Below, piece by piece: positions 1 to 64,000 of a DNA stretch of 64,000 nt (positions within the stretch are counted from its first letter, which is position 1; each line of letters opens with the position of its first letter). The DNA is taken from positions 62,001 through 126,000 of the forward strand of contig JALMLS010000072.1 in the NCBI GenBank assembly GCA_038496445.1. Reading direction: 5' to 3'. The position numbers and the translations under genes were made by a program. This stretch comes from Trichosphaerium sp. ATCC 40318 (taxonomy: Eukaryota; Protista; Tubulinea). The notes under the pieces were generated by a model. That model was not told the origin of the DNA and did no database searches. It saw nothing but the letters and a program-made list of their open reading frames with translations.

Positions 1-3000
1 GTTCTCTAAAGTTTGTTGAAGCAATTTTAAAACTGGTGTCCTGGAGGATCAACAATTAGTATCATGATATTGGAAGGAGGCCGCTCACTTCAGTTGTGCC
101 ATGGAAACCAGCGATGAGGTTGATTTGCTCATTACCAGAAACACGCATCACATAGTTCTTCAAATAATTCATTGTTCTTTCTTGAGCTTCAAGAGTTTCC
201 TTATCAACAGAATCTGTCTGTTTGGAACCTTACAGAATGTAAATACGGAGAAGAGATAAGCGTGGGTGTTGATATTATTTACCTGAGGTTTTAGATTGAA
301 GCACGTTTTTTACAAGGACCTCATGTTGTTTTTTAAACTTATCTTCGAGCGCTGGATTATCAAAGAAAACAATCTTTTCCAATTCAAAGAACGACTCGCT
401 GTCTGTACCCATGAACTTTGAGAACATAACACGAGCTCTCAAGTACTCGTCATGACGTTCCTAATGCGATTTATCAACAAGAGAAGAACCAAAAATAGTT
501 AACTATTGTAAAATACCTTATTTGTTTCGTCACTGTGAAGAGTTGTCCATCTCAACCCTGGATATTTTGCTTTATTTTGTTTCCAATCTCCTTGTTTGAG
601 GAACGCTTGTCCATGAATGCTACTCCAAAAGTTCACACGGCTATTGTCAAGAGCAGGGAATCCTTCTTTTAAATGAGTAGGGGTAACAGAGTGTCCTAAA
701 GTCATTGCTTGAGTAAAAGATTTGCTGATATGATTCAGCTGAAGAATAGCGCTTACCTGTTAGCTTACATACGTATGAAGGCTTTGATACAACAAAAAAC
801 CCCCGCTTTGTATCTTAACTGGACATAGTTGAACCTGTTTAGCATCCAAAGGCTCCAAGTACTCATGAAGACATTCCTGTAGAAAAAGTAAATATTTTGC
901 TAAGATTCGCGTTTAAGTACCGTCCACAGATGTGGTGCTATGCCTCGTATAACAACATTTATCGCTCGGTTGTTAAAATACAAAACAATTGTATTACCAT
1001 AGAAATCAGTTAATACGATCAAATTGGAGAAGAGCCGGAACTCTTTGTTTTGGAATTCTGCAAAATGTAAGAATTATTGATTGATGGTTTTGAGGTACAC
1101 GTACTTCTTAGTCTTCTCTGCAAGTCGTTGAATACGTCTTCCGAGATATCAAGTACTCTTAGCTCATACGCTAAGAACTTTGGGATAGCTTTCACAAGCT
1201 CATATGTAGGAGGGAGTGACTATCAGATAACATTAGATTTTTTTTTAATAAAAATCACTGAACAGGTGCTAGCTATCACTGACGTACAATTTTTTTATCT
1301 TCATTCTCTTTAGTGATTGTATGGACTACTTGGCCTGATATTTCATCGTCTTTTGTTGGCGTATAACATAACATCTTCCACTTTGATGATTTTTTTGATA
1401 AACGAAATACTTGGGGTAACTCAGACTGTTTGTTGTTTGTTGTCTGGACTAAAGTGATACTGTGATCCTGTTTTGTCAAAGGCGGGAAGTATAGCATATC
1501 AGCTTTAGGTAATAGAGATATAATAATATAACCATCAGCACCATAAACTATCTAAACAGATTGTGAATTCACTTGTGTTTTTTTGTGACAAAAATCATGA
1601 AATATGCTAAGTCAACTTACCTTTTCTTCTTTTGTCAAGCGAATACAGAATGACATTTGAACCAAGAAGCTCATTACTTGTTTCACTTGATATTTATCAC
1701 ATGTTGGAAATAGTGTAGAGATACGATAGTACACCTCAGATTCAGTTAATACAGCGCAAGTATTCCTGCTCTTGTTTTTTAGCAGTCTATCAAGATGCTC
1801 TGTAGGAGCTATGAAGGCGCTCATTATACGAGATAGAATAGGTGGGTGCAAACAAATCATGTATGTAGACTACAATAAAGGAATTAAAGTCAGAATTAGA
1901 AGAAAATGATTTCAGAATATGCTAAACCGAAGACGTTCGGAAAAGCCAAGCTCAAAAAAAATACCTCGTCAAACATTATGCTGCCAATAGAATGAAGGTA
2001 GTTTAATGCAGCAACCAGCTCTATTGGAGCCATTTTACATTTTGCAGGTAGCATTTGTACAACTTTTGGACTGCAACAAAAGGTCAGATGACTTCAAAAA
2101 GTCTTTTTTTCGGTTAAAAATACATACATTGGGATGATGTTTCCTTGAAGTTCTTCCTTTTTCACAACTGCCTTCTCAAGAGCGTTTTTTATATTGATGT
2201 ACAGAGTAGGTACTTTTGGATATTGAGCCTTTAAGTACTTTGCTTGCCGCTCCAATATTTTTACAAGACCAGGAATGCCTAATAAGAAACATTAATCAAG
2301 GAGGGAAAAAACAGCAAAGTCAAAGGTTACCTTCTAGACAAAAGGTACAGTAAATTGATGATTCTATAGACTTCAGTTCTGCTTCAGCTATCTTCAAATC
2401 TCCCGCAAAAATATCCAGCTTGGAACCGAACACAAGCACCGAATAAAACTTTGGATCTTGGTCTTGTAGAATCTTATTTAGTGTTTGATACCAATGTTTC
2501 AAATGCTCCTTTTGCTCTGTAACGGATAGCGATAAGTCAACCTGTAAAAATGAGGTTAAGAAAACAAGAAGACATATGAACTAAAGCTTACAACAATGAT
2601 ATATATGGCTAGCTGCTTTGCGAAGAAATACTTGTGTAGCCCTTTGTACTCCATTTGTCCTGCAAAATCCAAAACTGTGAATGACACACCACGGAACCTA
2701 TACTATGGTTATAACTAAACCGACAACCCATCCCAAAAAATACGCACGAAAGAGAAGAGGTATTAAAACCGATAGTTGAATCAGCAGTTATATCTTTTTC
2801 ACGTGTCAATGCTCTAACCAAAGTAGTCTTTCCTAGAATTGGGTGATAAGATTTAGACAAGAAGAAAATCTTGCAGCTAGTTTTTTACCTGATCCTCCAT
2901 GGCCCACAACCAATAATTTAGCTCCTAATTCTTCTACAAACTCATATTCTGCGTGATTTGCTCCTTGGAAAATAGGCGGTTGTGTACGGATGTAGACACC

Positions 3001-4329
3001 CCAATAGATTTTTTCAAATTGGTCTATGGATAGTTTATCCATATTAATGGGTATCACACGTGCACCTGGGAACTTACGTGCTGACATCGTTACTAAGTGA
3101 TATAATTAGATGAAACAGCATAGCCAGAATTGAGACTTAGAGTAGTTGCGTACCTTCATGTAGTGATACCTCAGGTCTACAAAAATCATACACAAATACA
3201 TAATCACGTTCACTCTTTTGTACTTCTTCTGCTGTACCAAGAAAGGTGAACAGACTTTCATATATTGCTTTAGAATATACTTCGAAAATCACAGGTCCTT
3301 TGCATTTTATCCTCTTTTCTCCAGGTTCAGTCATACCACTAGCAGCAAATAGTTGTTGAAGATCAAGGAATTGTGCATTCTGAAAGCTCTTATTGAGCTT
3401 CTGATAGTGTTTAATATCCTCACAATACACGCCAACATCCTTGATTATATCAGGTTTAACAGTACCAGCGAAGTTATGTATAGCAGGTATTTTATCCATA
3501 TTATCAACAAAGAATCCTTGGTTAGGCTTTCCAGCAATACACTTATCATCATCGCCTTTACCTCTTTTACCAGCAACATATTTACCAATAAACTTTGTAC
3601 CATCTGGATAATAATACTCTGCATCATCACCATGAAACTTATCATCTAAAAACCCTCCTTTGTATTTAGTACCATCTGGAAAATAAAACTCTCCACTTCC
3701 TTCAAGTATATTGTCTTTAAAATCGCCAACATACCTTGAACCTTCTGCATAATAAAAAACGCCTTTACCTGTTCTCTGTCCGTCCACAAAGTCGCCAATA
3801 TATTTTGAACCATCCTTCAAAGTTAGCTCTCCTTTGCCTGTTCTTTTACCATCTACATAGCTACCAACATACTTGCTACCATCTGCAAAAAAATACTCAC
3901 CAGTACCATGAAACTCACCATCAGTAAACTCACCACAATATATTCCTCCATTTGGAGAAGTTTCCTCTCCAGTGCCATTGGATTTGTTATTCACAAATTC
4001 GCCTTTGTATACTCTACCATCTGCCCAAGTGTATACTCCAAATCCATGAAACTGAGAATTCAAAAAGCTCCCTTCGTATCTAGCACCAGACGGATAAATT
4101 AGCGTTCCTTTTCCATTTTTTAAACCATTTCTTGGTCCTTTGAATACGCTACCGTTTGGTAGTTGTATATCAGCTAAGAGTGGTAAGACAGTGTACGTAT
4201 AGGTATCACAAGTTATATCCAATTAAGGGCGAGTACAACAAAAAACCAAAACCGAGAATGTTGTGTCAGCAACTTACTGTCATTGGAATCTATTTCGTTT
4301 CCGCTATCATCTTTCTTTGGTTCTGCCAT
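1..4329 (-). CDS. Multi-exon Roco-family protein: MORN repeats - Roc GTPase - COR - PARP-like ADP-ribosyltransferase domain (3' end runs off the window)
   Basis: First exon MAEPKKDDSGNEIDSND (ATG at 4329) splices to MORN repeats (YxGxFxxGxxxGxGxxxxxDG) at about 3560-4170. Roc motifs: KLLVVGHGGSGKTTL, STIG, LDFAGQMEY, VFGSKLD. COR-like motifs: ALNYLHSIGSI, FLVQMSFC. Last exons read FELEKIVFFDNPALEDKF...NLIAGFHGTTEDTSFKIASTNF. Confidence 0.85.
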
Positions 4330-5575
4330 AATTTCGGTACTATAACAAGTGGTTTTAGTCGTTTTCTACGTTAACAACTGAAAATCAATCATATTCGCGC
4401 TCGTTAGCTAACGAAAAGGAAATTTTTAGCGAATTAATTACTGTTATGCTAAAACTCGCTTTTATCGGGGCTGGTAGAGAAAATAAAACCTATCAGTGAA
4501 ACTACGGACTATTACGGCCTTATCTCTCTCTTTGAGTACCTGTCAATCCAAAAACGGCCAAAATATGTTCAATACAGTTGTACGATTAGAGATAATGGTT
4601 GTGCTTCTTGAACTGCTCAATGTACTAGCGTAGTAGTTTACTAAAGGTAGTAAGTTGCGAAAACTGCTTAAGGCACTACAAAATCTTGATGTGTCATCAC
4701 AGGCGAAAAAAAAGTCAGAAACAGACTATCAATTTATCACTCACTGACTGTACAAGCCTATTGTCGACTGTTTATCAATAGGCTGGTCATTGTTCAGATC
4801 GAATGGTTAGAATCTTTAAAAACTACCGTGTTTAACAATCACGTTTTCAAGCGACAAACACATGATACATGTTTGATCTTGATTGATTCTTTATTGATAT
4901 TATATTTCAGATCGACGAACAACAGAGAAGCATGACTTTCGTCTTATTTTAATGTGACCTTTGTGAGTATAGATTGAGTGGTAGTTTTTTTTTTTGGAAG
5001 GAGAAAAACGTACAACTATAGTGACGTCGCTACACCGGTAGGACAAAGATCTCAGGTGCTGCCCATGACGCCACAGTAATGAGATTTTTTCAATATACTG
5101 AACTAGAGGACCACTCTAAATGATACGACCAGATCATAACACCGTGATCACCGGTAGAGTAAGCGCTTTTGAAGTTGACTTGCTAAAAAGTCACCTTTGC
5201 CTGACTGGAAGAAACAAAATTGCCTACTCAGTTACTTGAACAAACCTACGAACGAACATAAGGTCCAAGCATGAGGTTTTAGAAATCACTTTTGTTGTCT
5301 TGCCAGCTGTAACCTTCAGAGAAGCAGAGACTCAAATATTTGAGAAGCAGCTCTTTTTAAGCACAAAAATACAAAAAAAACAGTCTTTAGTTATTATCAG
5401 ATGTAATCACTTACAAGAATTCAAAACGATTAGCTGAACTACTTAAAAAAGGAAATTGAAACTTTGGCACAAGCCAAAACAAAGTGATTCTTGTATTTTT
5501 CTCAAGATTTGATAGAAATCCGTTCATGAATGTTGTATGGAACTAAGTCTGTCAAAAAACAAAACCAGACTATCA

Positions 5576-8500
5576 ATGAGTGAGAAGAACCCTAACGAGG
5601 AATTATTGAAGAGCTGCGGCTTTTCAGGCCAGTGGCTTGTTGATACGCTTGGTAATAAGAAGTTTATGCCAAAACTACTGGAAGTCATCAAAGCAGTGCG
5701 TAATCTACATTAGAATCGCGAGTTATAGATACTAATACACATTAGGCCGGAGTAGAAACATGTTCCCCAACAGTCGGCTCATTACTTGAGCTAGTAGCCC
5801 GTAAATACCCTAAAAACGCAATGGATAACCGCAAACACTTTATTAAGGTATTTGGCGTTCTTGTGCTCTGATTTTAATTTTAACGCTTTCAAGGCTATCC
5901 TTGATGGTAAAATTACCAAGGGACCGCGTTTTGATGCCGGTATCGCATTTTTAAAAAAATTGGGCAATAAGAAGTTCGAACAAGATAAATTCGAGACTGC
6001 TGCTGGCGTTGGTGCGTTTTACAACGCGCACAAGCCATATCTTTATTAAACTTATAAATTAGGCGTCGAAGTAACTGAAGAAGCTATTGTCGCTGGAGTA
6101 AAGAAGGTTCGTGGTAATACGCAAGATTAGTGTAACTAAACAAAAACGTGGTTAGATTCTTGATGGCTTTGGTGACGCTTTGCTCAAACAACGCTATAAG
6201 ATGTTTGGTAGAGCTATGGGTAGTTGTGTACGATTTTTTGCGCTGTCTAGACGTTGTTTTGCTAGTTTTGTTTCTAAAGCTGTCTCTACTAGTTGAAAGA
6301 CAGCGTTCTCAAGTTCGGAGACAGAGGCATTGTAAAAAAGACATTGGATAGCGAACTACTTGCTCGCTTGGGACCTAGAAGCGACGTAGACTCAAAAAAA
6401 CCAAAAACAGCAAAGAAGGCTTTAGAATTCCCAGATCCAAAAGAGAACAAACAGTTAACTCCAGAAATACTGGCAGCACATTTAAAAGCAACAGGTGGTA
6501 AAGTAGTGACTAGATTCCCTCCAGAACCAAATGTGCGTAAGAGAGTCTTGCCTTGCTATACCTCCACTGTGTTTTGAGCGAGTTTCTTGCGTTTAGGCTG
6601 AAATTGTTTTTTTGTTACATTTTTTCTTTGTTTGAAAGCCTACTAACTGTTTTCTAAGGGTTATTGTCATATTGGTCACGCGAAAGCAATCAACTTGAGT
6701 TTCAGCTACGCGAAACGTAAAGGCGGTATTTGCTACTTGCGGTTTGATGATACAAATCCTGAAGTTGAAGAGCAGGAATACATTGATGCTATTAAAGAGG
6801 TATGCAGCACAACAATTATTTTTTGTTGTATTTTTATTACTTGTTCGCAAGCCGTCTAACGTGTTTTCTAGTGTGTCAGATGGTTGGGATGGTCTTGGCA
6901 TAACAACAAAGAGACTTACGCGTCTGATCACTTTGATGAATTGTTCGAAAGCGCTAAGGAGTTAATAAAGCTCGGTACGTAACTGTTATGCGGTTATAAG
7001 CTCTTTTGGCATACTTAAGGATAAATTTAGGCAAAGCTTACGTATGCTTGTTGCCTGCAGAAGAGTTTAAAGCACTTCACTTCCGCAAACCAGTCAGTAC
7101 GTGCTTTTTTCTTGAATAAATCTCTTGTTTCGTTATGTATGCGCTTTAAAGCTTATGTATTATTAAGAGGAGATTGGAGAGTCACCATACCGTAACGCAT
7201 CTGTTGAAATGAACTTGAAGAGATTCGATGATATGAGAAAAGGTAAATTTGATGAAGGAGAAGCTTGTCTTCGTTTGAAAATGAATATGCAGTCCGAGAA
7301 CCCAAATCTAAGAGATTTGGTCGCTTATCGCGTAAAATACGCTGATCATCCACGTACTGGAGACAAGTGGTGCGTCTAAAACTCATTATCTAGTTACTAG
7401 TAAATTGCGCTTTTTTTCCCTTTTTTTTCTCATGGCGTGTTTGCGTAAAATTATGCCAAGTGACCGCCACTGTAGTCCAGTGAACAAAGTTTTGTTTAAA
7501 CACATGAATGTGGTCATTTGACAGTACATACAGATCATGAGATCTGGTGCTTTTGTAGTTTTTTTTTTGTGCTTTCAAACGAAATGTTCTTTTTTTGCGT
7601 TTTACCGGTTTTTGTGGCTTAAGTTTTGTTTTATTAGGTGTATCTACCCAACCTATGATTATACCCATTGCATGTGTGACAGTTATGAGAATATTACACA
7701 TTCCTTGTGTACTTTGGAATTCGAGGTACCTCATCAAAACTTTCAAAAAAAAAAAGGGAATCTCATTTACAAAACAAAGAAATTGATATACTGATGTTGT
7801 TTGTAGTCTCGTCATGCATCTTATGATTGGGTTGTCAATGCATTAAAGAGATACAGATCATTTGTATGGGAATACGGTAGATTGGCTTTGACTCATACCA
7901 TGACATCTAAAAGAAAATTGAGAAAACTCATTATGGGCAAATTCGTAAACGGTTGGGATGATCCGCGATTACCAACTTGTACGTTTGTCGATGAGGATAT
8001 TTACAATTTATGTTATTTTGTGCTTTACTTATACGTTGATGTTAGTGTTCGGTATGAGAAGACTTGGATATCCACCAGAGGCTATCAACAATTTTTGCGC
8101 TGAAGTTGGTGTTGCTTCTAGAACAGGTGTCTGTTTTGATATCGAGCATCTCGAACAGTTTGTTAGAAAGCACCTTGAAATCCATGCTTTCCGTAAGTTC
8201 GCTGTAATGGATCCTATCAAGTTGGTCATTACAAACTGGGACGGTACGTACTTCGTGTTTGGTTACAAGAAAACTTTTGTTCGTTTTTTTTGAAGATTTT
8301 CTGATGATTGATTTTTAGGAGGCGTTATTGAAGTTGAAGCTCCAAATGCTCCTGATAAGAAGAAGGGCATGCGTAAGATGCCATTCTCCAAAACTATTTA
8401 CATAGAAAGAAGCGACTTTAGAAAAGTTGATGACCCAGTACGACTTTCAAAAAAACAAACTTTCACTGCCCACCACGTGATGGCTTTTTTGCTTTTTTTC

Positions 8501-9314
8501 GTTTTTCTATTTACGTTATTATCGCTTTATTAATATACAATCTAATTCTTATGTCAAGGACTTTTATGGACTTGCATTGGAGACAACTGAAGGAAAGAAA
8601 AAACTTGTTAGACTCCTGTTCGCAAACAAAGTTATCTATCTCACCAAGCTTATCACAGATGGTTGTACGTATAATTTCTTTATTATGTTCAAGAATCAAC
8701 CATTGTATTGAACGTATAATTCAATTTCTATGAATGAACCAACAGTGTTCAATGAGCATGATGTGTTTGTTTTCCGGAAAAATATCGTTTTTTCTTTCAC
8801 GAATCAAATTATTAATCTCTTTTAGCTGGTAATACTGTTTCTCTCGAAGCAGAGATTCTTAACACACGTCGTGATAAGGGAACTGTCATTAAGGGCAATA
8901 TTCATTGGGTTGCTGAGCCTGCACCTGGACAGGTAAATAACAAAAAAAACTTCAATATCTTATTCAAAGTATTTATTCTTTCATGTTTAGGAGCCACTTA
9001 AGGCAGAGTTACGCCTCTTTGGTCGCCTCTTTACCGTTGAGAAACCAACTGATAATTGGCTAGAAGAGTTTAACAAAGATTCTTTGGAGGTTGTCACCGC
9101 TTATGTTGAACCTTCGACAGTTGGTACGATACAGTTTTTTTTATGTTTTTTTGGAAAAAATTCCTTACACTTTGTTGTAGATGTCAAGCACCTCGAAAAG
9201 GTCCAGTTTGAAAGAAAAGGATACTACTGTTGTGATCCAGACTCTACACCAGAAAAGCTTGTGTTTAATCGTACTGTGACACTCAAATCAAAATGGAAGC
9301 CAAAAAAGAATTAA
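5576..9314 (+). CDS. QARS1: Glutaminyl-tRNA synthetase (eukaryotic type, multi-exon)
   Basis: Motifs [18 protein letters not shown] (HIGH), [51 protein letters not shown] and [14 protein letters not shown]...[10 protein letters not shown], joined by GT-AG introns. Confidence 0.95.
7427..7546 (+). ncRNA. Candidate structured intronic RNA element (H/ACA-like or regulatory) in a long GlnRS intron
   Basis: The intron at 7370-7637 is unusually long. CAAGTGACCGC (7457-7467) pairs with GTGGTCATTTG (7510-7520) and is followed directly by ACA. Internal hairpin CACTG-tagtc-CAGTG; outer TCTCATG/CATGAGA pairing. Confidence 0.3.
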
Positions 9315-9721
9315 AAGGGAAAACAAACAAAACTAAATAAACAATATTTCTTCTGACTGACTGAGACTTGAGATTAAGAAAAAATGTACTAAAACCAAAA
9401 TACACTTCTACGATGGCATGTAGCCTATATGCTCAGCCAAAAACGATTGCACCACCTTGCTAATCTCCCACAAACAAAATTCCTTTACTGTATTGACAGC
9501 TTTGATGTTTATTGGCTTCCTAATGGTCATTAAAGACCTAAAAAATCCATTGTCTTGTAATAAGCAAACTCATTCAGGCTCTAACAATATCATCCAGTAT
9601 ACTTGAACCGTTTCTTAAACAACCAAAACATATGCACCCTTGTTCGCACGTGGTTGTTCAAACAAGAAGGCAAATAACAATAACAAGTGGTTGTTTATCT
9701 ACACAATTCGTTACTGTTCTC

Positions 9722-10489
9722 TCAGCAGTAGTCGTGTTCAAACCATAAGACACCAGCTATAAAACCGAATCTGTTGTAGCCAAGAACGAACTTGATGTAA
9801 CAACGACAGCTCATAACATCAGCTACAAGATATGTATCCTTTACGCTGACATCATCCAGATTGCCTGAACAATAGCTCAATGTCTTTGGATCGAGGGGTG
9901 TAACCTTCTTGATAAAGTTCTTTTCTTTCATGCCGATAAGATTTAACAAGTGTTGCCCGGATGGAGGATGCTCTTTACTTTGTTCTGATCTCTTGTGGTT
10001 GCTGGTATGTAAAAAGCCAACAACTTCGTATTCAAGGCTATAACCATTGCCGAAAGAGAGTCCTTCTGTGTGTTCAAAGGATAGGTATTCTTTCAAAGAT
10101 AATAGAGTGAAAAGCCTCTTTTTACAATCTCCAGTATCACTTGAGCATGTTGTGGGGTCCAGAAGAAGAGATGTTTCCTTTGGCACTAAAACTCTAAACA
10201 ACTTTTGGTCACGTGATTCCAATCGAACCAAGTTATGTTCAAAGTTACTCTCGTAACTAGTGTGGTGTGATATCTTCTTTTTAATCTCAATTTGCCATAA
10301 TTGTATGTAATACGCTATCGTTGCTTGTGTAATGCTTTTAGAGATTGTATTTGACCGAAATGTAAGTGATACAGCCAAGCAAGCGGTAAGTGCTTCCAGG
10401 TCAGTTAATAAGACCTTTTTAAGTATCTCTTGTATAATCTCTGATGGTATTGATCCAAATGAATCAGCTACAGCCTCTTCTTTAGACAT
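9722..10489 (-). CDS. Intronless protein with N-terminal F-box-like motif; C-terminal domain unknown
   Basis: 255-aa ORF; FGSIPSEIIQEILKKV...LTACLAVSLTF fits the F-box consensus LPxEIxxxI...L..VSxxF. Confidence 0.65.
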   Translation of the reverse strand: MSKEEAVADSFGSIPSEIIQEILKKVLLTDLEALTACLAVSLTFRSNTISKSITQATIAYYIQLWQIEIKKKISHHTSYESNFEHNLVRLESRDQKLFRVLVPKETSLLLDPTTCSSDTGDCKKRLFTLLSLKEYLSFEHTEGLSFGNGYSLEYEVVGFLHTSNHKRSEQSKEHPPSGQHLLNLIGMKEKNFIKKVTPLDPKTLSYCSGNLDDVSVKDTYLVADVMSCRCYIKFVLGYNRFGFIAGVLWFEHDYC

Positions 10490-11435
10490 ACTAAATCATG
10501 TGACATCGGAAAAATAAATTTCGCCGTTTTTCCACGAAAAAACGAAGTATGTTCTATTGACAACAATTTTTTGCACTTATTCTGCGTAATAACTCTGAAA
10601 GGGAAATTTGGGAATTTATCCAGGAGAACCCCATTGACAACTATAAGTCTCTCCACACACGGTGTAGATTTAGTTCTCCTGTGTTGGAATAAAGTTTATA
10701 TGATGTCAAGTGTGAAGTTTGTTGGGAACAAGGGATATTACGGTGATGCACTAGTGTAGTATACTGCGCAAAGTACACCTTTCTGACAGTTCAGTCATAT
10801 TCATCTCCTTAAGCGTACTCATCATTGCTTTCTTTCAAGATATTAATGATGACTTATAAGCGCACATAACACAAAAAAAATAGCAAAGTGTTGATAAATC
10901 GTGTTTAGTTGGCGGTTGGCCTTGGCTATTACTTCATACGAGCTACTACTAAAACGAATTTGATAGTCAGGAATGGTAAAATGTGTTACACAGTTCAGTT
11001 CGATTGACTTCCAAGTATTGAAACAGATGCTGTTTTGAATTTTGGTTTAGGAAACTACAGTCTTTGATCTACATACTAACGCAGAAAGTTTAATAAAGTT
11101 TTATTGTACAGAGGTGTACTATGTCCAAATTGTTTATCCAACTGGCCATAAATGTGAACTAACAACTATATAGCCATTTAAATGCAAGGAAACATCGGTA
11201 CCAACATTGTAACCTGGGTTATCATCAAGAACGACGAGGAGTTTATTTTATTCAACAAAATCAAGTGAACACTAAATTCTTGGTTGTAGTATTTATTTAG
11301 ATGAAGAAAGAGAACAAAGAAACAAGCATTTTGATGATTCACTCTTTACCAAATTACCTCCAGGTTTGTTCTATTTAGTCGCTCTCTAATACTTGTTAGG
11401 ACACTTTGGCATATTATTTAACATACCACGTGGCG

Positions 11436-11624
11436 CTAGTAACATCTGTAGCCGTAGCATCCGTGGTTCGGACGGCAGATTGTTGGGCGAGGAGGACGAC
11501 ATGGGCGTGGTGGGCATATAGGCCTACATATCGATACATTTGGCCTGCATGGGTGTGGACAACAGACCATCGTAGGGCGAGGGCGTGGTTGATAACAAGG
11601 GCGATGACATCCATAGTAAGACAT
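11436..11624 (-). CDS. Small Cys/Pro/Arg/Tyr-rich orphan protein (62 aa)
   Basis: GC-rich island in AT-rich flanks; ATG preceded by a CAA-rich leader; repeated C-R-P motif; 11 Cys. Confidence 0.6.
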   Translation of the reverse strand: MSYYGCHRPCYQPRPRPTMVCCPHPCRPNVSICRPICPPRPCRPPRPTICRPNHGCYGYRCY

Positions 11625-12227
11625 GTTGCAAGATATTTGTGGTTTAAGTTGTATTGCTTTACGTTAGTTGTTGTTAGTTTTTATGTGTGCATGTGATTGG
11701 TTGTCATATCTCACAAACGTTTATATTGAGTACTACAAAAGGGTTTTTTAAACGGTAGTTATAATAAAAAGTGATTGAATTGAATGTCCATTTTTGAAAT
11801 AAAAACGTGATTAAAGCGATTTGTTGGTTTTTTATGTAGAATACACCATTTGGAATGCCAGAGTTACTTTTGAAGAAAAAAGATGTTTGTGAAACATGAC
11901 ATCTAGTTTTTTATCTGCCGCAATCGCTCAGAGAATATGGCTTGGTGCCACAACGATACAAGAGATAATTTGGACAAATCGCCATGTTCAATCTTTGAAA
12001 GAACACAGAATAAGAACCGTTATGGGTTTTCTCCTCATTCTTTACCAAATAGACAATATACAACTACTACACCCTACAAAACAGTATTGAAAATTGCGCT
12101 ATCGCGCTATATTGTCACTAATCGTTGAGGGCAGAAAACACAAAACTTGTGGCTTAACATCATGTTGAATTTTATGTTCATTTCTCATCATCCAAACAAA
12201 CAACAAACAACAACTCTCATAAAAATA

Positions 12228-12751
12228 ATGACTTCTATCTGTGTTGAAGACGCATGCGTTAAAGTTGAGTACGAAGTACCAGCAAACCTCGATGACAAAA
12301 CAACATACTGCTGTGCAGTTAAGTTCACCAACAAACTGCCTATCCCAATCACTGATTGCTTGGCTTACGTTGATGTTGACGAAGATTCTCCTTTCCACTC
12401 GGAAGTCATGACTTGCGGAGGTTCTGGTGATCTCGATAAGGTGACCCTTGACTTTGGTCACATCGCTGCTGGAAAGTACGTTTTATTAAACAAATAATCA
12501 ATCAACAAAAGTGGTCGTTTGGATCCACCAAGTTTTTCCGTTTGTCTTTTTATCCACAAATCGGATGTTCATAGTTATCTCATTGTATGTTTAGAACCAA
12601 GAAAAGAGGGTTCAAGTTCGCATTCCCTAAACTTGACAAAGAAATGCCAAAACAAAACTTCCATGGTATCTTCCAATTGGCTCCTAAATTCGAGGTTGAC
12701 TACTCCAAATGGGGCGGTGTTTCAAAGGAAGCTGATGTCACTGCCAAGTAA
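12228..12751 (+). CDS. Two-exon hypothetical protein of about 135 aa, probably beta-rich
   Basis: MTSICVEDACVKVEYEVP...FGHIAAGK, then a GTACGT...TTTAG intron, then TKKRGFKFAFPKLDKEMP...EADVTAK-stop; coding-like codon usage. Confidence 0.7.
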
Positions 12752-12899
12752 ACGGTTGTACAAATACAAATCGATAATTTGTTTGTATTGTATCAACAAA
12801 TTAAACATTTCAACATTCATCACTCAAAGTTTTCCTTTTTTTGGTCTACGAACACGTGATAAGATTCTACATGTTCACGTATTTGGTTCTAGAAAGGTT

Positions 12900-13408
12900 G
12901 TCCATTGATATTAGTAAAACATGTGTGCTTTTGGTTATTTGGAGGACGGTCTACAACATAAACAAATTGCCTCCTATATCAGCAAAAACCTTTCTTTTTC
13001 GTTTCACGTGCCCCAAAGGAATAACAAAACAAGTATTGTTATGTGGATATATCTCATGCATGACGTTGTCAGAGTAAATAGTTCTAAGCATAGGACTTCT
13101 GTTGTTGTAAGTTATGTCATTACGCTGTTTTGAAACAGTAGCATCGTACCCAGTTTTTGTTATCAAATGCAACAAAAACAACTTATTGTGCTCGCACCAA
13201 ACATCAGCAATTTGACTAGGATTAACTGGGCTTTGAAACTCATGGCTAATTAGTCCTTGTGTCCATCTAGCCCTCCAACTGTTCGCCCATACAGGTTTAG
13301 GTCTATTTTTTGTTTATTAGCGTGTTTGTTAAGATTAAAATCAAGTACGCATACTTGACAATGGCACTAGATACTAAAGCAATGAAAAGCTAGTGCTATG
13401 ACGTTCAT
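12900..13408 (-). pseudogene. Probable decayed gene for a secreted protein (ependymin-like pattern)
   Basis: Signal-peptide-like start MNVIALAF/IALVSS needs a frame change. Exons read PKPVWANSWRARWTQG and ADVW|YDATVSKQRND...NNTCFVIPL; one intron acceptor looks broken. Confidence 0.3.
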
Positions 13409-13779
13409 CTTGAAATTTGACAGAAATGAAAAAAAAGTAAGGAATATTGAGCTCTTCGGGGATTGTATAACCCGCCTCAGCAGCCTATATTGCATGATCG
13501 TAGTTGCCTTATTTTCAACCTCAAAAGAGCATTGAGAGGGATTATATCATCGGGTTTAATAAAACCTGGTTTCACTGATTTCAAAAAACTACGAAATTTC
13601 ACTTCAACTTCATCTCATTTAAAATGATGAAGATAAGAAAGAAATTTGTATCTCATGTGACGCCCAAAATTACAAACTACTAAGAATTTGAAATGATTTC
13701 TACAAACTCTTTTATGAGGACAGCCCGAACATATTTTTTTGTTTCAATAAAAAAAAGTGAAACACGTGGTTTTCTTTGT

Positions 13780-16700
13780 TTAAAACATGACGATGTCACC
13801 GTCAGAAACTTCTTCTTCTTGTACTCCCCACTGTTTTGGTTCAATGTCTGTACGTTTGGAGAAATAAAAACCTTTGTATCCCTCACCATTCGGATCAGGA
13901 TTATGCACAAAGTCATTGTTTTTTCCCATATTAAAAACGCATTCAGTCGTGCTTCCACCCATTGAAACACCTGGTGTTACGCCATCACCAGTATCAATAC
14001 CTTCATATGCCATACCTACAGGCAAATAATTACTTATTTCAATCAAAAATCCTCGTGATCAACGAAGGGAAGCGAAAAAACAAAAAAAAAAAAGCAAAAA
14101 AAAGAAAAAATCACCAAGTGCTTTTCTTTGTACCTAGCTGTTTGCCATTTATACCAAAACTTATCTTTTTATTATCAAGATCTATCCAACATTGTACAAT
14201 ATCCCCATTCTTCCATTGTGGTTCTAATAGAAAAGGTAAAATGAAATGGATTTAAAAAAACGGACCGAAACCAAAACCAAAAACGAAAAGAAAAAAAACT
14301 ATACCTTCACTCCCATAAGGAGTAGGATTAATATGCCAAACTACTTTACGGTTCATATCAACAGCCCATGAATTTTTATCATCACCAATACCAGTTCCCC
14401 AACTTGAAGATGATACACCACGATACTCTCTAGTTGCCCATCCTGAAAAAAAAAAAAAAAAATCAGCACGTGAATCAAAACAAACAACCTCAGGCCTTTA
14501 TACATAGACCATATTCAAAAAACTAACTGTAAACCTTAAATGAATACCGCAAGTTTCCATATATAAAATTTGGCGATAATTAAGCCACGTGACAAACTAA
14601 TGAACAAACAAAAAACTCTGTTTCAAAAAAGATAAAAAAATGGCGTACCGACTTGCATTATTTTCTTTGTGTAGAGTTTCAACTCATAGTACCTAGATAT
14701 ATATTCAGTATCCTTGAATTTACACATTTTAAAAAAAAGAAAGATAACACGGACAAACGAAAAAGAGGTCAAGCTTGTGTACCATTTTCCAGTTTTGGCA
14801 TAAAAGTTTCCAACACCTGTTTCGAATTGATAAAACACGTTTCTTAAACGAAGGCCATCGCTAGCAACAAGAACACAAGAAGATGCAGGTACCATATAAA
14901 CATCACGTTCAGGATCGTAGCCACGTTTGCCTTTAATAAAGTTAAGAAGAACAAAGAAAATCACAAAACTGTGTGCGAAAAAAAAAAAAATAACAAACTG
15001 ACCTTTCATTAAGTTTCCAAGAGACACAACCCACGAGTTAATAAAAGCATTCTTATCTCTCATATGCTGACGTGAAGCTCCAAGAATGCTAAGTATCTTG
15101 TTCATATCCTATTGGTTGAGTCAGAGAGTCAACAATGCAAAGAATTGGTATGTGATTTCACGCACAGGAACTTGGTCGTTAACGGATTGATATTGTGCCA
15201 AGTGATGAAGAACGAACACAAGCTTATGCACTACTTTTGTTGATTTTGTAAGTACAAGATACTTCATTAAGTACTCAAAAGCTCCATATTTAACAAGTGC
15301 AAGGGCATTAGACTCTAAAGAAAAGGCATAAACATTCAATATCATTTTCAAAAAAAAAGATGAACGCATTTGCGAGTTACCTGTAAAGCAGAAAGCATGG
15401 ACCAACGTTAATACTGTATGCCATTCTGGCCTTTCTTTAACAGCCATTACATCACATATAGATCGTTGAAGGATGTCTACCAAAGAAAATTAGTAAACAT
15501 TGTGTAAAGTTTTTTCAACCAAAAAAAAAAAAAAGTTCAGAAACGAAGGTCTTACCAATATCGCTGTAAACAAGTAATAATTCAAATAATGACAGGAAAA
15601 AGTAACCATTATATTCACTAGCCATATCTCTCTCAAGAAACTTCGGAAACCATTTTAGGCAACCACGATCTAGTAACGCTTGTTTTGCAGTTTCTTTTTG
15701 AAAAAAAAAAACACATTAGTTTCACTTACTACTAGATCCAAGTACTACGTACCACTGCGGCCAATAATATGAGACAATAGATCTACAAACTCATCGTCTT
15801 GGTCCGAACCAACAAGTACAGAAAAAGTCCTTTCTATACCACGTTCTGATATGAATCTGTCAATGTTCTCCTCTAGTAAATTTTTTTTTAATATCTTTAA
15901 AACTTTGTTATTAGCGTTATACCTGTCCACGTGTAGTATTTGAGTAATGTGCACGTGTGAACTATACCATACACCATTTTTTTACGGATAAAAGCATCAC
16001 GAATATCTAAAAGAGCAGCAACATCATCTGAATCTTGTATCTCTAAAAGAAAAAACCAACATTATTATCTTTATAAGAAAACACTACTGCCTTAAGAGCT
16101 GATAAGTAATTTTTTCAATCATACGTTTCAAGTGAGTGGCTTCACCGGAACCAGCGGTAATAAGTCCATCGAGAGATTTCATCATCTATCATACGCGTAA
16201 GCTAAAAATCTAACATAAAAACTAAAACCGACCATAAGGGTTTGAGATAAATGTGCCTCTTTCCAATGTTTACCCATAGCCCTCATCATCTTTGAAAAAC
16301 AATTTTTCGCGAGTATATAGAACAAACTGCTATTTAAGCCCGTTCCTTCACGTTCATCTAGTAAAACAAAGGTTACCAAAACACGTGGGAAAATACAGGA
16401 AAAAAAAAAAAAAAAAAATTAGCAGTTTAGTACCTTGTGCAATGACTGACAGGGCTGTTGACGCTGCAACCTAATTGAGGTTTGAGGAACGTTTCAAAAT
16501 ATGCTTATAGAATCTTTTGAGAAGACTAATACGAACCTGTATCCTCCAATGATCGACATATGTATCCATGATATCACACAAAAGGTCAATTATATTATTC
16601 TTATCAAAAACAGCCCACCACTTCGTTATTTGATCGGTAAGTCTCTGACTATAAATACCTGCCACAGTAAAGCATAAAGAGCTTATAATATCTTTGTCCT

Positions 16701-18310
16701 TTGTACTACGCAGTACATCTACGATTTTTTGGAGTTCTAAATAAAGAACACGGTAAACAACGACTAAAAACAAACAAAAAAAAAGGTACCTGGTCCAGGT
16801 TCTTGAACGCTGTGAACAACATTTACTATTGGAAATTCAACAGCCCTGAAACCATCATCAACAGTGAATCTTGTGACCTTTAAGAGGGAGTTAACGTAGT
16901 TCTTCATAAAGCCATTCATTACCTGGGATCTGCTGAAGTAAGCGCTCGCTCCTTTGCTGATATGAGGTCCTACTTTGTTGTTAGAATTTGTGTTCAAAGA
17001 ACGATTTAAAATCGTTGTTTACCTTGTCTGCTTATGAAGCATAACTGGAAGATAGCTGTAGCGTCTTCATCTACAACAAGCCCACGATCATTATCTAAAC
17101 ATCCTCCAAAGTCTATAGAACACATGATACCACCGGATGCCTTCCAGCAAACAGCACAATCAAAGCCTTAAAAGGTTGTTAAAAATTGAAAAAAACTTTT
17201 TTTTTTTGCATACCTGCGTTAAGAGAAATGGCGTTTGTGTTTGGATTCCTGTTGTAGTCACCAAATAGTATGATGGCTTTATTAACAACAAGGCAAGGCT
17301 CTTTTGAATGCTGTAGTTGAAACTCTAATGTAACATCACCTCCATCACTGGCATCACCATCGTCCAGTACCAGAGCATCAACAATAACAACATCATCGTC
17401 ATTAATATCAGCTGCTTCTTGTACTACATCATCAACTGTGACCTCAGCTCCGTCATTAATAAGCTCAGTTGCTTCAACTGATTGCTTTGTAACAACAGGT
17501 TTAGGTATTGAGTGAATTCCTTGATAAGACGCATAAGTACTCAAAAACAACAACCAGCAATTGATTTTAGTTACCTCTTGTAACAAAAACAAAGTCTCCA
17601 TCTTGACAAGCGTCAACTGCTTCTTGTATGTTCCCAAAGCACCTAGTCTTACGTACAGGTACCCCATCACGCGTTGGGAGTTCCATAGATACATCTGGAG
17701 GATGTACAACAAAGAACGTTGACTAAGTATGTTAATTTGGTTATAAACGCATTTAAGGCTTTACAAACGGTTTTTTCTTTATCTACATGCGTAAGAATAC
17801 GTCATGCAGCGTAGGAAACGCCGTTTTGTTGATAAATCGTTTAAAAAGGCATTTAGTGAATTCAATTAAAACGTACGATATGCCTGTATAGTTGCTTGTA
17901 AGTATTGGCGGTAAATAAGCCCGCGTAAGTGTCACGGTCGAGTAATGCCTCACGCAGTTGTCGGTGTGCAAGTTCGCCTGCTCTGTTTTCTACATACTCA
18001 GCAGTTGTATGTTCTTTGTCAGGAGACAACTCTGGTATATTTTTTACGAAATCAGAATAAACACATTCCCTGGTAACGGTTAACGCTCTAAAATCTACTC
18101 TTCGGCATTACCATATCTCTTCTGTGTCACCAAGGTCTTTCCAAAGCGCACATGCCGTAACTACTTTCGAAAGCGCCAAACCATCAAGGTAGCGAAATAT
18201 GTTGATCTAGCGCGTCATTAGACCAAATGAACCTTTAATATATTACAGGAACGCACTAATAATTCAACTGGATACTCTGATAAATCGTAGCCATCAGTAA
18301 CTCCCTCCAT
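13780..18310 (-). CDS. Large multi-exon F-box protein with beta-helix-cap motif, ARM-like helical region and C-terminal SPRY domain
   Basis: F-box: LSEYPVELL-INIFRYLDGLALSKVVTACALWKDLG. Beta-helix cap: FGNIQEAVDACQDGDFVFVTRGIH. SPRY: GKWYYELKLYTKKIMQVG, GIGDDKNSWAVD, WKNGDIVQCWIDLDNKKISFGING, GVTPGVSM...CVFNMG. Confidence 0.8.
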
Positions 18311-18623
18311 TGATTTCAATGTAAAGAAAGTACTTGATTGTAAGTGTAACTTAATTACATTTCCTTAATCCAATACTGGACAAGGAAGTGCCTAAATAAG
18401 AAAAAAATGAACACAATATCGATGAAGGTAGTGGATGCTCACACGTGGGCCAACTCTTAAACGGTATGCACAGTATTTGCTTCTGTATAGTGTAGCCATA
18501 CAACCACCTGCTACCGCAGGTTTTCTAATTACAAAGTCAACAATGACATTGAATGAAAGACTTATTTGTTTTCTAATATTTATTTACAATTTCAAGGTTT
18601 GCCTTCATGTTTTATTGCTACGG

Positions 18624-19166
18624 CTACTGAGAAGCCCATGATCTGTAGTGTATCACGTCATTTGCAGCTGCAATATTATCATGATGGCTATTATTGATTG
18701 ATTCCAATGCTTTGCTAATCTGTGAATCTGCTTCTGTTCTTGCATTGACTGTTTTGCTCATAACCTCAAAATAGTATCCCGGTGTGTTAGGTATCTCGGG
18801 GTAGCTGGTGTTGGATGGATTGGAGTACAACTTCACTACAGGTTCACCAGTACAGCACCTTTCTGTGCGGGGTTTACTTGCAAGTGTTGTAAGTTTTGGG
18901 CTGTATGGGTGCGGCTCAAAGTCTAAATCATTCGTGGATTTGTTCGCATAGAGCTCTTGTGTAATAAATGCTGCATGTACTGTACTCTGTGGGCTTTGCA
19001 CTTCGAACCTTTGACTTTTGTACATGTTCCTCTCGAGGTAGCCTGGGTTGGGTGGATTGGAGTTGAAGCTCATTACAATTTCATCAGAAAAGCAGCCTGG
19101 TGTTACACGTGTTGCTCCAAAGTGGTTTTCAAGAGTTGAACGATTGTTGTTGTAGAGTGTTGCCAT
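18624..19166 (-). CDS. Intronless hypothetical protein (180 aa)
   Basis: Uninterrupted ORF with AAAATG start and CA-rich leader; no recognisable domain. Confidence 0.6.
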   Translation of the reverse strand: MATLYNNNRSTLENHFGATRVTPGCFSDEIVMSFNSNPPNPGYLERNMYKSQRFEVQSPQSTVHAAFITQELYANKSTNDLDFEPHPYSPKLTTLASKPRTERCCTGEPVVKLYSNPSNTSYPEIPNTPGYYFEVMSKTVNARTEADSQISKALESINNSHHDNIAAANDVIHYRSWASQ

Positions 19167-19641
19167 TTTAGATTGTGTTTAGTAAGAGGAGTGGCTGTTG
19201 TTGTGTGGTTGATATAAAAATGAAAAGGATTTGCTTTTTGATTGATATTGGGTTTTGGCATCCAAATACAGCGTCTGAATGATAGATTCATACAATGCTA
19301 TAAATCAATCTAGTTGTAGAACTTTAAACAGCATGAAAGAAGCATTTGTAACGCTTGAGTCAAAAAACAAGATTCAATCAACCAGATTGATGATTGACTT
19401 TCAATCTCACTCAAGATTGACGTCACTCGAGTGAAAGCTGTTTTGTTTATCACAAGTTGTACTTGAATCATGATTTTAGGTGCTTGCAGCGTATTTGGTG
19501 GTGAATATTTTTGAGGCTTTTGCCTACGAAATTCCAGATTGATTTTGGATAACGGCTTTTCAATCATTTATCAATCATGCCATTCTTACACCATAAAACC
19601 AAAATATACACAACAGTAACAACACCTCTCGCCTTCTAAAC

Positions 19642-20052
19642 ATGCTTTCAAACAATATCAACAACATTGAACAAACAGTATACCAAAACGCCTTCTTTGC
19701 AATTGCTCAACGGATAACTATCCCAGAAACACTCTTATTAATGAGGAAACGGTCTCTAGCTGCAGTAGAATCAGTTCAATGGTCATTGATCCCTTACAAA
19801 CTCAAACATTTATCAATCTTGGTTGGTTTCTTCTTAAACGACTACCTTGTATCTGGTATACCTAACAAAGACGGTGAATTGGAATTTGACGTCTCTGCCG
19901 TCGCTGTACACAGCGCTTACGAGATTGTTTTGTCAAACGGTCCTTTCCCTGATCCTACTCTATTCCCACAAAACGTCCGGCGAGCGTATATCGAGTATGC
20001 CAAAGAACTTGCAAAGGCTTCTTCAAGAGCTCTTTGGGAGATGTTGAATTAA
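19642..20052 (+). CDS. Intronless hypothetical protein (136 aa)
   Basis: Uninterrupted ORF divergent from 18624..19166; CA-rich leader; protein-like composition. Confidence 0.55.
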   Translation: MLSNNINNIEQTVYQNAFFAIAQRITIPETLLLMRKRSLAAVESVQWSLIPYKLKHLSILVGFFLNDYLVSGIPNKDGELEFDVSAVAVHSAYEIVLSNGPFPDPTLFPQNVRRAYIEYAKELAKASSRALWEMLN

Positions 20053-21062
20053 ACAAGAACACATATAAATCATGTAATTTTAGTCAAGATAAAAATAAAA
20101 GAAAATCCGTAAGAATTATGTCGCTTGGTTTATTTCTTTGTCATTAGTGTAACAATGTATGTGTAGAGGAACATCACCTCCTTGTAGCCTTGTTATTTAA
20201 TGTTGTGGTACCGAGACATATCCCGTTGATTTGGTTCTTTAACTTAAGGCTTTTCAAATATGTTTCTTTCAAAAAACGAAATTATTTTGACTTCACGCTC
20301 GTGTTGTAAATAAATCCCACGCTCACTCTGTGCTCGAGCTATCTGTCAGGGACACATAGAAAAGATCATCTTTCAAATAAATTGTCAGGTCTTTACATTT
20401 TTCGCTATCTGTAGCACAAGCACTGGTGTTCACTAAAATTCTTTCATCAACCATCATGAAAAAAGGTAGCCAGTTCAAACATTTTTTCACCTGTTGTAAG
20501 CGTTGTATGTATGTTTTAACCTCGGGGGTTTGTAGTGCAAACCCCTGACAATAGTATCGGACAGACAAATCTTAATATGTGTACATGAGACCTTTGAAGA
20601 CTTCCTAGAAATCCACTGCAAGCAATGTTGGGCTTTTGTAACATTTAATTAATTGGCTTCGTTGTTGCCGAATGGCGTATGTTATGGGTTGTATTGATTT
20701 ATAACGTTATGTATGTGCCTCCCAACGAATATATAGATAATTGTTTGCTACTAAGTTTGGGGTATGGTAGTTAGCAGCGTTGGGAGTGAAGAGTTAAGGT
20801 TTAGTTACTGTTGACTTTTTGTAGTTACAACGTGCAAAGAGAACAGTCTAAGTAACTACTTTGTAAACAAAAATAAAAACAAGTAATGGAAAGATACTTC
20901 CAGATGCTCAACACCTAAAATGATCATTTTGTTGGTTTTCGTTAGTGATGATTGCTAAACTTATTCCTTTTTGTGGTTTGTAATTACAACATAACCTGTT
21001 AATGTCCTACTGATTCAAACCAACTGTTTGCTGTCACTAGCACACCTAGTTTATTCAAAGTA

Positions 21063-22397
21063 TTATATTACACGTGGTTTGTAATCTGGATAATGTTTTT
21101 TTAGTAATGATGAAGACTGTAAAAGACTTTTTACTTCATCACTTGCAACACTCATCACTGTGTTATTCTCATGCAACCAGTATAGACCTGCAACCATCTT
21201 TCGAACATCTGAATGTAAGTACTGAGCCAATAAGCCAATTCTAGAAGCGTCACTCTACAAAAGAAGAAAGTAAATGTCTGCGTCAATTCAGAGAAGAAAG
21301 ATTGTTTTCTTTCTTGTTTTTCGAGTGATTGCGTACTTTATTCTCTCCTGAAGCATGAAAAACACCTCCGTGACCAAGAATTATTGTCCCTGCTTTACAA
21401 ACAAGACGTCTACAGTTTGGCCAAAAGTCATTGTTTTCATTTGGCTCTTTACACAATGGTTCGTTCTGTGAGTATGGTATGAATCCTGTGGCTCCGTTTT
21501 CAAGGGTGAAATCATCGATAGCTATTATCATTTGGATTTCATACACTTTAGCTGTAAAATCTTTAGCGGAAAAAACAACTGAAAAACAAGAATAAAACAA
21601 GAATAAAACAAAAAGAGCAACTCATACTAGGTGAATTTCTAACGTCTATGCCAAGTCTTTGTATTTCAGCATTAGATCCCCATGGATAGTCTCTATGAAC
21701 AAATCCAGGCAAACACCTTAAAACAAATATCTGAGAAAAGACACGATGAAGAGAACCATAGTTTGTTTCTTTTTTGGGTTTTTCTTGAAATTTCGGAAAA
21801 ACTGAAATAATAGAGACCTGCTTTGTACCCTGAGTGTAAAATATTAGACGTATACGCTCCAATATGGCAATCACTACCCAATATTTTCTTACAAATATCG
21901 ATAACGAGTGGTATTGTAAGTAACTTATCAAAAATAGGATCAAGCTGTAATAGTTCCCTAAAATAGTTTATTTTTTTATTTTTATTAGCTTTTGAATACC
22001 TAACACGTTGTTGCTTTTCACCATGCCATTTTGGTTTACCAGAGTTGTCTTTTACTTTCATTTCCTTTACAATACACTCTCTGGCTCTTTGGACATCTTC
22101 TAGTGGCAATACGTCGCGAATGGCGATAAATCCTAGAGGATGTTAAAAACAGACTAAGTAGAGCTTCCTTCTCAATTTTAACACTCCATTACGCATTGTA
22201 GTATGACGACTAACTTGTTTTATCTGAAAAAGCAAATAATTTAAACAGATTTTACCTTGGCCAGTTAGTATTTCGTTTACAAGCGTAGTAGTATCTGTTT
22301 CTTTCGTATAAAACTCGGTTTCATCAAGCGGCCTTCCTTCAGGGTGAAGATTGTAGAGACCAGTATAGCGCAATAGATCAGAGATGAACTGTGTCAT
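21063..22397 (-). CDS. Phytanoyl-CoA dioxygenase (PhyH)-family Fe(II)/2-oxoglutarate oxygenase
   Basis: GFIAIRDVLP, HxD motif (HRDYPW), IAIDDFTLENGATGFIPYSQ, AGTIILGHGGVFHASGEN...SR; multi-exon. Confidence 0.9.
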
Positions 22398-22831
22398 TTG
22401 ATGGGTATTTTGGTATTTGGGTATTATGAATAAACTTGACGTTCAGGAAAACGTGGAGGCCTTGTAACATCCTCCTTTCAGCAAATACAAATAGACGGAA
22501 ACAAGTTGGTAGATACCATCTAAGTGTATACAATACTATTTGTTCCAAATGTTCAATCTTAACAATCACGTGGTGTAAAAACTTCAATTATTTTATTCAA
22601 AAAAACAAGTGGTCAAAGCATTACTACATAACAAAGACACGCTTTACTTTTGGAGCGTTGTATTTTTGCTGTTTGAAGAAAAGAAGATGCTCACAGGTGA
22701 CATATAATTTTGCAATCCAGAGGATATTTCGATATGTAGGTTGACTTCTATTTACGTTATACAACCACTCCACTAGTTACCAACAACAGTTTTGTGACCA
22801 TTTAATTGCTGAATAGTTTTAATTTGTACAG

Positions 22832-23780
22832 TTACTTTTGAGAAGCCAATTTGTTGTTTTTTACACCTTTATCAAAGTCATCTCTTCCACAAACAAATGT
22901 CTTTCTACGAAATTTTGTACGGAATTCTACAATGTCTTCAGACTCAAAACGTATGTACAGTCCTTCTTGATTTTCACTTCCAAAAGCTGATTTACGTTCA
23001 AGTATAGCATTTAATTCATCCATGAATTTCTTTACATTCATTGAGGAAGTGTCCCATACCTTAACAGATGGTACTAAAAAAAAACAATGTCAACTTTTTT
23101 TGCAATCACGTGATGTTGCTTTATGACTTACCGTGGTGAACATCATCAGGCAAGAATGCCTTTACTTTTGGCGTTGACATGAAAGCCCCAGTTTGTTTAT
23201 GCAATACATCAAAAGCGATTAAAAAGTCAGGTAATTCATTGTAAAGAACGGCATGTTGACACCTAAATAGGAAAAAAAAAAGAAATTTAGTATAATTAGA
23301 TCGATAAGTAATGAGCGTACCATAACCACTCTCCGAACAAGCAATATCTATAAAACTATCAGTTATAAGGTTCAAACGCGAAAAGGCGTAGTTTTAATCT
23401 ATTTTGGGATAGAGACGCTTACTCTGTACCAAGAAGCTCGTATAGAGTATCTAAATGAGCGTAGATGTAGTCACGCCATTTTAAGTACTGTTGGCGATCC
23501 TATAAATGAAATATCAGTAAAGACGCTTGTAATAAGGCGAAAAGACCTTGTTTGTGACAACGCCGGAGCGTTTTTGTATAACCGGTTGGTATGGTGCGTT
23601 AAAATGTACTGAGACGTTTGCACCATCTACCTTCTCTTGTGCGACTATCCTAACGATTTTGGAGCCAGAAATAAGCGCTTTTATTTCGTTTGCGGACATA
23701 ACTTTATCATCATCGACTACAGCGCTTCCACCAATATGAGGTGTCTTAGGGAACTCGAAAAAATCCTTTTGTGCAGCCAT
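22832..23780 (-). CDS. Rnl2-like ATP-dependent RNA ligase family protein
   Basis: FPKTPHI; motif I EKVDGAN; LFGEWL; FLIAFDV; EGLYIRFE; RTKFRR (nucleotidyltransferase motifs I-V). Confidence 0.85.
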
Positions 23781-24336
23781 GTATTGTGTTTTTTTTTTGT
23801 TTTTGCGTAAAAATAGCCAAAAAATGTTGAGTTTTCTTCTTTTTGTTTGTTTCACTAACCATTGCTCTTGTTCTAAAAAAAATCTCAACGTCTTCACCAA
23901 TTATCTTATGTTATCTCCAACTCGGTTTCAGCTCACGTAACATCAAATCTAATGTTCTGAAGTTATAACAAAGGATTCTGTAAAGGCGAATATTCTTATT
24001 GACCTTTTATCAATTCCGCTAGCCGCTTTTGGAAAAAGAGTTAGCGGTTCGTTTAGAAGATATGTCATCACACATTTTTCAAAGGAAAAGCTTTCTATTA
24101 CACTTGTAGCATTTTCGTAGGATATAAGGCTACTCAAGCAACACAAGGGGTCTTAAGGATATAGCAATCTAACATACTGGTCAATAAATTCCGCTTTATT
24201 TGGTCTTGAACACGAAACAACATGCCTGCCTTTTGCAAGTACTTTTTTTTATGTGTTTAAAGGCTAGTGAAACTCGAAAAGTCACTTGCAGAATTATCTC
24301 TAAACCATAATACCATCAAAAGTAATTATGTCTTCA

Positions 24337-25302
24337 TTAAAAAATAAACGGGCTCTCCTTTAAAATCTTGAGTGCTCCAGTCAATTCTTTGATGTGTTGG
24401 TCAGTCATTATATCGTACGATATAGTATTTACACCTGCAATTGCCTTCAAACCTTCATCTGTTATTGAATGGATATAGTGAAGGTAAATGGTGTGTACAC
24501 CTGCCAATGCCTTCAATCCTTTGTCTGTAACAGCTGTATATGATAAGTTAATGTCATGTACACCTGCCAACGCCTTGATACCCTCATCAGTTATTGATTT
24601 ACAACGACTCAAGTTGATAGTATGTACACCTGCCAAAGCTTCAATACCTTGATCTGTTACACATGTATCTGATAAGTTAATCTCATGTACACCTGCCAAC
24701 GCCTTGACACCTTCGTCTGTTATTAATTTACAACGATCCAAGTTGATAGTATGTACACCTGCCAAAGCTTCAATACCTTGATCTGTTACACATGTATCTG
24801 ATAAGTTAATCTCATGTACACCTGCCAACGACTTGATACCCTCGTCTGTTATTAATTTACAACAATCCAAGGTAATAGTGTGTACGCCTGCTAACACCTT
24901 CACAGCTTTATCTGTAACTGTTGTGCCTGATAAGTTAATTTTGTGTACACCTGCTAGTAACATGACACCTTCATCTGTTATTGGCTTGTTTAAACAATGT
25001 TTGATACTGAGTATACCGAAATTCCGCTGTTTACGCAGAAGAGACACCCAACCACAACAGAGGAATGTATTCTTCAGCAAAGGACTTCCTGAAAGGATTT
25101 TCGCTTCGCTTAAGGTTTTGACAACTATTTTGCCATAGCCAATGAACTCGTGGATGATATCACGTAATAAGCGGCATGTTTGAGCTGAACGGAGTGTAAA
25201 TGCCGTCTGTTTGAGAATATGAACTATTATTTCAACTGGAAGCGCTGTAAGCTCCTTTGGGGTATTATCCATGCATTCATTCTTCGTTCTGTTCGTTAAC
25301 AT
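24337..25302 (-). CDS. Intronless F-box/leucine-rich-repeat protein
   Basis: F-box LTALPVEIIVHIL...TCRLLRDI, then about 9 short LRRs of the form LAGVHxINLxxCxxITDEGxKA. Confidence 0.9.
   Translation of the reverse strand: MLTNRTKNECMDNTPKELTALPVEIIVHILKQTAFTLRSAQTCRLLRDIIHEFIGYGKIVVKTLSEAKILSGSPLLKNTFLCCGWVSLLRKQRNFGILSIKHCLNKPITDEGVMLLAGVHKINLSGTTVTDKAVKVLAGVHTITLDCCKLITDEGIKSLAGVHEINLSDTCVTDQGIEALAGVHTINLDRCKLITDEGVKALAGVHEINLSDTCVTDQGIEALAGVHTINLSRCKSITDEGIKALAGVHDINLSYTAVTDKGLKALAGVHTIYLHYIHSITDEGLKAIAGVNTISYDIMTDQHIKELTGALKILKESPFIF
24430..24985 (-). repeat. Coding tandem repeat: alternating 21- and 22-aa LRR units (129-bp period)
   Basis: Near-identical 129-bp copies, e.g. aagttgatagtatgtacacctgccaaagc at 24611 and 24740. 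Confidence 0.9.
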
Positions 25303-25537
25303 TTTGAAATAACAGATAGACTGACAGATTTAATTACGTTGATTACAGTTGACCAATGTCAGCCAGTCCGTATATTATATGCTTACAGCTGGTGTGCTTT
25401 GGCTATTGTAAGCCTTTGGAATAAGGTGAAGTATTTTTAAGTAGAATTGATAAAAAACAGGCAGACAACTGTTCATTTTACTGTAGACAAAGCACTTGCA
25501 CGCGTGCAATTATTGTAATACTAGAATTATCTTTATC

Positions 25538-25609
25538 CACGTGATAAAAATTCTACACGTGACAACTTGTTCTGCGAAAAAAAAAAAATTAGTAATAGTC
25601 ATCCACGTG
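25538..25609. promoter_or_regulatory. Cluster of three CACGTG (E-box/G-box) sites in the divergent promoter region upstream of the SNF2 gene
   Basis: CACGTG at 25538, 25556 and 25604, about 150-220 bp before the ATG at 25756. Confidence 0.45.
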
Positions 25610-25755
25610 GACGATTGGTTTGGTGCAGGCAAAGTTACCTTCGAAGCAAGCCCAAGTAGGCTTATTCAATGGCATAAAATAAAAGTGATAAAAAAAGTCA
25701 ACGCTAATTACTCATTAGTTGAACTACAGCCATTGTACATTAACACGATACGCTG

Positions 25756-28700
25756 ATGGAAGACGTTCCAATGGAGGATGCAAGTACCCAAGTGGGGGAA
25801 AAGAGAAAAAACGTACTGCTTGGTCAGGCAGACGACAGCTAACTGTTTTTTCAAGGAAGATGTTCTAGAAAAGACACCAAAGAAGGCCAAAACAGTATCA
25901 AACTCTACAGTACCGTGTTGAAGAGACGTTGGCGGGAATTTTTAGCATATTTTTGCCAGATGAGATTGTATTGATGATAGTTCGCGAATTGACGCCAGCA
26001 CAACGCAATGGGGCTTCGTTTGTATCTGTACGTCAAAGTTTCAAACCGTTTTAGTACAAAACCAGTGTTTTTTATTTATATTACCTCTTATCCATTCCTA
26101 AGCGTCAATGGCATTACGTATGTAACGATCAGACCCTCAGTTGGGTAGCTATTTCTAAAAGAGTTGTAAACGTCGAAAGCGACCAACCGCACTCGTCTTT
26201 CTATATAAATTACTACTACAGAAATCAAGTAGCTGGTATAGAAAACGAAGCTCGATCTGTTTTGAAAAAACAAGAAAAAAAGGCACTCGAAGACTTTGAA
26301 GGCAAAATACCAAGAGAAGAACATGATAATTTATGGCTTGTTAAATCAAATCTTCATGATGGATCGAATACTCAAAGCTTTTGGCCATACAAAGATGCTA
26401 TTAAGTATGATATGACAGTATTGGTTAATAGTGGGTCACTCGAGTCTTATTTGCACAAGGGAGGTGATTTGAAAGCAGCTTGGTACGAATTCTTGTTTGA
26501 AGTTTTTTTTCTTGTTTATAACCTTGCAACTCTTGTTTTGACTCATCTTGTTCAACTAGGTCGAAGCCTCTGCTTCAAAGGATTGCAGAAGATTCTAGTG
26601 CATTGTTTGAGCGTAATATGAGCGATTTACTGGAGGGTATTGGCGTACGAGCTGTATTCCCAGAGGTTAGTGTATTAGAAGCCAAGAATAGGTTTTAATC
26701 GTTTCTTTAGGACATACCTTCTGAGGTTATGGCGCAACCTGATACTGTATCTATAAAACTATATAACTACCAACGAAAGGCCGTGACTTGGGCCATCTCA
26801 ATGGAAGACAGAATCGTAAATGAAGGACTTGGTATTCACTCTTTTTTTTTTTTGTTTTCCAAGAAATAATTAGTTGCTTGAAATAAGAGATGCTGATACT
26901 CAATTTAGATATCCCGTATTGTTCACTAATACCATGGGTAAGAGGTAATCCTGGTGTAATGTTAGATGGAGTGGCAAATACACTCGTAACAACTCCAGAT
27001 GATACAAAACATAAACATACAATTCCTGTTCATGGTGGTACGCACAAAATAGTTGACAACACGTGCAAATTGCTCGTGAGGTTTTATTTTCGTCAGATCC
27101 TTACAATACGTAGCTATCCTTGCAGATGAGATGGGACTTGGAAAGACAATAGAAAGTACGTTGGTTGTTAAATAATACCGTAAATATTGAGTGTATTAAT
27201 AGCTTTTTTCTGTAGTTCTATGTCTCATTGCAGAAAGGCGCAAGACTTTAGCAGATGATGTAAGACTTGTGAACTATATTGAAGGAGAAAATGATCATAT
27301 TGCTTCAAAAGCTACTTTAGGTAAAGCTCCTTTGTTAAAAAATTAAGTTCACCAACAAAAAACTCATCTTATTCTTGTTTAGTTCTTTGTCCAACACATC
27401 TTTGTAAACAATGGAGAGGAGAGCTTGAAACTCATATTAAAGATGATTTGAATATAATCACGTGCACACAGATAACTCATATCAAAAAATTGACCTACAG
27501 AGACGTCAGAAATGCTGGTTAGTTTTTTCTTTTTTTTTTAACAAAGTTCTTACTGTTTCACTTAGATGTTATTATCTTCTCTCACTCACTACTCTCAAAC
27601 AAAAAGTACAAGGGAAAGAGAAGTCAAAAGCGTTCGGTACACCTACAAAAAAAATCATTCAAGTGGCTTAACAAGCCTTCTTTTAGAGCGTCTATGATTT
27701 GAAGAAAAAAGATTTCATGGACTCAAAGTTTCCAAATATCTTTGCAGTACTATGGCACCGTATAATCATAGATGAAGGACATGAGATTATTGGTGACCAT
27801 ACAGTACAAAGTAAGTATTCAATACACATAAGAATCCACCAAATACTAATAGACTTGTATAGCTAGTTTAGGAAAATTAAAAGCATCAATGAAATGGTAA
27901 CCTCTACTTTCTATCATCTCTTTAACTTTTCGGGTTTCTACCCTTAATAATTACCTTTTTGATAAATGTTAGGTATGTCACTGGAACGCCATTACCTAGC
28001 TTGTACGTACTAGATCATGTTAATCCTTTGAAATGCCCAGTGTTTACTTTTTTACAATAGGGATGTTTTGACTGGAGTGTGTTGGTTTCTATATGGCACA
28101 TCATCTGATCCATCGTTTTCTTGGAGTGCAAAGCTTGATTATAATTATCCAAGAACCCAACATAACTACTATACAATGTATGATTCTAGTTTTGTTTGAG
28201 CCAGTATAGAGAATGTCTCTTTGTTTGATATTCAACCGCCTTTTTTTTGACAAAGAAAGTTCAAAAGAAATTTACTGGTTTTGTTCTAGATGGGCACTTG
28301 GTGATCTAATGACAAAGAATTTTATGTGGAAGAGTACTAAACTATCAGTTGCCAAGGAGGTACATTATTTGACACACAACCCATTTTACTACCGCTTTTT
28401 CAAACACCACGTGAATATTGTCTTTTTTTTTGGTGGATATTCGGATGATTCTTTCTCTTCTCATTTCTATTAGTTTGACATTCCTCCATATGTGGAGGAA
28501 GTCAAGATGATTGACTTTCACAAAGTTGAACAGATTAACTATGTCTTTAAAAGATTTAAGCACGCTGGTAGAGGTACCTAAGGACATTCGTCTTTTTTTT
28601 TCTTTCCTTTTATTGTTTAAATCGGGCATTCTTTGCAAATCCACAAAAAACTAACTTGTTATAACTTCTAGAGGATACGTTATCTGCACTTTGTTCAATG

Positions 28701-30404
28701 CAAATTACAAGTTGTAAACATGATAATGAGAACTTGGAAGTATCAAGACAGAAGCTCATGAGAGGCGCAAATGTTAGTGCAACATATTTTCTTTTTTTTT
28801 CTGCTTTGTTTCAAGGATTTTAGTTAAAAAAAATCTTAGAGCCACCTCAGCGCATTGAAGAATATCTTATCACAAAAAAAAGAATCGCTGGTACAAACAA
28901 AGAAGAAATTAAAGACGGTATGTAATAATAGATATGAGAACGAATTCGATGAAGCAGAAGCTCTTTACCCCTTTTTTTTCTCTTTTTTTCCTTTTTTTTC
29001 TTGTCTTACTTACATTGTTTGCATAGCTTGAAGCTGGAACAAATCCTTACAAGTACTGGATTGAGAGTTACAAAGAACAAATTAAACGATTAATATCTGA
29101 AATACCATACTTTGAGCGAACTATACCAATCTTTGAGAAGTTCATCTCAGACAACGTAACACCACTTGTAAGTTCTTTTTTTTTTTGAATGTTGTCGGTT
29201 TTTCTCGTTTCTTAAACTTTGGTTTACTAATAAACAAACCTCTTTAGAAGCCTGTGGATATATCCTGCTTAGAAAAAAAGGCTTTGCCTTTATACGATAT
29301 TGATCCATTGGAGTCTCCTATTGACAAAGTGAAAGAAGCACTTACTTTCAGATTCATCTCTTTTGATAATGATAAAGATGCAAGAGATAAACTTGTTGAA
29401 GTCCTTGACCGAGAAAACTCACTCAGAAGAGTACTACTTTAACTTATTTGATTGTATCTTTAGTATACCTAACATTATCTTTTATTGTAGAACAAGACAA
29501 TGCCTACAACTGGTTTCAAAGATTTGACTTTGGAAGAAGCTATTGTTATTTACGGAACAAAGTTGGGCCATATTTTACATTTCATGGTTGATCTATTCCG
29601 TCGTGAACCTGATGTTCATGTTATACTTTTTTCAAAGTATAATAAAGTACTACTACAGGTTTCACGACTTTTATTTGAGAACGGTATTCTAGCAACCAAA
29701 ATAGCCGGGTACAAAAAAAAAATAGTTTTGTGTTTTTTTAATGAATGACACGTGACTGCTTTGTGTTTGACTTATCTTCTTTTAGTACTGCCAAGCAAAA
29801 GAACCAAGCGATTGAAGAGTTTCGTCAAGGTATTTTCAAGGTACTTTTGTTATCCTCCGAAACAGCAGCAAGTGGTATAAACCTTATTGAAGCCGAATAT
29901 GTCGTACTTATTGGTTAGTTTTTTGGAACCTCTATTTTTTATTTACATACGTTTCAGATCCCGTATCTGGTTCGAAAACTGAAGCGGAAGCAACTGAAGG
30001 ACAAGCTATTAGTCGCGCATACAGGTGAGTAGTTCATTTGAAAATATTTTAAAGGTGCTTCTTACAAATTGTTTTTCTTTCACAGAATCGGTCAAGAAAA
30101 ACAAGTGATTGTTGTTAAGTTTATTGTTCGTAATACAATTGAACATGACAAACATAAGATCCACATATCTAATGTTAAAGTAAAGAAAAAGCGCGGTAGT
30201 GTGTTTACTGTAAAAGGAAAGAAGAAGAGACCTCGTCTCATTAGGTATGTTGCCATTTAAAAATAATTTCCAAAAAAAATGTTACATAGTACTTCACACT
30301 ATTAACAACCTGCGTATAGGACCAATAGCATTGGCACAATGATGGTGAATAATCCCAAGCTTAAGCGCACACCATCTAAGCTACTCTCATTGATAGGATC
30401 ATGA
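25756..30404 (+). CDS. SNF2-family helicase-like ATPase, Rad5/Rad16-like (multi-exon)
   Basis: LADEMGLGKTIE, LWHRIIIDEGH, WYVTGTP, ILFSKY, SGINLIEA, EGQAISRAYRIGQEKQVIVVKFIVRNTIE. Confidence 0.9.
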
Positions 30405-30769
30405 ACAAAAGAAGACACATCAAAGAAAATGATCAAAGCAATCATCATGAAAAAAAAACCGATACCATTTCCAGACTTACGCTGCCATTGATTTCCTCAA
30501 TGGTTGAAATAAATACTAAGTCTTACAGTAGTTGTATCCTCAATCACTTTGTGTCTGTGCTTGCACACAGTAGTACAAATAAAACGTATTTCAATGTTTG
30601 GTATTTTTTTTATTTTATTTACATTCATACAGCTTCCAAAAGGGTATTATTCTCTTCTCTACTCTGTTCATAATTCGCAATATTTTTGTTTGTTAAATAT
30701 GGCATTAGTTGGAGGAACTATAAATCTTGAGGTGAGGTGGAAAAGGTTGTGGACCATTTTGTGTTAAAA

Positions 30770-32972
30770 TTACATCAAGGTTGTTGTTGGCATTAACTTT
30801 GGTTTTTTAAAAATTTGTGTTTGTCCGCTTTGATCATCTTGTAATGTATCTTCACATGGTACATGTATATGATCAACTACAGGCTTTTGTATTGTCTCAG
30901 GGACAGCTATAGTCCATCCTTGACGACTTTCACCCTTGCTACCCCAACTACAAGCTATCAGAAGACAGAAAGAAAAACGAAAGCTCAAAAATAAAAAACC
31001 ACAACTTACAGCTTCAACATCCTGCCTGGGTTCTCCTCGTCTTGGTATATGGCCTTTGGTAGAAGTGTCTCTACAACAGAGTACCCAAACATAGGCTTTG
31101 TTTCATTACCATCCTCGTTAGTCTTTAGGAAATCAAAAATAACATCACAGTTCCTCTGATGCCTTAACTCGAATTTTTCACCCTGAACAAAAAAAAAATT
31201 AGTCTTGTCACTCGTCAGTAACTCTGTTTTTTTTCCCGTCTCCAAAACATAGCCATTAATATAAATTGAATCGTAATGTTTACTCAATTACTTTCAAAGA
31301 GCCGGTATGAGGCAACAAAAGTAAAGAAAATGGAGTTGAAAAAAAAATTGTGGAAGTGGAGAAAAAAAAAGCATGCCTTGCGAAAAATGATAGCGGTCAA
31401 CTTTGACCGCCTGAAATATGTTGATTCTTGAGTGACAAAACGATTATTTGCAGCACGTTTAACCCAACAAAAATTTTCTACATATTTAAAGCCCCACTCT
31501 GTCATCAAAGACACCAACTAAATATCTGTTAATAAAAACCTTCCAAAAAAAAAAACTCAAAAAGGGCTTGGTTGGTACCTCTGCAATATATATCTTTTCT
31601 ACCCATATAAATAGGAACCCCTTTGATATACAATTTCTAACATTAACTCGCGCCTAGATACAGTGAGTACAAACCAAGAAAAATACGATTTCGATGGAAA
31701 ATAAAATACCCAAAAAAAATTATTGAAAGAAAAGTTGGTACCAAATCCTTTGGCGTTATGTATTTGTATGCTTCTGATTCTTTGTGAACATTTGGCAAGT
31801 ACCACGGTGGATCCATAAGTACTGCTAAAAAATCTTTTCCAAGCGTTGTGTAGTCAAAATCAAGTACATTTGCCTCAAACGTGCTAACACAAAAAATATC
31901 AACAAAAAAAGCAAATTTTTTACACAACAACGAACCTTGCTCCTTTAGGTGGTGCAGGAGTGAGACCATATGGCGCAATATTCTTACCCCAACTTTGGGG
32001 TAATGGGAAATTAGGAATACGCACTGTAACCAGCTGAGGGGTCACTGAACCTCTAGAAGAAGAAAAAAAAGGGTCAACTTCGAATTCATTTCAAAAATAT
32101 TTTTGTCAGTCGAATTTGAGCTTTCAATTTTCAGTCACGTGACGCACTTTACTTTTTTTTTCAAGATATATGCATGACCATCAGCACCAATGACTTCCAT
32201 TGATACAACTTTTGGTTTAACACTTGTATGCTTATTTCCTTTTCTTCTCTTTTTTTTACTTCTTGATCCATCATTCCAGAAATCTTCTTGATCAGTAGTA
32301 CTACGCGCGTAAACAAAAACAAGAAAAAAAACGCTTGACGAAGAAATCCTTTTTTTTTTTGCAGTTTTTGCTGAAAAGCAAAGTTTTTCTTGGTCTGTTG
32401 TACTTACGATTGCTTCTTATCGTAGTCTGCTTCATCGTAGTACCCATCAACACCTACTAAATACGTACCAGCATTATCTATGAGTTACATGTCAAAATAA
32501 TACAACAAAACGTTCCATTATGTTTTTTAGCGCGTTTTATGGCGTTATATAGTTGTTTTGGTCTTTTTTAATTAAAAAGAATAAGACGTTACTTTTCTGG
32601 TTTGACTGAGCCGGTAAAGCAAAGCTTGAAGTCCGTTTAAAAACCTCCTCCATCTCTTGTTCTGTTAGCTCCGAGTTGGAGTCTTTTTGCTTGTTCTAAT
32701 ACAAATAAGATTACTGACGCGTTTACAATGTTCCTACCTTCGCCTTGTAGGCCTCCATTTGTTCAAATTTCTTTAATATCATTTCTACCGGTTCTTCGTC
32801 TAAAACATAGCCTACGTAGTACGCCGAACTTACTACAATCAGTATATCGATATTTGCGCTAAAAAACTAACCTGGCTCTCTTTTTGGCTGCACACTTCCT
32901 TCGAGGCCTCCTTGACCTGGTTTCCGTCTAACCATACCGTTAAGAATAATAACAGATCATTTAACCTACCAT
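30770..32972 (-). CDS. MT-A70 family adenine methyltransferase-like protein, resembling the AMT6/7 (MTA9) subfamily
   Basis: AVLMDPPW; WGFKYVENFCWVK; YFRRSKLTAIIFRK; ELRHQRNCDVIFD; KP..YSVVETLLP; LKLWG...RQGW. The first exon appears to be only the ATG. Confidence 0.85.
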
Positions 32973-33387
32973 GCTGATGCCACAGATGTTTAAATTTTTG
33001 GAGGGAATCTTAACGGAAACAAATGTGAAAAAAAGCTGTTTTCTTCGGTACTGTCCAAGCAGAAAGTTCGGTTTCTGATCTTTATATTCAACTTTATTAT
33101 GCTAAGAAAGGTACAATTCATGTTATTTCTTAATAATTCTGGTTTGTATCAAGTTGGTTAAACAAGGAATTCACTTCAACATTCTTAAAAATGTTTCAAA
33201 AGCAATTTGTGCCAGAACGTTTGTAGTGTTCTCTCACGTGCCACTACATACTTGAAACAAATTATTACTATACAAATAGCTTTGAAGTATCCTTTCATGG
33301 CCAGTACCAAAAGGATATTCTTTGTGATGAGCGGGTATGGGTTTGTTGTTATAAGGATAGTTTTCTTCGTTTTACAAAATTGTTTTT

Positions 33388-34734
33388 TTATTCGACTTTT
33401 TCTGAAAGAAATCTGTCAACACATAATTGTGCTGCAAGTTTGAACATTTTTTCAACATTCTTCCCTGAATTCTCACTAATTTCGAAAGCACAAACATTTT
33501 TCTTACAACACAAAGACTATAGAGAAAATCAGTAAAACAAAGCTAACAAAGAAATAAGGTACCCGAATTTGATCTGATTTGACGACTCTAGCATTAGTTT
33601 TATCAGAGTTTGTTATTGCCAATATTGGTACAACATCATCCACAGCATATTTACGTATCTCATTAAACCATAACTTCACTCTACCCCAACCTAAAAACGT
33701 ATTAATCAAAGATCTTAAAAAAAACCAGAATGAAAAAAACATACTCTTTTCACACGTCACATCACAGCACACAATACAACAATGTGCTTCAGCATATAGA
33801 CTAGTACGTGAAGTTTTCTTCTGTAACAGCCTAGAAGGCTGAACCGCAGTATCAAGGACCTTCTAAATCACGTGATTTAAAACAAAAAAAAACGTGTTTT
33901 TTAAAACGAACTTACAAGCCTTAGGTCTATCTTCTTTTCTTCAAGGCCCAACGCAAAAGTAATCTAAGCTTACGTAAGTCAAGAATAATGTAAAATAAAT
34001 AAAAATTAATCAAAACAAAATACTGGTTCATACAGTAGATTTACACTCCCCAGAAACAAGCGCTTTCGCTGTTTTTTGTGTCGTTTCATTTGACAAAACA
34101 TTCACTTTTCCTTCCGAAAATTCACCTAAAACATCACGTATACCTTTGCGCAAACACGTGAGTAAAACGTCATAAAAATAACTAAAAATAATCTCACCAG
34201 TAGGACTCTCACCAACTAGAAATAAACACAGAGTGGGTAATTCAGCGGCAGTTTCTTTTTTCTTACTCCGACGAAAAAACGATCTCGCACGTTTTCCGAA
34301 TCCTTTTGGTGTAGACTTTTTAGAGGAAGCAGATTTCTGACCTGCTAGCTGCTTCTCTACCTTTTTTTAGTTTATATATCACGTGTACATACCTCACCTG
34401 CTTCAATCACGGTGTTTACGGAGTCAATAAGCCATTTACGGTTATAGTCTATGTCGTACAAATAAACGCCTAAAATCTGTCAGTTTTTTTTTTTTGAAAC
34501 ATCGAAAACTTTTTCGTTTTAATAGGCTCTCAGCGTACCAGTTTTCTCTTCTAAAGTCTCTACATTGGCTTTTTCTTGATTACGTATCCTTTGAGCGCTC
34601 AAAGCATTGAAACTACGGCAAGTCCATGCTAGGGCCACCAGGTCACTTGAAAGAGGTACGAAACCAAAAATAAGAGCCAATAGATCAGGTGTGAGAGTAT
34701 TAGAAGCTGTATTAGTCTCTTCGGGGTGTTCCAT
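33388..34734 (-). CDS. F-box fused to a degenerate Rab/Ras-like small-GTPase domain
   Basis: F-box LTPDLLALIFGFVP...LAWTCRSF. GTPase skeleton: LFLVGESPTGIR (G1), VLDTAVQ (G3), YAEAHCCIVCCDVTCEKSW...WFNEIRKY, AITNSDK (G4), FEISENSGKNVEKMF (G5). Confidence 0.75.
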
Positions 34735-35328
34735 CCCTGTTTTTTACAAAAACTGAAAAGTTTTAACTGTTTGACATATCACCTGGATATAAAACGTACA
34801 ATACTTGGTGAAGTGATGCCTTACTTCAGAGTAAGGTTTTTGCTGAGTTATAAGCATAAGTCATGTGCACTAAATTGTGACATATTATATTGAAGATTCA
34901 ACATGAGTGAATACAATAAAAACACGTGTCTCAAACGTTTTTTGGATTAATGGTTACGTAAATACAACATTTGAGTTATTACGAAATCTACAATGGGAAC
35001 TGCAAAATAAACTGTCTATTGGACTATAAAAACACGTGATAAATAGAGATAATAACATTAAAAACAATCAACAAAAAAAGCGCTACCAATAAAAAAAAAC
35101 GAACCCAATTTACTATTTATAAATAACCTTCATTCACGCTAGCGCAACTTATTAATAAACAGAAAACTAAATACAACTTCACTCCATGACCAGAAGGAAG
35201 ATAGTGTTAAAAACCAATCAAAAATTTAGATGCGAGGTATCGCACAATACCAAAAATTAATCAACAACAGATGTGTTTAGGACGACATTAGCCTGTTTCC
35301 TAGCGTAATATGAACGTCTACAACAATC

Positions 35329-37868
35329 TCATTTGTCTTTGCCAGTGTACGCGACAATTCGGAAAGCTGACACTCTGCTAAGCCTTATAGACGCTGAGCA
35401 CTATAATTTACATATGAAATTTACATTAAAAAAAAGTACGTTAACCAGTTTGGGCGATAGGTCGAAAAATGATTTATTATTACTATGATACAATAATTAC
35501 ATGTGCTACAGACGCTCACCTTCTGAGTTTCTCTAAAGCATGACCCTAAAAAAAAATTAACAACCAAGCAAACAACGCAACTCACAAAAAAACAAAAAAA
35601 AACCCGAAAAAAAAAATTAAAAGGTTTCTCCCTTTTTCCACCCTACAGAACCACCTCATGTGTTTATATCGCCCATAAAAACAGTATTTTCAGGGATGGT
35701 AAAAAAAAAATTGAAAAATGATTTGAAGCGTAATCTTGATCTCAAGCGAAAAAAAAAAAAAGCTTACCCGTTTGACGATCATGATTTCGCTGTATGGACC
35801 ACGTTTTTGTAATAAATCAATACGCTCTTTTGATTTTAGCGCCAAAACAGCTGAAAATAGAGAAGCAGCTACAGAACGTTTCTGCATACGTCCAGCACCA
35901 TGAATACTACAAAAAAAATAAACAACAAGTTCCATAAAACTCGCAAAAAATCAAAAAAAAAATCAAAAAAAAATCAAAAAAAAAAGCAAGAAATTACTTA
36001 CGTTTCTACCAAATCGTCGAACTTTAGTCTATCTACACCCTGGGATTGGAATTCCTTACGTAGGGTAATAGCTACACCAAGATCACGCGCAGTAAATGCA
36101 GCCTCTGGCGTAGAAGCAGAATCGGAGGTAGAAGTAGTGGTACGCGAACGTGTGTCAGCCTCATTCTGTTCTTCTCCCATAATGATTGGAGAACCTGGTG
36201 TACCTGGCGAACCTGGGGAACCTGGGAAACCTGGAGAGCCTGGGAAACCCGGAGAACCTGGGATTTGTTCCATCCCTTCACCACCATCAACACGATCATC
36301 TGAGTACTCTCCACCACGACCCTGTAAAAACAAAGATTAATAACAACATTTGTTTTGCAACGAACAATATCAACAAATTACATAGGTCAACGAAAGAACT
36401 CTCAATTGACGCACATGTGCAGCAAATCATAAAAAAAAATTCAAAAAAAAAGAGTTTGCGTTCAAAACATCCTTGGTAAGTACCATGAGATATGCAGGTG
36501 CTTTCAATGTCATGTTACGTCTAGTAACATTCATAAGAGTAGGGTTAAGACTTCTAAACGCTGGCATGCTTAGAAGAGCTTCTGGACCGTCTATTTCCAT
36601 TTGACGAATCTCCATATCTTCTGGAGTATCTGGGACATATCCTACTTGTCTTACAAGTCTATCTACATTACCCAGCCATCCGTGCATTGTTCTAGATTCA
36701 CAATAATAAGTCACAATCCAAAAAAAGAATAAAAGAAGATTTCAGACTTACGTTGTTGAAAGTTGAGTTTTTTTGTCCATTCTGACCATTGATTTTGTTT
36801 CACGTGGCTTCTTACGACGTTCTTGAGGTGGCAGCATGACACCTAAACACATTAGAAGGAGATCAACGCTGAAAGCGCCAAAAAAAAACCAAAAAACGCC
36901 AAAATTCAAAAAAAAGCTTGTGTTTTGTTTACGAACCCGGCGATCTACTCTCTGTAGTAGGGTCTCTTAATTCAAGATCATCATCTTGTACAATTGCAAG
37001 ACCATCATCGTCAGGATTGTCGAAGGCATTTTCCATCTCAAAGTCCTCTCTATGTTGGTTTTAGTCTCTGGAGCTACTAGCTAGTGTGAGAAAGCGTCAT
37101 ACCCGCCAATAACATCGATAACATCTTCTAGCTGTGCAAGACGTTGTGCAAAGTCATCTGACGTGGCTTCTTTTATTTGGGAAGCTGTATAAGATGGTTA
37201 ATAAAAAAGTAACGTTTAGAAAGCGTAACAAAGAAAAAAATGAAGTTTTTTTCAGTCTCAGAGTGTTTACCAGCTATTTCATCACGCTGTGGGAATAGGT
37301 TTAAGCTCTCAGCATCAATGAGACCATCTTCCATTGCCGGTACGTCACTGTAGAGTTAGTTTTTTTGAAATATTTGAGTTTTTTATCGTACGCAATATCC
37401 ATATCGGTTGGTAAGCTAATATCATACTCTGGGAAGTGCTCTGGAAGCGTAATAGCGTTTATATTTGCTTGGGTTTGATCTAAATCTATTTTGGCGATTT
37501 CTGTCCTCTAAACGCTTTGTTAGTTTCCATATTGTCGTAGATTAATACGTACAGTCTTTCGCCGTAATTTAACGAGTGCATCAGAGCAATCTGTGTACAA
37601 GTAGTGGACTTTCTTCTGATAGATACGTACAACACCAAGGAGCAAATGACCCTTAAGACGCAATGCGAGGCGTACTTTTGGGTTTAAAATATGCTCTACA
37701 ACGGAAAATAAGTATTTTAAATTGTAATTTAATACACTACGTACCAATGGTCTGTGATATATCTGTGTCGTTAACTTGCGCTTTTGTCAATTTCTTTGGC
37801 CAATGCGCTGCGAGCCATACTTTACCAAGAACACCTTGTCTGGCTAAAACTACTTGTAGAAAAAACAT
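35329..37868 (-). CDS. RAD21: Cohesin kleisin subunit Rad21/Rec8 family (last exons uncertain)
   Basis: N-terminal domain MFFLQVVLARQGVLGKVWLAAHW...LALRLKGHLLLGVVRIYQKKVHYLYTDC; C-terminal winged helix RSVAASLFSAVLALKS...IDLLQKRGPYSEI. Confidence 0.9.
36188..36262 (-). repeat. Coding 9-bp tandem repeat encoding PGSPGFPGSPGFPGSPGSPGTPGSP
   Basis: Directly visible (ggagaacctgg/ggaaacctgg units on the + strand) inside a kleisin exon. Confidence 0.9.
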
Positions 37869-38342
37869 TGTATGTAGCTGTGGAGAACGCGCGCTTTTTT
37901 TTTTCGGTTGGCGGGAATATGTAGAGTATTAACTTAATACCCTTAGCTTAACGGTTCAAAGTCGTAACGGAAACGTCCTTTTTAAATAGATAAGGCCAAG
38001 TTTTATTCACCACAAGTTATAAGATAGTTTTACAGCACAAAGAGTCTTGGACATGCCATTTAAGACTTACTAAAAGTGATACAAGTAAAATCTAGCTAAA
38101 CGGCCTTTGACGCTGGATTATACGCCCATCAGGTAATTTCTGTGACTGTAGCAAAGTTCTCGTGTCAACTCAAAGGTTTGTCGTTGCGAAGCCAACAGCG
38201 TTAAGTATTCATATCCTTTGTTTCAACAGCGTACTGTTTGAGCTCATGAGGTGATTGTTAAGTGAAACAAGGCGTCGATATTGGGAATCTGACACAAGTT
38301 CCCACAATTCATAAATTCTAAAATAACACTACCACCGAACCA

Positions 38343-40076
<1,734 letters not shown>

Positions 40077-40714
40077 AAAAACAAGTTTGTAATTGTTGTT
40101 ATTATTTTAAGAGCTCGCTTGTCACTAGTACAGTTAGGATATAGCGAGCGTAATCCACAACTGACCTAGAATAATAATAATACACTTCTCGTGAATCAAT
40201 CACTGAATTTGAGAAAGAACATCCGAGAAAACCTATAAGAACACTGAACAACGCAAGAATGAAATTAAAACAACATACTGCGAGTTTTATAACTCTTTAG
40301 CCGAAAAGTCGCGACAACGTGACGTAATAACCAACGTGAAAGTAATCTTTGAAAATACTGTAATGTAGTAGAGCCGAACAAATTAGCACGTAAAACACGA
40401 GCGCCAAACGGCGTGACGTTTTCAAATAATTTAACGAAAATCATGCACGAAAAAAAACGTGAAAAACAATATTTCACGTAAAATGCTTTCGTGACTCTGA
40501 GCTACTGTACAGCGCTTTCTTCGCTTATATGCCGTTTCCAGCCAAACCGAACGGTCTTAAAAAGCACACATCAAGTTAAAACAAAACCATAATTGTTTTA
40601 TTTCGCTACTTGCACTACACTCTTTTCAAAAGCAAAAAAAATGCGAACAAACAAAGTCTAGTTGTTTATACAAAGATTTTTTTATTTCTTTTGTTTCTTT
40701 GGGCTTAAAATGAT

Positions 40715-41726
40715 CTAAGCGTCTAATAAAATACGTAAGACTTATATCTCTAGCGTAAAAACAAAAAATAACGCATGTACAACGAAAACATTTTCACCAA
40801 AAAAAAATAGAAAAAAACGCCTTTGTAACGCATATCACGAATCCGTACCAGCTTTTGGTTCCTCTTCTTTGACTTCCTCGAGTGCTGGTGGTTCATCAGC
40901 AACTTCTTCGAGTGCAGGTGGCTCATCGCCTTCTACGGCCTCAAGTGGTGGTGGACCGGCGTCAGCAGCGGTTTCAAAGTCGACATCATCGAATTCGTCA
41001 GACTTGGCAGCTAGAACAACGAGTTAGAAGCGAAATTAGTGTTTTTTTCTCCAAAGTCGTTTTGCTTGTAATAAACGAAGCTTAAATGTTTATTTTTGGT
41101 TTCTCTACGCATAAGATAACGCGTACCTTTTGGATCGGCGCCCATTTGTCCAAATAGTGCAGAAATATCTAAACAACAAAAAATGAGTTGTTGGTTTCAC
41201 TACGTGCTTTCTATCGTACCAGATTTTTCGTGTTTACCCTTTACAATGTAGCAGTTGGCTTGAATATTGGCCATAACTAAACAGGGTATAAGTAATTTTC
41301 CTCGGTAGTGATATCCGCATTGTAGCGCAAAATATAACTCCAAAAAGTCCCACGAGCCAACAAAGAGCTCACGCAGCAGATTTTGAACAAACGGCACCAA
41401 ACGAGAATAAACTCGTAAAAACGAGCGCGATGAAGCGCGAAATAGCTCGTGGGTAATTTGGAGCATGAATACGCCGTTTTTCTGTACAAACAAAGAAGAT
41501 TACCTTTAGGGCTTTTAAAGAGCATAACTTTGTCTTTAGCGTCTCCCTTATCATTTATCATTATTACTTGATCAATTTCTGGGATCGTTTGTATGTTATG
41601 TTTTTTTGCCCAAGCCAACAACGCTTTCTCATTGTTGCCGCGTCTGTACTTTGTCTTCCTGCGTACGGAACCCTTACCACCTGTGCGCACGGACGCTGCT
41701 CTTCTTTCTAGCTTTGCTCTGTTCAT
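40715..41726 (-). CDS. BTF3: Nascent polypeptide-associated complex beta subunit (BTF3/EGD1)
   Basis: MNRAKLERRAASVRTGGKGSVRRK; NAC domain IPEIDQVIMI...FKSPKVMANIQANCYIVKGK; acidic C-terminal tail with EPPALEEV repeats. Confidence 0.9.
41300..41485 (-). ncRNA. Candidate structured intronic RNA in the NAC-beta intron (41277-41503)
   Basis: GC-rich 227-nt intron; long stem 41337-41359 pairing with 41443-41464, plus internal hairpins. Confidence 0.4.
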
Positions 41727-41910
41727 TCTGCAAAATTTTATCTCACGGTAACTTAAGAAACGCAAAGGAAAAAAAAAAAAAAAACCAAGACTTAAGTGTT
41801 TGAGGTTTGAACGTTTGCTTTATGTGGGTTTTTGCGTCCGGATAGGTACATTAGGGTAGATACAATAATACAAGGGGGTTGTTATGTTACATTTCTTGGC
41901 CGCGTTTGGC

Positions 41911-42210
41911 TTATTTGCTTGCGGAGTTTTTTGTGCAAGAAACAAGCAGTTTTTCTTGCGATGAATTGAAAGTTGCTCGTTTGAGTAGGTTAGGTCCTCT
42001 GGATCCTCTGGTAGGTCTGTAAGATTTATTTGTTAATCTGTTTGCTTGTTCTCGCGTCTTCATTACGTAAGTGTCCAAGTTTTTCTTTTGTAGCTTTAAT
42101 AACTGATTTTCTCTCTGCATTTGTTCATATTGCTTCAACAATCGTGTAATCTCTTCGTCGTGTTCAATCTCAGCATTAGACTTGTTTCTGCAGCACATTA
42201 TTGTCGCCAT
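41911..42210 (-). CDS. Small coiled-coil hypothetical protein (99 aa)
   Basis: Intronless ORF; N-terminal MATIMCC; heptad-like EEITRLLKQYEQMQRENQLLKLQKKNL; TATAAA and CA-rich leader upstream. Confidence 0.5.
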   Translation of the reverse strand: MATIMCCRNKSNAEIEHDEEITRLLKQYEQMQRENQLLKLQKKNLDTYVMKTREQANRLTNKSYRPTRGSRGPNLLKRATFNSSQEKLLVSCTKNSASK

Positions 42211-43491
42211 TCGGGAAAGAAGTTGTGTAGGTGGTGTGGTTTATAAAAAATGTCTGAAAATTCACCGTCTGAAAAGAACATGACGTTAGTGTGTCGTCAG
42301 AAAATGTCCGCCCAATGTGAAATACTCTTTGTACCAGTATACAACGGTTAATAAACTACAAATTGGCCCATTATGTTCATAAATGGAATTATGAGATCGC
42401 TAGGAAGCCCCTTATTATTTTAGGCGGGTACGTAAAAATATAACGGAAGTGCCGGAAACGCTTCTTTGATGCTGGTAAAACAATAGTAGGTGCATAGTAC
42501 GATCGCCAATAACAATTCCAGATAAAACATCATTTTTGGTCGTGGCTTGCGTCAGATTGCGCGGAGCCGGATATACTTTCCGTAATACGCGAATGAAGAG
42601 CATTCGCCTTTATTACAGGCGCCTACAGAGAAAGTTCGTGTAAAGAAAGTGAAGTTCGAGACAAAACACAATTTGTTGATGCCATTGTTAGCTATAGTTT
42701 AACATACATTTTTCGGGTAATACAACGTTTTGTGGAATGATGGGATTTTTTTGCGAAGTTTTTTGGAAGATTACGGCAGTGCGCTCGAGATTATAATAAC
42801 GACACCATAGTTTGTTGGGGATAAATTTATACAATTAATTGAACAAACAATATACAGTTAAAGGAGTTGTCGCGCATTGTCTCGCGTAGCACTTTTCTCG
42901 AATAGTTTCGGCGTAATATGGCGCCAAGAGGTGCTATTGCGGGATTTACGTGTGAGGTTCCTTTTGTAGATATCGGATGAAAGTCGCCTAGTACGATACC
43001 TTATATAACCATGTATATTTTAGAGCAATTAAAACAATTCTGATTTTTTTCAAGATCAATGGCGCAATATGTTTACGTGATACACTTGTTTCGTCATGAA
43101 AAGCAATAAACACGTCTTACAACTGCTTTCAGCTCGCGGAGGATTATTCCCACAAGTATACTAATCGCTTGAGCTGCAAATGATTCTTTTCTGTGCAGTA
43201 TAGCCTAAGATTGTATGACGCTAGGAAGATCGACTACAAGGCGTGTCGCCTACGTAAACAGATCACAATTGATCGGAGCTAAAGCATTTATCGTTACTCC
43301 CTTATGTAAGATATTATAAAGGCTTGTTTGTTGCGGCTCGTGCGGAGTGTAGTGCGTAGACACATTCATGATAGAAAACCCGAACCATACCCTCGATGCT
43401 CTTGTGCATAATATTTCACAATCAGTTCATCCTGTGTTCAATCGAGTGCGCTGAGCGACTATTCTACTTACAGTATCTTAGAAAACGCATT

Positions 43492-43797
43492 ACCTATGTA
43501 CCATCCACACTTCGTTGCGTAATTGTTGACCAAACATATATTTGCTAGTGGTACACTTTGGGGTAGATTGATTCATAGCGACTGATGCCAGTGTGAGGCT
43601 CATAAGTAGCTTCTCTATGTCAATAAATGAAGCGTTACTCTGAGCGCACCTATGTACTATCCACACTTCGTTGCGTAATTGTTGACCAAACATATATTTG
43701 CTAGTGGTACACTTTGGGGTAGATTGATTCATAGCGACTGATGCCAGTGTGAGGCTCATAAGTAGCTTCTCTATGTCAATAAATGAAGCGTTGCTCC
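43492..43797. repeat. Direct tandem duplication, 156-bp unit, about 2 copies
   Basis: acctatgtac...gaagcgtt starts at 43492 and again at 43648; about 2 mismatches. Confidence 0.95.
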
Positions 43798-44040
43798 AAG
43801 GTTAAGTGTCTCTAAAAACTGTGTTAAGGCGTGCTTTGTATCAATAAATCAACAATTTACGGTAGGTCGCTACAAATGGTTTTCGGTTTTGGTTTGTAGA
43901 AGTGATGTTATTTCTTGTACTAGTGTGTGGCGCATATACTATTATGACTTTGGCTGTTTACTTAGTTAAAAGACCATACGAGGAGGTAATCACTTCAACG
44001 GTATCGTACATTAATTACTCTAACACCACGTAAGGGAAAA

Positions 44041-44613
44041 ATGTCAAAATGTCATCTATTGCATCTACCTTTGGAGCTACATCTTGATATTATTGATTTA
44101 GACCCTACATTTGCCAAATGGCCACTATTATCAAAATATACAGCGACAACAACGAGGTTTGATAGTGACTTGAATAAACATGGAAAATGGATGAAACATA
44201 AGAATGTGCTTGGCTCAAAAAAATCAATGTTGTTAGGCCAAGAACGTTGGAGGCATGGTCAACTTCATGGAGAGTATAAGAGTTGGTATGGAGTACATCA
44301 CAAACATATACAAGATGTGTTGCACAAAGAACAAACTCAAATGAGCTGTCATTGTTATTACAGTAATGGTAAAAAGGAAGGTGAATACAAAGAGTGGCAT
44401 CAAAATGGTGAATTGCGGAGACATTGTTACTATGTTGATGGTAAATTAGAAGGAGAATCTAAGCAGTGGTATAACAGTGGACAAATATATGAGGACTCTA
44501 ATTTTGTATGTGATGAACTAGTAGGAAGTTACAAGCAGTGGAACAACCATGGTTTGTGTACTGTAGACGGTAGTTATGTGGATGGTAAACTAGTAAGATC
44601 CAGAAAAAGGTAA
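44041..44613 (+). CDS. F-box-like motif plus MORN-variant (YwqK-type) repeat protein, intronless
   Basis: LLHLPLELHLDI; repeats such as YxNGKKEGEYKEWHQNG and YVDGKLEGESKQWYNSG. Confidence 0.85.
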   Translation: MSKCHLLHLPLELHLDIIDLDPTFAKWPLLSKYTATTTRFDSDLNKHGKWMKHKNVLGSKKSMLLGQERWRHGQLHGEYKSWYGVHHKHIQDVLHKEQTQMSCHCYYSNGKKEGEYKEWHQNGELRRHCYYVDGKLEGESKQWYNSGQIYEDSNFVCDELVGSYKQWNNHGLCTVDGSYVDGKLVRSRKR

Positions 44614-44938
44614 ATCGTAGAATAAACCTTCAACATTTTTTCTTGTTATTTTTTTAGTTCACTGGAGCACAATCAATTGCTTAAGAACCCTTAAAGCTAC
44701 AAGGTATCAATTGAAAGTAAACGTTTTACAACTCCATCCTTGTCCATCGAGAAGTTTCTGTCCGTAACATGTATCAGTTACACCAAATGCAGTTGCGCCC
44801 TAGGTAGAACTATAATGGTAGGGGTACATGTACTCGCACCCTTAGGCGCGAGAAAGCAGTATGGAAGTTAAGTTTGTGTTTATAAGTCGAATATAAGTAA
44901 AAGTTGAGCGAATCTCCTGATCCAACAACATCTACGGT

Positions 44939-46935
44939 ATGGCATACTCTGCAAACGCACATGACTGGCCTGAAAACACTGTATTGGATTGGCTAACAGC
45001 AAACGGTTTACAGGGGCTACATGACACATTCAGAAATAACGAGGTAATGCGTTGTGTTATTCGTCTTGGCAGAAAATTGCTCAATCTAGCGCTAGATTGA
45101 TGGCTCTGCTCTAATGGACCTTACAAGAACCGACATTAAAGCAGAACTTGAGGTACAGCAATCTATATCTCTGAGAGATAGTTCACAGTATGAATAAACA
45201 AACAACAGATTCGATCGCTTGTGTTGAGAAAGAAGCTATGGGCCGCCATTCAACGTACCAAAACGCACCTGATTTTTGCGAATCACGTGGACAGTCTTCG
45301 GCTCCAGAAACATGAAGCAGCGGTAAGCCTTTTTGAGAGAGAAACAAGCCAAATACCCGGTATAACAAAGTATAGTTGTTTAAGGCTGAAGAAGCGAGAG
45401 GAGGCGAAATTGCTGTTGCTGATATGATTATGACAGATGTTGATAACTTGAAAAGTGTCAAGGAGAACTTTATTGTACGGATTACGGTACTTTAATCCGT
45501 ACAATAACTTTTATTTTAAAGGCGGCCTCCGAGTTACAACAAGAGTATGATGAAATGAGAGACCAAGAGGCTATAGATCTTGATTACGCCTTATCACTGT
45601 AAGTAAGATTAGCACTTTGTCTAACACGTGGTAGAGCCAGCGAAGAGCAAAGGCGGAAGTTTAGAGCTCTTTTGGCTAGAAGAAATCCTTCTCTTGAACT
45701 CTCATTTAACATAGAGATTGTGTCAGAGCATGGCTCAAAATTAAACGAGCTCCGTGATTCCAGAAATTGGCTTGAAAAAGAGCAATGTGCGATTTGCTCG
45801 CAAGTCAAGCCTTGGTCGATTCAAGTTTCTTGTGGACATTTGTGGTGCCAGGATTGCCTTGTGGTAGGTGTATATTGGAAATAAGTGAGTTATAACCATA
45901 TAGGATTTGTTCAATGCGTGCTTGAAGAATGTCGGGTTGATTCCACCAAGATGCTGCAAGCAATTGTTAGATCCAAATTTAGCTTGTGTACTTCTACCTT
46001 CTGTGACGCTTAAGAAAGTAAACGCCTTACGTACTTCTCAAGTTAATGGCATACTCTTAGTTTAAGAGACTCTTTGCCGAACATACCATCAAGAACAAGA
46101 TGTACTGTCCAAAGAAGACTTGTTCACACGTATTGGATGTAGATAGACTTGTTGTTGAAGGTATGCGAATTCATAGAGCATGTGACATTTCTATCTTTTA
46201 ATGTATTTGATAGAAAGCGGAGCTTCTCAGTGCACGAAATGCCATTCATCTATCTGTAGCAAATGTAAGACTTTCTGGCATTTTACAATGACGTGTGGCG
46301 AGTATCAGAGGCTTCCTGATTCGGTTAAATACGCCGATGATGAATCGTTGTTCAAGATTGCCAATAGCAACAATTGGAAAAGGTATTATTGCTTGATTTT
46401 GATTCTACCATTTGACAACTACAAAGGTGCCCGGAATGTCACATTTTCATTGAACTAAAACATGGGTGCAATCACATGACTTGTAAGAACTGCGGGTACG
46501 TTTGTACATAAAAACTTGTTTAGCAACCTTCTCTCAAGGTGTGAGTTCTGCTTTCAGTGCCTTGAGCTATGGAGAAACCATGGATCAGGGTGTAACTTGT
46601 GGAATAATGAGGATCAACTGTTAGAAGTAGTAAATCGTAGAGCTCAAAATCCTGCACAAAGGTATTACTACAAGTGGAAAAAAATCAAATCTTATCGTAA
46701 ACTTATACCTTTCTTAGAAATGCAATTAGGAGGAACATCGAGTACAATGAGTGTGTTGATCATAACTTTAATCGCATTAAATGGCTTCGTGGTGATTGTG
46801 AAGTCTGTGGCTTTTATATGAATATGTACTGGGCACCCACCATTGAATGATGGAGATTAATCTATTTTTAGTTTCTCATACAGTTGTTCTACTTGCAGAA
46901 TGTTGGTTTGTATGCAATGTAGACACAATGCTTAG
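44939..46935 (+). CDS. SAM-domain RBR (RING1-IBR-Rcat) E3 ubiquitin ligase
   Basis: SAM: HDWPENTVLDWLTANGL...FRNNEIDGSALMDLTRTDIKAELEIRSLVLRKKLWAAI. RING1: CAIC...CGHLWCQDC...PPRCC. IBR: YCPKKTC...CTKCHSSICSKCKTFWH...C. Rcat: [31 protein letters not shown]. Confidence 0.9.
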
Positions 46936-47166
46936 TGCGTATTGTCTCAAGTATGTGCGAATAGGCTAGCTTTGTATGTGATAATTCTCGTTGTCAGACT
47001 GACGCAAATAAACTGTCTACTATTCCGTAGTTTTGTTTTTATAAATTCATATGAAAGAAGCGTTTAAATTAACTTACATTACATTCCTAGCACGTTCTTA
47101 CCTGTATTCAAATTCTTTAAATCTGTACTAGAATGAGTATTGACTATTGTGAAGGGAACAAGTTTA

Positions 47167-50100
47167 TTACTTCTTTATGTATAATTTGACACCAGTAGAA
47201 GATACTTGATTTGACGTGCTGACCAACAAGTTAGCTAAAGACAAAAAGAAAAAGACTAAGTTACTGCACAGCATACCTTGTTTTGGTTTCTCCTTTTGAA
47301 TTGAATCCTTTACAATACGGATCCGCATTACACATGACCATCAGTTGCTCAACGTCCTTAATCCACATACCATGAAGTGTGTTACCAGAAACATCGGTGT
47401 TATCTTTTACCTCATACAAAGATGCAGAAGGACTGTATTTTTGCTCCTAAAAATCCAGAAAAAAATTAGAAAACACGTGTTTGGTTATTTTGTCTTTGTT
47501 GGTGGATTTAAGGACGTACAAAGCTCTTTGCAATATCTAGAGGGTTACCAGTAGCAGTAGTTGGGAAAGATTTCTTTTCATGGTTCCATCCAATCTCAAA
47601 GTCTGATAACTCCTTGTTATACTTATCCTCATCAACAGGAACTCCAGATTTTACAGCCTGAAGTAATGTCTTGTACCAAATGTTCCATCTTCCATAGTAG
47701 TAATCTAAACAACCGTATTAGTAACTAAGACTCTTTGTTTTGAAAAGTCGTACCTGAGTATAATCCACTCCAAGCCTTGGAAGCATAATCGTTGATCTGG
47801 CCAGTAGGTCCCCTAATTTTTTTTTGATTAGTTGAAAGAGTACAATCTGATAAGAATAGTATTACCAAAGAGTTATTTGATTTCTTGCATTGAACTCCAA
47901 TGCGTCTTTCTCTTCTGTAGTAGTACCGCCGCTATTTCTGGCGTTGTTGATCCATCTGCCCAATAAGTAGTTGACATCTGAAGCAAGGATTGTATCAGTA
48001 TCTTTTATGATATCCATTAATTTATCTCCAATTGATTTTAACTAGTTTTTGTTTATGATTAGGTTAACACGTGGTAAAATGTTGTTTCTATCACGTACTG
48101 CAATTGTAGTATTCGTTTTATTAGTTTCCCAATCTTGGTAATGAATACGGAAGAGGTAGTGCAAGTCGATGAATAAATCAATGAGAACTTGTCTGAACAA
48201 AAAAAAAAGATTAAAAAAAAGAAGACGAACAAAGCATTTGTTCCTTACCTCGTAATATCCACCAGATCGTAGTTGTACGGACCATTGATTTTTTTATAAT
48301 CAGAAGAAGCCTTGATAATACTATGCCAAGCAGATACTATCTATAAAAAGTGTGAGCAATCCAAAAAAACCCCTGAAACAGCTAATATTTTTTTTGTTGG
48401 TAGAACTTACTCCTGTTGCATCAGGTTGTTCGTTAGAGTTTATTTTTATATTTGGCACGTGTTCAATAGGACTTAATGTAATTCCTTGATGGCTATAAGT
48501 GCTCTTGTAAAGTGTTTTCCAAGTAGAAGCAGCATTTGAAGAAACACCACCGTATCTACTAATCTGGTATTGTTGTATCCATTGAGATACATTAAACTTG
48601 GCGTCACGCCATCCAACTTCCGTTGCAAGTTCATAAACAATAGGGCTATTAAAATTAGTACTAAAATACCACGTGATAACAAGTACTTGTTCTCGATAGC
48701 CTCAGGAGTAATACCAGTACCAATAATTGTTGATTTAGCTAAAGATACAGTTACATCAATAAAACTCCTCCATCGTTTCGAAAATACATACCTGCTATCG
48801 CATCCAAAGGACCGTTAGCTATTACATCTAATGGTCCATACAATGATCTTCTACCGCCGAAATTATGAAGTGTACACCAAATGAAAGGCTACATAATAAT
48901 TATAAATTAAAGAAAAAAAAGTAAGAAAAACAAAACGAAGAGCTGGGCTTACCTTTCCAAAATAGCTGCTTGTTTTAGACCATATAGGAACTTCTTCTGA
49001 CCATAGATCAAGGATTATCATTTTATCGTCAGGGATGCTTCCAAGGTAGGCTTTGATTTCAGGAGATTTCCAAAACCCTTAGAGCTTGTTAGATACTACT
49101 GTAGTTGTCCGGCGATTTGTTTGGACGCTAGGCTAAGGAAATACGTGCCAGTGTCAGTAAATAACCATCCTTGCATGAGCCATACAGCATCAGGATCTGC
49201 TTCTTGTAGTGCGGTAAGAACACCTTTGCTTGAAGCTCCCAAATACCTTAACACGTCAGAACGTCCTCGACCAGGCTTGACAGAAAAAGGAAAAAATTGA
49301 CTTACGTTGGATCATTTGATTTCGGTCTCATTTCGTTGTAGGTATCAGCGTTGTAAATATGGTCTGTGCCATAGATTTGTGTCTATAATTATTAGATGGC
49401 CACATAAAATTTGAGACGAGGTAGGTACCTGAGCGTCAATGAAAACCTTGCCAACTTTTGCGAATAATGGATCAGTAGGTTCAACTAAAAAGTCTGCACT
49501 GTTCGTTTGATTAAAACCAGCCCAGTTAGCATTTCTCGTAATATTAGACTTTGGGAAGAGCGTCTGAAATGCACGAGGAACATGACCTATCCAAAACTCT
49601 TGTCAGACAAAACAAAGCCACAACAACAGGATGAAGTTGATGTTTAGGTTAATTATCCTCGTATCTTACCAGCAAAACCTGGCAAAACAGGGACCATTCC
49701 GAACTGTCGTGAACGTGTTAGAATTTGCTTTTGGAGCTGCATCTGGCCTTCTCTCCAATCAGGTAATAGAGGACCTGCCCAATGTTGAAGATTTCCCATA
49801 CGATTCCAAGCAAGGAAGGCTGGGCCGCTGAAGAACTAATGATAAAAAAAGGTAAGAAAGTAGGTTCATTTGAGGAAGCTTTTTACATCCTGGACGTCTT
49901 CTTCTGTACATCCTAACTGCTTGAAAGTCTGCGCCCAGACATATTCTTGTCCAGTAAAGGATAACGGAAGGTTAATACCATGAAGAGCCTACATGAGTGG
50001 TTAAAAACCAACTTGACAAACCACAGCAAAATAGAGTTGGTACCATCCAATCTAACGATGCATTAGTGTCACATAAGTTTTATTAAAACCCGATCAAATA

Positions 50101-51090
50101 CCGTACCTATTTCGCGTTCCCATCGCTTCCAATCCCACCATACGGCTGAGTAACTAAGGAAGAGATGTTAGTGTTTTTTTGTGGATTCTCGAGACTGGAA
50201 ATAAAAAAAGTTCTACAACTATTTCTTACCTCACCGTACAAACGTTCATGTAGTATCTCCATTTCACAGGAGCTACAACACTCTTCTTACCAGTCACAGA
50301 TGGCAAAGGACTAGGTATATCCAAATTATCGCCTAAATAAGTTAATATAGTAAAACCTACAATAAACTGGTGACAAACTTGCCTGTGCCATCGTCACCCC
50401 ACGTGACGCTTAAACCACAAGAATAGCGCATGTACTCATACAATCCAGACGCAAGGGCTACATAAAATAATAAACCACAACGCAGAAAATAACTACAACA
50501 AGCAAAGGACATCATCTTGTGTCTTTACTGATGAAAAAAGTTTTTCTCTTTTTAGTTTTCGTACCAACACCGCTACTTCCCTGTATAAGAACTCTATCGT
50601 GTTCAGGTGTAGTTATTTCGTAAACATCTTTACCCTTTTATCTCATTTGTAAGTACATGTGCACGTGTTTTTAAAAACGAAGTTACGGTTTGGAAAAAAA
50701 AGGAAAAATCAACCTCAACGAACAATCAAAAAAATGAAGATATGGACGTACTTGCGATTGAGGGATGATGGAATAGTTGAATTTCCCAGCAATTTGGTTA
50801 CCTTTTTGTTTAAAACAAACGTTAGAGCTATAAAACACTACTGATAAAATATATAGAGTGCTACGGCACTGTAGAGGTGGTTTTTATGAAAGTAATTCTT
50901 CGCAGTACCGAATAAGCGTTGTGTTAGGCCGATTACAGCGTCTACTTGTTCCTGAGGCGTCGCGGATGCTTTTAATCTATCTAAACTACTATTTGGCGTT
51001 AACGGCAATTTAATATGTTGTAGCTTGAAGTTTGTTTACGTACCATACGGCTGTGGCTACGAATAGCAGAAGCAATGCTGCTCTGAACAT
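47167..51090 (-). CDS. NAGLU: Alpha-N-acetylglucosaminidase (GH89), secreted/lysosomal, with a short Cys-containing C-terminal extension
   Basis: Signal peptide [16 protein letters not shown]; [109 protein letters not shown]. Confidence 0.95.
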
Positions 51091-51735
51091 TTGGAGTCCA
51101 CTTTATGAATGGTCAACTGATTTAAAGAAAAATGTGTTCAGTTCGTTTGCTGTTGAATGTAGTACACAAAGACATTTCTGTGCGGGACTTTTAAGCCTAG
51201 AACAGATATTCACGTGATTGTTATTGTGAGGCCAATGCTATATCCAAGAAATAGAGCACAAGCGTTGAGCATGTTGGTGTATTCCATTCAGACCAAAAGG
51301 GGAAAACGGCAGTACAGTGAATACAACTTATTGTGATACTTTAGTTTGTATTGATTGTTCTGAATGTGTTGGTACTTGATACTGCAAGGGAGATCACCTG
51401 AAAAAGAGAATGCGAATGGTGTTGAGCATGTATAATTTACAGGTTCAAAGTCATCTCATGTGTGGAGCAAGAATGAGTAAAACAATTGGGATACATGTAT
51501 CTGTTGAATAAATGTTTACATACCTTTTTGGACTACCTATACCCTAACATGACATCTCTAAGTACAACCAACGCTTTTCCCAACAACACAAATGTTACGA
51601 ACTGCAAGCACGTGGTAGTTTATCAAGAACATTTTGTCAGGGAACATATTTATTATTGGTAAGACTTTTCTAGTAAATGTTTAGAGGAAAAGATCTGATT
51701 ATGCCATTGTTTATCTTGATATTGTAAAGGCGTAG

Positions 51736-52416
51736 TTATTCTAAATACACCACCTTTTGTTCGTCATTTTCATAGTAAGAATGGTGTTTCAATTGGCCAT
51801 AGATATCCCACTCCTTATGCTGTCCTACTTGCATACCATTATCACAATGACATTCTTCAAGAAGTTGTCCGTTCTTATGCCAAAACTTAATTTCTCCATG
51901 TTGCTCATCATTGACGTAATTAGAATACCGCTGTAATACTCCACTAGCATACCACTTTCTACTAAGTCCATTTAACTTACCATCAACATACTCACACGCT
52001 TCTTGTATTTGACCGTTTTCATACCAACGCTTATACACTCCATGAAGCTCATCGTGTTTCCAACATACCTGAGAAACAGTGTAATGATTCTTATAGTATA
52101 AAGGTGACCATCTAGCTTGGTTTTTGTCGCATTGTTGTGACGATTTCTCTTTAGATTTTTGGACCATCCACTTGCCATGTTTTCTCATTTTACTATCGAA
52201 CCTAGTGGTTATTGCTGCGTGTCTTGATAGGATAGGCCACTTAAAGTATACTTCAAAGTCTAAATCACCGATACAGAGAAGTAACTCAACTGGAAGGTCT
52301 AACAGGCGCGTTTCAGAACTTTTTGGGAAGTTGTAAGTAGTTTTCTACGAAAGCTTGTTATTATATAACTGGATAGTTTCGTAAGGCTTATGGCATACTT
52401 TGGGTTTTGCGTCCAT
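51736..52416 (-). CDS. F-box-like motif plus MORN-variant repeat protein; paralog of 44041..44613 with one 5' intron
   Basis: MDAKPK, then an intron at about 52346-52398, then KTTYNFPKSSETRLLDLPVELLLCIGDLD...KWPILSRHAAITTRFDSKMRKHGKW and MORN-variant repeats. Confidence 0.8.
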
Positions 52417-53165
52417 ATTTGAAGCACCAATGTTGTAAACCACGTGGTTTTCATAAATTTAAAGCTTACTCCTGTTGACTTGCTCTTGTTAAATTTGGGG
52501 TGAATAGTTGATTGATTGAAAGGGACTGAATATGCTTGTGATACCTTTGACTGCGTAGTAACTATGTCTGCAGTATGTAATAAACAGTTCGTAAGCCAAT
52601 ATGCACGGCGTACCTAAGCGGTAATATGGTGTTAATAGTGTTGCACGCACATCTACTTTGTGTTCTTCTTTTGGCATTGCGTTCTTAAGATCAAACCTTC
52701 AATGCTAATTTTTGTGAAGTCTCGATCTGTAGTGCTACAACGCAATTAGGCATAATAGGTACTCCTGTTTTACAAGAAGAAGAAAAGAGGACTAATGCTA
52801 TTCTCTTTTTTGAGTTAGTATTTGTTCATCACAGCAAGCGTTAACTAGCAAATATTTATATACCTGCTAGCACCAGTCAATCGAAATATGAGCTATGGAA
52901 ATAGTGAAGGTTATTACTAATGAGAACTCAACACTTGGATTGTCATTAATCTTTTTAGTGTTTATCTGGGTCAACTCCATTGATCGTATTCTTGAAGAGA
53001 CCTGATGTTCAACAGTAGTCAGAGTACTGAATGAAGTTGTTGTTCTATTCAAAACATTGTATTTATTGTAGATATCTAAACTGTTACACAAACCAACCTT
53101 TCCAGTGATTGGTTTGATTGATGTATTCCTTGTGGGTAAAAAATACAACACTTCAAAGTAATCGT

Positions 53166-54966
53166 TTACAGAGCGTTTTTGCGCTTTGCTTTGATGACCT
53201 TGATACGTTCAATAGGACTGAATTCAAGCTCTTCTAATACATCTGAGGTGATGTCTCCAGGTTTGATACCTGATTCATTCATCAACGATCCAAGTTCTTG
53301 TGCTCTTGCACTTGAAATACCCAACGTCGCCAATGCTGATTGCCAATTAAATTTGGGAGTAGCGATTGATTGATTTTCTTGAGGTGGACAGAACTCCGAC
53401 TAAATGAACAAATTAAATGTGAAGAAAATAAAATTAAAACAAGACACCTTTGTGTGAGCAACTGAAACATGAGGCTTGTCATTCCATGATTGTTGAGATA
53501 ACAGTGACATATTGTAATTTGATGAAACAGATTCAACATTTAAGGTATCTACATCAATTGGCAAGTGATGATTGTCAACCTAAATACCATGTGAGATAGG
53601 TGTGCTTGTTTTCCAGTACTTACATTGTTGATGTATTCATCTCGATTTTGTTGTATTTTAAAGGCTTCAAGGGTATTTTGAATGATATCTAGATGTTCAG
53701 GATCATCTCCAAACTTGGTGTAATCATGATTGGGATCAACCACAGCTTTTGACAAGTACTTATCTTTTCTGTCTTCTTTTACCTCTGACTTCATTGCTTT
53801 CACAGCATCATCATTTTTATCTTTTGACGTTACTTTATCTGTTGCGGTTACTTTACTGACCGCTTTAAAGTGCTTAAGGATTGTTAGACAAAAAGAAAGA
53901 CAAATAAGATTTCAAAGTACCTTTTGATAATTAGTGAATGTTAACTTTTGTGGCGTTGATTGACCATGTTCATTATTTCCACCTGTGACCAACTGAAAGT
54001 CATGAGATATTGCCAAGTAATCATGTGCTTTATTGGCAAACTCGACATATTTTCCAGGTAATTTTAGTGGTTTGTTTGATGAGAACGAACCAATCCATTT
54101 TCCACTGCCCCAACCAAACAAACAACCTTCATCATCAATCGCAAATGATGTACACACACCAGCGTGTACGGATTTGATGTTATTGAGTCCATGAATGATA
54201 GCCTGGGCATGCTTGTGGTCAGTGCCGAACCCAAGACGCCCATCCTGTTGACTCCAAAAGGAAATACTTGTCCTGACTTGAGGAGAACAAGTACATGACA
54301 ATAACCAACAGCAATATCAGTGGCATCATCAATACTTGGAACACGTGAAATTGTCTTTGGTTTCAAGAATAATGATTTATCTTTTGCTTTATGTTTGGTT
54401 GTTCCCCAAAGAAAGATATGACCTGTTGATGTCATTGCTCCACTTACATAGCGATTAGTTTGAATTTTGTTGACATGATCTAGACTTGTAATACGTTTCG
54501 GTGAGTTTACTTTCTCCTTGTCGAATGAATGGCCCAATCCATCCCATCTGTTGTCTCCCCAAGAGTAGACATGACCTGATTGTGATAACGCCATACTCGC
54601 ATAATAAGCAGAGACTTTCGTGATATTGTTGAGATATGGAACACGTGTTGGTGACGAAACAGGTGACTTGAAGTGGCCCAGACCCAATGACCCATTAAAA
54701 TTGTATCCCCATGAATACATAATACCGTTTGAATCAACTGCAAGGCTATGAAGGGATCCAGCAGCAATACAGACGATATTTAGGAGTGACTTAATTGGTC
54801 TTGCGATAGGACTCGTATTTTCGTCTGTGTTACCCAATTGGCGGCAATAGTTTTGTCCCCACGTGTAAACAAAGCCATCGTCTGCGATTACCATTGAATG
54901 TTTGTAACCAGAGGCCAAACGGTTAATATATTGTAATCTAACCGACGAAGTTTGCGGCTCTGCCAT
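53166..54966 (-). CDS. RCC1-like beta-propeller protein with C-terminal SAM-like domain; one -1 frame break near 54245-54250
   Basis: RCC1 blades (ASGYKHS...VYTWGQNYCRQLG; AAGSLHSLAV...YSWGYNFNGSLGLG). Last exon FNWQSALATLGISSARAQELGSLMNESGIKPGDITSDVLEELEFSPIERIKVIKA. Confidence 0.75.
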
Positions 54967-55715
54967 TACTGAAGAACTGATTTATCTTGATAAAAATCCA
55001 ATCAGGCGGTTGGAAAATTAACTCCTTCAGGTACGGGTTTTGTTACCGAGCAGACAATAAATTCGCACTCGCATCGTATATTAAGTTACACTAGACTGCT
55101 TAACCAGAGTCGCAGTTTATCCTACTGCCAACGGGTTGACTACTTTAGGAGGAGTTGAAGCACTTAAAACTCGTGCAAACTGAATGCAATAAATAAAATA
55201 GTTGTTGTTAGCTACATTGTCCATCGTATCACCCCTTATGTTGTACCATTAGTTCTGTTTAAAAACTAAGAGTACCTATATATTAGAAGGTTAACAGTAT
55301 TGTGCAAAACTGGGATAAACTCCCATGAATAGGTGAAGTTTTCAAATGGATTTTCTTCTGCAGTGTCTTCAGTAAACTGCCGTTCTCTTAAGAAACGCCT
55401 ATCAACTTTTGAAGGTGGAATACCTGTTTTTGCTTCTCTAGTATTTAAGACATCAAATGCGGCATCCGTTGTTTCCTAGTCTTACGTTAGATTGTACAAC
55501 TCTCATTATCTGTTAATCCCGTTTAGTATGGGTTAAATTTATATAGTTGCATAGTATATTCATATCACGTGCATTGAATTATACTACCTATATATTTGTA
55601 TACGTCTATATATACGAAGAGTAGTAATTAGATATTTTTACATGTTTTTATTACGGTCTTTTACAAAGGTTCTTTGTTTTTGGGATTTTTTTTTTCAAAA
55701 GGTTTTTTTTTTTCA

Positions 55716-58700
55716 TTACGGAGGTAAGCAAACTTCATCGCCATCTTGGAATTCTTTAGAAGCAGTCTGACCTTCCAGAGAGAAAACAATATTTAGTTTC
55801 GCCTTCTTCCTACTGCGTCCCAAGTCAGGAAACCCAGATATCGTGCTCTTTGTCCCAGATTTAATGTGAAGCCTTCCAGTACCCTAAAACGAAGAAAAAA
55901 AAATCAGCAAAGCAAAACCAAAGTACATAAAAGTTGAAGAGAAATAAAAGCATTGTTGCCAAATAGTAAACATATTAAGGACACAAATGAAGAAACAAGG
56001 AGTAAAGTAGTGTTTTTTTTTGAATCATAAAAATCACTTTCTTTTTTTTCCTTTTTTTCTTTTTTTTCAGTTCGTTGGTTTACCTGTTGGTTCATTATAT
56101 CTTTTAATACTTTAGTTACATCTGTTTGCCGTTCACCAATACCATACGTTGCTGTAAGTATAACAAGACCATTATCCTCAAGTTTATCAAGCATAAGATC
56201 TGCATTAAGCAAGAAAGTATCAAGTGCTGTTTTGATATCATTAAACAATGATTTAATCTCAGGGCTATCAATAACCCAACTTCCTTTCTGAGTCTTTATC
56301 TCCAAATGCTCTAAAACAAAAAGAATCAAAAATCACGTGACTTTACAACATAACAAAAACAATAAAGAAATGATCGAGAATTTCCTCCAAGCGGTCAAGA
56401 AGACAAGAAAAAAACCGTAAAATGAAGTTCATCAACCAAAAGAAAAATCACGTGATTTATCGGAAATTCACAAGCACGAAAAAAAAGGAGTATAAGACTT
56501 ACGGCCCATGGAAACTTCAATGAGAGGAGAGAAATGCATCATAACCTTGAGATTATAAGTATTCTTTTTCTTAACCTTGACTTCTTCTGCGATTATTATC
56601 GAATCATTAAAAAGCCAAATTCTAGCTCTGAATGGCTTAGCTGATGGGGGAGAAGCCATCACAGCGCCATCTCGGATATACAGACGATCCCTCTTTGTTG
56701 ACAACTCCTATACAATTGTCAATCACTTGCAAGTTTTCAAAAGACATACTGTGTCGCCTGCGCTAACTAAGATTTCTTCAATGTCTCTAAGCTTGTTTCT
56801 GTTATCTGCTACTCGTTTCGTATCATTCAGATGTTTATTCAATGCTTGAACCTTCTCCTGAGCCTTAATCAAATCACCATAATCAGAATGAGACTCTTCT
56901 GTGAACTTCAAAAGCTCCTAAACAAAAAAACCTGTTAATGGATTTTCTTTCAAATCCTTCTAGCAACACTTACTCTGAATAACAATTGGTATCGCGGTAA
57001 CCTTTGAACTGGCATAATCAATAAACTCTCTAGATCAAGCCTAGATTTTGATTTCGCTCGACAAGCCTAAAAGAAAAGCGTGAGTAAACCAAAAAAAAAA
57101 CCCCAAAAAAGTAACTCACATCCAGAAAGTGTTTGAATTTCGATGCTGAAGAACGTGTCTTTTCAAGCTTCTTGTACGAGATCATAGCTTGATCATATCC
57201 ATTAACGTATGTAGAATAAATAGGCATCATAGGTAACTAATAATGCGCATTAGAGAACAAAAAAAAAAGACAATCAAGACGAACCATATCAAGGAAAATA
57301 TCACCAACTTTAGTAGTTGTTGGCCACATCTTCAACCGAGCTTCAAGTGCATCACGCAGTTGTACATTAAGCTGATATAATGTTTCCATTGAACTGAATA
57401 AATCATGAATCTGAGCAGGTGTGATCCATGAATGTGACTTGGATCGAAGAGGCTTGAGATAAAACTACACGGAAAACATTAAAAAAACGAAAAAAAAAAC
57501 TGTACTCACTTCAATACAGATTTGAAGGTTCTCAACATAGGCTTGCTCTGTTTGCAACAGCTCAAATAAAATCTTAGCACGCTGTCTAAGCTCTTTAGAA
57601 GACTTAGAAGCCTTATAATCGACAACTAAATGTACAATAAGCAAAAAAAAAAACACATATAAAACAAAAACTGGTACCAAGCTTATTAACATAATCACGT
57701 GTAACCCAAGAAACGATAAAGTTTTGAAGCTTTGCAATCTTGGCCATATCATAGTCACCAGATGATTGCTTTGATTTAAAACCAACTGGTCTAAGTACGC
57801 CTGATTGCCTAACAGCCTCTTGCTCGTCCTTAAGACTCATCTCAAGCTAAAAAACAGAATAAGCAAATGTTGTGATCAAACTGGCTTACCTCTTTTTTTT
57901 CAGGTTTAGGCTTCTTTTTAGGCGTTGAAGGTAATGGTCTTACTTCCTTTTTCTTTACAGGAAATACTGAGAATGCTGTCATACGTCTACTATCATTCTC
58001 ATTAATGCGGAGTTGTTGTAAACCGCGGACAACAGAGGAAAGTGTAAAGTTAACAGCAAGCGCGTGTTGCTTGATTTTCTCAGCGCGTTGCTTAGGAGGT
58101 AGTTTAGATTCAGAAGCCTCTGGGTTTGTTAATAGATGTGCTGCATCTAACAGAGCTTTTACAGCATTTCTGCAAAAGACATGAGATAAAGAAATCAACT
58201 TCTAAAAAAAAATGTACCCAAACTGAGCAGCGCATGAAGAAATGTTTGTATGAACATCTGCTTCAAGCTCTAGTGAGTTATCTCCAAGTAGATTAACAAC
58301 CTTATCAGTTCTACTCTTTGTGATCTCCAAAGATTTATCAAAAAGGGACCTATAGACACTACTTTAGACCAAACAAATAAAAAGTAATCAGAAAAAAAAC
58401 CAAGTCATACCTAGCTTCTTTTGTTGTCATTATACCCTCATGCTGTTCATTCACCATACGAAGCACACGTTTAGAACTCTGTGCAACATACTTACAACAT
58501 TCTAGAAGAGTAGCATAGAAGCTATCTTGATCCTGCTTCCTCTGCTGTCTCTCTTCTTCAAGGTCTTTTCTTTCTGCTAACTCTCTTTGTGCCTTCTCTT
58601 CAGCTAACTTCTTCTCCCTCAATTTCTTTGCTTTTAGCTTAATAGCTCTCTCTCGTGCTGCTTCTTCTTCTTTCTTTGCCCTTTGTCTTGCTTCACGCTC

Positions 58701-60585
58701 CTTACGACGCTTTTCTTCTTGTTCTTTTTGCTTTCTCTGCTTATCTGCTGCAGCTTGTCTAGTCTTCGCTTTTTGTGCTTCTATACGTTTCTTTATAGCC
58801 GCTTCTTCATCGTCAGCTTGTTGTTGCTGTTGTCGCTGTTGTTGAGCACGTAAATTAGCTTCTCTTTGTTCTTGTTCTTGTCGTTTTTTGTATGGATTTT
58901 CACTTGGAAAAGATCAGCAATTTGGTTTAACAAATAAAGGTATAGTACGTTGGCAAGTTCATCTTGTTGACCATATGTGCTGCAAATTCTTGCGTATTAG
59001 CTTTTGGCGCATGTCTGTTATGTGAAGGAGAGCTATGAGGTGATTGATGTTTCTGTACAGGCCTCGCTTGAGGAATATTTTGATAGCGCTCAGCCTGCAA
59101 TTTCTGAAATAAAAAATAAATACAAAAATTATACTCCTTCATCTTTACCTGTTGTAACAACGCTTGTTGTGCCGGGGAAATATTTGAAGCATTAGTTGGT
59201 GGTGCAGTATATCTAGGCCGAGCAACAGGCTAATAAACATAAGTGAGCAGGTAACGTTAAAGATAAAGAACAAAAACCAAAAAAGTATCATATTTTCAAT
59301 AAGAAAAGTCACTTACCACGTTGCTGTAGGCAGTAGATGGTGGAGGATTATTAACTGTATTAGGAGGCCATTGGCCTGGAGAACCTGCGTTGTAGTGCGA
59401 TAGATTATTATACGCTGGTGGGTGTCCACCGTTATTGTTTAAGTGACTGTGCGCTGTATTATTATAACCTGTGTTGTAGTTGGCAGTAGGAGCTACGAAA
59501 ATGTCATTATAAATTTGTTTGAACAATTCGTCGGCAAGACAAGCCAAAATAAATGCTTGTTGAAACAAAAAAAAAATATGTTCTGTGTTGTTACCTGGAC
59601 TCCAGTTTTGATTTGGTGGTACTGCTGATTGTGTATTTACTGGAGGTACTACTGACTGTGTTGGTTCAACATAACCGCTTTGATTGGTCGCTATAACGTT
59701 GGTCAAAGGCTTAAATAAAAATAATAAAAAACACAAAAAAAGAAATAAATTAAACGACTTTTTGAGGGAAATTGTAGAGTTCGAGAAAGTGACTTACAGG
59801 ACCAATGAGCTGGTGGAGGGACTGCACTCCTTGTGCCATACAATGAAGCGTTGTTCGAGGCATAGTTTGGATACCTACAAGGCGTCATAAGGCGAGTTAA
59901 TCCGGCTAGGGAAAAATATTTTTGCGGATTTTCTTTTATCAAAAAACCCGAATTAAGCGCTACTGCGGTAATTACTGGACAAGTGGTTTGCAATTTACTT
60001 CGCGTTTCGGGTATGGACGCATATTTATGGGTGTTGTAATAAAATGAAACATTTTGTTTTCCACAGTTGGTGCAGACTGAAAGACGTAATTTCTGACTTT
60101 GAAGCGGTCAGTACGGCGGTACGTACGGTTGTGCTGCATTTGGTGATGTATGAAATGATCCTACTGGTGGTACAGCCGAACTTGTGTAGGCTAAGGAGGA
60201 ATCAGCGCAAGATTATTGGGAGGTTGTTTTTAAGCGCTCTTGCGTGAATAAAAGGAAATGAAGCGATGTTAACCGATTGATGAGGGTAAACAATTCCGTG
60301 AGTGTCCGTGGATGTACGTACAAGGTGCACCAGGCGATGTGTTGAATTGTGATGATGTATAATTCGCTGGAGGTACAGCTGTGCTGTACGCGGTGCTCGT
60401 AGCGTTGTAATTGGGTTGGTTATTATACTGGTTATAATTAGGCTGAAATACGTTAGTCTTACGTTTACTGGCAAAAACGCTTACTTGTTGATTATTTGGC
60501 GTGTATCCAGTGTTATACGCTACAGCAAGTCAATAAAACGGAAATCTTAAAGGTACTATTATCCCGTACGATAATTGTTAGACAT
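55716..60585 (-). CDS. Dbl-family RhoGEF: low-complexity N-terminus, coiled coil, helical bundle, IQ-like motif, DH-PH, and C-terminal DUF3395/lectin-like module
   Basis: DH: RAKILFELLQTEQAYVENL, YSTYVNGYDQA, LIMPVQRLPRYQLL, LLKFTEESHSDY. PH: RIWLFNDSIIIA. C-terminus: VILTATYG...DVTKVL...GFPD...KLNIVF. Confidence 0.88.
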
Positions 60586-61046
60586 ACCGCCTAACGGTGT
60601 TGTCTTTTTGATTTTCAACGCGTTTTTTCGTGTTGTAAACCTTTTGTTCTATCAATGATTCACTTTTTAAAGCATGAAACTTCATATGGTCGCAGTTATT
60701 CTTCGAGCCTTCTCGTGAAGCTAGTGCGCTCTAGGGCTTTATAATTACCCCTATTCAGTGTTTTGACGCACTTTAAAAGAAAAACAATAACCCCTATCAG
60801 TAAAGACCACGTGACGAAAAAGAAAACCAATTGTGAGTAAAAGAAACCAAGCTTTAGTGTTTGACAGCTGTGAATACAATTTGTACTTAAGCTTGGCTTG
60901 AGGAGAATTCACGTTGCCCTTAATTGATCCTTACCTTTTCAGTTCTATACATTCCCAATAGCGCATACGTGGTTATTCTACAAGCAGAGAACAATTCCCA
61001 AAGTTTGCAATCAGTTAGTTATATTGTTTATGCACGCCAACTGCAA

Positions 61047-62636
61047 ATGTTCCACCTGGACGGCGTAGACCCAGAAAATGATAAATCACAGCAAAACAGC
61101 GTAGATGGCGTAGAAAACACAAACAGCTTTCCAGTAGTTCAAGGCTTTATAGAAACGAGCCCCCTAGTGCACTCAGACAGCTCCACATCGTATGATGATA
61201 TCCCCTCATTTCTCAAAGTACCTAAAACGCCTTAATTACTTACCACACGCGAATAAACACTGTAGGGGTTCACTTGTGATGATATCACGCCACAATCACA
61301 TAAAATCGTTATTTTTGACTCAAACTTATCAATTCGTGACGCCCTTCAATCTTTAGTAACTAACGGTACGTATGTGAGTATTTTTGTCAAAGTCTAATAA
61401 GAAAAAGACGTTGATTCTGGTGTAATTTGGGACAGTGCCAAATGTAAATTCTCAGAGGTAGTCAGGTACCATATAAAGACTTATGAGTGTACACTCAACG
61501 CCAAACGGGCGGTTTTACGCTTTCTTTTGTATAATTTTTTTAATCTGACTTTTAAAGCCTTGGTGACTTTGTATCAATGCTTCGTGTGCTCCACACGACA
61601 GTAGGAGCAGCTAATAAATCATCACAGCTAGCTGACAAGGCATTACGGAACCGCATAGGCAAGATTCTTTTCATTCATTTATTCAAATGTCAATTTTGTA
61701 GATTTTCGCTTATTATAATCATTCAGGTGAATGGAAAACAATTTTACAACAGCCAGAGCTATTCGAAGATACTAATAAAGGCGTACCCAAAGACGCACCA
61801 AATTTTATAGCACTGGAACCATCAGATTCGCTGTACGATGCAGCAGTATTGTTTATTAGATACGCTTCTGTCCGTATCCCAGTTATTGATACACTAAACG
61901 ATAACACACTTACTCATGTGATGCATCCTCACCGTATCATAACATTCATTCTCAAAGTGGCACGTGCAGTGAAAATCAAAAAAAAAAAATTTGCTTTTTT
62001 TCTATTTTGCTGTCATGCGACTTTTTAGCTGCCTGGTTTTGACTTTTTTGTTCATTAGTTGCCTAAAATGCCTTGGGTGATGAAACAAACAATTTCAGAT
62101 CTATCTAAGCAACTTGCTGGATTCACAGCATCATCAATACTCGATTCAGTCTCAAAAGAAACGACTCTATCAAATTTGATTAATATTCTATATACTAATA
62201 ATATGTCTCTGGTACCTATTTGTGATGCTGATGGCAAGTATATAACCTCTGTCCATTGGTGGAGGATTGCTCGGATTCAAAATTTGGCCGAATTCGAAAA
62301 GTTCTTATCTGAACCAATTGAAGCGATTTTTACTACCACAATCTCATCTACTGTACGTTTTAGTTGTTTTAACAGTATTTGGTTTGCGCGTAGACAGCCT
62401 TTTTTCTTTTAGATTTTTTCGTATGGCTTATCTTTGGTTTATAGGAGGAAGCCAGCATGGCCTGTAATATGAGCGATGCTCTTGGCACAGTTTTAGAAAA
62501 GATGTGCAGATTGAGGCAAGATACACTGCCATGTGTTGATGCTACTTCTGGACGCTTGCAAGGCATCGTACAACTTAAGTCCGTTTTGGCTTTATTGTTG
62601 GACGACATTGTAAAAGAACAAGCGATAAAGTTTTAA
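61047..62636 (+). CDS. CBS-domain protein, AMPK gamma/SNF4-like
   Basis: FTCDDITPQSHKIVIFDSNLSIRDALQSL...GVIWDS, LEPSDSLYDAAVLF...RIPVID, SLVPICDADGKY, TLPCVDATSGRLQGIV; four CBS repeats. Confidence 0.85.
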
Positions 62637-62838
62637 AAACAAAAAAAATTGAAACTAGAAAAAAAAGAGAATAAAGCAAAAAAAAATGTATTGTTAAAGC
62701 TGATCTTCTTTCAACTGTTTTGTCAAGACTAGTTTTAAGGATGGTATTGTAAACATCTTTGAAGTTAAATCTTTGGAAACGAAAAACAAAGGCGCAAGCA
62801 ATATCGTTGTAAACACTGTTTTATTTGTTTATCTAAAA

Positions 62839-63718
62839 TTACGCTTTGGAGTCAATCCATTTCTTGATTGGTTCAAGTGCTAGTACAGAATTGTACAGTT
62901 TGCTTACACGAGGTACAGGAGATAGATCAAGTGATTCAGGGATTGTCAATGAGACATCACGAATCAATCCAGTGAGTAAGAGATCAGCGAAAGTAACTTC
63001 GGTTCCTAAAAAGATGTCATTTCACTTAGGCTTTTAAAGGATCGAAAATAACGAACCGGCAAAGTAGTCTCCTTCAGTTTGACCCAAAATGGTGTCAAAA
63101 GCCTTCAACTGAGCTTTTTGAGTCTCAGCAAATGCCTTCTTGTCTGCTCCACCAAAAGCGGCTGGTACCTACGGAGAAAAGGGTCAGGATGTTTTTTTTT
63201 TTCTCGAGTTCTCTAAAAGCGAAAGAAAATGTAATGTACCCAAGCGTCACGGTAAGAGATGTACGCTGAGGCAGCTCTATCAGTGTGGTAATCCTTTACA
63301 GGATCTACACCGTATTTGCCGATTTTTCTTGCTAAGAAGCGTGTCATGGCTACGTGTTCGCATAGAACAAGACCTGAATGTAATTAGTACACTGTCAACG
63401 AATTCGTTTTTGAGTGAAGAAACGCATCAAACACGTCTCGTACCGTTCAAGTGCATGGTTGGGAGGCCTCCAAATGGGTTATCTCCACTGCTGATAATTG
63501 ATTTTTTTTTGCCAGCCCACTCGTCTGGGTAACCAATGAGTTCTTCAGTAAACTTGATGCCGTTGAGTAACATGAAGAATCTAACAGGTGTTTCAGTTTA
63601 CGTAATGAATCTAGCTTCAAGACGCGTACCTGACGCAGCCACCACGGCCAGCTATTTTACCGAGTTCAAGGTACACAAATTTAGGGACACCGCCGAGTTT
63701 ATCGTTAACTGTTGTCAT
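62839..63718 (-). CDS. Glutathione S-transferase (cytosolic, sigma-like)
   Basis: PKFVYL...GRGGCVRFFM; NPFGGLPTM..NG..LCEHVAMTRFLARKIGKYG; YFAGTEVTFADL; three GT-AG introns. Confidence 0.88.
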
Positions 63719-64000
63719 TCTTGTTGGTTTTTTGTTGATTTGAGTAACGATTTCATCGGAAATTCACATTTTTTCGCTCCATTTAGAAAAGCTTCCGAGG
63801 GTGATGTATTTAGCGAGGAAATAAAACTGTATGGCGCTAGAATTGTAATATGTAGTAGTGCTTGATTTGGAACAAACACGTTCACAGAGAGAAAAGAACC
63901 GTTTGACGTTTCACGTCAAAACTCATAGCACTAGCTTACAAAACATAATAAGGGCGTAAAACCGCTATCATAGTTCCCCACGTGCCAGGTATGTAAGCTA

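Follow-up and report, generated by a model that had tools for sequence, protein, structure and literature searches.

An amoeba gene joining MORN repeats, a Roc GTPase and a COR-A-like region to the start of a candidate PARP-type domain

Roco proteins have been studied chiefly through LRRK2 and its kinase. The three groups distinguished in a review of the family are the LRR-RocCOR proteins, those with an additional kinase and DAPK1; none of them has the layout described below, and the review makes mention of neither MORN repeats nor PARP (PMC6337361). In bacteria, LRR-Roc-COR proteins carry at least 24 swappable effector domains, those named including TIR, DRHyd, caspase, trypsin, FGS, GT4 and EADs, and Kaur, Iyer, Burroughs and Aravind, noting many paralogs per genome, interpreted them as counter-invader systems of an NLR-like kind (Kaur et al. 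2021, PMC8195603). If Roc-COR drives another enzyme in a natural family, that family would test this switch as a general-purpose regulator, and a Roc-COR module with a different enzyme would tie the eukaryotic Rocos to the bacterial conflict systems and their swappable effectors. The copy described here adds little by itself, since the window (the whole stretch of 64,000 nucleotides of Trichosphaerium sp. ATCC 40318 that was analysed) ends within its effector domain and one splice junction is doubtful.

An earlier note on this DNA had proposed, from splicing by eye, a Roco protein with MORN repeats and a PARP-like domain in place of the kinase. The strings that it quoted were all found on the minus strand where it had placed them, and we rebuilt, from 4329 to 1 on that strand, a model of 17 exons and 3343 coding bases (approximately 1114 codons), in which the reading phase is unbroken, with zero stops, and all 16 introns are GT-AG and measure 30 to 104 bases. 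This gene is an intron-rich amoeba gene of which the window holds the front four-fifths; it runs past the left edge, where exon 17 is cut. The observation of a spliced MORN-Roc-COR-like gene with a tail of PARP-like motifs is confirmed. We consider it probable that a single gene encodes, in these first 1114 or so codons, a MORN array, a Roc domain, a COR-A-like region and then the start of a PARP-type (H-Y-E) domain. The features of the model are as follows.

Exon 1, 4278..4329, minus strand: 17 codons plus 1 base, opening with the first ATG in the frame, taken as the start (4329-4327); donor gtaagt.
Exon 2, 3154..4173, minus strand: approximately 8 MORN repeats, then about 125 residues without family match.
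Exon 3, 2889..3092, minus strand: stretch ahead of Roc that closes with the front part of the P-loop (GHGGS plus a split G codon).
Exon 4, 2744..2832, minus strand: remainder of the P-loop (KTT), with the threonine of switch I (ADSTIGF).
Exon 5, 2592..2702, minus strand: G3/switch II, DFAGQ.
Exon 6, 2331..2541, minus strand: G4-like GSKLD and end of Roc.
Exon 7, 2128..2278, minus strand: linker from Roc to COR, phase-consistent, without family match.
Exon 8, 1965..2070, minus strand: COR-A-like helix (ELVAALNYLHSIGSIM).
Exon 9, 1621..1869, minus strand: second conserved COR-A-like helix (VKQVMSFLVQMSFCIRL).
Exon 10, 1288..1551, minus strand: presumed COR-B region, open and in phase, with a positive leave-one-out codon score and without family match.
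Exon 11, 1105..1219, minus strand: from the spliced model.
Exon 12, 998..1057, minus strand: from the spliced model.
Exon 13, 769..899, minus strand: from the spliced model, the last exon before the doubtful junction.
Intron 13 (mini-intron), 768-739, minus strand: 30 bases, in frame, holding TAA (763-761), with gtaagc doubled.
Exon 14, 517..738, minus strand: 74 codons between COR and the tail, without family match.
Exon 15, 283..460, minus strand: holds FELEKIVFFDNPALEDKF and the first PARP-entry motif block, NP.L...F (LEKIVFFDNPALEDKF).
Exon 16, 89..228, minus strand: ends in NLIAGFHGTTE, with the candidate His of the H-Y-E triad.
Exon 17, 1..40, minus strand: DTSFKIASTNFRE, truncated where the window ends, with the gene going on leftwards.

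Given a stop probability of 0.071 per random codon, the chance that a stretch stays open is 0.004 for 74 codons, 0.013 for 59 and 0.033 for 46. A codon-usage log-likelihood was trained on exons 1 to 13 and then applied to exons 14 to 16 and to the introns, which came out negative in almost every frame. Taken together, the open stretches and the codon usage of the exons place the gene model beyond chance.

The N-terminal MORN array is solidly established. Exon 2 contains tandem 23-residue repeats of the form YxGxWxxGxxxGxG, matched by Pfam PF02493 with an E-value of 1.9e-37 (score 125 bits, cut-off 22.5) in 7 stretches, with approximately 8 repeats counted by eye. A comparison of the 361-residue MORN exon with a representative library returned 64,453 matches, generic for MORN; among the best 150 of these none had Roc or PARP motifs, and one protein alone, P0051, touched a Roc exon. 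The linker that follows the repeats in exon 2 had zero relatives in a homologue search, made with an exon-sized query that reaches full-length kin poorly.

The GTPase that follows is supported, from sequence comparison, as Roc-type and Ras-like, with G1, G3 and G4 motifs reading GHGGSGKT, DFAGQ and GSKLD. A 56-base intron (2888-2833) splits its P-loop as GHGGSG|KTT, and the open reading frame piece of exon 4 gives a weak Arf-family match (E-value 0.076). For exon 5, the best Pfam family is Roc (PF08477, E-value 5e-4, against 0.087 for Ras), with a score that stays under the Pfam gathering score because the domain is divided over four exons. The same exon aligns by hhalign to an alignment of 13 Roco proteins (A2 hereafter) with P = 1.7e-8, and its 28 PDB matches all fall at the corresponding place in small GTPases (Arl6, Arf, LRRK2 Roc). 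Exon 6 aligns to A2 columns 74-105, the VVGTKxD region of the Roco consensus, with P = 0.037.

Directly C-terminal of Roc lies a COR-A-like region, with moderate support. By hhalign, exon 8 matches A2 195-226 (EL..mL..ftd.GLLm, E-value 0.0079) and exon 9 matches A2 289-319 (lWpel...L.ym..fgLcc.L, E-value 0.041); these are two conserved COR-A helices, and exons 5, 6, 8 and 9 align to A2 in collinear order. Single exons gave zero matches to Pfam COR-A, exon-level searches did not identify COR-B, and the exon 9 reading frame had zero relatives in a homologue search with an exon-sized query, which reaches full-length kin poorly. A Roc domain with a COR-A-like region directly behind it places the protein among the Rocos, and the earlier joining of MORN repeats, Roc GTPase and COR-like region by splicing holds, in one frame and with profile and alignment support that is moderate for COR-A. 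A second donor, likewise in phase, would let exon 10 end at 1330.

A weak point of the model is the doubtful junction between exons 13 and 14, where the 30-base intron that holds a TAA stands between COR and the tail. Other splice solutions for this junction were rejected from reading the sequence: all remaining GT-AG pairings with normal donors hit stops, and those in phase need atypical gtt donors. If 768-739 were left unspliced, the product would be a MORN-Roc-COR protein of approximately 920 residues ending at the TAA, from a broken or shorter copy, and the PARP-like exons would be untranslated, decaying or separately translated from an ATG at 705. The size of intron 13 (30 bases against 41 to 104 for the remaining 15, the next shortest having 41), its in-frame position and its TAA speak for such a product, which we nevertheless regard as unlikely: exons 14, 15 and 16 retain strong codon usage in frame (scores of +9.4, +18.5 and +19.1, against strongly negative scores out of frame), removal of the 30 bases keeps these exons in phase with those upstream, and the sites of the intron are good (donor gtaagc, acceptor cttcag). 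In addition, the 41-base intron 4 is required for the GTPase frame to go on and must therefore be real, so that very short introns do occur in this gene.

With intron 13 removed, the frame leads into a tail in which we looked for two motif blocks, first [ILV]xx[ILV]xx[ILVF]xNxxLxxx[FY] and second FHGT with a subsequent I...NF. They are present in that order, NP.L...F in exon 15 and FHGT with I...NF in exons 16/17, and a six-frame translation of the complete 64-kb window contains the first only once. Both blocks are typical of the entry to the PARP domain (PARP1, PARP10/14/15), where a NP.L...[FY] strand precedes the His of a [LF]HG[ST] strand, as is found here. Approximately 47 residues separate the two blocks, against about 10-20 residues between the same blocks in macro-type PARPs. 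The window holds the His position only of the H-Y-E triad; the Tyr, the Glu, the NAD-binding loop and the end of the domain fall beyond its edge.

Searches with single exons did not return this family. Exons 14 to 16, each alone, matched no PARP or ART family in Pfam or NCBIfam, and exons 15 and 16, each alone, gave no significant match to the PF00644 profile and no PARP in the PDB (phmmer), with approximately 40% of the candidate domain lying within the window; exon 16 had zero matches of any kind in Pfam or the PDB. Atlas look-alikes for exons 14 and 15 provided no usable match, scans of metagenomes (exons 15 and 6) and of genomes (exon 15) found no relative, four open reading frames of the window had zero recorded exact matches, and no paralog of the gene is present inside the 64-kb window. 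The visible exons after COR had zero kinase matches, and an LRRK-type arrangement was not seen within the window.

It is improbable, in our judgement, that the tail is something other than an ADP-ribosyltransferase, with FHGT and NP.L...F arising by chance or convergence and exons 14 to 17 opening another, undescribed C-terminal domain. Such a domain would account for the lack of any ART or PARP match at exon level, for the unusually long spacer and for the visibility of one of the three triad residues, but the chance of both blocks occurring in order in a 250-residue tail is approximately 1e-7 (a rough, post hoc estimate), and it is behind COR that Roco proteins have their effector slot (PMC6337361; PMC8195603). 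The earlier account of a PARP-like tail entry was right in its description of the motifs, whose order is unlikely by chance, and went unmatched in that no single-exon profile or sequence search gave PARP or ART. Its further claim, a PARP in place of the kinase, agrees with the PARP-like motifs after COR and with the lack of a kinase match; with the exon-level profile match absent and the triad represented by the His position only, a PARP domain at this place stays a likely candidate.

In the protein that we favour, with a candidate PARP domain behind Roc-COR, the approximately 300 residues without family match after COR-A would be the presumed COR-B and a linker, and the last three visible exons would begin a PARP (H-Y-E) ADP-ribosyltransferase in the position of the LRRK2-type kinase. 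If the protein works as other Rocos do, this C-terminal enzyme would be gated by the binding and hydrolysis of GTP and by COR-mediated dimerisation. MORN repeats bind membranes and lipids (junctophilins, plant PIPKs), and the array could form a front end that binds membrane, lipid or ligand.

There is a distinct possibility, although well short of an even chance, that the architecture is real and its role is ordinary signalling. The MORN repeats, being known binders of membranes and lipids, would then tether it to membranes or phosphoinositides, while Roc-COR would regulate the ADP-ribosylation of trafficking or cytoskeletal targets. No pathogen link is indicated within the window, and the known eukaryotic Rocos (Dictyostelium, LRRK2) take part in chemotaxis, cytokinesis and vesicle traffic (PMC6337361); on the other side, bacterial Roc-COR proteins with swappable effectors have been assigned to conflict systems (PMC8195603). 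A defensive role, which the earlier note had also suggested in its NLR-like reading, is put forward more tentatively still: amoebae might carry a large Roco family as NLR-like intracellular receptors, in which variable MORN or other repeats would sense an invader or a damaged membrane, Roc-COR would oligomerise, and a PARP-type domain would consume NAD+ or ADP-ribosylate host or invader targets. By analogy, such an immune function would have a real precedent in the bacterial LRR-Roc-COR proteins (PMC8195603). If true, eukaryotes would have their own version of the Roc-COR conflict systems of bacteria, one whose effector is unrecorded in the bacterial proteins.

The MORN-Roc-COR gene with its candidate PARP start can be placed beside four described groups. 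Literature searches found no paper on a MORN-Roc-COR-PARP combination, in agreement with the earlier note, to which no such protein was known. The bacterial AP-GTPase (Roc)-COR conflict proteins share with it the logic of a repeat sensor, a Roc-COR switch and an effector, and differ in being prokaryotic and in having LRR sensors; the supplementary architecture tables of PMC8195603 contain no "COR+ART", "COR+PARP" or MORN entry, against 581 entries for "COR+TIR". Among protist Rocos (P0051, P0153, P0154, P0159 and P0162, from EukProt and ENA), which are likewise eukaryotic Roc-COR proteins, P0051 has 19 MORN repeats ahead of Roc-COR, several have TIR_2 and others a kinase. They are distant, with 39-54% identity over a stretch of approximately 30 residues around DFAGQ and no similarity outside it; none of those compared has PF00644 or a FHGT-type motif after COR, and a homologue search with the Roc-COR of P0051 yielded 15 distant Rocos, 0 of the 15 with PF00644.

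The PARP10/14/15-type mono-ARTs (PF00644) resemble the tail in the order and wording of a NP.L...[FY] strand followed by [LF]HG[ST] and I...[GN]F; unlike them, the gene has no significant exon-level match, a long spacer between the blocks, and the rest of the domain beyond the window. Finally, with LRRK2 and the Dictyostelium Rocos it shares a Roc domain followed directly by COR-A within a large multidomain protein, N-terminal repeats and a C-terminal enzyme slot. By contrast with these proteins, it has MORN repeats in place of LRR, ankyrin or armadillo, it shows no kinase exon within the window, and PARP-like motifs follow COR.

The region is eukaryotic in character, with a G+C content of 35-39% and short GT-AG introns, and the MORN-Roco gene could be modelled on the minus strand as 17 exons that begin with an ATG at 4329 and reach position 1 (a hand-built model, checked by script). 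All 16 introns are GT-AG, with lengths of 30-104 bases, and the model gives 3343 coding bases without a stop, in a phase unbroken across the exon joins; exon 17 is still open where the window ends and the gene therefore runs on leftwards. Every string that the earlier note had cited was recovered in its place on the minus strand. The P-loop is interrupted by intron 3 (2833-2888, minus strand) inside a Gly codon, between GHGGSG and KTT, so that no single ORF contains the full G1 motif, and intron 16 falls between FHGTTE and DTSFKIASTNF.

Exon 2 matches Pfam MORN (E 1.9e-37) over seven stretches, with about eight repeats recognisable by eye. At 3400-4000, over this exon, the plus-strand GC skew is strongly negative, down to -0.48, which we attribute to the G-rich codons for Gly and Asp that the minus (coding) strand carries here. 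The GTPase motifs comprise G1 (GHGGSGKT), the switch I Thr, G3 (DFAGQ) and a G4-like GSKLD. For the piece encoded by exon 5, Roc is the top Pfam family (5e-4, against 0.087 for Ras), hhalign gives P 1.7e-8 against our alignment of 13 Roco proteins, and all 28 PDB matches are small GTPases aligned at the equivalent position, the LRRK2 Roc domain included. Downstream of Roc, exons 6, 8 and 9 are collinear with the same alignment (hhalign columns 74-105, P 0.037; 195-226, P 0.007; 289-319, P 0.049), exon 8 on the conserved COR-A helix EL..mL..ftd.GLLm and exon 9 on lWpel...L.ym..fgLcc.L. The COR-A profile of Pfam gave no match in single-exon searches and no COR-B was identified among the exons; we consider the COR assignment behind Roc to be of moderate strength and, since Roc is here accompanied by COR-A, we take the gene as a member of the Roco proteins. 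Pfam, hhalign, PDB and the phase-consistent exons thus bear out the proposal that MORN repeats, Roc and COR-A are joined in one reading frame.

The distal exons were assessed by their coding character. With a stop probability of 0.071 per random codon in this sequence, the chance of an open stretch is 0.004 for exon 14 (74 codons), 0.013 for exon 15 (59 codons) and 0.033 for exon 16 (46 codons). Codon-usage log-likelihoods trained on exons 1-13 are +9.4, +18.5 and +19.1 for exons 14, 15 and 16 in the predicted frame and -25 to -50 in the other frames, and the introns score below zero in nearly all frames. Exons 14-16 are therefore coding, keep the phase of the gene upstream of them and share its codon usage. 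Only 30-56 bases separate exon 13 from exon 14 and the distal exons from each other, and a separate downstream gene is unlikely.

The shortest of these gaps lies between the end of exon 13 (769) and the start of exon 14 (738) and reads gtaagctaacaggtaagcgctattcttcag (739-768, minus strand), a candidate mini-intron whose opening gtaagc recurs 12 bases on. If these 30 bases were retained, the product would terminate after COR, as the stretch is in frame and contains a TAA, and it is far shorter than the remaining introns of the gene (41-104 bases). We consider retention rather improbable. The GTPase frame is kept only if intron 4 is spliced out, as its 41 bases are no multiple of three, which shows that very short introns occur in this gene. 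At this junction, every alternative GT-AG pairing either meets a stop or requires a gtt donor, which differs from the 16 donors of the model, all with A or G at +3.

With the 30 bases spliced out, the product continues into a tail in which exon 15 holds LEKIVFFDNPALEDKF and exons 16 and 17 hold NLIAGFHGTTE and DTSFKIASTNFRE. In PARP1 and PARP10/14/15, the catalytic domain is entered by a strand that follows the pattern [ILV]xx[ILV]xx[ILVF]xNxxLxxx[FY], and the next block is [LF]HG[ST], carrying the His of the His-Tyr-Glu triad, with I...[GN]F about 10 residues on. Both blocks are found in the tail in the right order. Their per-position probabilities are 6e-6 and 9e-7 given the amino-acid composition of this gene. 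For a tail of 250 residues, the probability of meeting the two in this order comes to about 1e-7, an order-of-magnitude estimate made post hoc. Over all six frames of the 64-kb window, the first block has a single occurrence, the one in exon 15, against an expectation of 0.8 for the window as a whole, so the weight lies in pairing and position and not in either block alone. The spacer of about 47 residues between the blocks is longer than the one known from PARPs. The Tyr and Glu positions of the triad fall beyond window position 1, the visible part holding only the His, and single-exon searches of Pfam, NCBIfam, PDB sequences and Atlas returned no PARP or other ADP-ribosyltransferase. The ADP-ribosyltransferase proposed earlier for the kinase slot is thus backed by two ordered entry motifs and not by profile or sequence matches of exons taken singly; on the motifs, the tail is likely a PARP-type domain in this copy.

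No paralog was found within the 64-kb window, where Pfam identified the following ORFs:

24340-25302, minus strand, 321-residue ORF in which LRR_6 repeats (2.5e-29) come after an F-box-like domain (5e-4)
44041-44610, plus strand, ORF with MORN_2 variant repeats (7e-6)
51739-52188, minus strand, ORF with MORN_2 variant repeats (6e-13)
54067-54966, minus strand, 300-residue ORF with RCC1-like repeats (WD40_RLD 1.4e-47, RCC1 3.7e-31)

By tblastn, neither MORN_2 ORF is similar to the exons of the Roco gene. Scans of protein, metagenome and genome collections yielded no close relative, and the one search of a representative library was swamped by MORN proteins. Using a Roco bait, we found Roc-COR proteins carrying TIR_2 or kinase domains in other protists. 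Five eukaryotic ones from EukProt and ENA (P0051, P0153, P0154, P0159 and P0162) have TIR_2 domains; in several of them an insertion of about 200 residues separates the P-loop from DFAGQ, and P0051 has 19 MORN repeats ahead of Roc-COR and a tail that by eye resembles a TIR start. Because of these proteins, we conclude that swapping of effectors and sensors on the Roc-COR core occurs in eukaryotes.

If the protein works like other Rocos, its C-terminal domain, probably a PARP-type ADP-ribosyltransferase using NAD+ as substrate, would be controlled by the nucleotide state of Roc together with dimerisation through COR, and the MORN array may bind membrane or a ligand. Bacterial LRR-Roc(AP-GTPase)-COR proteins carry effector domains of at least 24 different kinds in their C-terminal slot and are interpreted by the authors who described them as counter-invader systems (Kaur et al. 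2021, PMC8195603), an analogy that suggests defence as the output; the output may also be ordinary signalling, as in Dictyostelium Rocos and LRRK2. What the earlier note observed is confirmed, and its interpretation as a whole is supported in part.

The supplementary tables of that bacterial study hold 581 'COR+TIR' entries and none for 'COR+ART', 'COR+PARP' or MORN (Kaur et al. 2021, PMC8195603), and full-text literature searches gave no paper combining Roco or Roc-COR with PARP, ADP-ribosyltransferase or MORN. The gene, incomplete in the window, is classed as a Roco with an unrecorded pair of sensor and effector. A review of Roco proteins, without mention of PARP or MORN, distinguishes three groups, LRR-RocCOR, LRR-RocCOR with a kinase, and DAPK1 (PMC6337361), and from these layouts the present gene differs by its MORN front and its PARP-like tail.
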